From: Candidatus Eiseniibacteriota bacterium
GTDB taxonomy: Bacteria > Eisenbacteria > RBG-16-71-46
Direction: 5' to 3'
Length of the DNA stretch: 64,000 nucleotides
Assembly: GCA_031364845.1 (NCBI GenBank)
Contig: JANLWX010000231.1
Coordinates: forward strand, 32,001 to 96,000
A model generated the notes under the pieces. It ran no database searches. It was not told the origin of the DNA and saw only the letters and a program-made list of their open reading frames with translations. The translations under genes and the position numbers were made by a program. Each line of letters opens with the position of its first letter. Within the stretch, counting starts at the first letter, position 1. This document shows positions 1 through 64,000 of the stretch, in pieces.

Positions 1-86
1 CCCGTGATCACGTTGAGTCCGGCCCCGAACACGATCTCGGCGCGGTCGATGAGCGCGAGATCCCGAAGCGTCAGACGCTCGAGCAT
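1..86 (-). CDS. recN: DNA repair protein RecN, N-terminus (partial, runs off the window)
   Basis: Manual translation MLERLTLRDLALIDRAEIVFGAGLNVITG is the typical RecN start leading into Walker A; GGAG RBS; lies downstream of nadK. Confidence 0.9.
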   Translation of the reverse strand, partial: MLERLTLRDLALIDRAEIVFGAGLNVIT

Positions 87-174
87 GAAAACTCCAACCC
101 GGGGGCGAGGATCAGGAAATGCATCGGGTGAGTCTAGCGACTCGACTGTTCGGCGGCCAACATGGGCGCGGGCG

Positions 175-774
175 TCAGGGAAGCTCGCGAATCCGGTGCA
201 GCGGAAGGATGACCTGAGTCGCGCGCCCGAGCACGCGATCGCGCGGCGTTAGCTCGGCGAGCGTGTCGCCGGAGGCGCGGCCGAGCCGTCCCGTGACAAG
301 GACGCGGTCGCCGATCGCGATCGTCTCTCCCGCCCGGGCGGCCGAGACCGTCGCGGAGTCGAGTTGAACGAAGACCTCAGGACGCGCCACGCCCGGACCG
401 ACCACGAACACCTGTTGGAGATCCGTGGCTCCATCACCGCGCGCAACCCACACGATCTGGCCGGGTTCGAGCGAAGCCACATCGCGGCGCACGACCACCA
501 CGTCGTCATGGCGGAGCGGTGCCGCATCGGACGCGCGCGCTTCGACCAGCGCGTAGGGAGTTCCGGCGAGCACGAAGTGGGCGGCGAACACCAGCACGCC
601 GCCCCAGTGATAGAAGAATACGACCAGCCCGACCAGCGTCCAGAACACGGTGCTGCCCGGAACTCCGATGTCGGGTTCGATCGGGTCGGGGGTCGGTTGC
701 ACGCCGGGCTCGAGCGGCTCACCGGACCCGGGCTTCGAAACGCCTTCGGGCTGCGCGGCCGCTCTGCGGCGCAT
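175..774 (-). CDS. Signal peptidase I (S26)-like membrane protein, catalytic residues apparently missing
   Basis: C-terminal part of ORF 175..1518; TM segment, then 'PLRHDDVVVV', 'GDRVLVTG', 'RDRVLGRATQVILPLHRI' resembling S26 boxes; start uncertain. Confidence 0.55.
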   Translation of the reverse strand: MRRRAAAQPEGVSKPGSGEPLEPGVQPTPDPIEPDIGVPGSTVFWTLVGLVVFFYHWGGVLVFAAHFVLAGTPYALVEARASDAAPLRHDDVVVVRRDVASLEPGQIVWVARGDGATDLQQVFVVGPGVARPEVFVQLDSATVSAARAGETIAIGDRVLVTGRLGRASGDTLAELTPRDRVLGRATQVILPLHRIRELP

Positions 775-815
775 GCGCCGTTCGGTCCACGATCCGCGCT
801 CGATGATTCGCAAGG

Positions 816-1694
816 CTACATACTCCGCTTCTTGCTCCCCTGCCAGCCGAGCTTCTTCTGCAGCGACCGCGCGAACGGCCGGTCGGGATTCTGATACATG
901 AGCACTGACGTGCGGTCGAGATGGATGCGCACGTCGTCGCCGACCGCGAGGTCGACGATCTCCTGGCCGTCGAACAGCAGCACGGTGCGATCGAAGGATC
1001 CGAGCACCTTCACGTCGAGTTCCGCCCCCGGTCCCAGCACCAGCGGACGATTGCCGATCGAGTGCGCACACACCGGAGTCACCACCATCGCATCGACGTC
1101 GGGTGCGAGCACCGGTCCCCCGGCCGACAGTGAGTACGCAGTCGAGCCCGCCGCGGTCGCCGCGATCAATCCGTCGGCGACCAGATGTCCGAGGTCGCTG
1201 CCGAGAGCCGCGAGTCTCAGATGGACGGCGGCATAACCGCCCGCGCCCTTGATCACCGCGTCGTTCATCGCCACTCCGCGCGCGACCGTGCGGCCGCGCC
1301 GGCGCACGAGTGCGCTCACCATTCGGCGCGGCACCACGGGCCACGTGCGGTCGAGCGCGTGTTTGAGGGCGGCGGCGATCTCTCGGTTCTCGGCGACGGT
1401 GAGAAAGCCGAGGCCGCCGAGGTTGATCGGCAGCAGTGCGGCCTTGGTCCCGGCGATCGCGCGTCCACCGACGAGCACCGTGCCGTCGCCGCCGAGCGTC
1501 ACCAGGATCTCGCACCACTCGGCGAGTTCCTTGAGCGGGAGGCCGTCTTCGCCCATTTCACCGGCGAGGCGGGCATCCGCGCGGACCTCGATCTTGCGCC
1601 GCGTGAGCATGGAGCGCAGCCGCTGGGCCGCGAGCCGGATCCCCGGCCTCGAAGTGTGACCGAGAATCCCGACGCGCCGGATGCGCGCGCTCAT
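816..1694 (-). CDS. nadK: NAD(+) kinase
   Basis: LGGDGT, INLGGLGFL, DGLIAATAAGSTAYSLSAGGP motifs; ATGA overlap with dxs stop. Confidence 0.95.
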   Translation of the reverse strand: MSARIRRVGILGHTSRPGIRLAAQRLRSMLTRRKIEVRADARLAGEMGEDGLPLKELAEWCEILVTLGGDGTVLVGGRAIAGTKAALLPINLGGLGFLTVAENREIAAALKHALDRTWPVVPRRMVSALVRRRGRTVARGVAMNDAVIKGAGGYAAVHLRLAALGSDLGHLVADGLIAATAAGSTAYSLSAGGPVLAPDVDAMVVTPVCAHSIGNRPLVLGPGAELDVKVLGSFDRTVLLFDGQEIVDLAVGDDVRIHLDRTSVLMYQNPDRPFARSLQKKLGWQGSKKRSM

Positions 1695-3577
1695 GTGTAC
1701 TGGCGTTGGGCGATCTGGACCCAGTCGAGCACGCGGCGCGCGATCCCCGACGCATCGAGCCCGGCCTGTTCGAGCAGTTCGTCGCGCTTGCCGTGGAGCA
1801 TGAACTGCTCCGGCATCGCGATGCGATGGAGCGGCGTGCCCGACAGTCCGTTGCGGTCGAGGCATTCGCTGACCGCACTGCCGAAGCCGCCCATCGGCAC
1901 GTTCTCTTCGATCGTGACGATGCGCCCGACGGATTTCGCGAGACCGATGATCGCCTTCTCATCGAGCGGGGCCACGAAGCGCGCATCCACCACGGTCGCG
2001 GAGATGCCGTCGTGGTCGAGCATCTCGGCGGCCTTGAGAGCCGGCAGCACCATGGTGCCGATCGCGAAGATCGCGACATCGCCTCCGGCGCGCAGCTGTT
2101 CCGACACGCCGATCGCGAGCTGCTTCGGCGCGCGCTTGGGAAGTTCGTCCTCGGGAATGTTGGCGCGCGGGAACCGCACCGCGACCGGACCGTCGTAGCG
2201 GATGCCGGTCCACAGCATGTCGCGCAGTTCCTCGCCATTGCGCGGCGCCATCACGACCACGCCGGGGATCATTCGCAGAAAACCGAGATCGAAGCATCCG
2301 TGCTGCGGCGCACCGTCTTCGCCGACGATGCCGGCACGGTCGACGGCGAGCAGCATGTGCAGGTCCTGGACCGCGACGTCGTGAATGATCTGATCGAACG
2401 ATCGCTGGAGGAACGTCGAGTAGATGGCGGTGATCGGTCGCATGCCGCCGGCCGCGAGTCCGGCCGAATACGTGACGGCGTGCTCCTCGGCCATGCCGAC
2501 GTCGAAGAAGCGCTCGGGGAACTGCTTCGAGAACGGCTTGAGCCCGGTGTTGTCGGTCATCGCCGCGGTCACCGCGACGACCTCGGGAATCTTCTTCGCG
2601 ATCTCGAGTGCGGTTTCGCCGAACACGTGCGTGTAGGTCTTGCGCGCGCTCTTCGAAGTCGTGCCCGTTTCGGGGTCGAACACGCCGATGCCGTGGAAGG
2701 TGGTCGCATCGCCTTCGGCCGGCTTGTAGCCCTTGCCCTTGCGGGTCACGACGTGCAGCAGTGTCGGTCCTTCGAAACGCTTGAGGTCGCTCAGCGTCTC
2801 CTCGAGCACGTCGAAGTCGTGGCCGTCGATCGGACCGAAGTACTTGAGCCCGAGTTCTTCGAACAGGATGCCGGGCACCACGAGATTCTGGAGCCCTTCC
2901 TTGACGCGCCGGGCACCTTCGCGCGCCCGCAGCGCCTTCGGCAGCTTGCCCAGCAAGTCGTAGACGTCGGACTCGAAGCGGCGGTAGATGCGGCTCGTCG
3001 TCAGCTTGGTGAGATAGCGGTGGATCGCGCCGATGTTGGGCGAAATGCTCATCTCGTTGTCGTTCAGGATCACGATCATCCGTTTGCCGAGCTCACCGAC
3101 GTTGTTGAGCCCTTCGAACGCCATGCCTCCGGTGAGCGCTCCGTCGCCGATCACCGCGATCACATGGTGATTCTCGCCCTTCAGATCGCGCGCGACGGCC
3201 AATCCGAGCCCGGCGGAGATCGAGGTGCTGCCGTGGCAGGTGCCGAACGGATCGTGCTCGCTCTCCTGGCGCCGCGGATAGCCGGCGATGCCGCCGAGCG
3301 TGCGCAGGGTGTCGAACTGCTCGTAGCGTCCGGTGACGAGCTTGTGCGGATACGACTGGTGCCCGACGTCCCAGATGATGCGGTCGGTCGGCGAGTCGAA
3401 GACGCGGTGAAGCGCCAGCGTCAGTTCGATCACCCCGAGATTGGGAGCCAGATGCCCGGCGCGGCGCGCCACGGTCTGGATGATCACGTGGCGCATCTCG
3501 ACCGCGAGCGCTTCGAGCTCGGGCCGCGTGAGCGCCTTGACGTCGGCGGGCGAATGAATCCGTTCGAGCAGGGTCAT
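1691..3577 (-). CDS. dxs: 1-deoxy-D-xylulose-5-phosphate synthase
   Basis: GHLAPNLG, WDVGHQSYPHK, GDGALTGG..NDN, DRAG motifs; 628 aa. Confidence 0.98.
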   Translation of the reverse strand: MTLLERIHSPADVKALTRPELEALAVEMRHVIIQTVARRAGHLAPNLGVIELTLALHRVFDSPTDRIIWDVGHQSYPHKLVTGRYEQFDTLRTLGGIAGYPRRQESEHDPFGTCHGSTSISAGLGLAVARDLKGENHHVIAVIGDGALTGGMAFEGLNNVGELGKRMIVILNDNEMSISPNIGAIHRYLTKLTTSRIYRRFESDVYDLLGKLPKALRAREGARRVKEGLQNLVVPGILFEELGLKYFGPIDGHDFDVLEETLSDLKRFEGPTLLHVVTRKGKGYKPAEGDATTFHGIGVFDPETGTTSKSARKTYTHVFGETALEIAKKIPEVVAVTAAMTDNTGLKPFSKQFPERFFDVGMAEEHAVTYSAGLAAGGMRPITAIYSTFLQRSFDQIIHDVAVQDLHMLLAVDRAGIVGEDGAPQHGCFDLGFLRMIPGVVVMAPRNGEELRDMLWTGIRYDGPVAVRFPRANIPEDELPKRAPKQLAIGVSEQLRAGGDVAIFAIGTMVLPALKAAEMLDHDGISATVVDARFVAPLDEKAIIGLAKSVGRIVTIEENVPMGGFGSAVSECLDRNGLSGTPLHRIAMPEQFMLHGKRDELLEQAGLDASGIARRVLDWVQIAQRQYT

Positions 3578-4035
3578 TAGAAGATCCAGTGCCAGAATAC
3601 GGCGGTCAGGACGCCCAGCACCGCCCCGACGAATACTTCGAGGGGGGTGTGCCCCAGTAGCTCCATGAGTTTCTGCGCGCCGACTTCGGGATGCTTGAAA
3701 TGTTCGTCGATCAGGCGGTTCAGAATCTTCGCCTGCCGGCCTGCGGCACGTCGTAAGCCCGCAGCATCATACATAACGATCAGGCTGAAATACAGAGTGG
3801 CCGCGAACACCGGCGAGCGGAAACCTTCCTGGATTCCGAGCGAAGTCGACAGTGCGGCGACCGAAGCGGCATGCGAACTCGGCATGCCGCCGGTTTCGAC
3901 GAAACGCCGCAGATTCCACCGGCGTGTCAGGAAATAGACCAGGAATCCCTTGAAGCCCTGAACGGCGAACCCGACCCCCAGCGCGAGCCAGAAGGCGATA
4001 TTCGGAAGAATGTGGAATTCAGAGTTCGTGGCCAT
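3577..4035 (-). CDS. Divergent PAP2 family protein (DUF212)
   Basis: TGGMPSSHAA, VMYDAAGLRRAAGRQA, LGHTP motifs. Confidence 0.92.
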   Translation of the reverse strand: MATNSEFHILPNIAFWLALGVGFAVQGFKGFLVYFLTRRWNLRRFVETGGMPSSHAASVAALSTSLGIQEGFRSPVFAATLYFSLIVMYDAAGLRRAAGRQAKILNRLIDEHFKHPEVGAQKLMELLGHTPLEVFVGAVLGVLTAVFWHWIF

Positions 4036-4089
4036 TGTCGTGGGTTTATCGGCGCGCGACGGCGGCAGCGTGGGCGATTTCGCAGGGCA

Positions 4090-5055
4090 TCATCGCTCCC
4101 GCTCGGCGACGGTCAGCATCAAGCCGGCGAGCTTATGGGCACTGGGGCCGAATCCGGTGACGCGACCCACGGCGGCCTGAAACAGCCGCGCGGCATCGAA
4201 GCGCGCGCGCTCCTCGCCCACCGCCCGCGGGTAAGTCGCCTTGCCCCGGGCATCGTCGGTCCCGGTGCGCTTGCCGAGCCGCGCGAGCGTGGAGACCCGG
4301 TTCAGGAGATCGTCATGGATCTGAAACGCGAGACCCAGCTCGTGGCCGCACACTTCCAGCGTTCGCAAGGCCGCGGCGTCGGCGTCGGCCGCGATTCCGC
4401 CCAGCACCAGCGACGCGGCTACCAGCGCGCCGGTCTTGCGCCGGTGGATGTCGCGGACCTGAGCGCCCGTCACGCGGCGGCGCTCGGCCTCGATGTCGAG
4501 CACCTGCCCGCCCACGAGCTCCCGGCTGCCGGCCGCGCGCGCGAGCACCTGCACCGCCTCGACCACGCGTACTGCCGGCACACCCTGGTCGGCGAGCCGC
4601 GCGACGTGTTCGAACGCGAGTGCCAGCAGCGCATCGCCGGCAAGCACGCCGAGCGCTTCTCCGTACTTCTTGTGCGTGGTGAGCCGGCCGCGGCGATAGT
4701 CGTCGTCGTCCATCGCGGGCAGATCGTCGTGGACCAGCGAGAACGCGTGCACGCACTCAACCGCGACGGCGGCAGGCAGCGCCCGCTGCCAGCGCCCGCC
4801 CGCGGCCTCGCACGCCGCGAGCACCAGCAGCGGACGCATGCGTTTGCCGGGCGACAGCGCGCTGTAACGCACCGCCGCATGGAGCCGTGGCGGCGAGAGC
4901 GTCGCCGCCGGCAGCGCGGCGGCGAAATACCGCTCGAACTCTGCGCGCATGCGGTCGATCCCGGCCGGCAACGGTGCGTTCGCGGCGCGCGACACGGCCG
5001 AAGCTCCGGAGGGAACGCGACGGCGCACGCGCCGGATGGGAGTCGCGACGCTCAA
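4090..5055 (-). CDS. ispA: Polyprenyl (farnesyl/geranylgeranyl) diphosphate synthase
   Basis: GKRMRP, HDDLPAMDDDDYRRG (FARM), FQIHDD (SARM), GKATYP; start may be at 4950. Confidence 0.93.
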   Translation of the reverse strand: MSVATPIRRVRRRVPSGASAVSRAANAPLPAGIDRMRAEFERYFAAALPAATLSPPRLHAAVRYSALSPGKRMRPLLVLAACEAAGGRWQRALPAAVAVECVHAFSLVHDDLPAMDDDDYRRGRLTTHKKYGEALGVLAGDALLALAFEHVARLADQGVPAVRVVEAVQVLARAAGSRELVGGQVLDIEAERRRVTGAQVRDIHRRKTGALVAASLVLGGIAADADAAALRTLEVCGHELGLAFQIHDDLLNRVSTLARLGKRTGTDDARGKATYPRAVGEERARFDAARLFQAAVGRVTGFGPSAHKLAGLMLTVAERER

Positions 5056-5363
5056 AACGGCAGCTCGCCCTCGGGCGGCTCGTTCGCCTGCGAGTCGAAT
5101 TCCATCGGCTGCGTGACCGGAGCCGAATCTTCGTCGCCCGATTCGATCAGCCGCTCGATGCGCTTCTCGGCTTCGTCGAGCTGATGCGTGAGGCGCTTCG
5201 ACAGCTTCATGCCTTCTTCATAGCGCTCGATCGACTCGTCCAGCGTCAGCTCTCCCCGCTCGAGTTCATCGACGATCGTGCGCAGTCGCTCGAGCGCGGC
5301 CTCGAAGCTGAGATTGGGGCCGCCGGTCGTCGCGTCCGGTACTGCGGGCTTCCTAGCGGGCAT
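5052..5363 (-). CDS. xseB: Exodeoxyribonuclease VII small subunit
   Basis: SFEAALERLRTIVDELERGELTLDESIERYEEG; follows xseA. Confidence 0.95.
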   Translation of the reverse strand: MPARKPAVPDATTGGPNLSFEAALERLRTIVDELERGELTLDESIERYEEGMKLSKRLTHQLDEAEKRIERLIESGDEDSAPVTQPMEFDSQANEPPEGELPF

Positions 5364-6723
5364 CAGGTCCTCCGGATCGCACCGTCTCGATGCGGGCGTC
5401 GGCTTCTCCGCGCGCGAACTCGATCGTCACGCGCTCACCCACGGTCAGCGTCTCGACGGTGCGCAGCACACTACCGTCGGCGCCCCGCGCCAGGCAATAG
5501 CCGCGCTCGAGCACGAGGCGCGGGGACAGCGCGCGCAGCTGGTCCACGCACGACGTCACCTGGCGACGGCGGTCGTGCAGTGCCCGGACCAGCGCCGGTG
5601 CCAGGGCGGCTTCGAGCTCGCGGGGTTCGTCGCTGAGCGCGGCCAGCGTGCGCGGCCACTCGCGCAGCGCGTAGCTCGCGGCGAGATGCTCGATCGACTG
5701 GCGGACGCTCCCCAGGCGGGAGCGCAGTGCGAAGCGCATGCGCAGCGTCGACTCGCCGACCGTCGTATGCCAGCCCTCGAACAGCTGCTGCAGGCGCTGG
5801 AAGCCGTATTTCTGCGTGAGGTGCATGAGCGCCTGGCGCCGCGATTCGAGCCGGCGTTCGAGCGCGCGACGGCTGCGCCACGTGAGGTGCCCGAGATCCT
5901 CGAGCAGTTTTACCCGCTCGCACACCACGAGCTCCGCGGCGTTGGACGGTGTGGCGGCCCGCACGTCGGCCGCGGCGTCGGCGAGCGTCCAGTCCACTTC
6001 GTGTCCGACCGCCGAGACGATCGGGATCGCGGAGCCCGCGATCGCACGCACCACGACTTCCTCGTTGAATGCCCACAGATCCTCGATCGAGCCGCCGCCG
6101 CGTCCGACAATCAGGACATCGACCGCCCCGTGGCGATTGAAACGCCGGATCGCATCGGCAATCTCGAGTGCGGCACCCGGTCCCTGCACGCGCACCGGCG
6201 CGAACACGACCGCGATGCCGGGCATGCGCCCGCGCAGCACCTTCACGATGTCGCGGATCGCGGCCCCGACCGGCGAAGTCACCACTCCGATCCGCCGCGG
6301 GTAGCGCGGCAGTGGACGCTTGCGCGCGGGATCGAACAGGCCTTCGGCGGTGAGGCGCTGCTTCAGCTGTTCGAGCTGCAGCAGCAATGCTCCGAGGCCG
6401 GCCGGGCGCATCTGCTTGACGGAGAACTGGTAGTTGCCGCGCGGCTCGTAGACCGTGATGTCGCCGAACGCTTCGATCTCGAGGCCTTCCTTCGGCTCGA
6501 ATCCGAGTCCGCTCGCGGTGCGCGACCACATCACGCAGTCGAGTGCCGCGTCCTTGCCGTCCTTGAGCTTGAAGTAGAGATGCCCGCTGTCGGCGCGCTT
6601 GAAACCCGACAGCTCGCCCTTGACCCACACGCCGGTGAATTGCTCGGCGAGCGCCTCCTTGATGGCGCGCGTCAGCTCGAGGACCGAAAGGACCCGGTCG
6701 TTCCCGGCCGGTGCGAGGCTCAT
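5353..6723 (-). CDS. xseA: Exodeoxyribonuclease VII large subunit
   Basis: VWVKGELSG, SGHLYFKLKD, GRGGGSIEDLWAFNEE, SAVGHEVD, ATPSNAAE; ATG at 6723 overlaps the upstream stop. Confidence 0.96.
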   Translation of the reverse strand: MSLAPAGNDRVLSVLELTRAIKEALAEQFTGVWVKGELSGFKRADSGHLYFKLKDGKDAALDCVMWSRTASGLGFEPKEGLEIEAFGDITVYEPRGNYQFSVKQMRPAGLGALLLQLEQLKQRLTAEGLFDPARKRPLPRYPRRIGVVTSPVGAAIRDIVKVLRGRMPGIAVVFAPVRVQGPGAALEIADAIRRFNRHGAVDVLIVGRGGGSIEDLWAFNEEVVVRAIAGSAIPIVSAVGHEVDWTLADAAADVRAATPSNAAELVVCERVKLLEDLGHLTWRSRRALERRLESRRQALMHLTQKYGFQRLQQLFEGWHTTVGESTLRMRFALRSRLGSVRQSIEHLAASYALREWPRTLAALSDEPRELEAALAPALVRALHDRRRQVTSCVDQLRALSPRLVLERGYCLARGADGSVLRTVETLTVGERVTIEFARGEADARIETVRSGGPDAR

Positions 6724-8417
6724 CGCGCGGCTTCTTCTCCGATGGTCTGGCGCGCGGCGGCGAGCACGAGGTTCGACACCACCATCGCCACCGTCATCGG
6801 ACCCACACCACCCGGAACCGGCGTCAGCGCACCCGCAACCTCGATCACCGACTCCGCGTGCACATCGCCGCAGAGTCGTGAGCCGCTGCGCTTTTCGGGA
6901 GCGGCGACGCGATGCACACCGACGTCGACGACCGTCGCACCCGGCTTCACCCACTCGGCGGTGACCGCTTCGGGCCGGCCCATCGCGACCACCAGCAGAT
7001 CCGCCTCGCGCGCGAGACGCTGGAGCGCGGGCCCGCTCGCGCTGTGACCGATCGTCACCGTCGCATCGACGCCTTTGGTCGAGAGCAGCGTCGCGACCGG
7101 GCGCCCGACGATCGAGCTGCGCCCCAACACGACCGCGTGGGTGCCCGCGAGCGGCACCTGATGAAAGCGCAGCAGCTCGAGAATGCCGCGCGGTGTGCAC
7201 GGCACGAGTGACGGAAGTCCGAGGCTCAGGCGTCCGGCGTTCACCGGATGGAAGCCATCGACATCCTTGCCCGGGGGGATTGCATCCAGCACTTCGTCCG
7301 CGCGCGCGGGGGCGGCCAGCGGAAGCTGGACGAGGATGCCGTGAACGTCCGGGTCGTCGCCGAGCTGGCGCACTTTCGCGACCACGGTACGCGTGTCGGT
7401 GCCGGCGGGCAGCGAGATGCGGCGGACCTCGATGCCCGCTTCCTTGCATGCGTCGTCCTTCTTGCGCATGTAGATCTGGGAGGCCGGATCGTCCCCGACC
7501 GAGACCAGCGCCAGGCACGGTTCGACGCCCCCCGCGCGCAGGCGCGACACTTCGATCTGCGCCGCGTAGCGCACGCTCGCGGCCGGATCGTCGCCGCGCA
7601 GCAGCCGCGCCTGCCCGGCGGGCGTCGCGTCGGGCGTGTAGCGCATCTGGATGCGCTCGATCGAGTGCGCCTTGCCGGTCGCGGGATCGACGCGGACCAC
7701 GGCGCCGTTCAGGCGCAGGTCGCCATCCGACGGCGACAGCCGCTCGTTCATGAGCGTCGTGAAACGTCGCAGTGCCGCGACGCGGTCCATGCCGATCACC
7801 GAATCGAAGCCGCCCGTCATGCCGGCGTCGGTCAGGTACGCGGTGCCTTTGGGCAGCACGCGCTCGTCCGCTGTCTGCACGTGCGTATGCGTGCCGAACA
7901 GCGCGCTCACGCGGCCGTCGAGGTTCCAGCCCATGGCGACCTTCTCGGCGGTGGTCTCGGCGTGGAAATCGAGCACGATGATCTTCGCCTGATCGCGCAG
8001 CGCTTCGAGCGTGCGCTCGATCGAGGCGAACGGCGAATCGATCTCCTTCATGAACACGCGGCCGAGCATGCTGATCACGGCGACCGGCGTGCCGTCCTGC
8101 GCGCGGAACACGCCAAAGCCCTGCCCCGGCGTCGTGGCCGGCATGTTGGCGGGCCGCACCAGTCGCGGTTCCTCGGCGAGATAACCGTGGCTCTCCTTCT
8201 TGTCCCACAGATGATTGCCGCCGGTGAGCACATCGCATCCGGCCGCGAACAGTTCCGCCGCGCCGTCACGCGTGACACCGAACCCGCCCGCCGAGTTCTC
8301 GGCGTTGCAGATCACGAGACCGATTTCGTGGCGCCGGCGCAGCTCGGGCAGCAGCGCTTTCACCACCTTGCGGCCGGGTGAACCCACGACATCGGCGATG
8401 AACAGGATGTTGAGCAA
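6720..8417 (-). CDS. ymdB-folD: Fusion protein: YmdB-family metallophosphoesterase (N-terminal) + FolD methylene-THF dehydrogenase/cyclohydrolase (C-terminal)
   Basis: TTG start after GAGGAG. YmdB motifs DVVG, NAEN, GNH, DFHAETTAEK, GTHTHV, TDAGMTG run without a stop into FolD motifs YxxxK, GILVQLP, KDVDGFHPVN, PCTP, GRSSIVG, TPVPGGVGPMT. Confidence 0.9.
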   Translation of the reverse strand: MLNILFIADVVGSPGRKVVKALLPELRRRHEIGLVICNAENSAGGFGVTRDGAAELFAAGCDVLTGGNHLWDKKESHGYLAEEPRLVRPANMPATTPGQGFGVFRAQDGTPVAVISMLGRVFMKEIDSPFASIERTLEALRDQAKIIVLDFHAETTAEKVAMGWNLDGRVSALFGTHTHVQTADERVLPKGTAYLTDAGMTGGFDSVIGMDRVAALRRFTTLMNERLSPSDGDLRLNGAVVRVDPATGKAHSIERIQMRYTPDATPAGQARLLRGDDPAASVRYAAQIEVSRLRAGGVEPCLALVSVGDDPASQIYMRKKDDACKEAGIEVRRISLPAGTDTRTVVAKVRQLGDDPDVHGILVQLPLAAPARADEVLDAIPPGKDVDGFHPVNAGRLSLGLPSLVPCTPRGILELLRFHQVPLAGTHAVVLGRSSIVGRPVATLLSTKGVDATVTIGHSASGPALQRLAREADLLVVAMGRPEAVTAEWVKPGATVVDVGVHRVAAPEKRSGSRLCGDVHAESVIEVAGALTPVPGGVGPMTVAMVVSNLVLAAARQTIGEEAAR

Positions 8418-8437
8418 CCGGACTCCTCGTGGTTTCG

Positions 8438-10000
8438 CTACTTGGCGTAGTCGACCGCGCGCGTCTCGCGGATCACGGTGACGCGGATCTGGCCGGGATA
8501 TTCGAGTTCCTTCTCGATGCGGCGCGCGATGTCGCCCGCGAGGCCCTGCGCGCGGGCGTCGTCGACCTTGCTGTGCTCGACCATGATGCGCACTTCGCGG
8601 CCGGCCTGGATCGCATAGGACTTCTCGACGCCGGCGAACGCGTTGGCGATCTTCTCGAGCGCTTCGAGCCGCTTGATGTAGATCTCGAGGCTCTCGCGCC
8701 GCGCCCCCGGTCGCGCCCCGGACATCGCGTCGGCCGCCGACACCAGCACCGGCCACAGGCTGCCACCCGCGTAGTCGTCGTGGTGGTATCCGATCGCTTC
8801 CAGCACCGGTTGCGGTTCGCCGTAGCGCGTGGCGACTTCCATCCCGAGCGCGGGATGGCTGCCTTCGTGGTCGTGGTCGATCGCCTTGCCGATGTCGTGC
8901 ATCAACCCCGCGCGCTTCGCGGTTTTCTGATCCATGCCGATCTCCGCCGCCATCATGCCGGCGAGGTGCGCGACTTCGATCGAGTGGTTGAGGATGTTCT
9001 GCCCGTAGGAGGTGCGGTAGTGGAGCCGGCCGAGCAGGTAGACGAGTTCGGCGTGCATGCCGTGAACGCCGATCTCGAGGCACGCGGCCTCGCCGAACTC
9101 CCGGATCTTGCCTTCGACCTCGGTCTTCACCTTGGCGACCACTTCCTCGATCCGCGCCGGATGGATGCGTCCGTCGGCGACCAGCCGCTCGAGCGCGATG
9201 CGCGCGATCTCGCGGCGAACCGGATCGAAGCCCGACAGGATCACGGCCTCGGGCGTGTCGTCGATGATCACGTCGATCCCGGTCACGATCTCGAACGAGC
9301 GGATGTTGCGGCCTTCGCGCCCGATGATGCGCCCCTTCATCTCGTCGCTCGGCAGGTGGACGACCGAGACCGAAGAGTCCGAGACGTGATCGGCGGCGTA
9401 ACGCTGCATCGCGAGAACGATGATCTTGCGCGCCTCGCGTTCGCCGTTGCGCTGGGCGTTGTCGCGGATCTCGGTCGTGCGGCGCGCGGCCTCCGAGCGG
9501 GCTTCTGCCTCGATCGAGGAGATCAGCTGCAGTCGCGCGTCCTCGGCGGTGAGTCCGGCGATGCGCTCGAGCCGGCTGCGCTGCTCCTGGACCACCTGAT
9601 CGAGTTCCTGCGTGCGCGAGGTGACCGCGGTTTCGCGCTGTGAGAGATCGTGCTCGGAACGTTTGAGATCGCGGTCCTTCTTCTCGATCACCTCGACGCG
9701 CCGGCTGAAGGCGACTTCCTTCTCCTGAAACGCGCGCTCGGCCGCGAGCTGGTTGTTGCGTGCTTCGAGCATCTCGCGTTCGAGCTGCTGCTTGAGCCGC
9801 AGCGCCTCCTCGCGGCTCTCGAGCACGGCGTTGCGCTTGAGCGCCTCGGCCTCGCGCTGGGCCTCTTCGGTGAGCGAGACCGCGCGGCGTTCTGCGCCCA
9901 GCACCTGCGAGCGGCCGAGCTGGGCGCGAAGGAAGAAGCCGATCACAAACGACACGACGGCACCGAGGACGATGCCGCCGATCAGGGTCACGTCAGACAT
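8438..10000 (-). CDS. rny: Ribonuclease Y
   Basis: N-terminal TM, coiled coil, KH ([13 protein letters not shown]), HD (MHDIGK), [11 protein letters not shown]. Confidence 0.98.
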
Positions 10001-10070
10001 TCATTCTCCCTGAGCATCCGCGTCCGGCGTTTGCGGCAACGCCGGGCGGCGGACGCCCGGGCAGGGAAAA

Positions 10071-10273
10071 ATCCCCGCCAAATACCGTGTGCTTGTGGGG
10101 TTCTTGAGACCTGGCGAGCCAGGTGGGCGTCCCTACGACCGGGTCGGCACTCCCCGGATTCCGGCGCCATACCGAACGCGGAATGCCGGAGCACAACGTC
10201 GCCGGCCACCAGAACACCCAGAACGAAAGTATTGGTTCAAGAACTCCGAGGCATCACGAGCACGGCAGGGAAA
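10071..10273 (-). ncRNA. ssrS: 6S RNA (SsrS)
   Basis: Canonical zapA-ssrS-rny position; ~200 nt; 5' UCCCUGCCGUGCUCGUG pairs with 3' CACAAGCAC..GGCGGGGA and UUCUUGAACC pairs with GGUCUCAAGAA, giving a long rod with a central bubble; ends approximate. Confidence 0.85.
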
Positions 10274-10303
10274 ACGCTGCGGCCTCTGATTCCGTTCGCC
10301 GCC

Positions 10304-10615
10304 TTACTTTCCTGGCGCTCCTTCGAGCACTTCGTCCAGGACGGCGGTGAGATGCGCCGTGCGCGTGCTGAGGTCGCGCAGATCGCGATCCTCGGTTTCG
10401 CGCCGTGCGCGCTCTTTGAACAGCTCGTCGGCAATATTGAGAGACGCGAGAATCGCCACTTTGGAGAGCGAGGCCACCGGCAGCTTTTCAGTGATCTCGC
10501 GCATCTTGCGGTCCACATACGCGGCGACCTCCAGGATGTACTCCTGGTTCGCTTCGCCGCGTATCGTGTACGAGTGGCCGAAGATCTCGACCTGAACGAC
10601 GTTCTTGGCGAGCAT
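10304..10615 (-). CDS. zapA: Cell division protein ZapA
   Basis: VEIFGHSYTI..VAAYVDRKM..AILASLNIADELF; GGAGG RBS. Confidence 0.93.
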   Translation of the reverse strand: MLAKNVVQVEIFGHSYTIRGEANQEYILEVAAYVDRKMREITEKLPVASLSKVAILASLNIADELFKERARRETEDRDLRDLSTRTAHLTAVLDEVLEGAPGK

Positions 10616-10672
10616 GGCGCCTCCGTCTTTGCAGCATACTTCCCTGCGCTCTGATCCCGTTGAATTGAGGCC

Positions 10673-10794
10673 GCAGGCTGCTGAAAAACCCGATTGCTGC
10701 GTTGCTCGGTCGCTCCTCGCTTCGACGTATCCTTCGGATACGCCTCGCTCGTCGCTTCCCTCGCGCCTTGCACTCGGCTTCTTCAGCAGCCTGC
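10673..10794. mobile_element. ~122-bp MITE/REP-like element with 13-bp terminal inverted repeats
   Basis: GCAGGCTGCTGAA (10673-10685) and TTCAGCAGCCTGC (10782-10794); internal hairpin CGTATCC-TTCG-GATACG; no coding capacity. Confidence 0.75.
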
Positions 10795-11090
10795 TAAGCT
10801 TCGAGCTTCTCGAGCTTCTTGAGCATCGACTCGACGCGCGAAGCGACGTCTCGACGTTCGCTGTGCCAATCCTTCTGCTCGCGACGCAAGGTCCCGAGTT
10901 CCTGCAGCAGCGCCGCCACGTCCTGACCCTGAAGTCGCTGCTCCAATTCCGCGGACCGTTGCAAGAGCTCGTCGCGCTCCTGCGTGGCGCGCTGGGCTTC
11001 GTCGCGGAGCTTCTGTACCAGCTGGGCTGCCCTCTCGACCCGCTCGCTCAGCCGGTCGAGATCCGTCTGCATCAACGCGGTCTCGGTCAT
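10794..11090 (-). CDS. zapB: ZapB-like coiled-coil cell division protein
   Basis: 98-aa all-coiled-coil ORF between pheT and zapA (conserved arrangement); ATGA overlap with pheT. Confidence 0.7.
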   Translation of the reverse strand: MTETALMQTDLDRLSERVERAAQLVQKLRDEAQRATQERDELLQRSAELEQRLQGQDVAALLQELGTLRREQKDWHSERRDVASRVESMLKKLEKLEA

Positions 11091-13543
11091 TTTTCTCTCA
11101 ACTGGCCGCCACATTCCTTCGCGACGGCCATCACCATGCGTTCCTGGATGGCCTGGACCTCGGGCTCCGTCATGGTCCGCTCGGGATGCATGAAGCGCAA
11201 CGCGAACGCCATGCTCTTCATCTCGGTCGGAGTACCCGGGCCAGCGTACACGTCGAACAATTCGAGCGAGGCCAGCCGCTCTCCGGCGGCAACGGTCAGC
11301 GCGCGCTCGAGGTGCTGGTGCGTCACGCTCTCGGGCACGAAAAATGCGAGGTCGCGGCGCACCGGAGGAAAGCGACCGGGCATCGAGGCTCGGGGCGTGC
11401 GTTGCGCGGAGTGGATCAAAGGCTCGAGCAAGGCCACGAACACGTGAACCTGCGCGTCGATCTCCCACTCCTTGAGCAGCGTCTGGCCCAGAGTTCCCGC
11501 CCATCCAATGCGTGAAGCCGAGCTTGCAACCTCCGCACTGGCATCGCGTTTCCAGCCGTCGCCAGAATAGGCTCGCCATTCAGGGGTGTCAACGCGCAAC
11601 TCCTGGAGCCATGCCTCCCAGATTCCACGCGCATCGGCGAAGTCGACCGGCTGCTGCGAGGTGTCGTGCGCATGCGCATATCGGGGTCCGGTAAGGAGTG
11701 CCGCGATCATCAGCGTCTCGGCCGGCAGCGTGGCTTCGCCGTTCGCGGCGATGCGCGCACTCTCGTCCGTGTTCCACGCGAACCCGTGGCCGATCTCGAA
11801 CAGCCGCACCGCTTCGACACCCTGCTTGAGATTGTGCGCGCACGCGCGCAAGAGCCCGCCGAGCAGATTCGGCCGCAGCACTTCGTGCTCGCGGCTCATC
11901 GGATTGCGCAAGCGCACGAGTCGCGCGGGATCGGCGCCGAGCACCGTGGCGGTGATCTGCGCCTCGCGTTCGGACAGCAGGCTGGTCGAGCACGCTTCGG
12001 TGAGTCCGCGCGCGAGCATCGCGGCGCGCGCGGCGGCGATCGTGCGCTCGCGCGCGGAGCGCACGGCGTAGGCGCCGCTGGTCTCGAGCGGCACATCGGG
12101 AATGCGGTCGTAGCCGTTGGAGCGCGCGACCTCTTCGACCAGGTCGTCTTCAAGCGCCACGTCGATGCGCCATGGCGGCACCGTGACCGAGATCGGGTCT
12201 CCGGGCTTCACGCCGAACTCCAGCGCCTCGAGATGACGCGCGGCATCCGCTGCCGAAACCGGCATGCCGATCACGCGCGCGCAGCGCGAGGCGCGCAGCT
12301 CGAGCACGCGCGGCGCGCGCGCATCGACGTTGCGCTCGCACGCCGCCCCCGCCCTCATGCCCGGACACAACGTTGCGAGCAGTTCAAGGAAGCGCGCGAC
12401 CGCGACCGCGCCGATCTCGGGATCGACACCGCGCTCGTAGCGCTTGGAGGCTTCGGTCGAAAGTCCGAGGCTGCGCGCGCCGCGCCGCACGCGCGTCGGT
12501 TCGAACCACGCGCACTCGAGCAGCAGCCGCGTGGTGGCGGCATGGACTTCGCTGTCGGCGCCGCCCATCACGCCCGCGACCGCGACCGCGGCGTCGCGAT
12601 CGGCGATCACCAGCACTTCGGGATTCAGTTCGCGCTCCTTGCCGTCGAGCGTCACCAGCTTCTCTCCCGCGCGCGCGAGGCGCACGCGGATCGCGGGACC
12701 CTTCAGGCGATCGAGATCGAACGCGTGCAGCGGCTGGCCGAGCTCGAACAACACGAAGTTCGTGAGGTCGACGACGTTGTTGATCGGACGCTGGCCGATC
12801 GCTTCGAGCCGCTGGGCGAGCCACGCCGGCGAAGGGGCGATAGAGATGCCTTCGATCGCATGCGCGATATAGCGCGGACACCCGCGCGGTTCTTTGAGTT
12901 CGAGGTCGAACGGGCCCGCGGCACTGACCGCGCTCCAGCGGCGATCGAACCGCGCGCGGGCGCCTTCGGTCCAGCGTCCGCCGAAGGCGGCCTTCACCTC
13001 GCGCGCGAGACCCACGACGCCCATGCCGTCCGGACGGTTGAACGGGATCTCGACTTCGAGCACCGAGTCCGCCGGGCCGAACAGCTGTTCGGCCGGCCGC
13101 CCGGGCGTGAGATCGGCACCCGCGAACACACGCTCGAGATCGACGATGCCGTCGTGGTCGTCGCTGATCTCCAGTTCGCGCGCCGAGCACAGCATGCCCT
13201 GGCTCTCCTCGCCGCGGATCTTGCTCTTCTTGATCACGAGCCCGCCCGGGAGCCTGGCTCCCACCGTCGCGAGCGGCACGACCATTCCCGCGCGCACGTT
13301 CGGCGCGCCGCACACGACGCGCAGTTCACCCGCGCCGCCGTCGACCTTGCACAGCGACAGTTTGTCGGCGTTCGGATGCTTCTGCACATCGAGGATGCGC
13401 GCGACCACCACACCGGTGAAGCTCGGACCGTGCACCTCGATGCCTTCGACATAGAACCCGCGGCGCGTGAGCGCTTCGGCGATGTCCTCGGCCGTGGCTT
13501 CGACTTCGATCCACTCGCGCAACCATGACAGCGACAGTTTCAT
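11087..13543 (-). CDS. pheT: Phenylalanine--tRNA ligase beta subunit
   Basis: HPNADKL, VCGAPNV, GMLCS..EL, NRPD, FPPVRRDLAF; 818 aa. Confidence 0.98.
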   Translation of the reverse strand: MKLSLSWLREWIEVEATAEDIAEALTRRGFYVEGIEVHGPSFTGVVVARILDVQKHPNADKLSLCKVDGGAGELRVVCGAPNVRAGMVVPLATVGARLPGGLVIKKSKIRGEESQGMLCSARELEISDDHDGIVDLERVFAGADLTPGRPAEQLFGPADSVLEVEIPFNRPDGMGVVGLAREVKAAFGGRWTEGARARFDRRWSAVSAAGPFDLELKEPRGCPRYIAHAIEGISIAPSPAWLAQRLEAIGQRPINNVVDLTNFVLFELGQPLHAFDLDRLKGPAIRVRLARAGEKLVTLDGKERELNPEVLVIADRDAAVAVAGVMGGADSEVHAATTRLLLECAWFEPTRVRRGARSLGLSTEASKRYERGVDPEIGAVAVARFLELLATLCPGMRAGAACERNVDARAPRVLELRASRCARVIGMPVSAADAARHLEALEFGVKPGDPISVTVPPWRIDVALEDDLVEEVARSNGYDRIPDVPLETSGAYAVRSARERTIAAARAAMLARGLTEACSTSLLSEREAQITATVLGADPARLVRLRNPMSREHEVLRPNLLGGLLRACAHNLKQGVEAVRLFEIGHGFAWNTDESARIAANGEATLPAETLMIAALLTGPRYAHAHDTSQQPVDFADARGIWEAWLQELRVDTPEWRAYSGDGWKRDASAEVASSASRIGWAGTLGQTLLKEWEIDAQVHVFVALLEPLIHSAQRTPRASMPGRFPPVRRDLAFFVPESVTHQHLERALTVAAGERLASLELFDVYAGPGTPTEMKSMAFALRFMHPERTMTEPEVQAIQERMVMAVAKECGGQLREK

Positions 13544-13609
13544 CGAACACTTCCCTGGCGAGAGGCGGTTGGGACGGTCAGCGGTCGCCGCGGGATTACC
13601 GCGCGGCGG

Positions 13610-14761
13610 TCAGAACTGGTTCAGGAAACGGAGGTCGTTCTCGAGGAACATGCGGATCTCGCCGACGCCGTGGCGCAGCATCGCGATCCGCTCGATGCCC
13701 ATGCCGAACGCGAAGCCGGTGTACTCCTCGGGGTCGTAGCCGACCGCGCGGAACACGTTCGGGTGCACCATGCCCGACCCGAGCACTTCGAGCCATCCGG
13801 ATCCTTTGCACACGCTGCAGCGCTTGGTCGTACCGCCGTCGGTCACCTGGCCCGCGCCGTCGCAGATCGTGCACGACACGTCCATCTGAGCGCCCGGCTC
13901 GACGAACGGAAAGTAGATGGGGATGAAGCGCGTTCGCACCTGGGCGCCGAACAGCGCGCGCGCGAAGGTGTTCAGCGTGCTCTTCAAGTCCGCCATGCTG
14001 ACGTTCTTCCCGACATAGAGACCGTCGATCTGGTGGAACTGATCCATGTGGCTCGCGTCGATCTGCTCGGCACGGTAGACGCGCCCCGGAAACACGAGCC
14101 GCAGCGGCGGCTTCATCTCCGACATCGCGCGCACCCAGCCCGGGGACGTGTGCGTGCGCATCAAGAGCGAGTCGGTGACGAAGTAGGTGTCGTGCGCGTC
14201 GCGCGCCGGATGATCGGGCGGGAAGTTGAGGCGCGTGAAGTTGAATTCGTCGCGCTCGACTTCGGGGCTCGTGTACACCGAATAGCCGAGACCGTGGAAC
14301 AGGTCGAGCAGCTCGTCGTAGATCTGCATCAGCAGATGCCGGCGTCCGACCCACGGCAGTCGTCCGGGCAGCGTGACGTCGGTCGCTCCGCGCGACTCGG
14401 CCGCGCGTGCGTGCGCGGCGCGCACGGCTTCGTGCAGATCCTCGAGCAGCCGCTTGGCGAGGTTGAGCGCGCGGCCGCGAACCTTGCGCTGATCGAGTGG
14501 CAGTTGCGGGATCTCGGCGAGCGCGCGGGTCAGATCCCCGCGCTCGCGCCCGAGTGCCGCGGTGAAGCGGCTCACGAGCGTCGCCGCATCCGCGGCTCCT
14601 GCGATCGCATGTCCGTAGGCACTCACCGCATCGGCGACCTCACGGTCGATCGCCGACAGCTGAGCGATCCGCTCGGCCCAATCCGCCACCCGCGTGGCGG
14701 GATCGGTTCGTTCCCAGCCGTCTTCGAGTCCGCGCACCAGGGGTGCGGCGGGGGCGCTCAC
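13610..14761 (-). CDS. pheS: Phenylalanine--tRNA ligase alpha subunit
   Basis: [46 protein letters not shown] overlap with rplT. Confidence 0.97.
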
Positions 14762-15114
14762 GCTGCCGCCGACTTCGCGACCTCCGCGAGACGCGCAAAC
14801 GCCGTCTCGTCACGCACGGCGAGGTCCGCGAGCAGCTTCCGATTGACCTCGATGTTCGCGCGCTTCAATCCCGAGATCAGCGTGCTGTACGACAGGCCGT
14901 TGATGCGCGCGGCCGCGTTGATGCGCGTGATCCACAGGCGGCGGAAATCCCGCTTCTTCGCGCGGCGATGCTCCCACGCGAACTGCCCCGCGCGCTGAAC
15001 GGTCTGCAGCGCGGTCTTGAACAGCTTGCGACGACCCTGGAAATTTCCCTTGGCTGCCTTGAGGACCTTCTTACGTCGGGCGCGGCCGGGAACTACTGTT
15101 TTTGCGCGTGGCAT
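14758..15114 (-). CDS. rplT: 50S ribosomal protein L20
   Basis: [36 protein letters not shown]. Confidence 0.98.
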
Positions 15115-15192
15115 GACTCAAACCTCCATCCCCGCAGTACCGGATGCGGCGCGGGGAAATTGAACGAATCTGTGGACGACGAAGCGTCCCGA

Positions 15193-15390
15193 TTACCGCT
15201 TGCCGAGCATGCGCAGGACGCGCGGCTGATCGACATCAGCCACCATCGCGGTCCCGACCAGCTTGCGCTTGCGACCGCGAGGCTTTCCGATCATTCCGTG
15301 ACGGAGACCGGAGTGTGCTCGCTTCGCCTTACCGCTTCCCGTGAGCTTGAATCGCTTCGCGGCGGCGCGGTTGGATTTCTGCTTGGGCAT
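15193..15390 (-). CDS. rpmI: 50S ribosomal protein L35
   Basis: MPKQKSNRAAAKRFKLTGSGK; between infC and rplT. Confidence 0.97.
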   Translation of the reverse strand: MPKQKSNRAAAKRFKLTGSGKAKRAHSGLRHGMIGKPRGRKRKLVGTAMVADVDQPRVLRMLGKR

Positions 15391-15392
15391 CG

Positions 15393-16031
15393 TTACTCCT
15401 TCGAACCGGCTTCCATGCGGATGCCGGAGGACGCGGACGAACTCTTCTCGCCAGCACCCGGGTGGTCGTTGTCTTCCGTCATTTCACGGTGCTCCTTGCT
15501 GCCGGGCTTCGGGGGCCTCGGCATCAGCACCGTCGTCAGCGAGCGCCCTTCGGAACGCGGCGGGGATTCCACCGTCGAAACGTCGGTCAACTCGGCGATG
15601 ATCTTCTGGATCAACGTGAAGCCGATGTCCATGTGCGCCATTTCACGGCCGCGGAACGTGATCGTGAACTTGACCTTGTCGCGTCCGTTCAGGAAGTCGC
15701 GCGCATGGTTCATCTTGAAGTCGTAGTCGTGGTCGTCGATCTTCGGGCGCATCTTCACTTCTTTGAGCTGCATCTGGTGCTGCTTCTTCTTGGCCTTGCG
15801 CGCGCGGCGGTTCTGTTCGTACTTGAACTTCCCGTAGTCCATGATCCGGCACACCGGCGGCCGCGCCGTCGGGGAAACTTCCACGAGATCGAGGCCGCGG
15901 GACTGCGCGAGCTGCAACGCCTCGCGCGTGGCGAGCACTCCGACCTGTGACCCATCGTCCCCGATCACTCGGACCTGGGGGACGCGGATGCGTTCGTTCA
16001 CCCGAACTTCAGGCTGCTTGGCTACTGAAAT
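15393..16031 (-). CDS. infC: Translation initiation factor IF-3 (AUU start)
   Basis: VNERIR, LDLVEVSP..PPVCRIMDYGK, LKEVKMRPKID, FRGRE; in-frame ATT 7 nt after GGAGGT. Confidence 0.96.
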   Translation of the reverse strand: MSVAKQPEVRVNERIRVPQVRVIGDDGSQVGVLATREALQLAQSRGLDLVEVSPTARPPVCRIMDYGKFKYEQNRRARKAKKKQHQMQLKEVKMRPKIDDHDYDFKMNHARDFLNGRDKVKFTITFRGREMAHMDIGFTLIQKIIAELTDVSTVESPPRSEGRSLTTVLMPRPPKPGSKEHREMTEDNDHPGAGEKSSSASSGIRMEAGSKE

Positions 16032-16089
16032 GGTTGCCACCTCCGCGAGAGCGGTTCGCTGCAGGGCCCGGAGCGCATGCGACGCATGC

Positions 16090-16255
16090 AAAAAAACGCC
16101 GGGCAGGGTTCCAAGCAGAAACCCCGCCCGGCGTTGCCGGAAGACCAGGCACCCACGAATGATCGCGGAATGCGTGCGTCCGAAGCGAGAACCCTTGAGC
16201 GAGACCCAGAGGTCCGCGGGGGTGAGAAGCCGGTAGGGCTTCTGCTTGAAGTAAG
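16090..16255 (-). promoter_or_regulatory. L20-leader-like attenuator upstream of infC-rpmI-rplT
   Basis: AAGCAGAAGCCCTACCGGCTTCTCACC resembles the 5' block of the Bacillus L20 leader; ends in terminator ACGCCGGGCGGGGTTTCTGCTTGGAACCCTGCCCGGCGT-TTTTTT whose CTGCTT can alternatively pair with the 5' AAGCAG. Confidence 0.75.
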
Positions 16256-16264
16256 ACGTCGGGC

Positions 16265-16293
16265 AGTTTAGGGGGCCTGGGGTGGAATTGCAA
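16265..16293 (-). promoter_or_regulatory. sigma70-type promoter for the infC operon
   Basis: TTGCAA-17 bp-TAAACT immediately upstream of the leader. Confidence 0.7.
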
Positions 16294-16384
16294 GGCCTGC
16301 CGGGGGCCTCGCGCGGTTGCTGCCGAGGCAGGGTCCGGGCTGGCCGGCCCGCGCGGGACCGTCAGCCCTCCCCCGTGACCTTCC

Positions 16385-19300
16385 CTACTGAACGACCACG
16401 AACCTCCCCGTGACGCGTTCCGTCCCCTGGCTCAATCGCGCGAAATACATTCCGGGCTTGAGCGATCGGGCGCCCGCGATCCGCACGTCGTGCGTGCCGG
16501 CCGACAGCCCTTCGAGTGCTTCGCGCACGAAGCGGCGTCCGCCGAGGTCGTAGATCTCGAACGTCGCCGCACCCGCGCGCGGCAGCGCGAGTGATACGAG
16601 CACGCCGCGCGATCCGGCATCCCACCGCACTGCGGACATCGCGAGCGCGGTGTTGCCGGGGACCGAAACCGACGTCTCGCCCACGAACACCTCTCCCGAC
16701 GCGAGCATGATGCCGAGCCGGTAGGCGTACTGCGCGCCCGGAACCACGTCGTAGTCGTCGAACGTCAGACGATGCGACCCATCCGGCACCAGCCGCGCCA
16801 CGTGCGTCCATTCGCGTGCACCCTCACGCCGGTAGACCGCGGCTTCCGGAACGTCGGCGGTCATCCACACCACGCGCACCCGTTCGGAGTTGGCCTCGGT
16901 GGTCACGACCGATGCCTGCACAGGAGTCGAGCTCACGCAGTTGGCAATGCCGCCCTGCCACGAGATGTAGTTGCGATTGATCGGCATCGTGAGCTGCGGG
17001 TCATAGTTGAGTTGGAAGGGCTGGAACAGCTGAATCTCGTTCAGCAGGAGGCACATGGGTTCCGAGCAACCGGCGCAACTGCCGCTGCCGGTGGTCTTGG
17101 AACGCAGGATATTTGCCTTGAACGCGTAGTACTCGGTTTCGGGATCGACCGGCGCCGCACTTTCGATCGGAACCGCCGCCTGGATCCGGAACCGCGCACG
17201 GCTGGGCGAACCGAAACCGACATCGTAGGCATAACCGCCTGCCGCCTGTCCGGCGAAGTAGTCGACGCACGTGAACGGCCCGGAAGTGAAGTCGAAACTG
17301 GTCGCGAGCCCGGTGGTCGAGCGGCATTGCTGGCTGCCATGCCGCCACCAGTCGGGCAAGGTGGCCGTATTGGACCGGATGTCGATCTGGGCGGACATGC
17401 CGGCGAACTCCGTGACGTTCGGCGGAGGAATGAATGATGCGATCATCGCGAATGCGGAACCAGAGTTCGCATCGCAGGCGAACGTCATGTTCTCGGTGCC
17501 CGCGGTTCCGCAGTCGCTCCACGACAGGTTGATGCCGCCGTTCGTGATCATCAGGGGCCCCACACGGAACGTGCTGTCCGAGACCGCGGTCCCGCCGGGA
17601 TTGGTGACGCTGATCGGACCGTTCGTGGCTCCGGTGGGAACGGTGGCGGTGATTCTCACATCGGAAGAAATACTGAACGGCGTCGGAAGTCCGTTGAACC
17701 GGACGGACGACGTGTACAGGAAGTTCTCCCCCGTGATGGTGATCGTGCTCCCCACCGGCGCCTGGCGAGGCGAGAAACTCGCGATGCGCGGCGCGACGAT
17801 GAACGTGCCGGCCGACGTCATCGAACCGTTCGGTGTGCTGACTTCGATGAATCCCGTGCGCGCACCGGCCGGGACGGTGGCGTGAATCACCGAGTCCGAT
17901 ACGGTCGTGAACAGAGCCGGCCGCAAGTCGAAGGTGACGAGCGAAGTTGCGGTGAAATGCAGTCCGCGGATCGTGACCACGGTGCCGGGTGCTCCCGCGC
18001 CCGGCGTGAACGACTGAACGTCCGGCAGCGGACCCGGAACTCCCTGCCACGCGATCGTCTTGTGATCGAGTGCGGTCGTGATCACCGGGTCGTACTTGAA
18101 CTCGGGCGTCTGGAACAACTGGATCTGCCGCAGCGTGAGGCTCACGGGAACGTTGCACCCCGAGCAACTGCCCGTACCCGTCGACTGCGTGCGGAGGAGA
18201 TTCACCTTGAAGGCGTGGTACTCGACGGCCGGATCCAACGCGACGCGATGGGAGTTCATGAATCCGAACACTTCGATCCTGGCCATGTTCGCGCCGCCGA
18301 ATCCGACCGTGTAGTCGAGGGTGCCCGTCACCAGTTCCTGCCAGGGGTTCACGCAGGAGCCCGGGGCCAGCGAGAAGTCGAAGTTCGACGTGAGGTCGCC
18401 GGTGCCGCGGCAGAACGAGGAACCGTGCTTCCACCACTCGGGCAGCGCGGAGCCCGACGCGATCCGGATGTCCCCGGAGAGACCGATCATCTCGGTGACG
18501 CCCACCGGCGGTTTGAACGATGCGAACGCCGTGACCGTTCCCGTGTTCACGTTGCAGGCGAAGTTCTTCAAGTCGGCGCCCGCCGCGCCGCATGCATCCC
18601 ACGACAGGTTGATGAATCCCGGCGGCAGCGGCCCGACCGTGAACGCGATGTCGGAGATGTCCTCACCCGCGGGATTGGCGACGCGCAGCGGACCGCTGGT
18701 GGTGCCCGCCGGCACCGGGGCCGTGAGCATCGAGTCGTTGACGATGGTGAACGTGGCGTCGAGGCCGTTGAATTCGACGTCGTTGACGTTGATGAAGTTC
18801 ACGCCGCGCACGGTGATGACGTGACCCACGGGTGCCTGCCGCGGCGCGAACGACGTGATGATCGGAGCGACGCTGAACAGATCGTCGCTGACGTCGCTGC
18901 CCTGAATCGTCGCGACCGTGATCCGGCCGGTGCGCGCGCCGGGCGGTACCGAAGTCGCGATGGTCGTGTCCGAGGTCACGGAGAACGACGCACTCAACGT
19001 GTGAAAGAGCACGGAATTCGTTCCGGTGAAGTGCGCGCCGCGAATCGTGACCGGCTGTCCCGGGGCACCCGCCATGGGTGAGAACGAGTCGATCACCGGC
19101 GGCGGACCCGGCTCCGCCTGCCACGCGATCGCGTTGCGAAGCTGCGGTGTCGTGATCACGGGATCGAAGCCGAGTTCCGGGGACTGCATCAGCTGTAGCT
19201 GCTCGAGCGTGAGCGAAACGGGCACGTTGCATCCGGAGCACGCACCCGCTCCGGTCGTCGCGGTACGAAGCACCTGCACCTTGAACGCGTTGTACTCGCG

Positions 19301-22300
19301 ATCGGACTGGGTCGCGGTGCGATTCGACGGATCCATCGCACACACGACCTGCAGCAGTGCCGTGTTGGGGCCGTCGTAGGCGACTGAATACGAGGTGTTG
19401 CCTACCGCCTGGCCCTGCCACGGATCGAAGCATGGTGAGCCTGCGAAGCTGAAGGTTGCCGGCAGAGCGGAGCTGGCGCGGCATTGCGCGAAGCCGTGTT
19501 TCCACCAGTCGGGAAGCGCCTGGGACGATGCGATGCGCACGCGGGCGGACATTCCGATCAGCTCCTGCACGCCGGGAGGCGGCACGAACGAGCCGACGAA
19601 CGTGAACCCGGTTCCCGTGTTCGCGTCGCACGCGAACGTCTTGAGCGCCGTACCCGCCGTACCGCACAGATCCCACGACAGGTTGAGCAAGCCCGCGGGC
19701 AGCGGTCCGACATGGAACAGACTGTCTGAGGTGTCGGAGCCGCCGATATTGGTCACGGTGATCGGTCCGTCGGTCGCTCCCGCCGGCACCGGCGCCTGCA
19801 GGGTCGAGTCGTTCTGCACGGTGAACGTGGCGGTGGTGCCGTTGAAGCTCACGGCCGTGGTCCGCGTGAAGTTGAAGCCGCGGATCGAAAGCGGATAGCC
19901 CACCGGGGCCGATTGCGGAAGGAAGTTGCGCAGTTCGGGCGCCGCGATGAACATGCTGTCGCTGGTGTCCGAACCCTGGATCGTCGCGAGGTGAATCGGT
20001 CCGGTGCGCGCACCGGCCGGCACGACCGCCTCAACCTTGGTGTCCGAGGTCACCGTGAACGACGAGGCCGCAAGCGTGTGAAACCTCACCGACGAAGCGC
20101 CGGTGAATCCGCTGCCCGAGATCGTGACGACCTGAGCAGGACCGCCGCCCGGCGGTGTGAACGCCGAAATCTGCGGAACCGGTCCCGGTGCTGCCTGCCA
20201 CAAGGCGACCACTCGAGCGGCCGGTGTGGTGAGGATCGGATCGTATCCGAGTTCGGCACTCTGGAAGAGCTGGATCTGATTGAGTGTGAGGCCTACGGGG
20301 AGGCTGCAGCCCGCGCATGCGGCGGCGCCGGTCGTGTTCGCGCGCTGGATCTGCGCTTTGAACGCGTAGTACTCCGTCGAAGGACTGGCCGCTCCCGCCG
20401 AGGCCGGCAACGAACACGAGATCTGGAGTCGCGCGCTGTTCGCGCCATAGAACCCGACGCCGTACGAGGAACTCCCGGTCGCGAGCCCCTGCAGGATGTC
20501 GGTGCACGACGTGGGTCCGCTGCGGAAGTCGAAGTTCGTCGTGAGCCCTGTGGTTCCGCGGCACTGGCCGGGGCCGTGTTTCCACCAGTCGGGCAGATCA
20601 CCGGTCGAAGCGATTCGGATCTCGGCCGCGAGGCCCGTGAGTTCGAGGACATCGGGCGGAGGAATGAACGATCCGACCAGCGTGAACGCGCTGCCCGTAT
20701 TGAGGTCGCAGGCGAACGCCTGGGTCGCGGTCCCCGCGAGTCCGCAGTCGTTCCACGACAGATTGATGGTTCCCGATACGATCGGACCGACATGGAACGG
20801 GTCGTCGGAAGTGTCGGTGCCACCGGGGTTGGTGATGGCGATCGGACCGTCGGTTGCGCCAACGGGGACGATGGCATAGATCGTCGTGTCCGAATGCGTC
20901 GTGTACGACGAAGCGAGTCCGTTGAACCGGACCGACGTCGAGCGCGTGAAGTTGGTGCCGCGGATCACGACCGTGTGCCCCACCGGGGCGGTGTGCGGCA
21001 GGAAGAAACGGATGTCGGGCTTCACCACGAACAGACTCTCGGATGCCGCGGTTCCGCGGGATGTGGTCACCGCGATCGAGCCGGTGCGGGCGGCGGCGGG
21101 GACGGTCGTCGAGATCCGTGTGTCGGAGTCGACGGTGAAGGAAGCGGACACGTCGCGGAACCGAACCGCGGTGGCTCCTGTGAAGTACTGGCCCTGGATC
21201 GTCACCGGGATGCCGGGGGCCCCGGCGAGCGGCGTGAACGAATCGACCCGCGGCAACGGCCCGGGCTCCGCCTGCCAGAACGCGCTGTTGCGATGGAAAG
21301 GAATCGAGATCACCGGGTTGTAACCCATCGCGGCCGGCTGAGTGAGCTGGATCGTGTGGAGCGTGACGCGCACCGGCGTCTCGCAGCCATCACACTTCCC
21401 GGAGGAGTAGCTCTTGTTGCGCGTGATGTTGACCTTGAACGCGTAGTACGCCGTGTTCTGATCGACCGGAGTGTTCAGGGTCGACGAACTCGAAATTCTG
21501 ATGCGGGCCGTGTTCGCGCCATAGAAGCCCACATCGTAGCTGAAGCCCCCGCCGTTGATCTGGTCGAGCCACAGGTTGTCGCAGGAATAGGGTCCGCCGA
21601 ACGAGCTGAAGTTGACGTTGAGCCCGGCCGAGCTGCGACACTGACCGGATCCATGCTTCCACCAGTCGGGCAAGGTGGTGGCATACACGCCGAGATCGGA
21701 GATCGCCCCGTTGAGCTGGCTCACGCCGGGCGGAGGCACGAACGACCCGATCAGCGTGAACGGCGTTCCCGTGTTTCGATCGCACGCGAACGTCTTGATC
21801 GCCGTTCCCGCGAGTCCGCAATCGTCCCACGACAGATCCAGCGCGCCCGCCGCGGGGCCCACGCGGAACACGGAGTCGGATGGAGTCGTGCCGCCGGGAT
21901 TCGTGATCGAGATCGGCCCGGTGGTGGCCGCGCCCGGCACGACCGCGAGGAGCAGCGAATCGCTGTCGATGGAGAAGCTCGCCGTCGTCCCGTTGAAACG
22001 CACGGCCGAGACGTTTGCGAAGTTGCGGCCGGTGACGAGGATCGAGGCACCCGCGGACGCCTGCTTCGGCAGGAAGTGGCGGATCGCAGGGGCCACCGTG
22101 AACGAGAGGCTGGTGCCGCTTCCGAACGCCGTATCGAGCGTGATGGGCCCGGTCTCTCCCCCGACGGGAACGGTCGTCGTGACCTGAGCGTTGGAGACGA
22201 TGTTGAACGCCGCGGCCACGGTCCCGAAGCGTACGGACGTGGTGCCGAGCAGGTTCGAGCCGTTGATCGTCACGACCACGCCCGGCGCTCCGGCTGCAGG

Positions 22301-23029
22301 CGAGATCGAACCGATCACCGGCGGTCCCGGTGTGACCGCCTGCCAGTACACGGTGTTGCGCGTGAGCGGTGTCGTGATGATCGGATCGTTCGCACTCGAT
22401 AGCGGTTGGAACAGTTGAATGCTCTGAAGCTTGAGGCTCACCGGCGCGCTGCACCCGGCACAACTGCCGGCACCGGTCGTGTTCGAACTCAGCACGCGCA
22501 GCTTGAACGCGTAGTATTCCTGCGCCGCGGAAACGGGCGCGGCTTCATTGGAAGGAATCGCGCACTGGACCAGGACCTTGGCGGTATTGGGGCCGTACGC
22601 CGAGATCGTGTAGAGAAGCCCCCCCACTTCGCTGCCCGGCCAGAAGTCCGTGCATGCAACCGGCGAGAACGCGAAGTCGGGTGTGAGCGCGCTCACGCCG
22701 CGGCACTGTCCGCTCCCGTGCTTCCACCAGTCCGGAAGGCTGGTCGAGGCCACCCGCACCTCGGCCGACATGCCGAGCAGGTTGTTGATGCCCGCGGGCG
22801 GAACGAAAGACGCCACGGCGTTGAACGCCGGCCCGGCGTTCGTGTTGCAGGCGAACGTCTTCAACTGCGAGCCTGCAGCGCCGCAATCGTCCCACGAGAA
22901 GTTGATTCCGGCGGCATCGGCGGAGGGAACTCGAGAACTCATGAGCAACGCGGCGCAGCAGATGAACGCGAATGTCCGGCGTAGCAACTCGGCGAACGCG
23001 ACGGGACGAGACGAGCGAGGGCGGATCAT
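16385..23029 (-). CDS. 2214-aa secreted protein: 6 Cys/Trp-rich modules alternating with paired IPT/TIG domains, C-terminal FlgD-Ig/T9SS-like domain
   Basis: Signal peptide; six 'xNLSWxDCG..FAC..LPDWWKHG..CR' modules; IPT repeats 'SFTP.AG.PG..VTI.G..FTG...V.F'; C-terminus 'FEIYDLGGR..LKPGMYFARL..RFVVVQ'. Confidence 0.88.
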   Translation of the reverse strand: MIRPRSSRPVAFAELLRRTFAFICCAALLMSSRVPSADAAGINFSWDDCGAAGSQLKTFACNTNAGPAFNAVASFVPPAGINNLLGMSAEVRVASTSLPDWWKHGSGQCRGVSALTPDFAFSPVACTDFWPGSEVGGLLYTISAYGPNTAKVLVQCAIPSNEAAPVSAAQEYYAFKLRVLSSNTTGAGSCAGCSAPVSLKLQSIQLFQPLSSANDPIITTPLTRNTVYWQAVTPGPPVIGSISPAAGAPGVVVTINGSNLLGTTSVRFGTVAAAFNIVSNAQVTTTVPVGGETGPITLDTAFGSGTSLSFTVAPAIRHFLPKQASAGASILVTGRNFANVSAVRFNGTTASFSIDSDSLLLAVVPGAATTGPISITNPGGTTPSDSVFRVGPAAGALDLSWDDCGLAGTAIKTFACDRNTGTPFTLIGSFVPPPGVSQLNGAISDLGVYATTLPDWWKHGSGQCRSSAGLNVNFSSFGGPYSCDNLWLDQINGGGFSYDVGFYGANTARIRISSSSTLNTPVDQNTAYYAFKVNITRNKSYSSGKCDGCETPVRVTLHTIQLTQPAAMGYNPVISIPFHRNSAFWQAEPGPLPRVDSFTPLAGAPGIPVTIQGQYFTGATAVRFRDVSASFTVDSDTRISTTVPAAARTGSIAVTTSRGTAASESLFVVKPDIRFFLPHTAPVGHTVVIRGTNFTRSTSVRFNGLASSYTTHSDTTIYAIVPVGATDGPIAITNPGGTDTSDDPFHVGPIVSGTINLSWNDCGLAGTATQAFACDLNTGSAFTLVGSFIPPPDVLELTGLAAEIRIASTGDLPDWWKHGPGQCRGTTGLTTNFDFRSGPTSCTDILQGLATGSSSYGVGFYGANSARLQISCSLPASAGAASPSTEYYAFKAQIQRANTTGAAACAGCSLPVGLTLNQIQLFQSAELGYDPILTTPAARVVALWQAAPGPVPQISAFTPPGGGPAQVVTISGSGFTGASSVRFHTLAASSFTVTSDTKVEAVVPAGARTGPIHLATIQGSDTSDSMFIAAPELRNFLPQSAPVGYPLSIRGFNFTRTTAVSFNGTTATFTVQNDSTLQAPVPAGATDGPITVTNIGGSDTSDSLFHVGPLPAGLLNLSWDLCGTAGTALKTFACDANTGTGFTFVGSFVPPPGVQELIGMSARVRIASSQALPDWWKHGFAQCRASSALPATFSFAGSPCFDPWQGQAVGNTSYSVAYDGPNTALLQVVCAMDPSNRTATQSDREYNAFKVQVLRTATTGAGACSGCNVPVSLTLEQLQLMQSPELGFDPVITTPQLRNAIAWQAEPGPPPVIDSFSPMAGAPGQPVTIRGAHFTGTNSVLFHTLSASFSVTSDTTIATSVPPGARTGRITVATIQGSDVSDDLFSVAPIITSFAPRQAPVGHVITVRGVNFINVNDVEFNGLDATFTIVNDSMLTAPVPAGTTSGPLRVANPAGEDISDIAFTVGPLPPGFINLSWDACGAAGADLKNFACNVNTGTVTAFASFKPPVGVTEMIGLSGDIRIASGSALPEWWKHGSSFCRGTGDLTSNFDFSLAPGSCVNPWQELVTGTLDYTVGFGGANMARIEVFGFMNSHRVALDPAVEYHAFKVNLLRTQSTGTGSCSGCNVPVSLTLRQIQLFQTPEFKYDPVITTALDHKTIAWQGVPGPLPDVQSFTPGAGAPGTVVTIRGLHFTATSLVTFDLRPALFTTVSDSVIHATVPAGARTGFIEVSTPNGSMTSAGTFIVAPRIASFSPRQAPVGSTITITGENFLYTSSVRFNGLPTPFSISSDVRITATVPTGATNGPISVTNPGGTAVSDSTFRVGPLMITNGGINLSWSDCGTAGTENMTFACDANSGSAFAMIASFIPPPNVTEFAGMSAQIDIRSNTATLPDWWRHGSQQCRSTTGLATSFDFTSGPFTCVDYFAGQAAGGYAYDVGFGSPSRARFRIQAAVPIESAAPVDPETEYYAFKANILRSKTTGSGSCAGCSEPMCLLLNEIQLFQPFQLNYDPQLTMPINRNYISWQGGIANCVSSTPVQASVVTTEANSERVRVVWMTADVPEAAVYRREGAREWTHVARLVPDGSHRLTFDDYDVVPGAQYAYRLGIMLASGEVFVGETSVSVPGNTALAMSAVRWDAGSRGVLVSLALPRAGAATFEIYDLGGRRFVREALEGLSAGTHDVRIAGARSLKPGMYFARLSQGTERVTGRFVVVQ

Positions 23030-23208
23030 GGGATCGACTCCACGATGAGTTCATGCTGCGGGGCATGGTTCAGCGTCGACGGATGGAGTTTTCTGAGGGA
23101 ATGATAGGCCAGTGCCCGCGTGGAGATACAGAACAATCTCTGAACAATCTTGCGGGTGCTCCCTATATAAAGAGAGACGCCGTCTTTCCTTCCTCGAACG
23201 CGACAACG

Positions 23209-23244
23209 AAAAAGGCCCCCGCGGCGAGCGTCGCCGGGAGGCCT
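23209..23244 (-). terminator. Intrinsic terminator after thrS
   Basis: AGGCCTCCCGGCGA-CGC-TCGCCGCGGGGGCC followed by TTTTT on the minus strand. Confidence 0.7.
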
Positions 23245-23285
23245 CATCGTGATGTGCGGCAACGACCTTGTCGTTCGCCGAGAAC

Positions 23286-25064
23286 CTAATGCGTGCGCGC
23301 CCGCGTCTCCTCGGTGACACGCTGCACGAACGCTTCGCGGCTCATCGCCTCGAGCTGCCCCTGACCCTTGCGGCGGGGCGCGACCGTGCCGGCTTCCGCT
23401 TCGCGCGGGCCGACGACCAGCATGTAGGGAATCTTGGCAAGTTCGGCATCGCGAATCTTCGCACCCATCTTCTCGTCACGCAGGTCGATCTCGGCGCGAA
23501 TGCCCGCGTCCTTCAGCATCTGCGTGGTGCCGTTCGCGTAATCGAGCGCGCGTTCGTTCGCCGGGATCACCATGACCTGCACCGGCGCGATCCACACCGG
23601 GAATTCGCCGCCGGTGTGCTCGATGTAGATGCCCATGAACCGCTCCAGCGATCCATAGAGCGCGCGGTGCAGCATGATGCACTCGTGATCCTGGCCGTCG
23701 GGTCCGGTGTACATGACACCGAATCGCTTCGGCAGGTTCAGATCGACCTGAATGGTCGGACACTGCCACTGGCGGCCGAGCGCGTCCTTGAGCTTGACGT
23801 CGATCTTGGGCGCGTAGAACGCGCCGCCGCCCTCGTCGACCTCGTACGGCAGGTTACGGCTCTCGAGCGCCTCACGCAGCGCGTTCGTCGCGAAGTCCCA
23901 CTCCTCGTCGGTGCCGAGATACTTGTCGGCCGGACGGGTCGCGAGATAGCACACGTATTCGTAGCCGAACGTCTTGAGCAGGAAGTCCATCAGATCGAGG
24001 ATTCCGGCCACTTCGTCGGCGAGTTGTTCGCGCGTGCAGAAGATGTGCGAGTCGTCCTGGGTGAAGCCGCGCACGCGTTCCATGCCGTGCAGCACGCCGC
24101 TGCGTTCGTAGCGATAGACGGTCCCGAGTTCCGCCATGCGGATCGGCAGCTCGCGATAGCTGTGCTTGCGCGTGTTGTAGATCATGATGTGCCCGGGACA
24201 GTTCATCGGCTTCATGCGGTAGGGCTGGCCGTCGATGTCCATCGCGGCGTACATCATTTCGGCGTAGTTCTGAAGATGGCCCGAGATCGCGTACAGCTTC
24301 TCGCTCGCGACATGCGGCGTGTACACGAACTGATAGCCGCGCTTCAGGTGCTCTTCCTTCCAGAACTGCTCCATCAGATGGCGCACCATGCTGCCGTTCT
24401 GATGCCAGTGGATCAGCCCCGAGCCCACCTCCTCGTGCACCGAGAACAGATCGAGCTCCCGGCCGAGCCGGCGATGGTCGCGCTTGAGCGACTCCTCGAT
24501 TCGCTTCAAGTACTCGTCCAGCTCCTGCTGGTTCGCGAACGCGGTGCCGTAGATGCGCTGGAGCATCTCGTGGCGTTCGTTGCCGAGCCAGTAGGCGCCC
24601 GCGACGTGGGTGAGCTTGAACGCCTTGAGATCGCCGGTCGCCGCGACGTGCGGACCGCGGCACAAGTCGAGGAACGGTCCGTTCACGTAATAGGTGATCT
24701 TGGAACTCTCGGGAATCTGCGACAGGAAGTGGAGCTTGTACTTCTCGCCCGCCTTCTCGAAGCGCGCCTTCGCTTCGTCGCGATCGGTCTCGCGGAATTC
24801 GAACGGCTGATTGGCGGCGACGATCTCGCGCATCTTCGCTTCGATCCGCTCCAGATCTTCGTTCGAGAACGGCGTGTCCTTCGCGAAATCATAGTAGAAG
24901 CCGTTCTCGATCGGCGGCCCGCCGGCGACCTTCACGTCGGGGAACAGCTCGATGACGGCGGTGGCGAGCACGTGCGCCGCCGAGTGGCGCAGACGGTAGA
25001 GCGCTTCGCCTCCCGGATACTGCGCGATGTCGGGACGATCTTCGGACGCAGTCGCCATGGACAT
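23286..25064 (-). CDS. thrS: Threonine--tRNA ligase (short form lacking the N-terminal TGS domain)
   Basis: RHSAAHVLA, DLCRGPHV, RDHRRLG, KPMNCPGH, RVRGFTQDD, HRALYGSLERF; AAGGAG RBS. Confidence 0.98.
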   Translation of the reverse strand: MSMATASEDRPDIAQYPGGEALYRLRHSAAHVLATAVIELFPDVKVAGGPPIENGFYYDFAKDTPFSNEDLERIEAKMREIVAANQPFEFRETDRDEAKARFEKAGEKYKLHFLSQIPESSKITYYVNGPFLDLCRGPHVAATGDLKAFKLTHVAGAYWLGNERHEMLQRIYGTAFANQQELDEYLKRIEESLKRDHRRLGRELDLFSVHEEVGSGLIHWHQNGSMVRHLMEQFWKEEHLKRGYQFVYTPHVASEKLYAISGHLQNYAEMMYAAMDIDGQPYRMKPMNCPGHIMIYNTRKHSYRELPIRMAELGTVYRYERSGVLHGMERVRGFTQDDSHIFCTREQLADEVAGILDLMDFLLKTFGYEYVCYLATRPADKYLGTDEEWDFATNALREALESRNLPYEVDEGGGAFYAPKIDVKLKDALGRQWQCPTIQVDLNLPKRFGVMYTGPDGQDHECIMLHRALYGSLERFMGIYIEHTGGEFPVWIAPVQVMVIPANERALDYANGTTQMLKDAGIRAEIDLRDEKMGAKIRDAELAKIPYMLVVGPREAEAGTVAPRRKGQGQLEAMSREAFVQRVTEETRARTH

Positions 25065-25191
25065 GGCGTCACTCCTTGGGCGGATGGCGAGGCTGTTCAG
25101 GCGGCGGATATCGCGGGTGTTCGGGGCGGCAATGCCGGAAGCGAACCCGGGATGTTCCCGCGGGTGCTCGCGTTCTCGTTCCGCCTTAAAG

Positions 25192-25267
25192 TGGTGGGCG
25201 ATACTGGACTTGAACCAGTGACCCCTTGCTTGTCGAGCAAGTGCTCTACCAACTGAGCTAATCGCCC
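25192..25267 (-). tRNA. tRNA-Val(GAC)
   Basis: GGGCGATTAGCTCAGTTGGTAGAGCACTTGCTCGACAAGCAAGGGGTCACTGGTTCAAGTCCAGTATCGCCCACCA; full cloverleaf, encoded CCA. Confidence 0.96.
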
Positions 25268-25279
25268 GCGAGGCCGCGG

Positions 25280-25355
25280 ATTAAGCCGCAAGCGCGACAC
25301 GCTGTCAACTCTGACTTGAAAAATCCTTGACGTTGGTGCGGTACGGGTTCATGTT
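25280..25355. promoter_or_regulatory. Back-to-back sigma70-like promoters
   Basis: Minus strand: TTGACA (25308-25303)-17-CTTAAT toward the tRNA. Plus strand: TTGACG (25327)-17-CATGTT toward the 25630 gene. Confidence 0.5.
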
Positions 25356-25629
25356 CGTTCGCGTCGAGGCCGCTTCAAATTCTGCGCTCATCCCCCGAGT
25401 GCACCACCGCCCCCCGGTGGCCATCTTCGCGCTCGACGCGAAGCGCATCGATGCTGGTTCTGACAGATCTCGAGAGGTCGCCGTCGAGATGCGCCGCTTC
25501 TGTCTCCACATCACGCTGCTGAATTCGAGCGGTTGCTCTAAACGACCCGATTTCGAGCCCTGACGACAGAACCGCACGCATGATTCGAGGCGCGGTCGCT
25601 TCCGGCTGCGCCTGAACCGGAGGTGCATC

Positions 25630-26460
25630 TTGAGTCGAGTCGTTCGCAGTTCAGTAGTGGCGGTTCTGGCAGCTTGCGGCGCGTTATCGATCCTCGCATC
25701 CACTGTGATGGCCGATGCCTTCGCGCGCTCGAACCGATCGAATCGCAAGGTTCACGTGTCGGCGATCGCTCACGATGGAGGGATTCCCTGCTCCCAGGAC
25801 GCGAGCCAGCAAGGGGGAACGCTGACGCGTGTGTGCTTCAGTGCCGGCGGGCTCGGCGGCTCCAACGTCGGCTACGCAAGCGCGAGCGCCGGGCCGGGCT
25901 TCGCGCATTCGGTGAACTACACCAAGGGCACGGCGAGAGCCGGACTCGGCGTTGCTGCGGCGGGCGACACCGCGGTCAGCGATTCGTTCCTCGTGACCTA
26001 CTCGAACACGGCCGTCAACCAGACGACGATCGTCATCAACGGACGCCTGTTGGTCGATGGCACCAACATGCTGAACTCGACCAAGGGGTTACTGCGGGTG
26101 CTCGTCTATCGCGATTCGGCTGCCGCCGATTCCGACCCCGCCCACGTCGGTGCGGGTGCGGGAACTCTGTTCAGCGGAAAACTGGAGGTCACGAAGGCGT
26201 CGCATGTGGCTTCCGGCGGATTCAGCAGCGGAAACTTTGCGGCGATCGCCGGAGCGAACCGCTATCAGGTGTCGGCCAGCAATCTCTCGAAGGTCGTTTC
26301 CGGTGTGGTCGACACCTCGAAGGTCGTCGTCATGGTCTTCAACGATTCGGTGTCGGACGTTCCCATGAGCTCGCCGCTCGTCGTGTTGCTCGGCGCGGGG
26401 CTGCTGGGCGGTAGTGCGCTATGGGCGATGCGCCGGCGCAAGTCGGCCGGTCTCGCCTGA
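25630..26460 (+). CDS. Secreted Ser/Gly/Thr-rich protein with a C-terminal exosortase-type sorting signal
   Basis: GGAGGT + TTG; signal peptide; C-terminus [30 protein letters not shown] (motif-TM-basic tail). Confidence 0.8.
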
Positions 26461-26470
26461 GTCGAATCCG

Positions 26471-26499
26471 GACGCGGGCGGTCGAGTGCCGCCCGCGTC
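26471..26499. terminator. Hairpin between convergent genes (probable terminator)
   Basis: GACGCGGGCGG-7 nt-CCGCCCGCGTC perfect 11-bp stem. Confidence 0.6.
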
Positions 26500-26508
26500 T
26501 CTTCGAGC

Positions 26509-27522
26509 TCACACCCTGCGGCCGAGCACCGTGGCGATCGTGCGGATCTGTCCGACCAGTTCCTCGAACTGCTCCGGGTACAGCGACTGGGCACCGTCCG
26601 ACAGCGCGCGATCGGGATCGTGGTGCACCTCGATCATGAGACCGTCGGCGCCCGCGGCGATCGATGCGCGCGCCATCGGCGCCACCTTGTTGCGGATGCC
26701 GGTGCCGTGCGAGGGATCGACGATCACCGGCAGATGCGACAGCTCCTTCACCACCGGGATCGCATTCAGGTCGAGCGTGTTGCGCGTGTAGGTTTCGAAC
26801 GTGCGGATGCCGCGTTCGCACAGGATCACCTGCGCGTTGCCCTGCGAGACGATGTGCTCGGCGCTCATCAACCACTCTTCGATCGTCGAGGCGAGCCCGC
26901 GCTTGAGCAGCACCGGCTTGTCGGTGTGGCCGACCTCGCGCAGCAGCGAATAGTTCTGCATGTTGCGCGCGCCGATCTGGAGGATGTCGGCGTAGCGCGC
27001 GAGCAGATCGACCTGCTGCGTGTCCATCACTTCGCTCACGACCGCGAGCCCGTGCGCATCCGCAGCACGGCGCAGCAGCTTGAGCCCCTCCTCGCCGAGT
27101 CCCTGGAACGAGTACGGCGAGGTGCGCGGCTTGTAGGCCCCGCCGCGCAGGATGGTGGCACCCGCCTTGGCGACGGCGGCGGCGATCGTGAACGCCTGCT
27201 CCTCCCCTTCGACCGAGCATGGTCCGGCCATCAGCACGAGCTGGTCGCTGCCGATCGCGCACCGGCCGACGGTGATGACCGTGTCGTGCGGCCGGAACAC
27301 GCGCGAGACGAGCTTGAACGGCGCGCCGATCTTGCGGGTCTCGGCGACGCCGGCCCATGACCGCACCGCGTCCCAGTCGGCGGCTCCCGCCTCGCCGATC
27401 GCGGCGAAGCGCGCCTGTCCGTCGTGATCGGTGCGGTGCACCGACAGACCGAACATGCGCAACCGTGACGCGACATCGTTCGCGACGGCTTCGGGGGTGT
27501 TGCGCTGCAGCAGGACCAGCAT
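26509..27522 (-). CDS. aroF: DAHP synthase, class I-beta, with N-terminal regulatory domain
   Basis: [50 protein letters not shown]. Confidence 0.95.
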
Positions 27523-27631
27523 GCGGTGGACGGACTCCGGGGAAGGCGAAGGTGGCGGGCCCAGGATCGAGCCATGGCGGCATTGTCTCTCAACTAATTA
27601 GATCAGGCCACCCACGTTGCTGATTCGGGGC

Positions 27632-28693
27632 TCATCGGTCGCGCCCCCGCAGCGCCCGCTGGTGCAGCCATGCGTCCATCAGCACGATCGCCATCATGCT
27701 CTCGGCGACCGGGACCACGCGCGGGCAGATGCACGGATCGTGGCGGCCTTCGATCGCGATCGTGGTCGTGCCCCCGTCCGCGGTCGCGGCCGTTTGAGGT
27801 TTGCCGATCGAAGTCGCGGCGCGCACGGCGACCCGCACCACGATTTCCGCGCCGTTGGAAATACCGCCGGCGATCCCTCCCGCCCAGTTGGTCGTGAAGC
27901 GCTCGCCATCGAACACGTCGTTGGTTTCGGATCCGGCGCGGGTCGCCATATCGAAGCCGCCGCCGATCTCCACACCCTTGGTCGCGGGGATCGACAGCAT
28001 CGCCGATCCCAGTTGCGCATCGAGCTTGGCCATCGTCGGATCGCCCCAGCCCGCCGGCACACTGCGCGCGACGATCTCGACGATGCCGCCGACCGAGTCC
28101 TTCGCCTCGCGCGCCGCGACAATGCGCGCGGCCATCGCCTCGGCGGCCACCGGATCCGGACAGCGCACCGGATTGGACTCTGCGGTGTCCCACTCGCGAA
28201 GCGTCGCCCTCACCTCGCCCACCTGCACGGTGCCGCCCGCGATCGACACGCCGATCGTTCCGAGTGCGAGCTTCGCGAGCGCACCCGCCGCCACGCGCCC
28301 CACCGTTTCACGTCCCGACGAACGCCCGCCGCCACGATGATCGCGGATCCCGTACTTCTGGTGGTAGACGTAGTCCGCGTGGCCCGGCCGGAACACGTCC
28401 CGCAACGGCGCATAGTCCTTGGAACGGGCATCGGAGTTGCGGACCAGCATCGCGATCGGGGTTCCGAGCGAAACTCCTTCGAACACGCCGCTCAGGATCT
28501 CGACGACATCGCCTTCCTGCCGCTGCGTGGTGAGCGCACTCTGCCCCGGCCGGCGCCGGTCGAGCTCACGCTGGATCGCTGCCGGGTCCACCGCGAACCC
28601 GGGCGGCATGCCGTCCACCACCACACCCACACCAGGCCCGTGCGACTCGCCGAACGTGGTGATCGTGAACAGGTGCCCGAAGCGCGAGGACAT
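27632..28693 (-). CDS. aroC: Chorismate synthase
   Basis: TFGESHG, RRRPGQS, RPGHAD, GGGRSSGRET, GRHDPC. Confidence 0.97.
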   Translation of the reverse strand: MSSRFGHLFTITTFGESHGPGVGVVVDGMPPGFAVDPAAIQRELDRRRPGQSALTTQRQEGDVVEILSGVFEGVSLGTPIAMLVRNSDARSKDYAPLRDVFRPGHADYVYHQKYGIRDHRGGGRSSGRETVGRVAAGALAKLALGTIGVSIAGGTVQVGEVRATLREWDTAESNPVRCPDPVAAEAMAARIVAAREAKDSVGGIVEIVARSVPAGWGDPTMAKLDAQLGSAMLSIPATKGVEIGGGFDMATRAGSETNDVFDGERFTTNWAGGIAGGISNGAEIVVRVAVRAATSIGKPQTAATADGGTTTIAIEGRHDPCICPRVVPVAESMMAIVLMDAWLHQRALRGRDR

Positions 28694-29146
28694 CTACTTC
28701 TTCTTCGCCGTTTTCTTCGCCGCCGCCGAACGCGTCGATTTCACGCGCGTGTACGCCGCGATCGTCCGCGCGCGAAATGCCTGGTGCGCCTCTACCATCT
28801 TTTCGAACTGGTAGAGGTAGGTCGGACGGATGTCGCCGCGCGCTTCCTCGACCCAGCCCTTGCAGCGCTCCCACGTCACGATGTCTTCGCCGGTGTGATC
28901 GAAGAACAGCTCGGCGTGCAGCACGCCGCGGTTCACGAGCGTGGCCACCATCTCCCAGTAGGACGTCGTCATGCGGAAGTGGCGGTCTTCATCGGTGTGC
29001 GACAGATAGCGCAGCTTGATCTCCATCCAGCCGCTGGGCTTGAAGTCGGTGAGGAACCACTGGCGCGCGCGCCGCAGTTCCGGATCGCGCCGCATCTCGT
29101 ACAGGCGGAGCAGCAGCTCCGCGTCCGCGTGACTCGGGTTTCGCAT
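28694..29146 (-). CDS. Conserved hypothetical protein (DUF4760-like)
   Basis: DAELLLRLYEMRRDPELRRARQWF..SYWEM pattern; GAGGA RBS. Confidence 0.65.
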   Translation of the reverse strand: MRNPSHADAELLLRLYEMRRDPELRRARQWFLTDFKPSGWMEIKLRYLSHTDEDRHFRMTTSYWEMVATLVNRGVLHAELFFDHTGEDIVTWERCKGWVEEARGDIRPTYLYQFEKMVEAHQAFRARTIAAYTRVKSTRSAAAKKTAKKK

Positions 29147-29227
29147 GAGTGATCCTCGGAGTGAGGGTTGAGTTCAAACGTCTGACGGGTACTTCCAACG
29201 GAACTGACGAACGATGCGGTCGCGTGC

Positions 29228-29737
29228 TCACGGCGCGCGAAAACGAATTCTTCCCTGGGCGTCCCACGCCGTGATCGTTCCCGCGCCGTCCTCGCGCGCG
29301 CCGATCACGACGCTCGAACCGTCCTTTTGCCTGCCCACTGCGAGTTCGGACCGGCGCGAACCGACCAGCGAAGCGAGCCCGGTGCCGTCCGGTCCTTTGA
29401 GTGTGAGATGCGCGACCCCGTTCTGCTGTGCTTCGAGCAGCACGGCACCCGTCGCGCCCGCGCGGCCGAGCACCAGCCGGATGGTCCCGTTGCGATCGAC
29501 CTCCATGCCGCCCACCGGACGGCTGTCCGGATCACGCAGGAGAATACGATTCGCCTCGATCACATCGAAACGCCCGGTCGTCGCGGGAACCAGCGAGCGT
29601 CCGCGCGGCATCGCCAGCGTCGCCGCCATGGTGGCGATCGCCACGAACATCGCGACCACCGCGATGCCGCGCGCGCTCTGGTTCTGGCGCTCGAGGGCTT
29701 CGACTCGTTCCACGAGGATCTGCATTTCCGGATTCAC
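29228..29737 (-). CDS. Hypothetical membrane-anchored protein (short coiled coil, TM, beta-rich domain)
   Basis: GGAGGA + GTG; 'LVERVEALERQN' then a TM helix, then repeated short beta strands. Confidence 0.65.
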   Translation of the reverse strand: MNPEMQILVERVEALERQNQSARGIAVVAMFVAIATMAATLAMPRGRSLVPATTGRFDVIEANRILLRDPDSRPVGGMEVDRNGTIRLVLGRAGATGAVLLEAQQNGVAHLTLKGPDGTGLASLVGSRRSELAVGRQKDGSSVVIGAREDGAGTITAWDAQGRIRFRAP

Positions 29738-29750
29738 GGGGTCCTCCGCA

Positions 29751-30200
29751 TCAGCTGCCGAGCCATTTCCGGGCGGCGAGCGACAGTCGCTCGCGACCGA
29801 GCAGATAGAGCCATGCCGCGCTCGCGGCCACCAGCCCCGATACACGGATGACGGCGTTCGCGAAGCGTGCCGCCTGATCGGCGTCGGCGGACGACATCAT
29901 GACTTTCAACGCGGCCACCAGCGACAGTACTTCGATTCCGAACAGCAGCGGGATGCCGATCGCCGCCGCGCTCAGGCGCCGCGCGCGCGTTGCCCACGCG
30001 CTCGCGAGACACAGTGCGACGAACACGCCGATGTCGAACGGATAGAACAGCTCGAGGTCGACGATCTCGATCTCGCTTCCACGCGGTGCCGCGATGCGTG
30101 CGCCGACCGCGGCCACGGCGTGTTCCCACGACGGATGCAGGTGCCACGCCACGAAGAACGCGAGCGTGGCCCACGCCATGAAGCGCAACAGGAACTTCAC
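29751..30200 (-). CDS. Exosortase-associated membrane protein
   Basis: GTGA overlap with the exosortase stop; ~4 TM; 'FVALCLAS..RARRL..GIPLL' echoes the exosortase core without the catalytic residues. Confidence 0.7.
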   Translation of the reverse strand: MKFLLRFMAWATLAFFVAWHLHPSWEHAVAAVGARIAAPRGSEIEIVDLELFYPFDIGVFVALCLASAWATRARRLSAAAIGIPLLFGIEVLSLVAALKVMMSSADADQAARFANAVIRVSGLVAASAAWLYLLGRERLSLAARKWLGS

Positions 30201-30733
30201 GCCGCCGCCGGCTTGCGAGTGGAAGCGGCAGGTCCGATCCAGCGCAGCCACAATGCAAACGTGGCGAACAACACCAGCACGGTTCCCGTCTGCCACAGAT
30301 ACACGTGCGCAAAGTCGAACCATGCAGGGCGCCAGATCAGGATCTGGATCAATGCAATGATCCGCACGGTGTTGAATAGATGGATGACGATTGCGCCGAA
30401 CAGGAGGCCGAGCGCTCGCTGGCGCCATCCCGATGGGAACGCGAGCACCACCGCCGCGAAGATCAGGTAGGGAATGTGCGGGCTGCAGTCGCTCACGATG
30501 CTGACCCCCTGCCCGCCCGCGTAGATCGAATCGCCGACGCGCCGGACTTCCTGCCGCGTCAGCCGGAATGCCTGCTCGACCGTCCCCACCGTGATCGCGA
30601 TGCCGAATCGCTCGACGCCGGGAAAACGGCTGAGCACGAGCAGCGCCACTCCCCAGTAAGCCACACACAGGGCGAGGAAGCGCAGCACCGGACTCTTGGA
30701 GTTCGTGGGAAGCGGCTTGGGCTTGCGGCTCAT
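30197..30733 (-). CDS. Exosortase (XrtH/archaeosortase-like)
   Basis: VSIVSDC(S), AVVLAFP..W..R..G, NTVRI, FDFAHVYLWQ: Cys/Arg/His triad in the short exosortase H layout. Confidence 0.85.
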   Translation of the reverse strand: MSRKPKPLPTNSKSPVLRFLALCVAYWGVALLVLSRFPGVERFGIAITVGTVEQAFRLTRQEVRRVGDSIYAGGQGVSIVSDCSPHIPYLIFAAVVLAFPSGWRQRALGLLFGAIVIHLFNTVRIIALIQILIWRPAWFDFAHVYLWQTGTVLVLFATFALWLRWIGPAASTRKPAAA

Positions 30734-30910
30734 GATCGATGGTAGGGTGAAGGGTGTGTTGCGAGGCTGTCGCGAACTGCACGCGTCGCCATGGATGTCA
30801 CGATGTGTCGCGAGGCCGCCGGCGGCCGAGCGTCATTCGGCGCGAGGTTACGCCCGCCAGCCACGCGCGCCAAACTCGAAGCGCGCGAATTCCATGATCC
30901 GGGAGCTGTG

Positions 30911-32509
30911 ATGCCGCCACGACCCGCCTCTCCATCGACGCGCACCGTCACGTTGTTGATCGCCGCCGGCTTTGCGATCCGGCTGTGGGTCGCGATGCGC
31001 GCCGGAATCATCGAACACGACGGCGCCTACTACGCCGGACTGGCCGCGGCGCTACTGCGTGGGGATACCGCACACGCGTGGAGCACGGTGTGGCCTCCGC
31101 TCTATCCGGTTCTGGTCGCGATCGCTGCATGGCCGTTCGCCTCCGCGCAGTCGCTGACTCCCGAGCGTCTCGAGATTGCGGCACGGCTGGTCTCGGTCGT
31201 CGCGGGAACCATTGCACTCGCGCTGCTGCATCGCTGGGCGCATCGCAAGGCCGGTGAGCGCGCCGCACTCGTGACGCTCGGCGTCGCCGCGTTCCACCCG
31301 CGGCTCGTTCAATACTCGGCGAGCGCGTTGACCGAGATGACGTTCATCGCGCTGCTGCTCGCCGGCCTCACACTCATCGCGTCGGGTGACGATGAGGAGG
31401 GTCAACGTCCGCCGGGTGCCGGCACCGATCTCGCCGCGGGTGCCGCGTTCGGTCTCGCTTCGCTCGCCCGTCCCGAAGGCATCGTGCTCGCCGCGGCGGT
31501 GGCGATGGCACTCGCGCTGCGCGGAGTGCGCGCCGCGCGGCCGCGGCTGAGGCTCGCGTTTCTGCTCGGCGTCATGGTGACCGTGTTGCCGTGGGCCGCA
31601 TATCTCAACGCTCAACTGGGCCACGTGTCACTCGGCGAGAAGGGAGCGTACAATTTCTGGCGCGAGTTCAAGCTGGAGTATCGCGCGCACTTTGGTGATC
31701 CGCCGGGTCTCTCCGAGCGCGTGTTCGAGAGCCCGGAACTCGCCGCCTCGATCCCCCCCGCGCCAGTGAACGTCGGGGGATTCGTGCGTGCGGAGCCGGG
31801 GCTCGTGATGTCGCGATCGATCGGGCGGCTGTGGCGCATCGTCTCGCAATCAATGCCGCAGGCGTGTTATCCGGTGTGGTTCGCGTTCGCGATCCTCGGC
31901 ATTCCGCTGCTGACCCGGCGCGAGTGGTGGCCGGCCGCGGCGATGCTGGCGGCACTTCCGCTCCTCTACGCTCCGTTCTCGTCGGACCGGCGTTTCATGG
32001 TGCCGGCCGTCCCGCTGCTGCTCGCCCTCCTACCCGCCGGGATCGAACGCGTGGCCGCGTGGTTCGCACCCGTGGCCCGCCGCGGGCTGGTTGCGGGAGC
32101 GCTCGCATTGGCCCTCGCGTTCGCGGGACTCGTCTACACGATGGTCCATCCGCTCATGGACGAAGCCCCCGAACATCGCGAAGCCGGTCGATGGCTGCGG
32201 GCCGCCTGGCCCGGGCTCGCGACCGAGGCCACCGCGCGGCCGGTCGTCATGTCGCGCAAGACGTGGGTCGCCTTCTACGCCGGCGGGATCATCGCGGAGC
32301 TGCCGGAAGGCGGCATCGATTCGGTGCTGAGCCGCGCGCGCCGCAAGCGCGCCGACGTGCTGGTGGTCGACGAACGCTGGGCGGCGCCGAATCGTCCGGA
32401 ACTCGCACCGCTGCTCGATCCCGCGCGCGCGCCCGCATCGTTGCGCGTGTTGCACATCATCACGTCTCCGCGGCGGCTGGTGCTCTACGACCTGCGCGGG
32501 GCGCGCTGA
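30911..32509 (+). CDS. ArnT/PMT-like (GT-C, GT39) membrane glycosyltransferase
   Basis: N-terminal 'HDGAYY', 'WPPLYP', 'LTEMTF', 'LARPEG'; many TMs; C-terminal periplasmic domain. Confidence 0.75.
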   Translation: MPPRPASPSTRTVTLLIAAGFAIRLWVAMRAGIIEHDGAYYAGLAAALLRGDTAHAWSTVWPPLYPVLVAIAAWPFASAQSLTPERLEIAARLVSVVAGTIALALLHRWAHRKAGERAALVTLGVAAFHPRLVQYSASALTEMTFIALLLAGLTLIASGDDEEGQRPPGAGTDLAAGAAFGLASLARPEGIVLAAAVAMALALRGVRAARPRLRLAFLLGVMVTVLPWAAYLNAQLGHVSLGEKGAYNFWREFKLEYRAHFGDPPGLSERVFESPELAASIPPAPVNVGGFVRAEPGLVMSRSIGRLWRIVSQSMPQACYPVWFAFAILGIPLLTRREWWPAAAMLAALPLLYAPFSSDRRFMVPAVPLLLALLPAGIERVAAWFAPVARRGLVAGALALALAFAGLVYTMVHPLMDEAPEHREAGRWLRAAWPGLATEATARPVVMSRKTWVAFYAGGIIAELPEGGIDSVLSRARRKRADVLVVDERWAAPNRPELAPLLDPARAPASLRVLHIITSPRRLVLYDLRGAR

Positions 32510-32521
32510 TCTCCACCCCGG

Positions 32522-33328
32522 CTACTCGATCCGGATGTGCTTGCGGTCGATCACCGCTTTCGGAATCCGGGGCGCCATCTTCTCCAACGCATCGACGACG
32601 ATCTGCGAAACGGCGGCGTTGCGATACCAGTTGCGGTTCGCCGGAATCACGAACCACGGTGCCGCCTCGGTGCTGCAACGGCGCAAAGCCTGCTCGTAGG
32701 CCGCCTGGTAGTCGTCCCACCGGGCGCGCTCCTCGAGATCGCGGGGCGAGTACTTCCAGCCCTTGCGCGGATCCTCGATGCGCTCGATGAAGCGCTGCTT
32801 CTGTTCGTCTTTGCTGATGTGGAGGAAGAACTTGAGAATCGTGGTGCCGTTGTCGGACAGGTGGCGCTCGAAGGCATTGATCTGGTCGTAACGCGCGGAC
32901 CACACGTTCTCCGGAACGAGCTGGTGTACGCGGACCACGAGCACATCTTCATAGTGCGAACGGTTGAAGATGCCGACTTCGCCCTTGCCGGGGACCGCCT
33001 TCCAGATGCGCCACAGGAAGTCATGGTCCGCCTCCTCGCTCGAAGGCACCTTGAACGAAGTCACGCGGCATCCTTGCGGATTGAACGCCGCGGCGAGGCT
33101 GCGGATGGTTCCGTCCTTGCCCCCGGCGTCCATCGCCTGGAGGACGATGAGCAGCGACCGACGATGCTCGGCGTACAGATTGAACTGGAGCTCGTCGATG
33201 CGCTCGAGATTCTTTGCGAGCACTTCGGCGCCTTCCGCCTTGTTGCGAATGCCGGGGGTCGAGTCGGGATCTCTCGATGCGAGCTTGAACTTTCCGAGTG
33301 AGACCGAAAGCTTGCGGGTGAGGTTCAT
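32522..33328 (-). CDS. ppk2: Polyphosphate kinase 2 family (class III) phosphotransferase
   Basis: LQAMDAGGKDG, FKVPS..E..HDFLWR, FNRSHYEDVL, KFFLHISKDEQ. Confidence 0.93.
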   Translation of the reverse strand: MNLTRKLSVSLGKFKLASRDPDSTPGIRNKAEGAEVLAKNLERIDELQFNLYAEHRRSLLIVLQAMDAGGKDGTIRSLAAAFNPQGCRVTSFKVPSSEEADHDFLWRIWKAVPGKGEVGIFNRSHYEDVLVVRVHQLVPENVWSARYDQINAFERHLSDNGTTILKFFLHISKDEQKQRFIERIEDPRKGWKYSPRDLEERARWDDYQAAYEQALRRCSTEAAPWFVIPANRNWYRNAAVSQIVVDALEKMAPRIPKAVIDRKHIRIE

Positions 33329-33568
33329 GGATCCTCGGTTGGTAGAAGTGACGCGTCGCGATCGCCGGGATGACCTCAGGGCGAATCACCTTCGGGGCCG
33401 GTCCGTGGCGGATGAGCAGCAGCGATGCAACCTTTCAGCGGGCTGACAGTATCCTATGAGCATTGCAGGGCTCGAACCCCCGCCGCTGCAGACCGGGATG
33501 CGGCGGGGTTCCATCTTATGATCCATGCCGCAAGGCCGCCGCCCATCGAAACCACCTGAGGTCACGCC

Positions 33569-34717
33569 GTGAAAACTATGGCCAGCAGCAAGTTGCTCGT
33601 CGTTCGCGCGGCCACAGCCCCGCGTCCGGCGCTCCCGGGTGCCGTGCTCACTCTGCTCGTCTTGGGACTGTTCATCGCGGCCGCACTGGTCATCTCTCCG
33701 CCGATCGCACTCAGCGCCGAACAGTACACGGTGCGCGGCTCGGACATCTCGATCTACAACCTCGCCGGCCAGGTCTCGGTGGTTCCCTCCCGCGGTTCCG
33801 AGGTTGTGGTCGAGTTGACGCGCGGCGGCCCCGACGCCGAGCGGCTGGTGGTCGAGAGCGGCTCCAAAGGCGATCGCCAGACGCTGCGCGTCATCTATCC
33901 CGGCAACCGCATCGTCTATCGCAAGCTCGGCGCGGGTTCGAGCACCCACCTTCGTGTGCGCCGCGACGGCACCTTCGGGGACGGCGGCGCCGAGTTGATG
34001 GCGATGGGCGGCCGCGTGACGATCGCCGGGAACGGCCGCGGCACCGAAGCGTTCGCCGATCTGCGCATCCTCGTGCCCAACCGCAAGAACGTTCACGTGT
34101 TCCTCGGCGCCGGCGGCGCCACGGCCAGTGATGTGAAAGCCGACCTGCGACTCGACACCTCGGCGGGTGCGGTCGAGTGCCACGGCACGCGCGGCTCACT
34201 CGATGTCGACACCGGTTCGGGCTCGGTCGAAGTACGGGCCGCGCAGGGCAGCGTCACCATCGACACCGGCTCCGGCAACGTGCTGGCGGAAGACCTGAGC
34301 GGTGGCACGATCAAGATCGACACGGGCTCGGGCTCGGTGGCGGTGAACGGAGCGCAGACCTCCTCGCTCGAGATCGACACCGGATCGGGCAGCGTGATGG
34401 TATCCCATCTCGACTCGCCCGGCGTGATGATCGACACCGGCAGCGGACGTGTGAGCGTTCAGCTCGTGCGCGATCCCGACACGATCAAGATCGACACCGG
34501 ATCAGGTGACGTCATGGTGCGCGTGCCTTCGAGTTGCGGAGCCGAATTCGAATTCCAGACCGGAAGCGGTGGAATCGACATCGATCTGCCCCACTCGCTC
34601 ACGCGGCGTGAGCACGGCTACATGCGCGGCCGGATCGGTGACGGCGGCGGAACGATCAACGTCGACACCGGCTCCGGCAGCATCCACGTGTTGAGCTCGG
34701 GGCGCAGCGGCACATAA
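33569..34717 (+). CDS. DUF4097 family beta-strand repeat protein
   Basis: Signal/TM segment; ~9 repeats of (I/V)DTGSG. Confidence 0.8.
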   Translation: MKTMASSKLLVVRAATAPRPALPGAVLTLLVLGLFIAAALVISPPIALSAEQYTVRGSDISIYNLAGQVSVVPSRGSEVVVELTRGGPDAERLVVESGSKGDRQTLRVIYPGNRIVYRKLGAGSSTHLRVRRDGTFGDGGAELMAMGGRVTIAGNGRGTEAFADLRILVPNRKNVHVFLGAGGATASDVKADLRLDTSAGAVECHGTRGSLDVDTGSGSVEVRAAQGSVTIDTGSGNVLAEDLSGGTIKIDTGSGSVAVNGAQTSSLEIDTGSGSVMVSHLDSPGVMIDTGSGRVSVQLVRDPDTIKIDTGSGDVMVRVPSSCGAEFEFQTGSGGIDIDLPHSLTRREHGYMRGRIGDGGGTINVDTGSGSIHVLSSGRSGT

Positions 34718-34751
34718 CTCCGGGCGGCGCGGTCGGGTAATATCGCGCCGC

Positions 34752-36845
34752 ATGAAACCTTCACGACCCTCACGCCGCCGTGCCGTGGCTCCCGTTTCCG
34801 GGGGCCACGTTCGGTTGCCCGCCGACTCCCGGACCCCGGCGCTGCCGCTCTCCCACCCTGCGATGCTCGCCGCGGCGATCGCGTGCATCGCGAGCATCGT
34901 GCTCTCGGTGTCCTACCAGATCTACGACACCGACCTGTGGCAGCTGCTCGTCGTCGGCAAGGCGATCTGGGCGCGCCACGCCGTGCCCGGCACCGATGAG
35001 TGGACGTGGGTCGGATTCGGCGATCCCCAGGTCACCTCGTCATGGGCCTTTCGCGCGCTGATCTGGCCGCTGTGGTCCGCGCTGGGGATCACGGGCCTGT
35101 TCCTCTACAAATGGTCGGCCACGCTCGCCGCATTCGGATTGATGTGGCTCGCTTCGCGGCGCATGGGTGCCCGGGGTTTCGTGCCGTTCGTCGTGATCGC
35201 GTGGAGCGTGCTCCTGTTCCGCCAGCGCGCCGAAGTCCGCCCGGAAACGCTGAGCGCCGTGCTGCTCGCGCTCGAGATCCTGATCCTCGAGTCGTGGCGC
35301 AACGGAGGACGCGACCGGCGGCCATGGCTGATCGCGATCGCGCTCGTGTGGGCCGACGTCCACATCTCCTGGTGGCTCGGCCTCGCACTGATCGGAATCT
35401 ATGCGCTCGACGATCTGATCGCCGGATCGAAGCGGCACGCTTCCGATCCGGGCGCCGGTGCCCTTTCAACGACGAGGCTGACGCGCCTTCGCACCTTCGC
35501 GCTCTTGGGCGCCGCATGCGCGCTGGTGTCGCTCGTGAATCCGTTCGGAGCGCGCGCATTGATCCAGCCGTTCGAATTCGCGCTGCGCTGGCGGAACGAA
35601 CCGATGTTCCGCAACGTGGTCGAGCTGTTCCCGGTCAACTGGCGCGCGCATCTCACCGACGGACTGCCGTTGATGGTCGGCCTGTGGCCGCTGCTGCTCA
35701 TCCTGCGCTGGCGCCGTCGCGGGCCGGATGTCGCGGGCATCCTCATGTGCGTGGCGTTCACGACGCTCGGCATCCGCTCGCAGCGCTTCCTCGGATTCTA
35801 CGCGCTGGTCGCGGCACCGTTCGTTGCTCGCGATCTTCAGGCAGTGGTCGAATCGTTGCGGTGGCCTGCGGTGTTGCGCGCGTCGTGGGTGCGCAGCGCG
35901 CTCGCATGCACCGCATGCCTGGCGCTGGGGGTGGCCGAGTGGTCGCGCCCGGAGTTGCCGTTGCGCGTGGCGTTCGACCGCACGCTGTTTCCCGCGGCGG
36001 CGGCCGACTTCATGGAACAGAACGGCGTGAGCGGGCGCATGTTCAACCACTTCCACCTCGGCGGCTATCTCGCCTATCGCGCGTGGCCTGCGCGCGACCG
36101 CCTGCCGTTCGTGACGACCCAGCCCGAGAACATCCGTCCCGAGATTCGCGCGCGCTACCCGCGCGTGTTCGTAGACCGTGCGGCGTGGGATGCGCTCGAC
36201 GCCGACTATCACTTCGACATCGCGGTGCTCGATCGCGATCAGGATCCCGGCGACCGGCTGCTCGACTATCTCGACGCGGACACGACGTGGGCGCTGGTGT
36301 TCTCGGACGATGCGGCTCAGTTGCTGGTGCGCCGCCGCGGCGCTCTGGCGACGGTCGCCGAACGATTCGGGTATCGCATCCTGCCGGCCGGAATTCAGCG
36401 GCGCATGCAGATCGTGCCGGCCGCGGCCCAGGACACGGCGTTCCGCGCCGCGGCCAAGTCCGAGCTGGAGCGCATGGCGCGCAGCTCGCCTGAGAACGGC
36501 AGCGTCCATCACATGCTCGGAATCTTTGCGATGATGGACGGACGCAACGACGAGGCGCGCGAACATCTGATGCATGCGCTCCGGAACAAGCCGTTCCTTC
36601 CCAAGGTCCACGAGCTGCTCGGGATCGTGGCGCTCGGGCAGGGTGATACGCGCGCGGCGCTGCGGGAGTTCGAGCGCGAGCGCGCGTTGCACGGCGCGCC
36701 GGCCGGGATCGACACGCGGATCGGTTCGGCGCACGAGGCGTTGGGCGATGTGCGCGCGGCGCGGCGCGCGTATCAGCGCGAACTGCGTGAGCATCCCGAC
36801 AACGCGGAGGCGGCGGCGGCGCTCGGGCGGCTGGGTCCCGGATAG
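34752..36845 (+). CDS. Polytopic membrane protein (putative GT-C glycosyltransferase) with C-terminal TPR
   Basis: DTDLWQLL..G..IW, VRPE, WADVH, FNHFHLGGYL motifs; TPR-like helices at the end. Confidence 0.7.
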   Translation: MKPSRPSRRRAVAPVSGGHVRLPADSRTPALPLSHPAMLAAAIACIASIVLSVSYQIYDTDLWQLLVVGKAIWARHAVPGTDEWTWVGFGDPQVTSSWAFRALIWPLWSALGITGLFLYKWSATLAAFGLMWLASRRMGARGFVPFVVIAWSVLLFRQRAEVRPETLSAVLLALEILILESWRNGGRDRRPWLIAIALVWADVHISWWLGLALIGIYALDDLIAGSKRHASDPGAGALSTTRLTRLRTFALLGAACALVSLVNPFGARALIQPFEFALRWRNEPMFRNVVELFPVNWRAHLTDGLPLMVGLWPLLLILRWRRRGPDVAGILMCVAFTTLGIRSQRFLGFYALVAAPFVARDLQAVVESLRWPAVLRASWVRSALACTACLALGVAEWSRPELPLRVAFDRTLFPAAAADFMEQNGVSGRMFNHFHLGGYLAYRAWPARDRLPFVTTQPENIRPEIRARYPRVFVDRAAWDALDADYHFDIAVLDRDQDPGDRLLDYLDADTTWALVFSDDAAQLLVRRRGALATVAERFGYRILPAGIQRRMQIVPAAAQDTAFRAAAKSELERMARSSPENGSVHHMLGIFAMMDGRNDEAREHLMHALRNKPFLPKVHELLGIVALGQGDTRAALREFERERALHGAPAGIDTRIGSAHEALGDVRAARRAYQRELREHPDNAEAAAALGRLGPG

Positions 36846-36926
36846 CACTTCGGTCACATGACGACGCGCGCCCGAAGTGGACCTACGATCACGCGGTCGA
36901 CAGCCACGTCACCGTGACGGCGGACC

Positions 36927-37385
36927 TCAGAAGTCGAACGCGATTCCCGTTCCGCGGAAGCGATTGCGCACCATCGTCATCGGTCCGAGATAGAGGCACT
37001 GCTCGTCGCCCCACAACTGAAGTCCGAGCGGGCGGAAGTCGATCAGTGGAATGGACGCAACGTCTTCGGCGGTGGCGCGGCATTTGAGAACGGTCGTATC
37101 GCCGACGCTCACGATCACTTCGCGAGTGGTGTCGAGCACGGCGACTTGAACGCCCGGGATCCGCGGCACGTTAGCCTCGACGATGAACCGCGCTTGCTGG
37201 CCGAGACCGGAAGGGTCACCGCCGGCCCCAGCGGGCGCGGCAATCCACAACCCCGGAACTTCGCCTCGTTCCACGATCAGCACCGGCTCACCGGATCGAG
37301 TGAGCGGCAGCGCCGCTCCCTCGATCACGTTCGAGCACACGTCGAGCGTTCCGTAGGGCATTCCTGCGCGGCGCATCGTCGTCAT
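36927..37385 (-). CDS. Hypothetical protein
   Basis: 152-aa ORF with protein-like composition directly downstream of the 37429 gene. Confidence 0.5.
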   Translation of the reverse strand: MTTMRRAGMPYGTLDVCSNVIEGAALPLTRSGEPVLIVERGEVPGLWIAAPAGAGGDPSGLGQQARFIVEANVPRIPGVQVAVLDTTREVIVSVGDTTVLKCRATAEDVASIPLIDFRPLGLQLWGDEQCLYLGPMTMVRNRFRGTGIAFDF

Positions 37386-37428
37386 GCGGACCGTTCGCGA
37401 TGCGATGCCGCAGGTGGTTCGCGTCTCA

Positions 37429-40251
37429 TCATCGGACCACCACCATGCGACGGGTGAGCGATACGCCGCCCGTGCTCAAACGGTAGAGGTAGACGCCGCT
37501 CATGACGCGCTGGCCGGCCGCGTCACGTCCGTCCCATGTGATGCCATGACGCCCTTCGGCGCGCGGTCCGCGTTCCAGCTCACGCACCAGGCGGCCCTGC
37601 AGGTCGAAGATGCGCAGCGTCACGTCCGCCGCGCGGGGCAGCGTGAACGAAACCGTGGCGGGCGTGCGTGTCGGATTGGGGCGCACCGGAGCGAGCGACA
37701 CCGAACCCGCATCGATCTCACCCACCGCGAGCGGACCGGAGATCGTGAAGTCGGCGTTGCTCACGTCGGATCCCGCGTTGAACGCATGGTCGTGGGCGAT
37801 GACCTGCACGCGGCAGGTGGAAACCATCGGACCCGCGACGGTCCACGAATAGCTCCCGCTGTTGGGAACTCCCGCAGCGATCACCGTGGGATACGTCGCT
37901 CCGCTGTCGGTCGACAGCAGGATCGACACCGAATCGATCGGGCTCGTATCGGTCGCACTCCAGGTGATGTTGCGCGTGGATCCGAGCGGCCACGCCTCAC
38001 CCCCGTCCGGCGCGTTGACCGCGACCACTGGCGGTGCCGCGTCGACGAACGCGCGCCACATGCTGCGACCGTGCGTGGCGGCGACCAGCCACGAGTTCAG
38101 GTTGTCGATCGCGAGATCGTAGACCGCGTTGGAGGGCATCGACGCTCCCGCCAACTCCCAATGAGCGCCCCCGTCACGCGAGGAGTAAACCCCGAAGTCG
38201 GTTCCCAGATAGAGCCGCTCAGGGATGGTGCGCCAGTCAACGGCAAGAGACAGTCCGCGCAGGAAGCCCGGAAGGTCGCCGGTCGCGTTGGTCCACGTGA
38301 CGCCGGCGTCGCCGGTCGTCCACACGCGTCCGCCCGACTGCCCATCAAGGCTCACGTAGGCGCGATCGCTGAAGGCCGGGCCCACCACGATGTCCGTCAC
38401 CGCCAGCGCCGGCAGCCCGCTGTTGCGGAGGTTCCACGTCGCTCCCCCGTTGACCGTGACCTGGATGGCGCCATCGCTCCCACCCGCGTAGATCGTTCCG
38501 GGATTCGGCCCTCCCGGAGAAACCGTCAGCGCGCGCAGCACGCCGCTCGGCGTGACCGCGAGATCCGGACTGATCAGGCTCCAGCTGTCGCCGCGATTGA
38601 GGCTTTCGTAGACCCGATAGGTTCCCGCGAGCAGGCGGTTCGGCGTCGCGGGATCGGAGATGAGCGGGCTGTTGCACCAGTCGGCGCGATCGTTGGTGCC
38701 CTGCCAGGGTCCCGAGACGTTGGCGTTGAACCCCGCGCCGAGCCAGCGATACAGGTTCGTCAGGCGGATGTACGTGGTGTAGTAGTAGCTGGGATCGCTC
38801 GATTCGTAGGCGACCGGTCCGCCGTCACCGGCGATCACTTCCGGCCACGCCAATCCCCCGCTGTACTGCACCGTTCCATTGTCCTGGGTTCCCCCGAGGA
38901 TCGCGTCCGGATTCGTAGGGTGGATTCCCAACGTGTAGAACTGAGCGATGCCGAGCGTGCTGTTGCAGTTGATCCAGTGCGCGCCGAGATCGGTGCTCTT
39001 CCATACTCCGCCGTCGTTCGCAACCCACAGCGTGCCGTCCGGCCCGAACGTGCCGTAGTGTTGATCCGGATGGAGCGTGCTGCCATCGATTCCGGCGGTG
39101 ATGTCGGTCCACGAGGTGCCGCCGTCGATCGTCTTGACCACGCCCTGAGTGCCGCCTCCGTACGGATAGACGCCGCCTGCGATACAGATATTGGCGTCGG
39201 TCGGCGATACGACGACGAAGTGGTCGTACCAGCCCTGGCCGCCCAGATAGTTGGGAGCAGCGGTCTGCTTGGTCCAGTTGGTTCCGCCGTTGATCGATTT
39301 GTAGAGCCCCTGCAGCGATCCCGAATTCGTCGCCACGCTCGCATAGAGGATCGAGTTGTTGGTCGGCGCGATCGCGACCTGAACCCGGCCGACGACGCCG
39401 GTCGGCAGTCCGCCCGCGAGCTTTGCGAACGTCAAGCCGCTGTTGATCGATCGCCATACGCCGCTTCCGTTGCGCGCGACGAACACGCGCGTGGGGTCCG
39501 CGGTGCTGATCGCGATGTCGTCACAAGACAGGCCCGCGAGCGTCGTGGTCCACGTGACGCCGCGGTCCGTGCTGCGGACCACGCCCGAGCTGCTCGTGAC
39601 GAACACCATGTTGGAATCCGCCGGGTTCACCGCGACGCGCGAGATGTAGGAACCTACAACTCCCGCCGAGGCGATCTTGGACCACGTCGCACCGGCATCG
39701 AGGCTCCGGAACAAACCGTCCCCATAGAAGCTGTCTCCGGAGTAGTGCAGCTCGCCGGTTCCGTAGTAGACGACGTTCGGATTCTGCGGATCGAGCGAGA
39801 CGCAACCCGAAGCGAGCGAGGACAGATGATCGGTGAGCGGTGTGAACCCGAGACCGCCATCGGACGTTTTCCACACGCCGCCCTGCGCGGCGGCGATGTA
39901 GGCGACGTTGCCGTCGCGCGGATCGACGGCAATCGACGACACGCGTCCGGACACACTCGCGTAGTTCGCCCAGTAGTCGCCGAGGATGGGATAGGGTCCG
40001 AGGAATCCCCACGTCAGAGGTCCCATATCGAAGCCGAGATCGGGATCGACGGCACCCAGCGCCTGAATCTCGAGACGGCCTGCCGCCCGCCGGTACATCT
40101 CTTCGAGCGTGATGCGTTCGGGACCGGTTTCGCGCTCGCGATCGCCTTCAGCGGTGCGACCGAGCGGCTCGGCGTGAACGGGCAGCGTGAAGAGCAGCAT
40201 GGCGAGGGCGAACCCCGACCAGCAATGCGATGCGAGCGGCCTGCGGGACAT
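37429..40251 (-). CDS. Secreted BNR/Asp-box beta-propeller (VPS10/GH74-like) protein with Ig domain and C-terminal FlgD-Ig domain
   Basis: Signal peptide; many S.DGG.TW Asp-boxes; 'HPDQH', 'GGTQDNG'; C-terminus 'PNP..IFDLQGRLVR..WDGRD..G..SGVYLYRL'. Confidence 0.85.
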   Translation of the reverse strand: MSRRPLASHCWSGFALAMLLFTLPVHAEPLGRTAEGDRERETGPERITLEEMYRRAAGRLEIQALGAVDPDLGFDMGPLTWGFLGPYPILGDYWANYASVSGRVSSIAVDPRDGNVAYIAAAQGGVWKTSDGGLGFTPLTDHLSSLASGCVSLDPQNPNVVYYGTGELHYSGDSFYGDGLFRSLDAGATWSKIASAGVVGSYISRVAVNPADSNMVFVTSSSGVVRSTDRGVTWTTTLAGLSCDDIAISTADPTRVFVARNGSGVWRSINSGLTFAKLAGGLPTGVVGRVQVAIAPTNNSILYASVATNSGSLQGLYKSINGGTNWTKQTAAPNYLGGQGWYDHFVVVSPTDANICIAGGVYPYGGGTQGVVKTIDGGTSWTDITAGIDGSTLHPDQHYGTFGPDGTLWVANDGGVWKSTDLGAHWINCNSTLGIAQFYTLGIHPTNPDAILGGTQDNGTVQYSGGLAWPEVIAGDGGPVAYESSDPSYYYTTYIRLTNLYRWLGAGFNANVSGPWQGTNDRADWCNSPLISDPATPNRLLAGTYRVYESLNRGDSWSLISPDLAVTPSGVLRALTVSPGGPNPGTIYAGGSDGAIQVTVNGGATWNLRNSGLPALAVTDIVVGPAFSDRAYVSLDGQSGGRVWTTGDAGVTWTNATGDLPGFLRGLSLAVDWRTIPERLYLGTDFGVYSSRDGGAHWELAGASMPSNAVYDLAIDNLNSWLVAATHGRSMWRAFVDAAPPVVAVNAPDGGEAWPLGSTRNITWSATDTSPIDSVSILLSTDSGATYPTVIAAGVPNSGSYSWTVAGPMVSTCRVQVIAHDHAFNAGSDVSNADFTISGPLAVGEIDAGSVSLAPVRPNPTRTPATVSFTLPRAADVTLRIFDLQGRLVRELERGPRAEGRHGITWDGRDAAGQRVMSGVYLYRLSTGGVSLTRRMVVVR

Positions 40252-40473
40252 CGATTCCTCCGGCAGAGTGGGAAGCATTGCGCCCCATCATGGTAGCCGG
40301 GGGTTCCCGGACGTGTCCGCGCGTGGGCTGAAGAATCAGGTGCGCCGCGATTTTACTTCATTCGCGGGCCGCGGGTGGAACCCAAATCGCGCCCCGGCGG
40401 CTGGCCGATCGTTCGCCATCGGGAGTACATTCCGGGCGTTGCTCCCCCGCCGGATTCCTTTCGAGGAGGCACC

Positions 40474-40827
40474 ATGTCGAGAAACGCCGTGCGTCGTATG
40501 GCTCGTGGGTTGTTGTTCGCCACCCTTCTGCTCGCGGGCTGCAAGGGCGGCGGCGTGACGCCGATCAAGACGCTGCTCGACGATCCCTCCCAGTACGATC
40601 ACAAGACGGTTCGCATCGCGGGAACGGTCGAGGAGTCGGCCGGCATTCTCGGATACGGCGGCTATCGCCTGAACGACGGCACCGGCACACTCATGGTGGT
40701 GACGAATCAGGGTGGCGCACCTCGGACCGGTGCGAAGGTCGGAGTCGAAGGCGAGTTCCGCTCGGCGTTCACGCTCGGAACCTCGACGATCGCTGCACTG
40801 GTCGAGAAGAAGCGCTACACGCCCTGA
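40474..40827 (+). CDS. OB-fold lipoprotein
   Basis: GAGGAGG RBS; lipobox LLAGC; 'YRLNDGTG.LMVV'. Confidence 0.75.
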   Translation: MSRNAVRRMARGLLFATLLLAGCKGGGVTPIKTLLDDPSQYDHKTVRIAGTVEESAGILGYGGYRLNDGTGTLMVVTNQGGAPRTGAKVGVEGEFRSAFTLGTSTIAALVEKKRYTP

Positions 40828-40873
40828 GTCCTTCACTCGCCGGCGTCCGGCTCGCCGGACGCGGCGAGTCTCG

Positions 40874-42082
40874 ATGACCTCCACGATCCCCACCGCAGAT
40901 CCTCGCGAGCGCTGGCGCATCCTCGGCGTGCTGGCCATCGCCGAACTGCTCGGCATGTCGTTGTGGTTCGCGCCGAACGCGGTGCGCGACGTGCTCGGCG
41001 CGCGATGGGCGCTCGATGCCGGGCAGCTCGGGATGCTGACCACCGCCGTCCAGCTCGGCTTCGTGGCCGGTACGGCGACCGCCGCGACGCTCAACCTCGC
41101 CGACCTGTGGCCGTCGCGGTACTACCTCGCGGGTTCGGCACTGCTCGCGAGTGCTGCGAACCTCGCGTTGCTCCCTGCTCCGGGATTCGGCGTCGCGTTG
41201 TTCGCGCGGTTCTTCACGGGCTTCTTCCTTGCAGGCGTGTATCCGCCCGGCATGAAGATGACCGCCACCTGGTTTCAGAGCGGACGCGGGCTCGCGATCG
41301 GGATCATGGTGGGCGCTCTGGGAGTCGGAAAAGCCATGCCCTACCTGGTTCATGCGATCGGCACGCCCAGCGTCGAATTCGTGATCGTGACCACGTCACT
41401 GGGTGCGCTGCTCGCCGGAATCCTCGTCGCGGCGCTCTATCGTGACGGTCCGTTTCCGTTCGAGCGGCGGCCGTTCGACCTGCGCCTGGTTGCGACCGTG
41501 CTGCGCCATCGCGAAACCCGCCTCGCGACTGCGGGATATCTCGGCCACATGTGGGAGCTGTACGCGATGTGGACGTGGATCCCCGCGTTTCTTGCCGCGA
41601 GCTTCGCCCATTCCCCGGGCTTCGCATCACCACACGCCGCCGACCTCGCGACCTTCGCAGCACTCGCGTCCGGCGCGATCGGCTGCGTATGGGGCGGCAT
41701 CGCCGCGCGCCGGCTCGGCTACGCGCGCGTGGTCACGATCTCGATGGCGGCGAGCGGTGTGTGCGCGCTCGCGATCGGACTCCTGTTCGGCGCGAGCCCG
41801 TGGCTCGTGATCGCGGCGGTTTGCGTATGGGGATTCTTCGTGGTCGCGGACTCCGCACAGTTCAGCGCCATGGTCACCGAAGTCGCGCCGCGCCATGCGG
41901 TCGGCACTGCGCTCACGCTGCAGACCTCGATGGGATTCCTGCTCACGACCGTGACGATCGCGCTCGTCCCGATGCTGGTGGAAGCGATCGGATGGCGCTG
42001 GGCGTTCGTCGTGCTGGCGCTGGGGCCCGCGTTCGGCATCACGGCGATCGCGCGGCTCGGGGTCGGAACGAAGCGCCCCTGA
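40874..42082 (+). CDS. MFS transporter
   Basis: ~12 TM; 'VQLGFVAGT', 'YPPGMK', 'GHMWELYAMW', 'ADSAQFSA'. Confidence 0.9.
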   Translation: MTSTIPTADPRERWRILGVLAIAELLGMSLWFAPNAVRDVLGARWALDAGQLGMLTTAVQLGFVAGTATAATLNLADLWPSRYYLAGSALLASAANLALLPAPGFGVALFARFFTGFFLAGVYPPGMKMTATWFQSGRGLAIGIMVGALGVGKAMPYLVHAIGTPSVEFVIVTTSLGALLAGILVAALYRDGPFPFERRPFDLRLVATVLRHRETRLATAGYLGHMWELYAMWTWIPAFLAASFAHSPGFASPHAADLATFAALASGAIGCVWGGIAARRLGYARVVTISMAASGVCALAIGLLFGASPWLVIAAVCVWGFFVVADSAQFSAMVTEVAPRHAVGTALTLQTSMGFLLTTVTIALVPMLVEAIGWRWAFVVLALGPAFGITAIARLGVGTKRP

Positions 42083-42084
42083 TA

Positions 42085-43554
42085 TCAGATGTGTGACGCG
42101 AGCAGCTCCCGCCCACGCGCCGCGACCGCTTCGACGACCAGATCGAAGTCCTCGCGCCGGCTGCGATGGTTGACGATCGCGGCCCGCATTGCGTAACGGC
42201 CGTTCAGCATCGTCGAAGTCAGCACCGCGATGCCGCGCTCCTGAAGATCGATCAGGATCGTCTCGTTGAGCGCGTTGAGCCGCTGCTCGTCGAGGCCGTC
42301 CGCCCGGAACCGGAACACCGCGATGTTGAGCTCGACCGGCGCCATCAGTTCGAGATCGGGATGGTGCCCGACCTGTTCCGCGAGATACTGAGCCTGGGCC
42401 GCGTTCTGCTCGATCAATTGCGCGTAGCGGCGCACGCCGTGCTCCTTGAGCGACATCCATACTTTGAGCGCGCGGAAGCCGCGCGAAAGCTGCATGCCGT
42501 AATCGCTGAACCACACCGACCCGCCCGAGGTCCCGCGCGTCGCGTGCGTGAGGTAGTCGGCCGGTGACACGAATGCATTGCGATGTTGTGCCGCGTCGCG
42601 CACCAGCACGCAGCCGGCTTCGTACGGCATGTACATCCACTTGTGCAGATCGAACGCGAGCGAGTCGGCGCGTTCCATGCCGCGCACCTTGTGACGCAGC
42701 TGTGGTGACAACGCCGCCAGCGCGCCGAACGCGCCGTCGACGTGGAACCACAGATCTTCCGTCCGGCACAGATCGGCGAGGCGTTCGAGATCGTCGACCG
42801 CACCGGTGTTGACGGTCCCGGCATTGCCGACCACGCAGAACGGATGCAATCCCGCGGCACGATCGGAGCGGATCGCCTCGACAAGTGCGCCGTGGTCGAT
42901 CTTGAACGCCGCGTCCACCGGCACCACACGCACGCCCGCGCGTCCCAGTCCGAGCAGTGCCGCGGCCTTCTTCACCGAGTTGTGCACCTCGCTCGACGCG
43001 TAGAGCACCATCGGACGCGGTGCCGCCGCGAGCCCGCGCTCTCCGACCGCGACCTCGGCGCGCGCATCGCGCGCCACTGCGAGCCCGACGAAGTTCGCCA
43101 TCGAGCCGCCGCTCACGAGGATGCCGCTCGAGGCTTCGGGGTATCCGAGCATCTGCTTGCACCAGTCGAGCACCTGGACTTCGACATGAGGTGCGGCGTG
43201 CTCGGCGCCGCCAACGTTGGGATTCATGGTCGCCGCGAGGTATTCGCTCAAAGCGCCCATCGGAGTTCCGGTTCCGATCACCCACCCCCAGAACCGCGGG
43301 TGGATGTTGCCGAGCGGATACGGCAGCACGAAGCGCTGGAAGTCCTGGTAAGCGCGCTCAGCGCCTTGCGGCTCGAGCGGCAGCGGCGAACGCAGGGCAT
43401 CGAGTGCTTCGGCCGACAGCGGCTGCCACGCCGGCCGCTCTCGGACGGTGGCGAGATAGGTGACCATATCGTCGACCGCGCGATGCGCGAGCGCGCGGAA
43501 CGCGTCCCAGTCCGCCGGGTCGAGGGTGATTTCGGTCGCGGAGTGCGCGGGCAT
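42085..43554 (-). CDS. PLP-dependent group II (aromatic-L-amino-acid-type) decarboxylase
   Basis: HPRFWGW, SGGSMAN, AGTVNTGAVD, HVDGAFG, DLHKW (PLP lysine); start at MPAHS uncertain because the ORF is open to 43935. Confidence 0.9.
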   Translation of the reverse strand: MPAHSATEITLDPADWDAFRALAHRAVDDMVTYLATVRERPAWQPLSAEALDALRSPLPLEPQGAERAYQDFQRFVLPYPLGNIHPRFWGWVIGTGTPMGALSEYLAATMNPNVGGAEHAAPHVEVQVLDWCKQMLGYPEASSGILVSGGSMANFVGLAVARDARAEVAVGERGLAAAPRPMVLYASSEVHNSVKKAAALLGLGRAGVRVVPVDAAFKIDHGALVEAIRSDRAAGLHPFCVVGNAGTVNTGAVDDLERLADLCRTEDLWFHVDGAFGALAALSPQLRHKVRGMERADSLAFDLHKWMYMPYEAGCVLVRDAAQHRNAFVSPADYLTHATRGTSGGSVWFSDYGMQLSRGFRALKVWMSLKEHGVRRYAQLIEQNAAQAQYLAEQVGHHPDLELMAPVELNIAVFRFRADGLDEQRLNALNETILIDLQERGIAVLTSTMLNGRYAMRAAIVNHRSRREDFDLVVEAVAARGRELLASHI

Positions 43555-44081
43555 GGTGTGAGATTCAACCGGGCGGTTCACCGTCCAGGCCTCTCGTGAT
43601 GCGCGAAGGGCGCCGATCACTCCCCCGCGCGGTCTGTTCGGCTCGTCGATCGAGGAATCAAGATAGTCGAATCCGCGCGTCCGTCGTACTGAACATCCCC
43701 GTGAAACTTCCGCAACCGGGGGTGGTTCGATCCGCGGAGTCTCGATCTCGGGCTCGCGGATTGGCGCCGGATCGGGTTTTGGCTCCTCGACCGGCCACGA
43801 AGTGCCCGGCTCTTTCATCGGAGGCTTCCGGCCCGGCTCACGGATAGGAGCGTGATCCGACCGCCCGGGTTCAACCGTTTCCGACTCCCCGTTCCGTGAG
43901 CCCGCTCGCGTGTTCCGGTTCGTACGCATGGTCATTTGCCTCCCCCCATGTCCCTTACGTTCATGCGGCGCGTGACTTGCAAAGGCGTAATGCAGGGCGC
44001 ACGCCAGCGCTAATTCTGATCGGAGTCGCGAAGGCCTCGTGTGAGGGTTGATTTCTTCTCAACTTACATCCCAATAGGTGC

Positions 44082-44873
44082 TTGCGCATGCATGTCAACG
44101 TTTCGATGGAACCATCGGTCCCCCGCGCCGGTGGTCCACGTGTGCACATTCAACGGGGACTCCCACACCCAGAATTACCAGAGACGTCCCTCCGGGCAGT
44201 ACGCCGGGCGGTCATCTTCGACATCGACGGTACTTTGGTGGACAGCAACGACGCTCACGCCTTTGCATGGGTCGATGCGCTCAAGGCTTCGGGATTCGCC
44301 ATCGCGTTCCCACGGGTTCGTTCACTGATGGGAATGGGACCGGAGAAGTTGCTGCCCGAACTCGCCGGGATCACGCTCACGAGTGCAATCGGGCGCCGGA
44401 TCCATCAGGCGCGCGGGGAATTCTTCGAATCCCGGTATCTCCGAACGATCCGGCCCTTCGCGCGAGCGCGGGAACTCGTGCTACGGATCCTCGACGCGGG
44501 TTTCGTGCCGGCGGTAATCAGCCACTCGAACCATGATCATGTCGATCGGCTGCTGATGTTGGCGGAGGTCGCCAGCCTGCTGAAACTACGCATTCTATCG
44601 GAGTCCTCCCCTGCGTCGCGGCCCCTGTCGGAGCTCATGTTTTTCTCGCTCCAGGCGCTGGGAGTCACGGCCGCGAGTGCCGTCGCCGTCGGAGCCACGC
44701 CCCATGGCATCGCCGCAGCGCAACGCGCCGGCGTGAGCGCGATCGCGTTGCGCTGCGGCGGATGGGACGACCACGAGCTGACGGGAGCGGCGGCCGTGTA
44801 TCAGGACGCCGCAGAACTTTTGTCACGATTCGACGACTCGATGCTTTCGGGTCAAGCTTATAAGGAGAGCTAG
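44082..44873 (+). CDS. HAD-family hydrolase-like protein (degenerate motifs III/IV)
   Basis: FDIDGTLVDS motif I; 'ASRP' and 'VGATPHG' where SKP and GDTPYD are expected; start uncertain. Confidence 0.7.
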   Translation: MRMHVNVSMEPSVPRAGGPRVHIQRGLPHPELPETSLRAVRRAVIFDIDGTLVDSNDAHAFAWVDALKASGFAIAFPRVRSLMGMGPEKLLPELAGITLTSAIGRRIHQARGEFFESRYLRTIRPFARARELVLRILDAGFVPAVISHSNHDHVDRLLMLAEVASLLKLRILSESSPASRPLSELMFFSLQALGVTAASAVAVGATPHGIAAAQRAGVSAIALRCGGWDDHELTGAAAVYQDAAELLSRFDDSMLSGQAYKES

Positions 44874-44893
44874 TGTCCATCTCAGGGAAAGTC

Positions 44894-45133
44894 ATGCACG
44901 ACTCGACGTTTATACGTGAATTATCGCCAGAGGAGCGCGCGATCGCGGTCCGTTCCCGAACGGGTGACCTGATGCCTGACGGTTCGGTGCTGTTGAAGAG
45001 CCCGGACATGGATCGCATGGGCCTGCGGGCGTTACGCGAGTGGATCGATCAGAAGATCGTGCGCGAGCACACGACGATCGCCCTCGGCACGCTGTCAGCG
45101 CTGCGGCAGGCGACGCGCGACGAGATCGTGTGA
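44894..45133 (+). CDS. Small hypothetical protein
   Basis: 79-aa ORF following the HAD gene; overlaps the yihY 3' end. Confidence 0.35.
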   Translation: MHDSTFIRELSPEERAIAVRSRTGDLMPDGSVLLKSPDMDRMGLRALREWIDQKIVREHTTIALGTLSALRQATRDEIV

Positions 45134-46045
45134 TGCTGCTTCGGCGAGCGGAACGTTCGGAGGCGCCGGCCCGCGCGCTGCAGGCGGCGTGACGACGACC
45201 TTGGGTTCCGCACGGCGCCGGACGAGTTCCTCGCACACGCTCGACATCTCGGCGCCGATCAAAAGAATCATCGCCGACAGGTAGACCCACAACAGGAACA
45301 GCATGACGGTTCCGAGTGCCCCGTAGAGCAGCTCGACCTGGCTCCAGTTGGCGACGTACCAGGTGAACCCGTGCTTCGCGAGCTCGAACAGAAGCGTGGC
45401 CACGAGCGCCCCGGGCCACACGTCACGGAAGCCATGCCGGACATTCGGCACGTAGCGGTAGAGAAACAGCAGCGCGACGAAAGAGATCAGCGCCGGAAAG
45501 GCGAAGGCGGCGGCACGCCACATCAAGTCGACCGTCGCCGAATGACCGCCCGTCACGATCACGCTCGCATTGCGCAGCGAGTGCAGCGCGATCGTTCCGG
45601 AAATCGAGATCGCGATCAGCAGCCCGAGCCCGACGACCGCGGCCAGATCGAGCAGATGCTGACGCACGAGGCTTCGCCCGCGCCGGATGCCCCACGCGAG
45701 ATTCAAGGAATCGCGGATCGTCCCGAACAGTCCGAGAGCGGGCCACAGGAGCCCGATGATTCCGAGGATCGTGAGCGGCGCGCTCGCATTGCTCACCGCG
45801 CGCAGCGAGTCGATCACGAGCCCGGCCTTGATCGGGACATTCGCGAGAACGCCTTCGAGCACGCGCTGCTGGATCTGGGGGACGCGGATCATGAATCCGA
45901 AAGTCGCGATCAGGAGCGCGACGATCGGGATCACCGAGAACAGAACGTGGTAGGCGATCGCGGCCGCCATCTGCGGGCACCGATCTGCGAGGAATTCGCG
46001 CGCGGTGCGTCGCAGGATCGTGGCAGTGGTCGAGAGGATGCTCAT
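45095..46045 (-). CDS. YihY/virulence factor BrkB family membrane protein
   Basis: MAAAIAYHVLFS, LYRYVPN, WPGALVA, YGALG..LLWVYLS. Confidence 0.9.
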   Translation of the reverse strand: MSILSTTATILRRTAREFLADRCPQMAAAIAYHVLFSVIPIVALLIATFGFMIRVPQIQQRVLEGVLANVPIKAGLVIDSLRAVSNASAPLTILGIIGLLWPALGLFGTIRDSLNLAWGIRRGRSLVRQHLLDLAAVVGLGLLIAISISGTIALHSLRNASVIVTGGHSATVDLMWRAAAFAFPALISFVALLFLYRYVPNVRHGFRDVWPGALVATLLFELAKHGFTWYVANWSQVELLYGALGTVMLFLLWVYLSAMILLIGAEMSSVCEELVRRRAEPKVVVTPPAARGPAPPNVPLAEAASHDLVARRLPQR

Positions 46046-47052
46046 GACCTGGTCCCCGGGCGGACCAGGGCGAGCAGGGCGCGCTCACTTCGCGCGAGTC
46101 CGCGGCCGCTGCCGCGCGTGATCGCCTCGGTGCTCGCGAAGTAACTTCGAGTCGGCAAGCCGCGCGCGTGTCGCTCGAGCAGCACGTCGAAGATATAGGA
46201 CGCGCGGCATACGGCCGGAGTGTTGCCGAGGTGGCAGGCCACGTCGCGGACGGCGGCCGTGATCTGACGGCGGCGCTCGCGCGGCGAATCGGCCGGGGGC
46301 GTCTTCGCGAGCGCGCATGCGCACAGGAGATTCGCCGCCCACGTCCGGAAATCCTTCGCGCTGAACGCCTCTCCCATGATCGCCTTGATGTACGCGTTGA
46401 TGTGCGAAGCCCGCACGTCGATCATCGCGCCGGTGTCATCGCGAAATTTGAAGACCTCGCCCGGAAAGCGCATCAGCTCCCGCACCAGACGTGCGACGCG
46501 GCGATGACGCAATTCGCGCTGATGCCGCTGTCGCGACTTGCCCATGAAATCGAATCTTACGAACTCGCCCGCCGTGGAAACATGGCGCCGGCCGAGCGTG
46601 GCGATTCCATAACTACCGTTCTGGCTCGCATACTGTTCGCTCCCCGGTCGCATGAAGCACGTGCTCAGAATCGTGAGAATTCCCGCGAGCACCTTTTCGC
46701 GCGGCAGTCCCGGAAGCGCGAGATCGCGGCGCACCGCTCTTCGCATGCTCGGAAGTGCTTCGAGAAAACGCGCGAGGCGCTGTTGCTTGCTCCGTTCACG
46801 TCGCGCGACGTGGGCGCGATGATACAGGTATTGCCAGCGGCCCGCGGCGTCGAGCCCCGCCGCCTGCACGCGTGATCGCGGCGATGGATGGATGGCGACG
46901 TCGGTCCAGGCCGGCGGAATGCGCAGCGCGTCGATTCGTTCGCGATCGGAGCGCGCGACACCCTTCCCATCCGCGCGGCGATAACGAAAGCCGCGCCGGG
47001 GCGAGCCTAATCGGCGAATCCCGGATCCCTGCAACCGTTCGATGATCGTCAT
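46042..47052 (-). CDS. DNA topoisomerase IB (bacterial/poxvirus-like)
   Basis: IPPAWTDV, GRWQYLYH, RPGS..Y, F.GKS, KDFRTW, LGNTPAVCRASY (catalytic Tyr). Confidence 0.92.
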   Translation of the reverse strand: MTIIERLQGSGIRRLGSPRRGFRYRRADGKGVARSDRERIDALRIPPAWTDVAIHPSPRSRVQAAGLDAAGRWQYLYHRAHVARRERSKQQRLARFLEALPSMRRAVRRDLALPGLPREKVLAGILTILSTCFMRPGSEQYASQNGSYGIATLGRRHVSTAGEFVRFDFMGKSRQRHQRELRHRRVARLVRELMRFPGEVFKFRDDTGAMIDVRASHINAYIKAIMGEAFSAKDFRTWAANLLCACALAKTPPADSPRERRRQITAAVRDVACHLGNTPAVCRASYIFDVLLERHARGLPTRSYFASTEAITRGSGRGLARSERALLALVRPGTRS

Positions 47053-47456
47053 GGCGCCCTCGCGAGTGCGCCGGCCCACAATCGGGAGGATCGTGCTTCG
47101 ACGCGTGTTCTTGCGCCCCGGCGCGGGGCCCGGACGATGACATGGAAATCACATCTCGCAGACTACAGCACGGTATGTGCCACTGCGATTCATTGGCATT
47201 GCGGCCTCAGCACGTCGAATCCACGCCTGCAGAGCCTTCGCCGCTGGCTGGACGCACACCGGCGAATGAAAAATCTGCCCGTGCGATGTAAGCCGGCGCA
47301 GTCCCGGCAGCGGTCAGAGTCCGCTCTCCGATGAAAAACCCGGGGAAACACACGGCGAGCCTGACCTGATGGCTGGCATGGAAGCTGCGAAACCGTGCGG
47401 CATTCGAGGTCCTTTCAGATCGTCATCGCACGACATCCAACCGAGGGAGCCACACC

Positions 47457-48617
47457 ATGGATCGTCCGCCTCTGCTCGCGTTCTCGAACGTCCGCTGGGA
47501 GTCGTCCTTCCAGCGTCCTCATCAGGTGATGACGCGCATGGGCAACCGCCGCAACGTCGTGTTCATCGAAGAGCCGTTGGTCGGCGGACCCTCGTCATGG
47601 ATGGAATCACTGCGCGTCGCCCCAGGAGTGCGTGTGTGCCGCCCCCATCTCGCAGCGCACGAGCCGGCGCCCGGCCACCAGCAGTTCCACGACCTCGACA
47701 CGATGCTGCGGTCCTTCCTGGATCGCGAGAACATCACCGACCATGCGGCGTGGCTCTACACTCCGTCCGCAGTCAAGCTTGCGCGCGGACTCGAGCCGCG
47801 CGCGATCATCTATGATTGCACCGACAGCGTGGGCGCACTCGACGACCTTCCCGCGGGCGACGAACGCGAGTTGCTCGCATGCGCCGACGCTGTATTGACG
47901 AGCGGTCCGAGCATCTTCCGCGCGCGCACCGACAGTCATCCGTTCGTGCGTTGCTTTCCCAACAGCGTCGATGTCGCACAGTTCGCCGCGGCACGTGAAG
48001 GTCCCGAGCCCGCCGATCAGAACGCCCTTCCCCGTCCGCGGATCGGTTATCACGGGCCGGTGGACGCGCGGATCGACTTCGCGATTCTGGACCAGATGGC
48101 GATCTCCCATCCCGAATGGGAGATCGTGCTCGCTGGGCCGGCAGTCGGCATCGACCCCTCTGACATTCCGCAGCACGCAAACCTTCATCACTTCGATCAC
48201 GTCGGTCATGCCGAGCTGCCGCGGTACATGTCGGGGTGGGATCTGTGCATTCTGCCGCTCGTGAGCAACGCATCGACGCGGTTCTTCAATCCGACGCAAG
48301 TGCTCGAAGGCCTTGCGGCCGATCGATCGGTCGTCTGCACGCCGATTCCCGATGTCGTCGAACTCCACCCGGACATCGTCTACTTCGGCGCAGAAGCCGG
48401 CGGCTTCGTCGCAGCTTGCGAAGACGCGCTGGGCGCATCGGTTGCCGATCGCGAAGCGCGCCGGGCGCGAGCCGTGCGCCAGCTCAAGCGCAGTTCGTGG
48501 GACGAGACCGTGCGTCGCATGGACGAGATCCTTCACTATCTCGGGGACTTTGGACGTGCGCGCGAAAGCATGCTGCAGACGCGGGCACCATGGACCTACG
48601 AAGCCCGCGTATCGTGA
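47457..48617 (+). CDS. Glycosyltransferase family 4-like
   Basis: RWESSFQRPHQVM, FIEEP, WLYTP, IYDC.D, PNSVD motifs of the glf-associated GT family. Confidence 0.8.
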   Translation: MDRPPLLAFSNVRWESSFQRPHQVMTRMGNRRNVVFIEEPLVGGPSSWMESLRVAPGVRVCRPHLAAHEPAPGHQQFHDLDTMLRSFLDRENITDHAAWLYTPSAVKLARGLEPRAIIYDCTDSVGALDDLPAGDERELLACADAVLTSGPSIFRARTDSHPFVRCFPNSVDVAQFAAAREGPEPADQNALPRPRIGYHGPVDARIDFAILDQMAISHPEWEIVLAGPAVGIDPSDIPQHANLHHFDHVGHAELPRYMSGWDLCILPLVSNASTRFFNPTQVLEGLAADRSVVCTPIPDVVELHPDIVYFGAEAGGFVAACEDALGASVADREARRARAVRQLKRSSWDETVRRMDEILHYLGDFGRARESMLQTRAPWTYEARVS

Positions 48618-48750
48618 GGGTTGCGCGTGCGCGCGTGCCGCGAGGCGCACGAGGCCTGGGCGCCAGGGGATCGCGCACGCGGCGCCGCGCTGCCCTGGTG
48701 TTTGGCCACAGTGCCTGGGGCCACACCGTTCGCCCATATTCGTACGCTTC

Positions 48751-50490
48751 ATGAGCCGCGCGCTTGGAATCGCGTGCGCCACCCTTGTGGCCGTGACCGG
48801 CTGGATCGTGTGCGCGCGTGCCGCCTCGCTCGACATCAGGCTCGCCGGAGTGCAGGGCGAGATGCGCCAGAACATCCTCTCCCATCTGTCGATCGATGAG
48901 CGCAAGAAGAAGGGGCTGACCGAAGCCGAAATCCGCGAAATCCACTCCGGCGCCGAACACGAGATCCTCGCGGCACTCGAACCGTTCGGTTACTACCGCC
49001 CGTTCGTGACGTCGCGGCTCGACCACAAAGGCTCGCGCTGGCAGGCCCGTTACGACATCGACATCGGCACGCCGATGCGCGTCGATTCGCTCGAGGTGAA
49101 GGTGACGGGCGACGGCGCCACAGACCTCCGCTTCCGGAAGCTGATCGCAGAATTTCCTCTGCACCGCGGCGACGTGCTGTCCCATGCCCTCTACGAACTC
49201 GGCAAGGATCGTTTCAAGCTCGCCGCACTGAACGGCGGATATCTCGACGCCCGCTTCGAATTGGCGGAGATCCGCATCGATCTCGCACGCTACTCGTCGT
49301 CGGTCTTGCTCCATTACACAACCGGACCTTTCTATCGTTTCGGTCCGACCACGTTCCACCAGGACGTGATCGACCCGCAATTGTTGCAGGGTTACGTGAA
49401 GTATCAGCGGGGTGACCCGCTCGACTTCAACAAGTTGATCGAACTCGAGCAGACGCTCGGCAACAGCCCCTATTTCAGCCGCATCGAAGTGCTGCCGCGG
49501 CGCGATCTCGCGATTGGCAACGAGATCCCGATCGTGGTCGATCTGGTGCCGAGCACTCCCGGCAAGTACACCTTTGGCGCGGGATACGGCACCGACAACG
49601 GTCCCCACACGCGCGCGATGGCCGAATTGCGCCGCATCAATCGCCGCGGCCATCGGGCTGAAGTGGACGGGTCGCTCTCGACCACGGTTCAGAGCCTGAC
49701 CGCGAACTACGTCATCCCGTGGCCCTATCCGCGCTCCGATGTCGTGACGCTCACGACCGGTTACGCGATCGAGAAGAACGTCGAAGCGGCCGAAGAGCGC
49801 ACGGCATTCGTCGGTGCCAGGCTCGCCCGGCTGTGGGCGGGGTGGCAGATGAACTACGGCGTGCAATACCGTCGCGAGCAATTCGAGATCGGGCTGGATG
49901 GCGGCAATGCGCGTTTCCTCGTGCCCTCGGCGAACTGGAGCAACGTCGTGTCGAACGATGCGCTCGATCCGACCAACGGACGCCGGCTCATCTTCAGCGT
50001 GAGCGGTGCGCACGAAAGCCTGCTGTCGACGGCCTCGTACGCCCGGCTCGAAGGTCATGCGCGCTGGATTCGCGCGTTCGGCAAACGCCATCGCCTGTTC
50101 GGGCGCGCCGAAACCGGACACACGTGGACGCCGTCGTTCCACGCGCTGCCGCCCTCAGCGCGCTTCTTCGCGGGCGGCGCGCAGAGCGTGCGCGGGTATG
50201 GGTTCCACACGCTCGGGCCGCGCGATGCGGCCGGCAACGTGACCGGTGGCCCCGTGCTGGCCGAGATCAGCCTCGAGTACGAGTATCGATTCCTCAAACG
50301 CTTCGGTGTGGCGACGTTCTTCGACGCCGGCAACGCCATGAACTCCTACCGTGATCGGATCGAGCAAGGTGCGGGCGGCGGCCTGCGCTGGCACTCACCC
50401 ATCGGTCTCGTGCGCGTCGACGCCGGATTCCCGCTCACAACCGAACGCAAGCGCCCGGAGTTCCACCTCTCGATCGGACCTGCCCTGTGA
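48751..50490 (+). CDS. tamA: Autotransporter assembly complex protein TamA (Omp85)
   Basis: POTRA-like 'ALEPFGYY', 'GAGYGTDNG', 'RFFAGGAQSVRGY', 'GLRWHSPIG', terminal 'HLSIGPAL'. Confidence 0.9.
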   Translation: MSRALGIACATLVAVTGWIVCARAASLDIRLAGVQGEMRQNILSHLSIDERKKKGLTEAEIREIHSGAEHEILAALEPFGYYRPFVTSRLDHKGSRWQARYDIDIGTPMRVDSLEVKVTGDGATDLRFRKLIAEFPLHRGDVLSHALYELGKDRFKLAALNGGYLDARFELAEIRIDLARYSSSVLLHYTTGPFYRFGPTTFHQDVIDPQLLQGYVKYQRGDPLDFNKLIELEQTLGNSPYFSRIEVLPRRDLAIGNEIPIVVDLVPSTPGKYTFGAGYGTDNGPHTRAMAELRRINRRGHRAEVDGSLSTTVQSLTANYVIPWPYPRSDVVTLTTGYAIEKNVEAAEERTAFVGARLARLWAGWQMNYGVQYRREQFEIGLDGGNARFLVPSANWSNVVSNDALDPTNGRRLIFSVSGAHESLLSTASYARLEGHARWIRAFGKRHRLFGRAETGHTWTPSFHALPPSARFFAGGAQSVRGYGFHTLGPRDAAGNVTGGPVLAEISLEYEYRFLKRFGVATFFDAGNAMNSYRDRIEQGAGGGLRWHSPIGLVRVDAGFPLTTERKRPEFHLSIGPAL

Positions 50491-53400
50491 GCCCGCGTGC
50501 TCGTTTGTGGGTGAAGCGCGCGGCGCTCACGATCACGACGCTCGCGGTCCTCGTCACGGCGACCATCGCGTGGCTCATCAGCACCGTGTCCGGAGCGCGG
50601 TGGGGATTCGAACGGATCGACGCGTTTCTACCGGGAACGTTGCGCGTCGAGTACGTGACCGGCCGGCTGAGCGGCCCGCTCGAAGTGCGCCGGCTGCGCT
50701 ACGAGAGCGACCGGATCCAGATCTCGATCGAGCGTCTGGCCATCGACTGGAGCTTGCGCGCGCTCGCGCTGCGCCGCCTCGACGTGCGCACGCTGGATGC
50801 GGACAGCGTGCGCATCGTTCATCTGACGCCCAAGGAGGCGGCGGCCGCGGAAGACACGCTCAAGCCCGAGTTGCCCGACCTCGATCTTCCGATGGACGTG
50901 ATGATCCGCAAAGCCCGAGTGACCGGGCTGTTCGTCACCGGCGCCGAAGCCGAGAGCGCGTTCGTCGTCGAACGGATCGACCTCACGTCGGGCTCTTTCC
51001 GCGACACGCTCGGCATCGGCCTGCTCGTGATGCAGATGCCGCGCGGACGACTCGAACTCGAGGGACGCGCGCGTCCCAACGGACGGTATGCGGTGGATCT
51101 TCGCGCGCGCTGGTCGTTTCGCACCGAAGGCGATCGCCTGTGGAGCGGAGACGGACGCCTCGTCGGTTCACTCGACACGGTACGCGTGATCCAGGACGTG
51201 CGTTCGCCGTTTCAAGCCCACATCGAGGGACTCGCCTTCGAACCGCTGCGCCATCCGCGCTTCGACGCCGTCATCGACTTCTCGCGCATGGATCCGCGCG
51301 TCTTCGGCGATTCCTACCCTGCCGCGGTTGCGAGCGGGCGCATGACGGTCGCGGGAACGCCCGACACGTTCGACACGCGCGGCTCGGTCGATGCGATCAC
51401 GCGATCGTGGGGACACGTGATGGGCAGCTATCGATTCTCACGCGCGCCGGAACAGGTACGCTTTCAGGAGATCGTCGTGACCCAGCCCGGGCGCCCGTCG
51501 CGCATCGTCGCTCAGGGACGCATCGCGACTGTCGGAGAAAGTCCTGCCATGCAGTTTCAGGGACGCTGGACCCGGCTCGAATTCCCCCTCACCGGAACGC
51601 CGCATGCGTTCAGTCCGACCGGAGCGTTCCGCATCGCAGGAACGACCGACCGCTATCGGCTGAGCTCCGAAGCGATGCTCGGCGTGAAATGGGTACCCCC
51701 CACTCCGGTCAAGGTCGCGGGAACCGGCACCCCGCGCGTGATCGATCTGAACACGATCTCGGGAGCGTTGCTCGGAGGAAACGTCGCCGGCCGCGGCCGC
51801 GTGACGCTCGATGCTCCGCTTGGATGGAATCTCACGTTCACGGCGCGCGATCTCGATCCGTCGACGGTGTGGCAGGCGTATCCCGGCAGCTTCGGCTTCG
51901 AAGCGCGAACGCGCGGTGACGCGCGCGACGGCGGCCCGGTCGGTGTCGTCACGATCGAGAACCTCAGCGGGCAGGTGCGCGAAGAGCCGGTCTCGGGACG
52001 ACTCGATCTGGATCTGGTCCCCGGCGGCAATTCGGTGAGGAACCTCGCGGTGCTATGGGGAACGAATGAGCTCACCGCCTCGGGCCTGCTCGCCGATCGG
52101 TGGGATCTCGACTGGACCCTGAACGCCCCCGACCTCAGCGTGATCCCGCATGGCGCGGGACGCATGATCGCCCAGGGACACTTCGGCGGTTCGGAGGCTG
52201 GCCCCCACATCACGGCGTCGCTCGAAGCCGATTCGATACGTTGGAAACACGACGGTGCGCACCGCGTGACGCTCGATGCGGACATCGACCTGGGCGGTGG
52301 CCGGGTCGGCAAGCTCGACGCCGAAGCCGCGGGACTTCACGTCGCGTCCCGATCGCTCCTGCACGCCGGCGTCCATGGCAGCGGGTGGCGAGACGCGCAC
52401 GAAGTGACCCTCACCGCACGCAACGGCTCGGACAGCATCCGCACTGCGGTCCGTGGAGGACTCTTGGACGGCGAGTGGCGCGGAGATCTCACGCAGATGG
52501 ATCTCGTCTCGCAGGACTTCGGATCGTGGTCGCTCGACAGCAGCGCGGCCGCGCTCGCGGCGAGCCGCGAGGCTGCATCGATGCGCGGCTTCTCGTGGAA
52601 ATCCGGGGCCTCGCGAGTGGATCTCGACGCCACGTGGCGCAAGGGCAACACGTGGACACTGAACAGCATCCTCGAGAGCATCCGGCTCGCGGTGCTCCAG
52701 CCGTTCATGCCGCCCGCCGTGACGATCGAAGGCACCTTCGCCGGAGCAGTTCACGCGCGAGGAACCGGATCTCAGGTGGCCGGCGACGCCCAGATCGATC
52801 TTGGTCAAGGCGAACTGCGCTATCCGGTCGGTAAGAAGAAGACGGGAACCACCACGATCGAACCGAGCACGATCCGGGCGTTCGCCGACGGACGCTCCGT
52901 GTCCGGTGAAGCCGCGTTGTCGTTCGGCGCGGCGGGCACCGTCAGCGGTCACGTCCGGATGCCGCAGAGGTCAGGCGGTGACGCGCTCGACGGAGCGTTG
53001 AAGGTCGCATTGACCGATCTCGGCGTTGCGCAGGTGGTGCTGCCCGAACTCACGGCGACGCGCGGCCGGCTCGATGCCGACCTGCGGCTATCGGGTACCC
53101 GCTCCCGTCCGCAGTGGTCCGGTCAGGCGGCACTCAGCGAAGGTGCGGCGGACGTCCCGAGGTACGGGCTCGAACTGCGTGACGCGCAATTCAAGGTGCA
53201 GGGTCAGGGCGGGAGCCTCGCGTTCGACGGCGGTATGCGCTCGGGTCCGGGAACGTTGCAGGTAAAGGGAGATGCCCAGCTCACCCCGGGTGTGGCGCGC
53301 GCCCAGGCCACGCTTACCGGCAGCCGCTTCCAGGCTTCGAAGACGCAGAGCCTCAACGTGCTCGTCTCTCCGCAGCTTCACATCACGATGGTCGGAGATT

Positions 53401-54248
53401 CGGCGCGGCTCACCGGTGAAGTGCTGATTCCCGAAGCTGACATCCGCAATCAGGAGCGCCAGCGCGAGGCGATCGGTTCCTCCAAGGACGTCGTCTACGT
53501 CGGTGCCGACTCCGGCGCATTCGAGAAGCGCGCGGCGTTCGTGATGTCGTCTTCCGTGCGTCTGGTGCTCGGCGAACTGGTGCGCATCCGCGCGGCCGGG
53601 CTCGATGCACGGCCCACCGGCAGCGTGCTCGCGATCGACAAACCCGGCTCACCGATGTCCGGCAGCGGCGAATTGAATCTCACCGGAGGTACCTATAAGG
53701 CGTACGGGCAGGACCTGCGCATCGAACGCGGCCGCCTGTTCTTCGCGGGCGGGCTCATTGCGAATCCCGGTCTCGACTTTCGCGCCTCGCGGCTTGCGCG
53801 CGACGGAGTGGTCGCCGGTTTCGAAGTGACGGGAACGCTCGAAACCCCGCGCTTCGCGTTGTTCTCGGATCCGCCGATGGCCGAGCGCGACGCGCTCGCC
53901 TATGTCGTGCTCGGGCACAAGCTCAACGACAAGAGTGAATCGGAGTCGGGCATCGTCACGTCGGCCGCGCAGTCGCTGGGCTTGAGCGGCGGCAATCTCA
54001 TCGCGAGTTCGGTGGCGAGCCGGTTCGGAATCGACGAGGCCTCCATCGAAACCGAGGGAACGCTCGAGCAGGCTCAGTTGATGCTCGGGACGTACCTGTC
54101 GCCGCGCGTCTACGTGAACTACGGGATCGGCGTGATCGACCCGGTGAGCCTGCTGCGGATCCAATACTTCCTCAACAGCAAGTGGACGCTGCACGCCGAG
54201 ACCGGCAGCCAGAGCAGCGCTGAAGTGCTGTACACGATCGAGCGCTAG
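50487..54248 (+). CDS. tamB: Translocation/assembly module TamB
   Basis: GTGA overlap with tamA; N-terminal anchor; C-terminal 'GTYKAYGQDL.IERG', 'GTYLSPRVYVNYG'. Confidence 0.9.
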   Translation: MSPRARLWVKRAALTITTLAVLVTATIAWLISTVSGARWGFERIDAFLPGTLRVEYVTGRLSGPLEVRRLRYESDRIQISIERLAIDWSLRALALRRLDVRTLDADSVRIVHLTPKEAAAAEDTLKPELPDLDLPMDVMIRKARVTGLFVTGAEAESAFVVERIDLTSGSFRDTLGIGLLVMQMPRGRLELEGRARPNGRYAVDLRARWSFRTEGDRLWSGDGRLVGSLDTVRVIQDVRSPFQAHIEGLAFEPLRHPRFDAVIDFSRMDPRVFGDSYPAAVASGRMTVAGTPDTFDTRGSVDAITRSWGHVMGSYRFSRAPEQVRFQEIVVTQPGRPSRIVAQGRIATVGESPAMQFQGRWTRLEFPLTGTPHAFSPTGAFRIAGTTDRYRLSSEAMLGVKWVPPTPVKVAGTGTPRVIDLNTISGALLGGNVAGRGRVTLDAPLGWNLTFTARDLDPSTVWQAYPGSFGFEARTRGDARDGGPVGVVTIENLSGQVREEPVSGRLDLDLVPGGNSVRNLAVLWGTNELTASGLLADRWDLDWTLNAPDLSVIPHGAGRMIAQGHFGGSEAGPHITASLEADSIRWKHDGAHRVTLDADIDLGGGRVGKLDAEAAGLHVASRSLLHAGVHGSGWRDAHEVTLTARNGSDSIRTAVRGGLLDGEWRGDLTQMDLVSQDFGSWSLDSSAAALAASREAASMRGFSWKSGASRVDLDATWRKGNTWTLNSILESIRLAVLQPFMPPAVTIEGTFAGAVHARGTGSQVAGDAQIDLGQGELRYPVGKKKTGTTTIEPSTIRAFADGRSVSGEAALSFGAAGTVSGHVRMPQRSGGDALDGALKVALTDLGVAQVVLPELTATRGRLDADLRLSGTRSRPQWSGQAALSEGAADVPRYGLELRDAQFKVQGQGGSLAFDGGMRSGPGTLQVKGDAQLTPGVARAQATLTGSRFQASKTQSLNVLVSPQLHITMVGDSARLTGEVLIPEADIRNQERQREAIGSSKDVVYVGADSGAFEKRAAFVMSSSVRLVLGELVRIRAAGLDARPTGSVLAIDKPGSPMSGSGELNLTGGTYKAYGQDLRIERGRLFFAGGLIANPGLDFRASRLARDGVVAGFEVTGTLETPRFALFSDPPMAERDALAYVVLGHKLNDKSESESGIVTSAAQSLGLSGGNLIASSVASRFGIDEASIETEGTLEQAQLMLGTYLSPRVYVNYGIGVIDPVSLLRIQYFLNSKWTLHAETGSQSSAEVLYTIER

Positions 54249-54867
54249 CCCGCTGGCCCCTGCGCGGGGCCGCCCGATTGCCACGGCGCACCGGATCCAA
54301 AGCTACAACGCTTGTAAGAATCCGCGATTCATTCCAACAATTTCCCTGCGATCGGGCCGCCCCCAGTACTTCGCGTTCGACATGACCGAGCCGCGGTACT
54401 GCGTTGGGGTTCAAATGGTTATTACAATTGATGATCCGGGGCAAGTTCGCACTTACGGAGTGGCATGCTGGGTGCTCTGTTGTTAGATCGCATCCGCGCG
54501 TGAGCGGCGAGAGACATGAGTCCGGTGGCACCAACGTCAGGGAGTGCCAGGACCGGAACCAGCGAAGCGGGACAGCGGCTCACGTACCGTTTGAGTGGCA
54601 CAACGAGCACAAGACGATCGCAGAGACGTTTGACTGATATTCCACGAAGCGACCGTTGATGCGATCAAACGCGGTCCTGTTTCACTGGTCTTGCGACCAG
54701 CCTGAATTCCAGAGGCGCCTGCGCACGGACGCGAGGCGCCTCTTCTATTGTTCCGGACTCGTCTTCCCCGCGACCCGCCCGGTGGACAATGTGGACAAGT
54801 CTGTGGGGAACTCCAACTATCCGAAGCGTACGTACGATCGAACGCCTGCCACTTTCAGGAGACGAAC

Positions 54868-55347
54868 ATGAACACGAGAGTCCGCGACGAAAGCAGCACC
54901 ACCGACCGCGAGATCGCCCTGTCACGCGTGGTCGACGCTCCTCGAGAAGCCGTCTTCGTCGCGTGGACCGAACCCGAGCAGGTGGCGGACTGGTGGGGCC
55001 CCGACGGCTTCACGAACACGATCGGGGAGATGGAGGTGCGGCCGGGTGGCGTGTGGCGTTTTGTCATGCACGGGCCCGACGGCGTCGACTATCCGAATCA
55101 CATCGTGTTCATCGAAGTCGTGGAGCCGGAGCGGCTGGTCTACAGCCACCGCGGCGACGATGGCGAGGCGGGCGGCACGTTCCTCGTGACGGTGACGTTC
55201 GGTGAACTGGACGGCAAGACTCACGTCACGATGACGTTGCTGTTCGACACGGTGGAACACCACGACCGCGTGGTCGAGGAGTTCAGTATGATCGACGGCG
55301 GCAAGCAGGCGCTCGGCCGCCTCGCGCGGTTCGTGAAGGGCGTGTAG
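54868..55347 (+). CDS. SRPBCC/AHSA1 (START-like) protein
   Basis: CAGGAG RBS; 'DREI..SRVVDAPRE.VF.AWT', 'WWGPDGF', 'RPGG.WRFVMHGPDG'. Confidence 0.9.
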   Translation: MNTRVRDESSTTDREIALSRVVDAPREAVFVAWTEPEQVADWWGPDGFTNTIGEMEVRPGGVWRFVMHGPDGVDYPNHIVFIEVVEPERLVYSHRGDDGEAGGTFLVTVTFGELDGKTHVTMTLLFDTVEHHDRVVEEFSMIDGGKQALGRLARFVKGV

Positions 55348-55398
55348 TACGGCAGGCATCGCGGCCACGCCCGCCCGCAGCGGGTGCCCCGCGCGCGC

Positions 55399-56901
55399 TC
55401 AGGGTTGCGGAATCTCGATCAGGGTCGTGGTGTTCGATGTCCACCGCACGAGGATCCGGCCCGAGCGGCTGAGCTGGGCCATACACTCGACGAACGCGCG
55501 CGGGTAGTTGGCGCCGTTGAACGCCTCGCCCTGCGGAACGTTGGGCACGATCGCGAACCGGATGTGATGACGCCGTAGCGCCATCAGCGCCGAATCGCAG
55601 TCGGCGGTCAGGAACATCTCGACCGGATGCGACGGCTGGCCCCATGGAATCGGCCACGTCGCCGCGCGCCCGCTGTAGTAGACCGTGTCGTAGGTGTAGA
55701 GCGACAGCACGGTCGCCTGCTCGGGAACGTGCTCCCGCACCGCCTGCATCACGGGATCGAGTTCGGGAGGCGCGTCGAGATACACGCGATAGTTCTGGAG
55801 TGTCGCGACGAAATAGGCCGCGATGGCGAGCAGTGCGATGTCGCACGCCATCACCAGTCCCCGTCGCGCCGCCAGCGACTCCGCCACCGCCAGCGCGCCG
55901 AGCACCGCGAGCGCCACGATCACGGGCAGCATGTGACGTGCGTCGAGCAACGGCTGCAACGGTGCCAGCGCAATCAGCGCGAGGCACACTCCGATCAATC
56001 CGACTCCCAGCGACCCGCGCCGACGCACGATCGCGACCGATAGCGCGCCGAGCAACATCACGCCGATGCCGGCGCCGATGTAGAGACCCATCTGGCGGTA
56101 GAACGAGCCGGGTGAAGGCGTGAAGGTCGCCTTGTTGAGCGCGTAGAGCAGCGGATCCAGATCCGGGGCGAGCGCCGGATAGACCGGACTGCCGTAGAAG
56201 ATCTGGTTGCGCACGAACATCGGCAACGCGATCGCGACGCCGATGATCGCGGCATACGCAAAGTGACGCGCGACCCTGCGCTCGCCGCGCCATGCGTAGA
56301 AGCCCGCGAGGCCGAACGTGACCGCGACCAGTGCCAGCGACGAATGCTTGGCGACCAGCGCCAGGCCGATCACGACGCCAAGCATCACGGCACTGCGCGC
56401 GCGCGTCGAACGGCGCACGACCAGCATCAACAGCAGTGCTGTCACGGCCAGCAGCGTCGTCAGCTGTTCGACGTACATGCGGACCGCATGCACGCCGAGC
56501 CACGCGTTCGCGATGCAGAGACACACCGCCCACCGGCCTGCCGAGGCCGAGCCGAGCCGGCGGCACAGCATCACGATCGAAAGCAGCAGCGTCCCCGTGA
56601 TCGCGACGTTCAGCAGCTTGAAGCCCGCCTCGCCGCCCGCCTTGACCGCCCCGGCGCCGAGCATGTGATAGAGCGGCGGGTAGTAGTAGGAGAACCCGGA
56701 GTAGAGCTCGGGGATCGTGCGCGGAAGCGTTCCGTGCACGGCGATCCATTGCGACATGAACGCGTGGAAACACTCGTCGGTCGAGAGGCGCGCGCCGAGC
56801 GCCTGCGGAATCAACCCGGCCACCCACACGAGTGCGAGCACCAGCGTCAGCGCGCCGGCGGCGATGTCCCACGTGATCGCGCCGTGTTTGCGGCCGGGCA
56901 T
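55399..56901 (-). CDS. ArnT/PMT-like (GT-C) membrane glycosyltransferase
   Basis: 'STDECFH', 'YYPPLYH', 'MYVE', 'GLALVAK', 'RN..FYGSPVYP'; start uncertain. Confidence 0.72.
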   Translation of the reverse strand: MPGRKHGAITWDIAAGALTLVLALVWVAGLIPQALGARLSTDECFHAFMSQWIAVHGTLPRTIPELYSGFSYYYPPLYHMLGAGAVKAGGEAGFKLLNVAITGTLLLSIVMLCRRLGSASAGRWAVCLCIANAWLGVHAVRMYVEQLTTLLAVTALLLMLVVRRSTRARSAVMLGVVIGLALVAKHSSLALVAVTFGLAGFYAWRGERRVARHFAYAAIIGVAIALPMFVRNQIFYGSPVYPALAPDLDPLLYALNKATFTPSPGSFYRQMGLYIGAGIGVMLLGALSVAIVRRRGSLGVGLIGVCLALIALAPLQPLLDARHMLPVIVALAVLGALAVAESLAARRGLVMACDIALLAIAAYFVATLQNYRVYLDAPPELDPVMQAVREHVPEQATVLSLYTYDTVYYSGRAATWPIPWGQPSHPVEMFLTADCDSALMALRRHHIRFAIVPNVPQGEAFNGANYPRAFVECMAQLSRSGRILVRWTSNTTTLIEIPQP

Positions 56902-57130
56902 CGCGCGCGAGGATTCTGATGGATCGCGGCGCGCGCGGGATCGCGCGGTCACGCGGGTTCGGTCCTCGCCATCGTCGCTACGCGCATCGGTCGGTCTCCA
57001 TGAGCGGGCGGTCCGGGTGAGCGTGTCGGACCCGCCGGGCCGGGCGCCGCGCGATCTTGCCCGACGCATCGTGCTTATGCCAAATTGCCGCGATTGATGG
57101 ACTCGACCCACAGGATACGGAGGCCGTTCT

Positions 57131-58129
57131 ATGCTGAAACTGTTCAAGGTTCTGGGGGCGCTGATCCTCCTGGTGGTGATCGTCGCCGGGGGCGCATTTC
57201 TGTGGGCGCGCCAGGTGTCGACCGCCAAATATCAGAAGATGTGGACCGCGCACGAGGCCACGTTTCCGATTCCGTTTCCGCTCGACTCGGTCGAGATCGA
57301 CGCACTCGCGCGCGAACGCATCGCCGCAGGCGCGGGGGCGCGTGATCCGCTCGCCGGTGTCGACCTCGAAGCCGTCGCACTCGACCGCGCGCAAAATCGC
57401 GGGCAGCACCTGGTCGAGAGCCGGCTCGGATGCCTCGCCTGCCACGGTCCGGATGCCGGCGGCAACGTGGTCATCAACGTTCCCGTCGTCGGCTACTGGG
57501 CCGCCCCCAACCTCACGTCGGGTCCGGGCAGCGTGACCAACGGATTCTCCCCGCGCGACTGGGATCTCGCGGTGCGCCACGGCATCCGCCACACCGGACA
57601 GAGTTCCTCGATGCCGTCCGGAGAATTCGTGAACCTCTCCGACCGCGAGTTGTCGGATGTCGTGTCCTACATCCGCAGCCGTCCGGCGGTCGATCGCAAT
57701 GTCGGGCCAGTCCGCCTCGGGCCGGTGTTCACGTTCCTGACCGCCACCGATCCCACGATGCTTGCGGCATTCGTCATCGACCATCAGAAGCCGCACGCGC
57801 TCGAGCCGCCCGCCGAGGCGGTCACGCTCGAGCTGGGAGAGCACATCGTCGCGACCTGTCGCGGATGTCATCAGCAGAATCTCGCCGGCGGAAAGGTGCA
57901 GGGCGATCCCAACATGCCGATCGTCGCCAACATCACGCCGCACGAGACCGGGCTCAAGGACTGGACCGAGGGCGATTTCATCCGCTCGATGCGCGAAGGC
58001 AAGCGTCCGAACGGGACCGCGATCTCCGAGACGATGCCGTGGAAGTCCTACGCCAAGATGACCGACACCGAGTTGAAGGCGGTGTGGCTCTACCTGCGTT
58101 CGGTGCCGCCGCTGCCCAAGGGCAAGTAG
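57131..58129 (+). CDS. Membrane-anchored diheme cytochrome c
   Basis: CLACH and CRGCH heme motifs; APNLT/ANITP; MP axial ligands; GGAGG RBS. Confidence 0.9.
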   Translation: MLKLFKVLGALILLVVIVAGGAFLWARQVSTAKYQKMWTAHEATFPIPFPLDSVEIDALARERIAAGAGARDPLAGVDLEAVALDRAQNRGQHLVESRLGCLACHGPDAGGNVVINVPVVGYWAAPNLTSGPGSVTNGFSPRDWDLAVRHGIRHTGQSSSMPSGEFVNLSDRELSDVVSYIRSRPAVDRNVGPVRLGPVFTFLTATDPTMLAAFVIDHQKPHALEPPAEAVTLELGEHIVATCRGCHQQNLAGGKVQGDPNMPIVANITPHETGLKDWTEGDFIRSMREGKRPNGTAISETMPWKSYAKMTDTELKAVWLYLRSVPPLPKGK

Positions 58130-58132
58130 GGC

Positions 58133-59650
58133 CTATTTCACCACGATGTCGTCGCCCGGCTCCATCTTCGGCTCCTTGAGCCGCGGGATCGACGGCGCCC
58201 GGTCGATCGAGAGCTGAAGGTCCGCGTCCGCCAGCGCACGGACGCGGATCTCTTCTTTGGTCGCGCGCACCGCCACCACGCCCGCCTGTTCGATGCGGCC
58301 GCTCAGCCACGTCCCGCGCGCCGGCAGCTTGCGGTTCATGCCGTCCTCGGCGAGATCCGCCAACTGGTCGACCACCGCCGAATCCGGAAGTCGCGCTTTC
58401 TCGCGCAGGAAGTCGCGCAGCTTCACGTCGTTGAGCCACTCGTAGCCCTGGACCAGCACCGCCGCGGTTCCGACGTCGTAGTCGAGATCGGGCACCGTGA
58501 TCTGGCGGGTGATCAAGTCGTAGCCCGGCGTGCCGGTGAAGAAGATGCGCCCGCGAACCGCGCCGGACACACGCACGCCCAGCGCGACCTTGCCCCCGCC
58601 GATTCCCGAGATGCGCACATCGCGGATCCGAAGGCGGTGTCCTGCCTGCTCGATGGTGCGACCGACCATCGCCTTCCTCAACATCACGGTCGCAACGGGA
58701 TAGGTGAACGACGCATCGAGCAGCACGCGCGCCCCGCGGCCCACGTCGCTCGCGCGCTCGAGCGGGGGCAGCGGCAACGAATCGAGCGCCGGGCGGGGAC
58801 CGGTCGTGATGCGCGGCGTCGCGAACAACCGCAGATTCGCGAACGCCGTCTTCGCGGTGGCGCCGACCGAGCCGAGCTGCGCCCCCGACGGATTGATCGT
58901 CAGATACACGCTGTCGGCGAGTCGCACCGGTTTCTGCAGGCTCCGCCACACCTTCTCGAACCGGGGACGGACCGGCCATCGCTGGACGGCGCGATCGAAC
59001 TTCGCGAGCTTTTCGGTGAGCAGTCCGCGCGTCTTGTTGAACACCTGTTCGGTGACGTCGATCCTGAGGAACGTGAGCCGGCACCGATCGCGGGCGCTGT
59101 CGCTGTAGGCCTCGAGCCGGAGCACCCGCGATTGCGTGCGCAGCTCCCAATCGGGAGTCAGTTCCGCCCTCGACTCGATCGCGAGTGTCGCGCGCCGCGG
59201 CAGATCGCCTCCGGTTCCGCACGACACCTCGACCTCGGGCCCGATCGGGGGCGCATACCACACCTTGCCCGAGTATTCGACGTCCGCGGAGATCGTCACC
59301 GTCTGGCCGCTGACTCTGACGCGGAACGGTGAACGCTGGAGCAGAAACGCGTAGTGAACGCGCTCGTTGGTCTCGTTCTGGAACCGCACGTCGAGGTCGC
59401 CGTAGAGCTTGGGCACCGCGGCTTCGAGCGAATCGATGGCGGTGTCGAGGTCGTAGGTGATCGGGGCCTCGACAACCGAAATCGGGATCGGCGGCAATGA
59501 GTCGGCCGCGTCGGCGATCAATTCGGGCTGCGGTGCGTCGAGCACCAGTGTCGTGTTGCGCCACATCAGCACCGCCACGGTCGCCACGATGATCAGCGCG
59601 GAGCCGAACACGGCGAGTCGGCGCGTCGAGGGTGCCATTGAGGGGCTCAC
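58133..59650 (-). CDS. DUF4403-like protein
   Basis: N-terminal TM; 'P.S....PI', 'GRIFFTGTPGYD...ITVPDLDYD'; coupled to the kinase stop. Confidence 0.6.
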   Translation of the reverse strand: MSPSMAPSTRRLAVFGSALIIVATVAVLMWRNTTLVLDAPQPELIADAADSLPPIPISVVEAPITYDLDTAIDSLEAAVPKLYGDLDVRFQNETNERVHYAFLLQRSPFRVRVSGQTVTISADVEYSGKVWYAPPIGPEVEVSCGTGGDLPRRATLAIESRAELTPDWELRTQSRVLRLEAYSDSARDRCRLTFLRIDVTEQVFNKTRGLLTEKLAKFDRAVQRWPVRPRFEKVWRSLQKPVRLADSVYLTINPSGAQLGSVGATAKTAFANLRLFATPRITTGPRPALDSLPLPPLERASDVGRGARVLLDASFTYPVATVMLRKAMVGRTIEQAGHRLRIRDVRISGIGGGKVALGVRVSGAVRGRIFFTGTPGYDLITRQITVPDLDYDVGTAAVLVQGYEWLNDVKLRDFLREKARLPDSAVVDQLADLAEDGMNRKLPARGTWLSGRIEQAGVVAVRATKEEIRVRALADADLQLSIDRAPSIPRLKEPKMEPGDDIVVK

Positions 59651-61725
59651 GGCAACCGAATCAATCCCGCCACGATCTCTGCGAACGCCAGGGGCTCAAC
59701 GGGCTTGGTGGTGTGGACTTGATATCCCTCCTGAAGCGCCCGGGCGCGGTCTTCGCTGCGCGCGTATGCCGTCAGCGCCACGGCGGGAATCCAAGAGCCG
59801 TATGTGTTCTCCCACTCGCGAATCTTGCGAATCAGCGAATACCCATCCTCTCCCGGCATTCCGATATCGGAAACGAGAACGGTCGGTTGCCAATCCCGGC
59901 AGATCTCGAATGCCTGGCCGGCCGAACCCGCTTCGCGAACTTCAGCTCCGCACTGTTCGAGCATCTCGCGCAACAGGCCGCGCGCATCGATTTCGTCGTC
60001 GACCACCAGCACCCGAGCGCCTTCGAGGTTGGGCAGCGCATGGGATGTCGAGCGGGAGCGTTTCGTCGAGCGGCGGGGGGGCTCCTCGCCTTCGGACGCG
60101 CCGTGCGCTTCGCGCATCGGCAACGTCACGATGAACGTCGCGCCTTGTTCCTTGCCGGCGCTGTGGACCTTGACGCTGCCGCCGTGCAACTCCACCAGGT
60201 GCCGCACGATCGCAAGCCCGATGCCCACGCCGCCTGCCGCCCGCGAAGCCGAGGCGTCCGCCTGTCGAAAACGATCGAACGCATAGGGCAGGAACTCTGC
60301 GCTCAGGCCTTCGCCGGTGTCGCTCACGGTGATCTCGACATTCGAACCCGCATGCTCGAGACGCACGTCGGCACGCCCGCCGCGAGGCGTGAACTTGATC
60401 GCGTTCGACAGAAGATTCCAGACGATCTGCTGCAGGCGGCTCGCGTCACCCGAAATCGGGCCGGCGTTTACGTCGAGGGCGGCGCTCAGCGCGACGCCCT
60501 TCGCTTCCGCCATGGGCCGCACCGAATCGAGGGCGGACTCGATCGCCAGCTTGGGAAAAATCGGCTGCATGTCGAGCCGCAGTTTGCCCGTGATGATGCG
60601 TGACACATCGAGCAGGTCCTCGATCACCTGCGCTTGCGCGAGCGCGTTGCGTTCGATGACCTGTGCGGCATGCGCGGCCTTCTCTTCGGTCAGCGATCCC
60701 AGTTGCAGGAGCTTCGCCCATCCCAGGATCGCGTTGAGGGGGGTGCGCACTTCGTGCGACACGGTCGCCAGGAATTCGTCCTTGAGCCGGCTCGCTTCCT
60801 CGGCCCGTGAACGCGCCGCCCGCTCGCGGGCCAGCAATTCTTCGCGCTCGGTGACGTCGCGGACGATCTTCGAGGCGCCGATGATCTTCCCCGACGAATC
60901 CCTTACGGGAGAGATCGTCAGGGAAACATTGATGAGGTTGCCGTCCTTGCGCCGCCGGATGGTTTCGAAGTGGTCGATCAACTCGCCGCTGCGGATGCGA
61001 CGGAGGAACTCCTCCTCCTGGCCCAGATGTTCGGGCGGAATGAGGATCGTGATCGGCTTGCCGATGATCTCGCTCGCCGTGTAGCCGAACATGCGCTCGG
61101 CGGCGATGTTCCAGCTGGTCACGATCCCATTGAGGCTCTTGCTCACGATCGCATCCGTCGACGAAGCAACGATCGCCGCGAGATGAGCGTGATCGCGCTC
61201 GGCGTAACGCCGGGCACTGATGTCCCGAAAACTCCAGACTCTTCCTATAGGGTGACCGTCAGCGAGTCGTGTCCGCGAGAGCATTTCGAATTCGCGTCCG
61301 TCGGCGAGTTCGACGACGTCGAAGGTCTCGAGCGGCGACTTCATCCTGATCCGTTCAACGAGCGCCGCAAATGCGCTGTCATCGCGAGTCTGATGGCCGA
61401 TCTGTTGGAAGTGCGTTCGATCGTCACGCTGCGCCATCACGTCCGGCGCCAATCCCCACATGCGCGCATAATTATCGTTGAAGTCCGTGATGCGCCCATC
61501 GTGATCCGTGACGAGCACTCCATCGGGGGTCAGCTGAAGCGTGGCGCGCAGCACCGAGAGCGATTGTGCCAGCTCCTGGGTGCGAAGTTCGAGCACGTGG
61601 CGCAGCGCGGTGAGGTCGGAACTTGGATGGGGATCCGTCTCCGCCACCGAGACCGTCTTCGGGGCGACAGCCGGCGCTTTCTTATTGCCTTCGTTCCGCG
61701 TCGATTTCATCTCAGTCCCGTTCAT
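59647..61725 (-). CDS. Hybrid sensor histidine kinase (2 PAS, HisKA, HATPase, REC)
   Basis: SHEVRTPLNAILG, NLLSNAIKFT, DTGEG, G.GIGL, VLVVDD..SDIGMP..ALTA..KP. Confidence 0.95.
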   Translation of the reverse strand: MNGTEMKSTRNEGNKKAPAVAPKTVSVAETDPHPSSDLTALRHVLELRTQELAQSLSVLRATLQLTPDGVLVTDHDGRITDFNDNYARMWGLAPDVMAQRDDRTHFQQIGHQTRDDSAFAALVERIRMKSPLETFDVVELADGREFEMLSRTRLADGHPIGRVWSFRDISARRYAERDHAHLAAIVASSTDAIVSKSLNGIVTSWNIAAERMFGYTASEIIGKPITILIPPEHLGQEEEFLRRIRSGELIDHFETIRRRKDGNLINVSLTISPVRDSSGKIIGASKIVRDVTEREELLARERAARSRAEEASRLKDEFLATVSHEVRTPLNAILGWAKLLQLGSLTEEKAAHAAQVIERNALAQAQVIEDLLDVSRIITGKLRLDMQPIFPKLAIESALDSVRPMAEAKGVALSAALDVNAGPISGDASRLQQIVWNLLSNAIKFTPRGGRADVRLEHAGSNVEITVSDTGEGLSAEFLPYAFDRFRQADASASRAAGGVGIGLAIVRHLVELHGGSVKVHSAGKEQGATFIVTLPMREAHGASEGEEPPRRSTKRSRSTSHALPNLEGARVLVVDDEIDARGLLREMLEQCGAEVREAGSAGQAFEICRDWQPTVLVSDIGMPGEDGYSLIRKIREWENTYGSWIPAVALTAYARSEDRARALQEGYQVHTTKPVEPLAFAEIVAGLIRLP

Positions 61726-62013
61726 CCGGCGGCCGCGGAAGCGATGGCAAGACTCATGAGGATCCCGCGTCCCGGAAGCAGAACACGCGAGGCCATACTA
61801 ACATGCGCGACAATCCCCGCGGCGTGACCATCGAGTTCGCAAGCCCTCCACCGCCATAGCCATTCCCTCCTCATTTCATGGGGCGGCTGCCGCGTGGGAC
61901 CCGCAAACCCCCGATATTCTGATGGCCGGAGCTGATACCCGCCTCGCGAGGCGGAACGTGCTATTCCTCCACTCGGCTGGTCACTCCACCTTCGAGGATC
62001 CGTACCCGATACC

Positions 62014-62694
62014 ATGCGACTCATCCCCGCTGTGCTCTGCTCCTGTATGCTGTTCGCGTTCGGATGTTCGTCGGACCGATTCCCGACCGCCCCAGTGGTT
62101 CGGCCGGATTCGGTGGCGAACTACCGGGTGACGTTCGTTTCGACCTGGAGCGACACGTCGCATCCCGTCCAGTTCCCGACCAGCGCCCACTTCTCGGGTT
62201 TGATCGGGGCGACGCACTCGGATCAGGTTGAGTTCTGGCGCGAGGGGCAACTCGCCTCGCCCGGCATTCAGGCGATGGCCGAGCTGGGTTCGAAGAGCCC
62301 GCTCGATGGCGAGATCACTTCGGCGATCCTCGCCGGCACGGCGCGCGATACGATCTCGGGCGGCGCGATTGCGCGCTCCCCAGGCCAGGTGTCGCTCGAA
62401 ACGCAGGTCTCACTCGCTCACCCGCTCGTGACGCTGGTCACGATGATCGCACCGAGTCCCGATTGGTTCGTCGGCGTCGGCGGCCTGGCACTGCTTCAGA
62501 GCAATCGGTGGGTCGACTCGCTCACGGTCGAGTTGTACGGCTGGGATGCCGGCACCGACGACGGTGTGACGTACATCGCGATGAATGCGCCCGCGGCGCC
62601 GCACGTTCCGATCTCGCGCCTGGAAAACGGTCCGTTCTTGGTGGGCGGTCAGGTACCCTCGCTCGGTACTTACACGTTCGTAAGGCTTCGATAA
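62014..62694 (+). CDS. Spondin_N domain lipoprotein
   Basis: Lipobox AFGC; 'HFSGLIGATH', 'AELG', 'MIAPSPDWFVG', 'WDAGTD'. Confidence 0.85.
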   Translation: MRLIPAVLCSCMLFAFGCSSDRFPTAPVVRPDSVANYRVTFVSTWSDTSHPVQFPTSAHFSGLIGATHSDQVEFWREGQLASPGIQAMAELGSKSPLDGEITSAILAGTARDTISGGAIARSPGQVSLETQVSLAHPLVTLVTMIAPSPDWFVGVGGLALLQSNRWVDSLTVELYGWDAGTDDGVTYIAMNAPAAPHVPISRLENGPFLVGGQVPSLGTYTFVRLR

Positions 62695-62733
62695 CCCTCG
62701 CGGGCGTCGTCTCGCGCCGAACGCGGGGGCCTC

Positions 62734-63150
62734 TCAGCGCCGTTCGACGACGAACGTCCCGATGTAGGCCGTCGAATCGCGTTCGACGGTCGAGACCGGA
62801 TAGGGCTCGAGCTTGACGATACGGATGCGATAGCCGCCATGATCCGCACCGCCGCTGGAGTCATCTCCGCAGCCGAGGCACAACTCGAGCGTTTCGCGCG
62901 GTGTCCCGGACGTGCGCGCCTCGATCGCCACGAAGGCCTCTCCCGCCCTCACGCATTGCACATCACGCGGGCAACGCGATTCGGACACGACGCGACGGAA
63001 CAGGACATCGATCTCTCCGCTCTGGACCGTCGCGGCCCGGCCGACCCTGAGATCGAACGGCGTGCCGAGCATCGCGGGCAGGGGCTGGTTGCACGAGACG
63101 GACAGCAACAAGACGGCAATCCATCCCACTCTCAAAGCGGTGCGTGGCAT
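62734..63150 (-). CDS. Hypothetical lipoprotein
   Basis: Lipobox SVSC; 'ESRCPRDVQCVRAG', 'LEPYP'. Confidence 0.7.
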   Translation of the reverse strand: MPRTALRVGWIAVLLLSVSCNQPLPAMLGTPFDLRVGRAATVQSGEIDVLFRRVVSESRCPRDVQCVRAGEAFVAIEARTSGTPRETLELCLGCGDDSSGGADHGGYRIRIVKLEPYPVSTVERDSTAYIGTFVVERR

Positions 63151-63240
63151 CGGTGCTCTCCGGTGTGGTGTCCATGGCCAGATTGGCGATCGGCAAGGCT
63201 CGGGAACATGGATCAAGGGGACCTCATCGAGTCGAGACCA

Positions 63241-64000
63241 TCAAGCAATAATTCCCTGAGCACCGTCGGCACGCAGGGCGGGTACGACACGGGTTCCGAG
63301 CAATTCGATCGCTCGCATCAGCCGGGTATGGGGCAGGTCGGCCACGCTCATCTGGAAGCTCATGCGCGAGATGCCGCCCAGCGCCTCGCTGTATCGAAGA
63401 ATCTTTTCGGCAACTGTTTCCGCGTCACCCACGAGGAGCGCTCCATGGGGACCGAGCAGAGCGTCGAAGTCCGCCCGGGACACCGGAGGCCAGCCGCGCT
63501 CCTTTCCAATCTTGCTGAAGGCGCGCGCGTAGCCCGGGAAGAATTCATCGGCCGCCTCGCGCGCCGTCGGGGCAACGTAGCCCAGGGCGTGGACGCCGAC
63601 CTTCATTCGCTCGGGAGCGTGACCCGATCGCGCATAGGCTTCACGGTAGAGGTCGATGAGCGGCCGGAAGCGCCGGGGCTCGCCGCCGATGATCGCCACC
63701 ATCAAGGGAAGTCCGAGTACGCCGGCGCGGACGAACGACTGAGGCGTCCCGCCGACACCGAGCCAGATCGGCAAGGGGTCTTGCATCGGACGCGGGTAGA
63801 CGCCCTGGCCCGTGAGCGCCGGCCGATGTTGACCGGACCACGTGACATGCTCGTGGTCGCGGATCTCGAGCAACAGGTCGAGCTTTTCGGAGAACAGCGA
63901 ATCGTAGTCTTCGAGCTCGAGGCCGAACAGCGGAAATGCCTCGATGAACGAGCCGCGACCGACAATCATCTCGGCCCGGCCGTGGGACAGGAGATCGAGT
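63241..64000 (-). CDS. LLM-class flavin-dependent oxidoreductase (5' part outside the window)
   Basis: GRAEMIVGRGSFIEAFPLFG, YPRP.Q..LPIWLGVGG, PLMVAIIGG. Confidence 0.9.
   Translation of the reverse strand, partial: LDLLSHGRAEMIVGRGSFIEAFPLFGLELEDYDSLFSEKLDLLLEIRDHEHVTWSGQHRPALTGQGVYPRPMQDPLPIWLGVGGTPQSFVRAGVLGLPLMVAIIGGEPRRFRPLIDLYREAYARSGHAPERMKVGVHALGYVAPTAREAADEFFPGYARAFSKIGKERGWPPVSRADFDALLGPHGALLVGDAETVAEKILRYSEALGGISRMSFQMSVADLPHTRLMRAIELLGTRVVPALRADGAQGIIA

Follow-up and report, generated by a model that had tools for sequence, protein, structure and literature searches.

Gene content of the locus

The locus lies on the minus strand of the window (the whole stretch of DNA analysed, 64,000 nucleotides), and its features are given below from upstream to downstream, each with the evidence on which the assignment rests.

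10304..10615, minus strand: zapA (Pfam)
10068..10274, minus strand: 6S RNA (Rfam RF00013, 64.4 bits)
8438..10000, minus strand: rny (RNase Y), directly upstream of the fused gene (Pfam)
8423..8428, minus strand: GAGGAG, ribosome-binding site of the fused gene (sequence)
6720..8417, minus strand: fused ymdB-folD gene, 565 aa, with a TTG start and a TGA stop overlapping the xseA ATG (ATGA) (translation, Pfam, TIGR00282)
7650..8417, minus strand: YmdB/TIGR00282 metallophosphoesterase half, aa 1-256 (profile match and residues)
7611..7649, minus strand: linker, aa 257-269 (QMRYTPDATPAGQ), whose sequence differs between relatives and which has a non-conserved ATG at 7646-7644 (alignment, structure model)
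6720..7610, minus strand: FolD half, aa 270-565 (profile match and residues)
5353..6723, minus strand: xseA, whose start overlaps the stop of the fused gene (Pfam)
5052..5363, minus strand: xseB (Pfam)
4090..5055, minus strand: ispA-type polyprenyl synthetase (Pfam)
3577..4035, minus strand: DUF212 (divergent PAP2) (Pfam)
1691..3577, minus strand: dxs (Pfam)

The frame 8417..6720 translates into 565 aa with 0 internal stops, and its TTG start is located 5 nt past GAGGAG. The intact YmdB-FolD reading frame proposed in the initial annotation was recovered as a single minus-strand frame carrying both Pfam sets; the linker MRYTPDATPAGQ and the FolD motifs quoted there are present, and the 6S RNA/RNase Y context could also be verified. 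Downstream of the fusion, the genes overlap at four junctions, as ymdB and folD do in many unfused relatives. No sigma-70-like promoter was detected in a scan of 6500-10800, and terminator-like sites in the same region numbered 5 vs. 2.1 +/- 1.6 expected, with 0 between the YmdB and FolD halves.

The absence of ygfA, also remarked on initially, holds for the genome (97% complete), whereas the gene was found in 11 of 14 control genomes. A link between ygfA loss and the fusion was rejected, as the absence is common to fused and unfused relatives (0/61). The genome encodes FtcD, which is able to replace YgfA according to part of PMC3223725, and Fhs. No second ymdB or folD match was found in it, the fused gene being the only match to either.

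Domains and catalytic residues

The YmdB family (PF13277) matches aa 5-256 over its whole profile (positions 1-253; E = 1e-101, 339.9 bits), and TIGR00282 passes its cut-off (279.1 vs. 254.15 bits). In the second half, THF_DHG_CYH (PF00763; aa 273-387, profile 1-115 of 115) and THF_DHG_CYH_C (PF02882; aa 390-557, profile 1-159 of 160) both score above cut-off. None of the 24 NCBIfam FolD models listed (25 of 31 families listed) is passed, the best reaching 313.9 vs. 396 bits, probably due to the tuning of these models to other lineages.

The dimetal site and catalytic dyad of the YmdB half are all kept: D9, E40, N41, N68, H69, D72, H152, H177, and H179 align with D8, E39, N40, N67, H68, D71, H150, H175, and H177, which an excerpt of PMC10406935 gives as the metal-site and catalytic residues of Bacillus subtilis YmdB. 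They are invariant in 121 fused sequences (D9 in 120 plus one gap), with D72 invariant in 97. Residues Y316, K320, Q364, D387, R433, and S459 of the FolD half align with human Y52, K56, Q100, D125, R173, and S197 (1A4I), and each occurs in 121/121 fused sequences except Q364 (120/121). We take the YxxxK, Q, and D to be cyclohydrolase and folate-binding residues, and human R173 and S197 are presumably those for the NADP 2'-phosphate. Judged from sequence, the YmdB half is predicted to hydrolyze cyclic nucleotide monophosphates, an activity that YmdB has in vitro, and the FolD half to act as an NADP-linked methylene-THF dehydrogenase/cyclohydrolase, with no channelling predicted between them.

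B. subtilis YmdB (4B2O) matches fused aa 3-258 as a whole domain (E = 4e-75). However, members of TIGR00282/PF13277 (B. subtilis 4B2O, Deinococcus 1T70, and Thermus TTHA0625 2CV9) are stand-alone proteins of ~260 aa, whereas the window protein has 565 aa with a C-terminal FolD of 296 aa. Compared with bifunctional FolD/human DC301 (8WFC, 1A4I, and E. coli 1B0A), both Pfam domains are complete in the FolD half, but its own start is absent and the usual N-terminal DGK is replaced by LxG(D/E)(E)PA in fused proteins. None of 30 matched PDB sequences spans both halves.

Reality of the fusion and nature of the linker

Removal of a stop codon by sequencing or assembly error, to which the 233-contig state of the source assembly might point, is extremely improbable. 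All 120 best homologues (67-95% identical) have both Pfam sets and, together with 67 more, constitute 187 distinct fused 90%-clusters, while 70 of 71 family genomes are fused. At the junction itself, where inspection of reads had been recommended, public contigs from three runs of two studies (X1, 6600-8067; X2, 7313-8209; X4, 7531-7697) bridge gap-free and without a stop. X1 possibly represents the source sample of the assembly. An artefact is thus ruled out by homologues, family genomes, and bridging contigs.

An AlphaFold2 model of the fused protein (pLDDT 92) suggests two domains without a fixed arrangement; its pTM of 0.57 comes from a 97-row, 71%-identical alignment and is weak on contacts. 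The lowest confidence falls in linker residues 264-266, the only ones below 50. Linker length is narrow, being 18-19 residues in 96 of 121 fused sequences, with a maximum of 33.

Separate production of FolD, via an internal start or linker cleavage, appears very improbable. An in-frame ATG does occur at codon 258 in this genome, the linker is predicted by the model to be flexible, and some ATG/GTG/TTG was present in the linker of 17 of 40 fused loci. However, in-frame start codons are missing from the linker in the other 23, and only one locus of the 40 has a linker start with a Shine-Dalgarno match of >=4 nt. A linker Met was found in 9/121 fused proteins, at varying positions (the 67 further proteins lie outside this count). 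In the window, the initial observation of no stop and no obvious internal ribosome-binding site was borne out, the ATG at 7646-7644 having a match of at most 3 nt to AGGAGG. The linker ATG was therefore rejected as a general internal start, and the idea that FolD might be made from it finds no conserved counterpart across fused relatives; on the basis of these alignments, the internal Met is incidental.

Distribution and phylogeny

The fusion is fixed in the family of the window (f1), where the frame runs stop-free across the junction in 70 of 71 genomes and named members belong to Candidatus Eisenbacteria. Several apparent exceptions were dismissed: the single TGA of G021 is its terminal stop, an N gap splits the gene of G025 with the linker intact, G131 is fused at the junction and broken later inside FolD, and G107 and G140 (contig ends) and G141 (Ns) are interrupted. 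Partial matches in G005, G023, G033, and G118 all cross the junction, and no match was obtained in G116 and G036. Three genomes of the sister family f3 carry the fusion as well. The possibility, raised initially, that relatives always encode two genes was contradicted by the fused f1 relatives.

No full-length fusion was found outside the f1/f3 lineage among the matches listed. Of the best 150 matches among 1.84 billion 50%-cluster representatives, three were fused, one of them full-length and two partial, and the 67 further fused proteins, retrieved by using an outside YmdB as query, were all nearest to f1. Among long forms of YmdB, fusions with FolD predominate by a wide margin (117 of the best 120). 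Another YmdB fusion, YmdB-PHP (P0339), was also observed, and a PHP gene lies downstream of ymdB in locus L116. Long FolD proteins (P0154-P0268) showed no YmdB partner, their partners being STAS, Clp_N, CCG, and HIT.

In a tree of FolD plus XseA (24 rows), f1 and f3 form one clade (SH-aLRT 98) with the unfused family f2 outside, and an f1+f2 clade was rejected (p-AU 0.02), both tree and test omitting 7 of 13 f1 rows and the tree also lacking G021 (short XseA match). All trees were quick searches without bootstrap. FolD alone united f1 and f3 only within a branch of support 86 that includes G058, and YmdB alone gave no resolution of f1+f3. A single origin of the fusion is likely, as it fits the FolD+XseA tree; two origins within the order are possible.

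Unfused relatives and other ymdB loci

In the 22 loci of the same class that were examined, ymdB and folD are adjacent but separate genes, with the folD start overlapping or lying <=4 nt from the ymdB stop in 14 and a folD Shine-Dalgarno match of >=4 nt in 15. Unfused operons of this class (e.g., G037, G053, and G059) share the gene order of the window, 6S-rny-ymdB-folD-xseA-xseB-ispA-dxs; the unfused form has two genes with a stop and, mostly, an overlapping or adjacent folD start that has its own ribosome-binding site, whereas the window has one frame. The order rny-ymdB-folD was also found in Methylomirabilia (L120) and Cloacimonadota (L122). An initial suggestion of a fusion at the junction of two operons was therefore upheld only in that neighbours fused; the junction was not created by fusion, since ymdB-folD adjacency is older in the class.

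Loss of ymdB was also observed. The gene was not found in 5/5 tested folD-bearing relatives (95-99% complete), and G090 has rny-folD with ymdB cut out. No YmdB remnants were seen ahead of FolD in G038, G043, G040, G044, and G046, where FolD N-termini are short; in G038 and G043, FolD begins just behind the 6S RNA region.

Among 78 outside ymdB loci (drawn from 80 kept of >600 matching stretches), rny occurs within 3 kb in 39, in agreement with its position directly ahead of ymdB in the window and in many bacteria, xseA in 23, and folD in 2. Other downstream neighbours vary, with a TyrRS-type synthetase in 8 of 40 scanned. Folate genes near ymdB comprise ygfA in at least 5 loci, folD in 2 (L120 and L122), and MTHFR in 1 (L126); ygfA was identified by Pfam in L078 and L112 and by a motif in L068, L080, and L101.

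Origin of the fusion and alternative explanations

The explanation we prefer, with a probability of roughly three in four, is that two independent enzymes share a flexible tether that arose once by stop loss between adjacent, translationally coupled genes. In the common ancestor of f1 and f3, the frames would have been joined either by the gain or loss of one base where the genes overlapped as ATGA, or by a substitution in the stop codon of a TGA-ATG junction, after which the own start and ribosome-binding site of FolD would have decayed. Because of this decay, any new stop in the linker would silence FolD, and such a ratchet could keep the fusion without benefit. Some members of f3 likely left this state by deleting the YmdB half and regaining a start. 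Several observations weigh against this merger of neighbours. That none of 70 f1 genomes, diverged by ~30-35%, has gone back to separate genes fits selection as well as a ratchet, as does the narrow linker length; Fhs is present, so FolD may be dispensable, which weakens the ratchet; the fusion dominates the long YmdB forms; folate genes recur near ymdB elsewhere; and the trees were quick and non-bootstrapped, with the FolD-alone and YmdB-alone trees weaker on f1+f3.

Some of these points could instead reflect functional coupling, in which YmdB would have a substrate in folate/NADP chemistry (e.g., a cyclic-phosphate damage product of pterin or NADP), or one half would regulate the other, with proximity selected. 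This is unlikely. Besides the 0 reversions in f1, it gains from three folate genes (ygfA, folD, and MTHFR) flanking ymdB in other phyla and from constraint on both halves approximately as strong as that on XseA (distance ratios 0.90 and 0.97), and part of PMC6123443 describes the physiological substrate of YmdB as undiscovered. However, recurrent independent origins were not encountered, one origin fits the tree, and the partners are not lost together, ymdB being repeatedly lost with folD kept and folD lying beside ymdB in only 2/78 outside loci. The 6S RNA-ygfA pair is itself a conserved block, which explains the ygfA neighbourhood, and the best 120 long forms of YmdB include no fusion to YgfA. 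Clade-specific residues (3/253 in YmdB and 4/285 in FolD vs. 6/416 in unfused XseA) show no fusion-specific excess, and 3 of the 4 in FolD persist in f3 FolDs without YmdB. A bolder version, which we regard as a long shot, assigns YmdB to damage control in folate/NADP one-carbon chemistry: working beside FolD, it would open a cyclic-phosphate by-product, which would account for both the ygfA/folD/MTHFR flanks and the unsplit fusion. As a further point against coupling, several fused proteins are labelled 2'-phosphodiesterase by JGI, a regiochemistry that would convert 2',3'-cyclic NADP into an unusable 3' isomer.

Selection for dosage or assembly, through 1:1 synthesis or, provided that each half retains its homo-oligomeric state, through linking of these oligomers into a larger assembly, is similarly improbable. 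FolD is a homodimer, the YmdB entries 4B2O and 1T70 contain 4 and 8 chains, and the folds are intact, in line with the narrow linker and absence of reversion; however, unfused relatives already couple translation via overlaps, and the linker is unconstrained in sequence and reaches 33 residues. Overall, of the two readings offered in the initial annotation, the plain merger of neighbours is supported, whereas a single origin, ymdB loss with folD kept, and folD at 2/78 loci leave little support for a Rosetta-stone link to folate metabolism.

Implications

As the initial annotation had supposed, no description of a YmdB-FolD fusion was found in a literature search, and the main text of PMC9426524 does not mention ymdB. 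Annotations of the top 120 sequences include 8 labelled only "hypothetical protein", and the other named ones refer only to the YmdB half, so FolD can look missing. YmdB controls biofilm and motility switching in B. subtilis; if coupling to FolD were true, the substrate class of YmdB would be named, and the single protein makes this idea cheap to test. If the merger of neighbours holds, the fusion serves as a marker of an uncultured clade, can mislead annotation, and illustrates how a fusion of overlapping genes may be gained, locked in, and partly lost; it would also caution against taking one fusion as a functional link.

Structure of the ymdB:folD gene and its locus

Translation of the window together with Pfam confirmed that YmdB and FolD share one uninterrupted frame, ymdB:folD, as described in the initial annotation. 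Its start codon is TTG, 5 nt behind GAGGAG. Pfam, with Rfam for the RNA, gave the gene order zapA, 6S RNA, rny, ymdB:folD, xseA, xseB, ispA, DUF212 and dxs, and pheS and pheT were recognized by eye from translations further upstream of zapA. The following features were delineated:

8417..6720, minus strand: ymdB:folD, 565 residues without a stop; YmdB domain at aa 5-256, FolD domains at aa 273-387 and 390-557 (Pfam)
10068-10274: 6S RNA, between zapA and rny
10794-11090, minus strand: short frame resembling a coiled coil, flanked by pheT and zapA, its position suggesting a ZapB-like protein (from translation)
16385-23029, minus strand: 2214-aa frame with signal-like N-terminus and C-terminal sorting-like tail, in which repeated IPT/TIG-like modules alternate with a cysteine-bearing 'LSWDDCG' module (from translation)

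The YmdB half exceeds the TIGR00282 cut-off, and the fusion protein falls below the cut-offs of the 24 NCBIfam FolD models listed. Counterparts of human Y52, K56, Q100, D125, R173 and S197, which serve catalysis and NADP binding, are retained in the FolD half. The nine YmdB residues listed for the metal/catalytic site in PMC10406935 map to D9, E40, N41, N68, H69, D72, H152, H177 and H179 and are invariant among fused sequences. Set against XseA, the two halves diverge at ratios of 0.90 and 0.97 among 435 fused pairs, and the corresponding values for 231 unfused pairs are 1.01 and 1.12 (pairs non-independent in both sets), indicating that neither half is decaying. Judged from these sequences, both halves look active.

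Occurrence of the fusion

Each of the best 120 homologues, which are 559-580 aa long and 67-95% identical, contains both domain sets; one bears the name Candidatus Eisenbacteria, as does locus L052. The family of the window genome (f1) accounts for 71 of the 172 phylum genomes compared, and the junction is crossed without a stop in 70 of them (61 full length, 9 partial), the remaining one yielding no match; relatives therefore do not always encode two genes. Among matches listed for the 101 other phylum genomes, only G042 and G045 of the sister family f3 are fused, and a separate search added G048 (f3). The 102 matches outside this list all scored below 266 bits, against more than 560 for listed full-length fused matches. 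Contigs from three runs in two studies bridged the junction gap-free and without a stop. By virtue of the homologues, the f1 genomes and these contigs, a sequencing or assembly artefact was ruled out, its probability being negligible, and the fusion is real.

When all 50%-cluster representatives were searched, the best 150 of 29,004 matches contained one full-length and two partial fused proteins. A YmdB query from outside the lineage, limited to long proteins, gave 313 matches; among the best 120, YmdB-FolD made up 117, and all 67 new fused proteins were nearest to f1. The remaining three comprised an N-terminally extended YmdB, a DUF1990-YmdB and a YmdB-PHP protein. The YmdB-PHP protein (P0339, 547 aa, 6 members) and an unfused PHP gene 3' of ymdB in a Dehalococcoidia record (L116:3771-4604) show that YmdB is able to fuse with other downstream neighbours. 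FolD was seen fused to HIT, STAS, Clp_N and CCG in single representatives (P0249, P0164, P0172 and P0188). No published description of a YmdB-FolD fusion was found in the main texts searched, which take in a minority of subscription journals; the architecture is already visible in public databases via precomputed Pfam assignments.

Origin of the fusion

At 22 loci belonging to other families within the class, folD adjoins ymdB as a separate gene, and in 14 of these the folD start overlaps the ymdB stop or lies within 4 nt of it; the adjacency predates the fusion. Junctions in these 14 take the forms ATGA, TGATG, TAGATG and TGAATG, at which one indel or one substitution would join the frames. 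Such overlaps are common and permit translational coupling, according to PMC6728339.

In a quick-search tree built from 24 rows of FolD+XseA, f1 and f3 grouped together (SH-aLRT 98) and the unfused f2 fell outside them; an f1+f2 clade was rejected at p 0.02. Within f3, the fused branch has no rny at the locus, and in the other branch 6S RNA is followed directly by folD. None of the five FolD-keeping relatives tested (95-99% complete, three families) yielded a YmdB match. A single fusion, followed by a single loss of its YmdB portion, is the simplest account; two separate fusions may have occurred instead, as single-gene trees are weaker than the combined one.

Among relatives, rny is missing from the locus at L035, L036, L037, L042 and L043 (f3, f9, f10) and at L048-L051, and such loci have 6S RNA directly before ymdB, or before folD where ymdB is gone. 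The G090 locus reads rny-folD.

Genomic neighbours of ymdB

From at least 600 matches, 80 GTDB loci were kept; two were fused (one named Eisenbacteria, the other at 68%), and the 78 others were counted. Within 3 kb of ymdB, rny occurred in 39, xseA in 23 and folD in 2. The steady partners of ymdB are rny and xseA, and these counts imply that folD arrives beside ymdB with the folD-xseA block, which is conserved in Firmicutes. At least five loci carried ygfA, two of them recognized by Pfam in a scan of 38 upstream frames and three by a sequence motif, and one carried MTHFR. This third folate gene (L126:2095-2994, Acidobacteriota) ends a few bases before ymdB (3001) on the same strand. Other downstream frames (40 of 59 scanned) included TyrRS-type synthetase (8), GH39 (4) and SpoVS (2), the rest being single or unassigned; an HSP20 gene lies directly upstream of ymdB-xseA in L054-L057 (Vicinamibacteria/Acidobacteriota).

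Beyond the locus, where its absence had been noted, ygfA was found in none of the 61 genomes of the class searched, fused and unfused alike. Outside the window, the genome encodes FtcD (G000:C186:15649-16539) and Fhs (G000:C53:66642-68264). According to PMC3223725, FtcD rescues an E. coli mutant in ygfA and typically occurs in bacteria that lack this gene.

Interpretation of the fusion

Separate synthesis of FolD from the in-frame ATG at 7646-7644, raised in the initial annotation, is very improbable: a linker Met is present in 9 of 121 fused proteins, in-frame ATG/GTG/TTG is absent from the linker DNA in 23 of 40 fused loci, and a linker start with a Shine-Dalgarno match of at least 4 nt occurs in 1 of 40, versus 15 of 22 unfused folD starts. 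This ATG is incidental. AlphaFold2 (97-row alignment; pLDDT 92, below 50 at residues 264-266 alone; pTM 0.57) predicted two well-folded modules, their arrangement without confidence, and no matched PDB sequence covered both halves.

Chemical coupling of YmdB and FolD is unlikely. Its chief support is the folate genes beside ymdB (ygfA, folD, MTHFR), a signal real but thin. Counting residues that are invariant across fused f1 and f3 and rare in unfused relatives gave 3/253 in YmdB, 4/285 in FolD and 6/416 in XseA, so that no excess marking an interface emerged in this comparison of modest power; three of the four FolD changes are also present in f3 FolDs without YmdB. Between the alternatives first offered, the 22 unfused adjacent loci favour plain fusion of neighbours, and the rarity of folD beside ymdB and the lack of an excess of such residues disfavour a functional link. 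Selection for dosage or assembly seems marginally less probable still.

The preferred reading (probability roughly three in four) is a pair of independently working enzymes joined by a tether, which became one chain through a single fusion and stayed so since FolD no longer had its own start. Against it stand the lack of any return to two genes in 70 genomes, the narrow range of linker lengths, 96 of 121 proteins having 18-19 residues there, the scattered folate neighbours, and Fhs, which would loosen the lock-in. The stop between coupled neighbours would have been lost once, and the fusion then retained because FolD had no start of its own. As no second ymdB or folD match was found in the window genome, a 4.6-Mb assembly in 233 contigs with 97% completeness, the functions of both YmdB and FolD depend on ymdB:folD.
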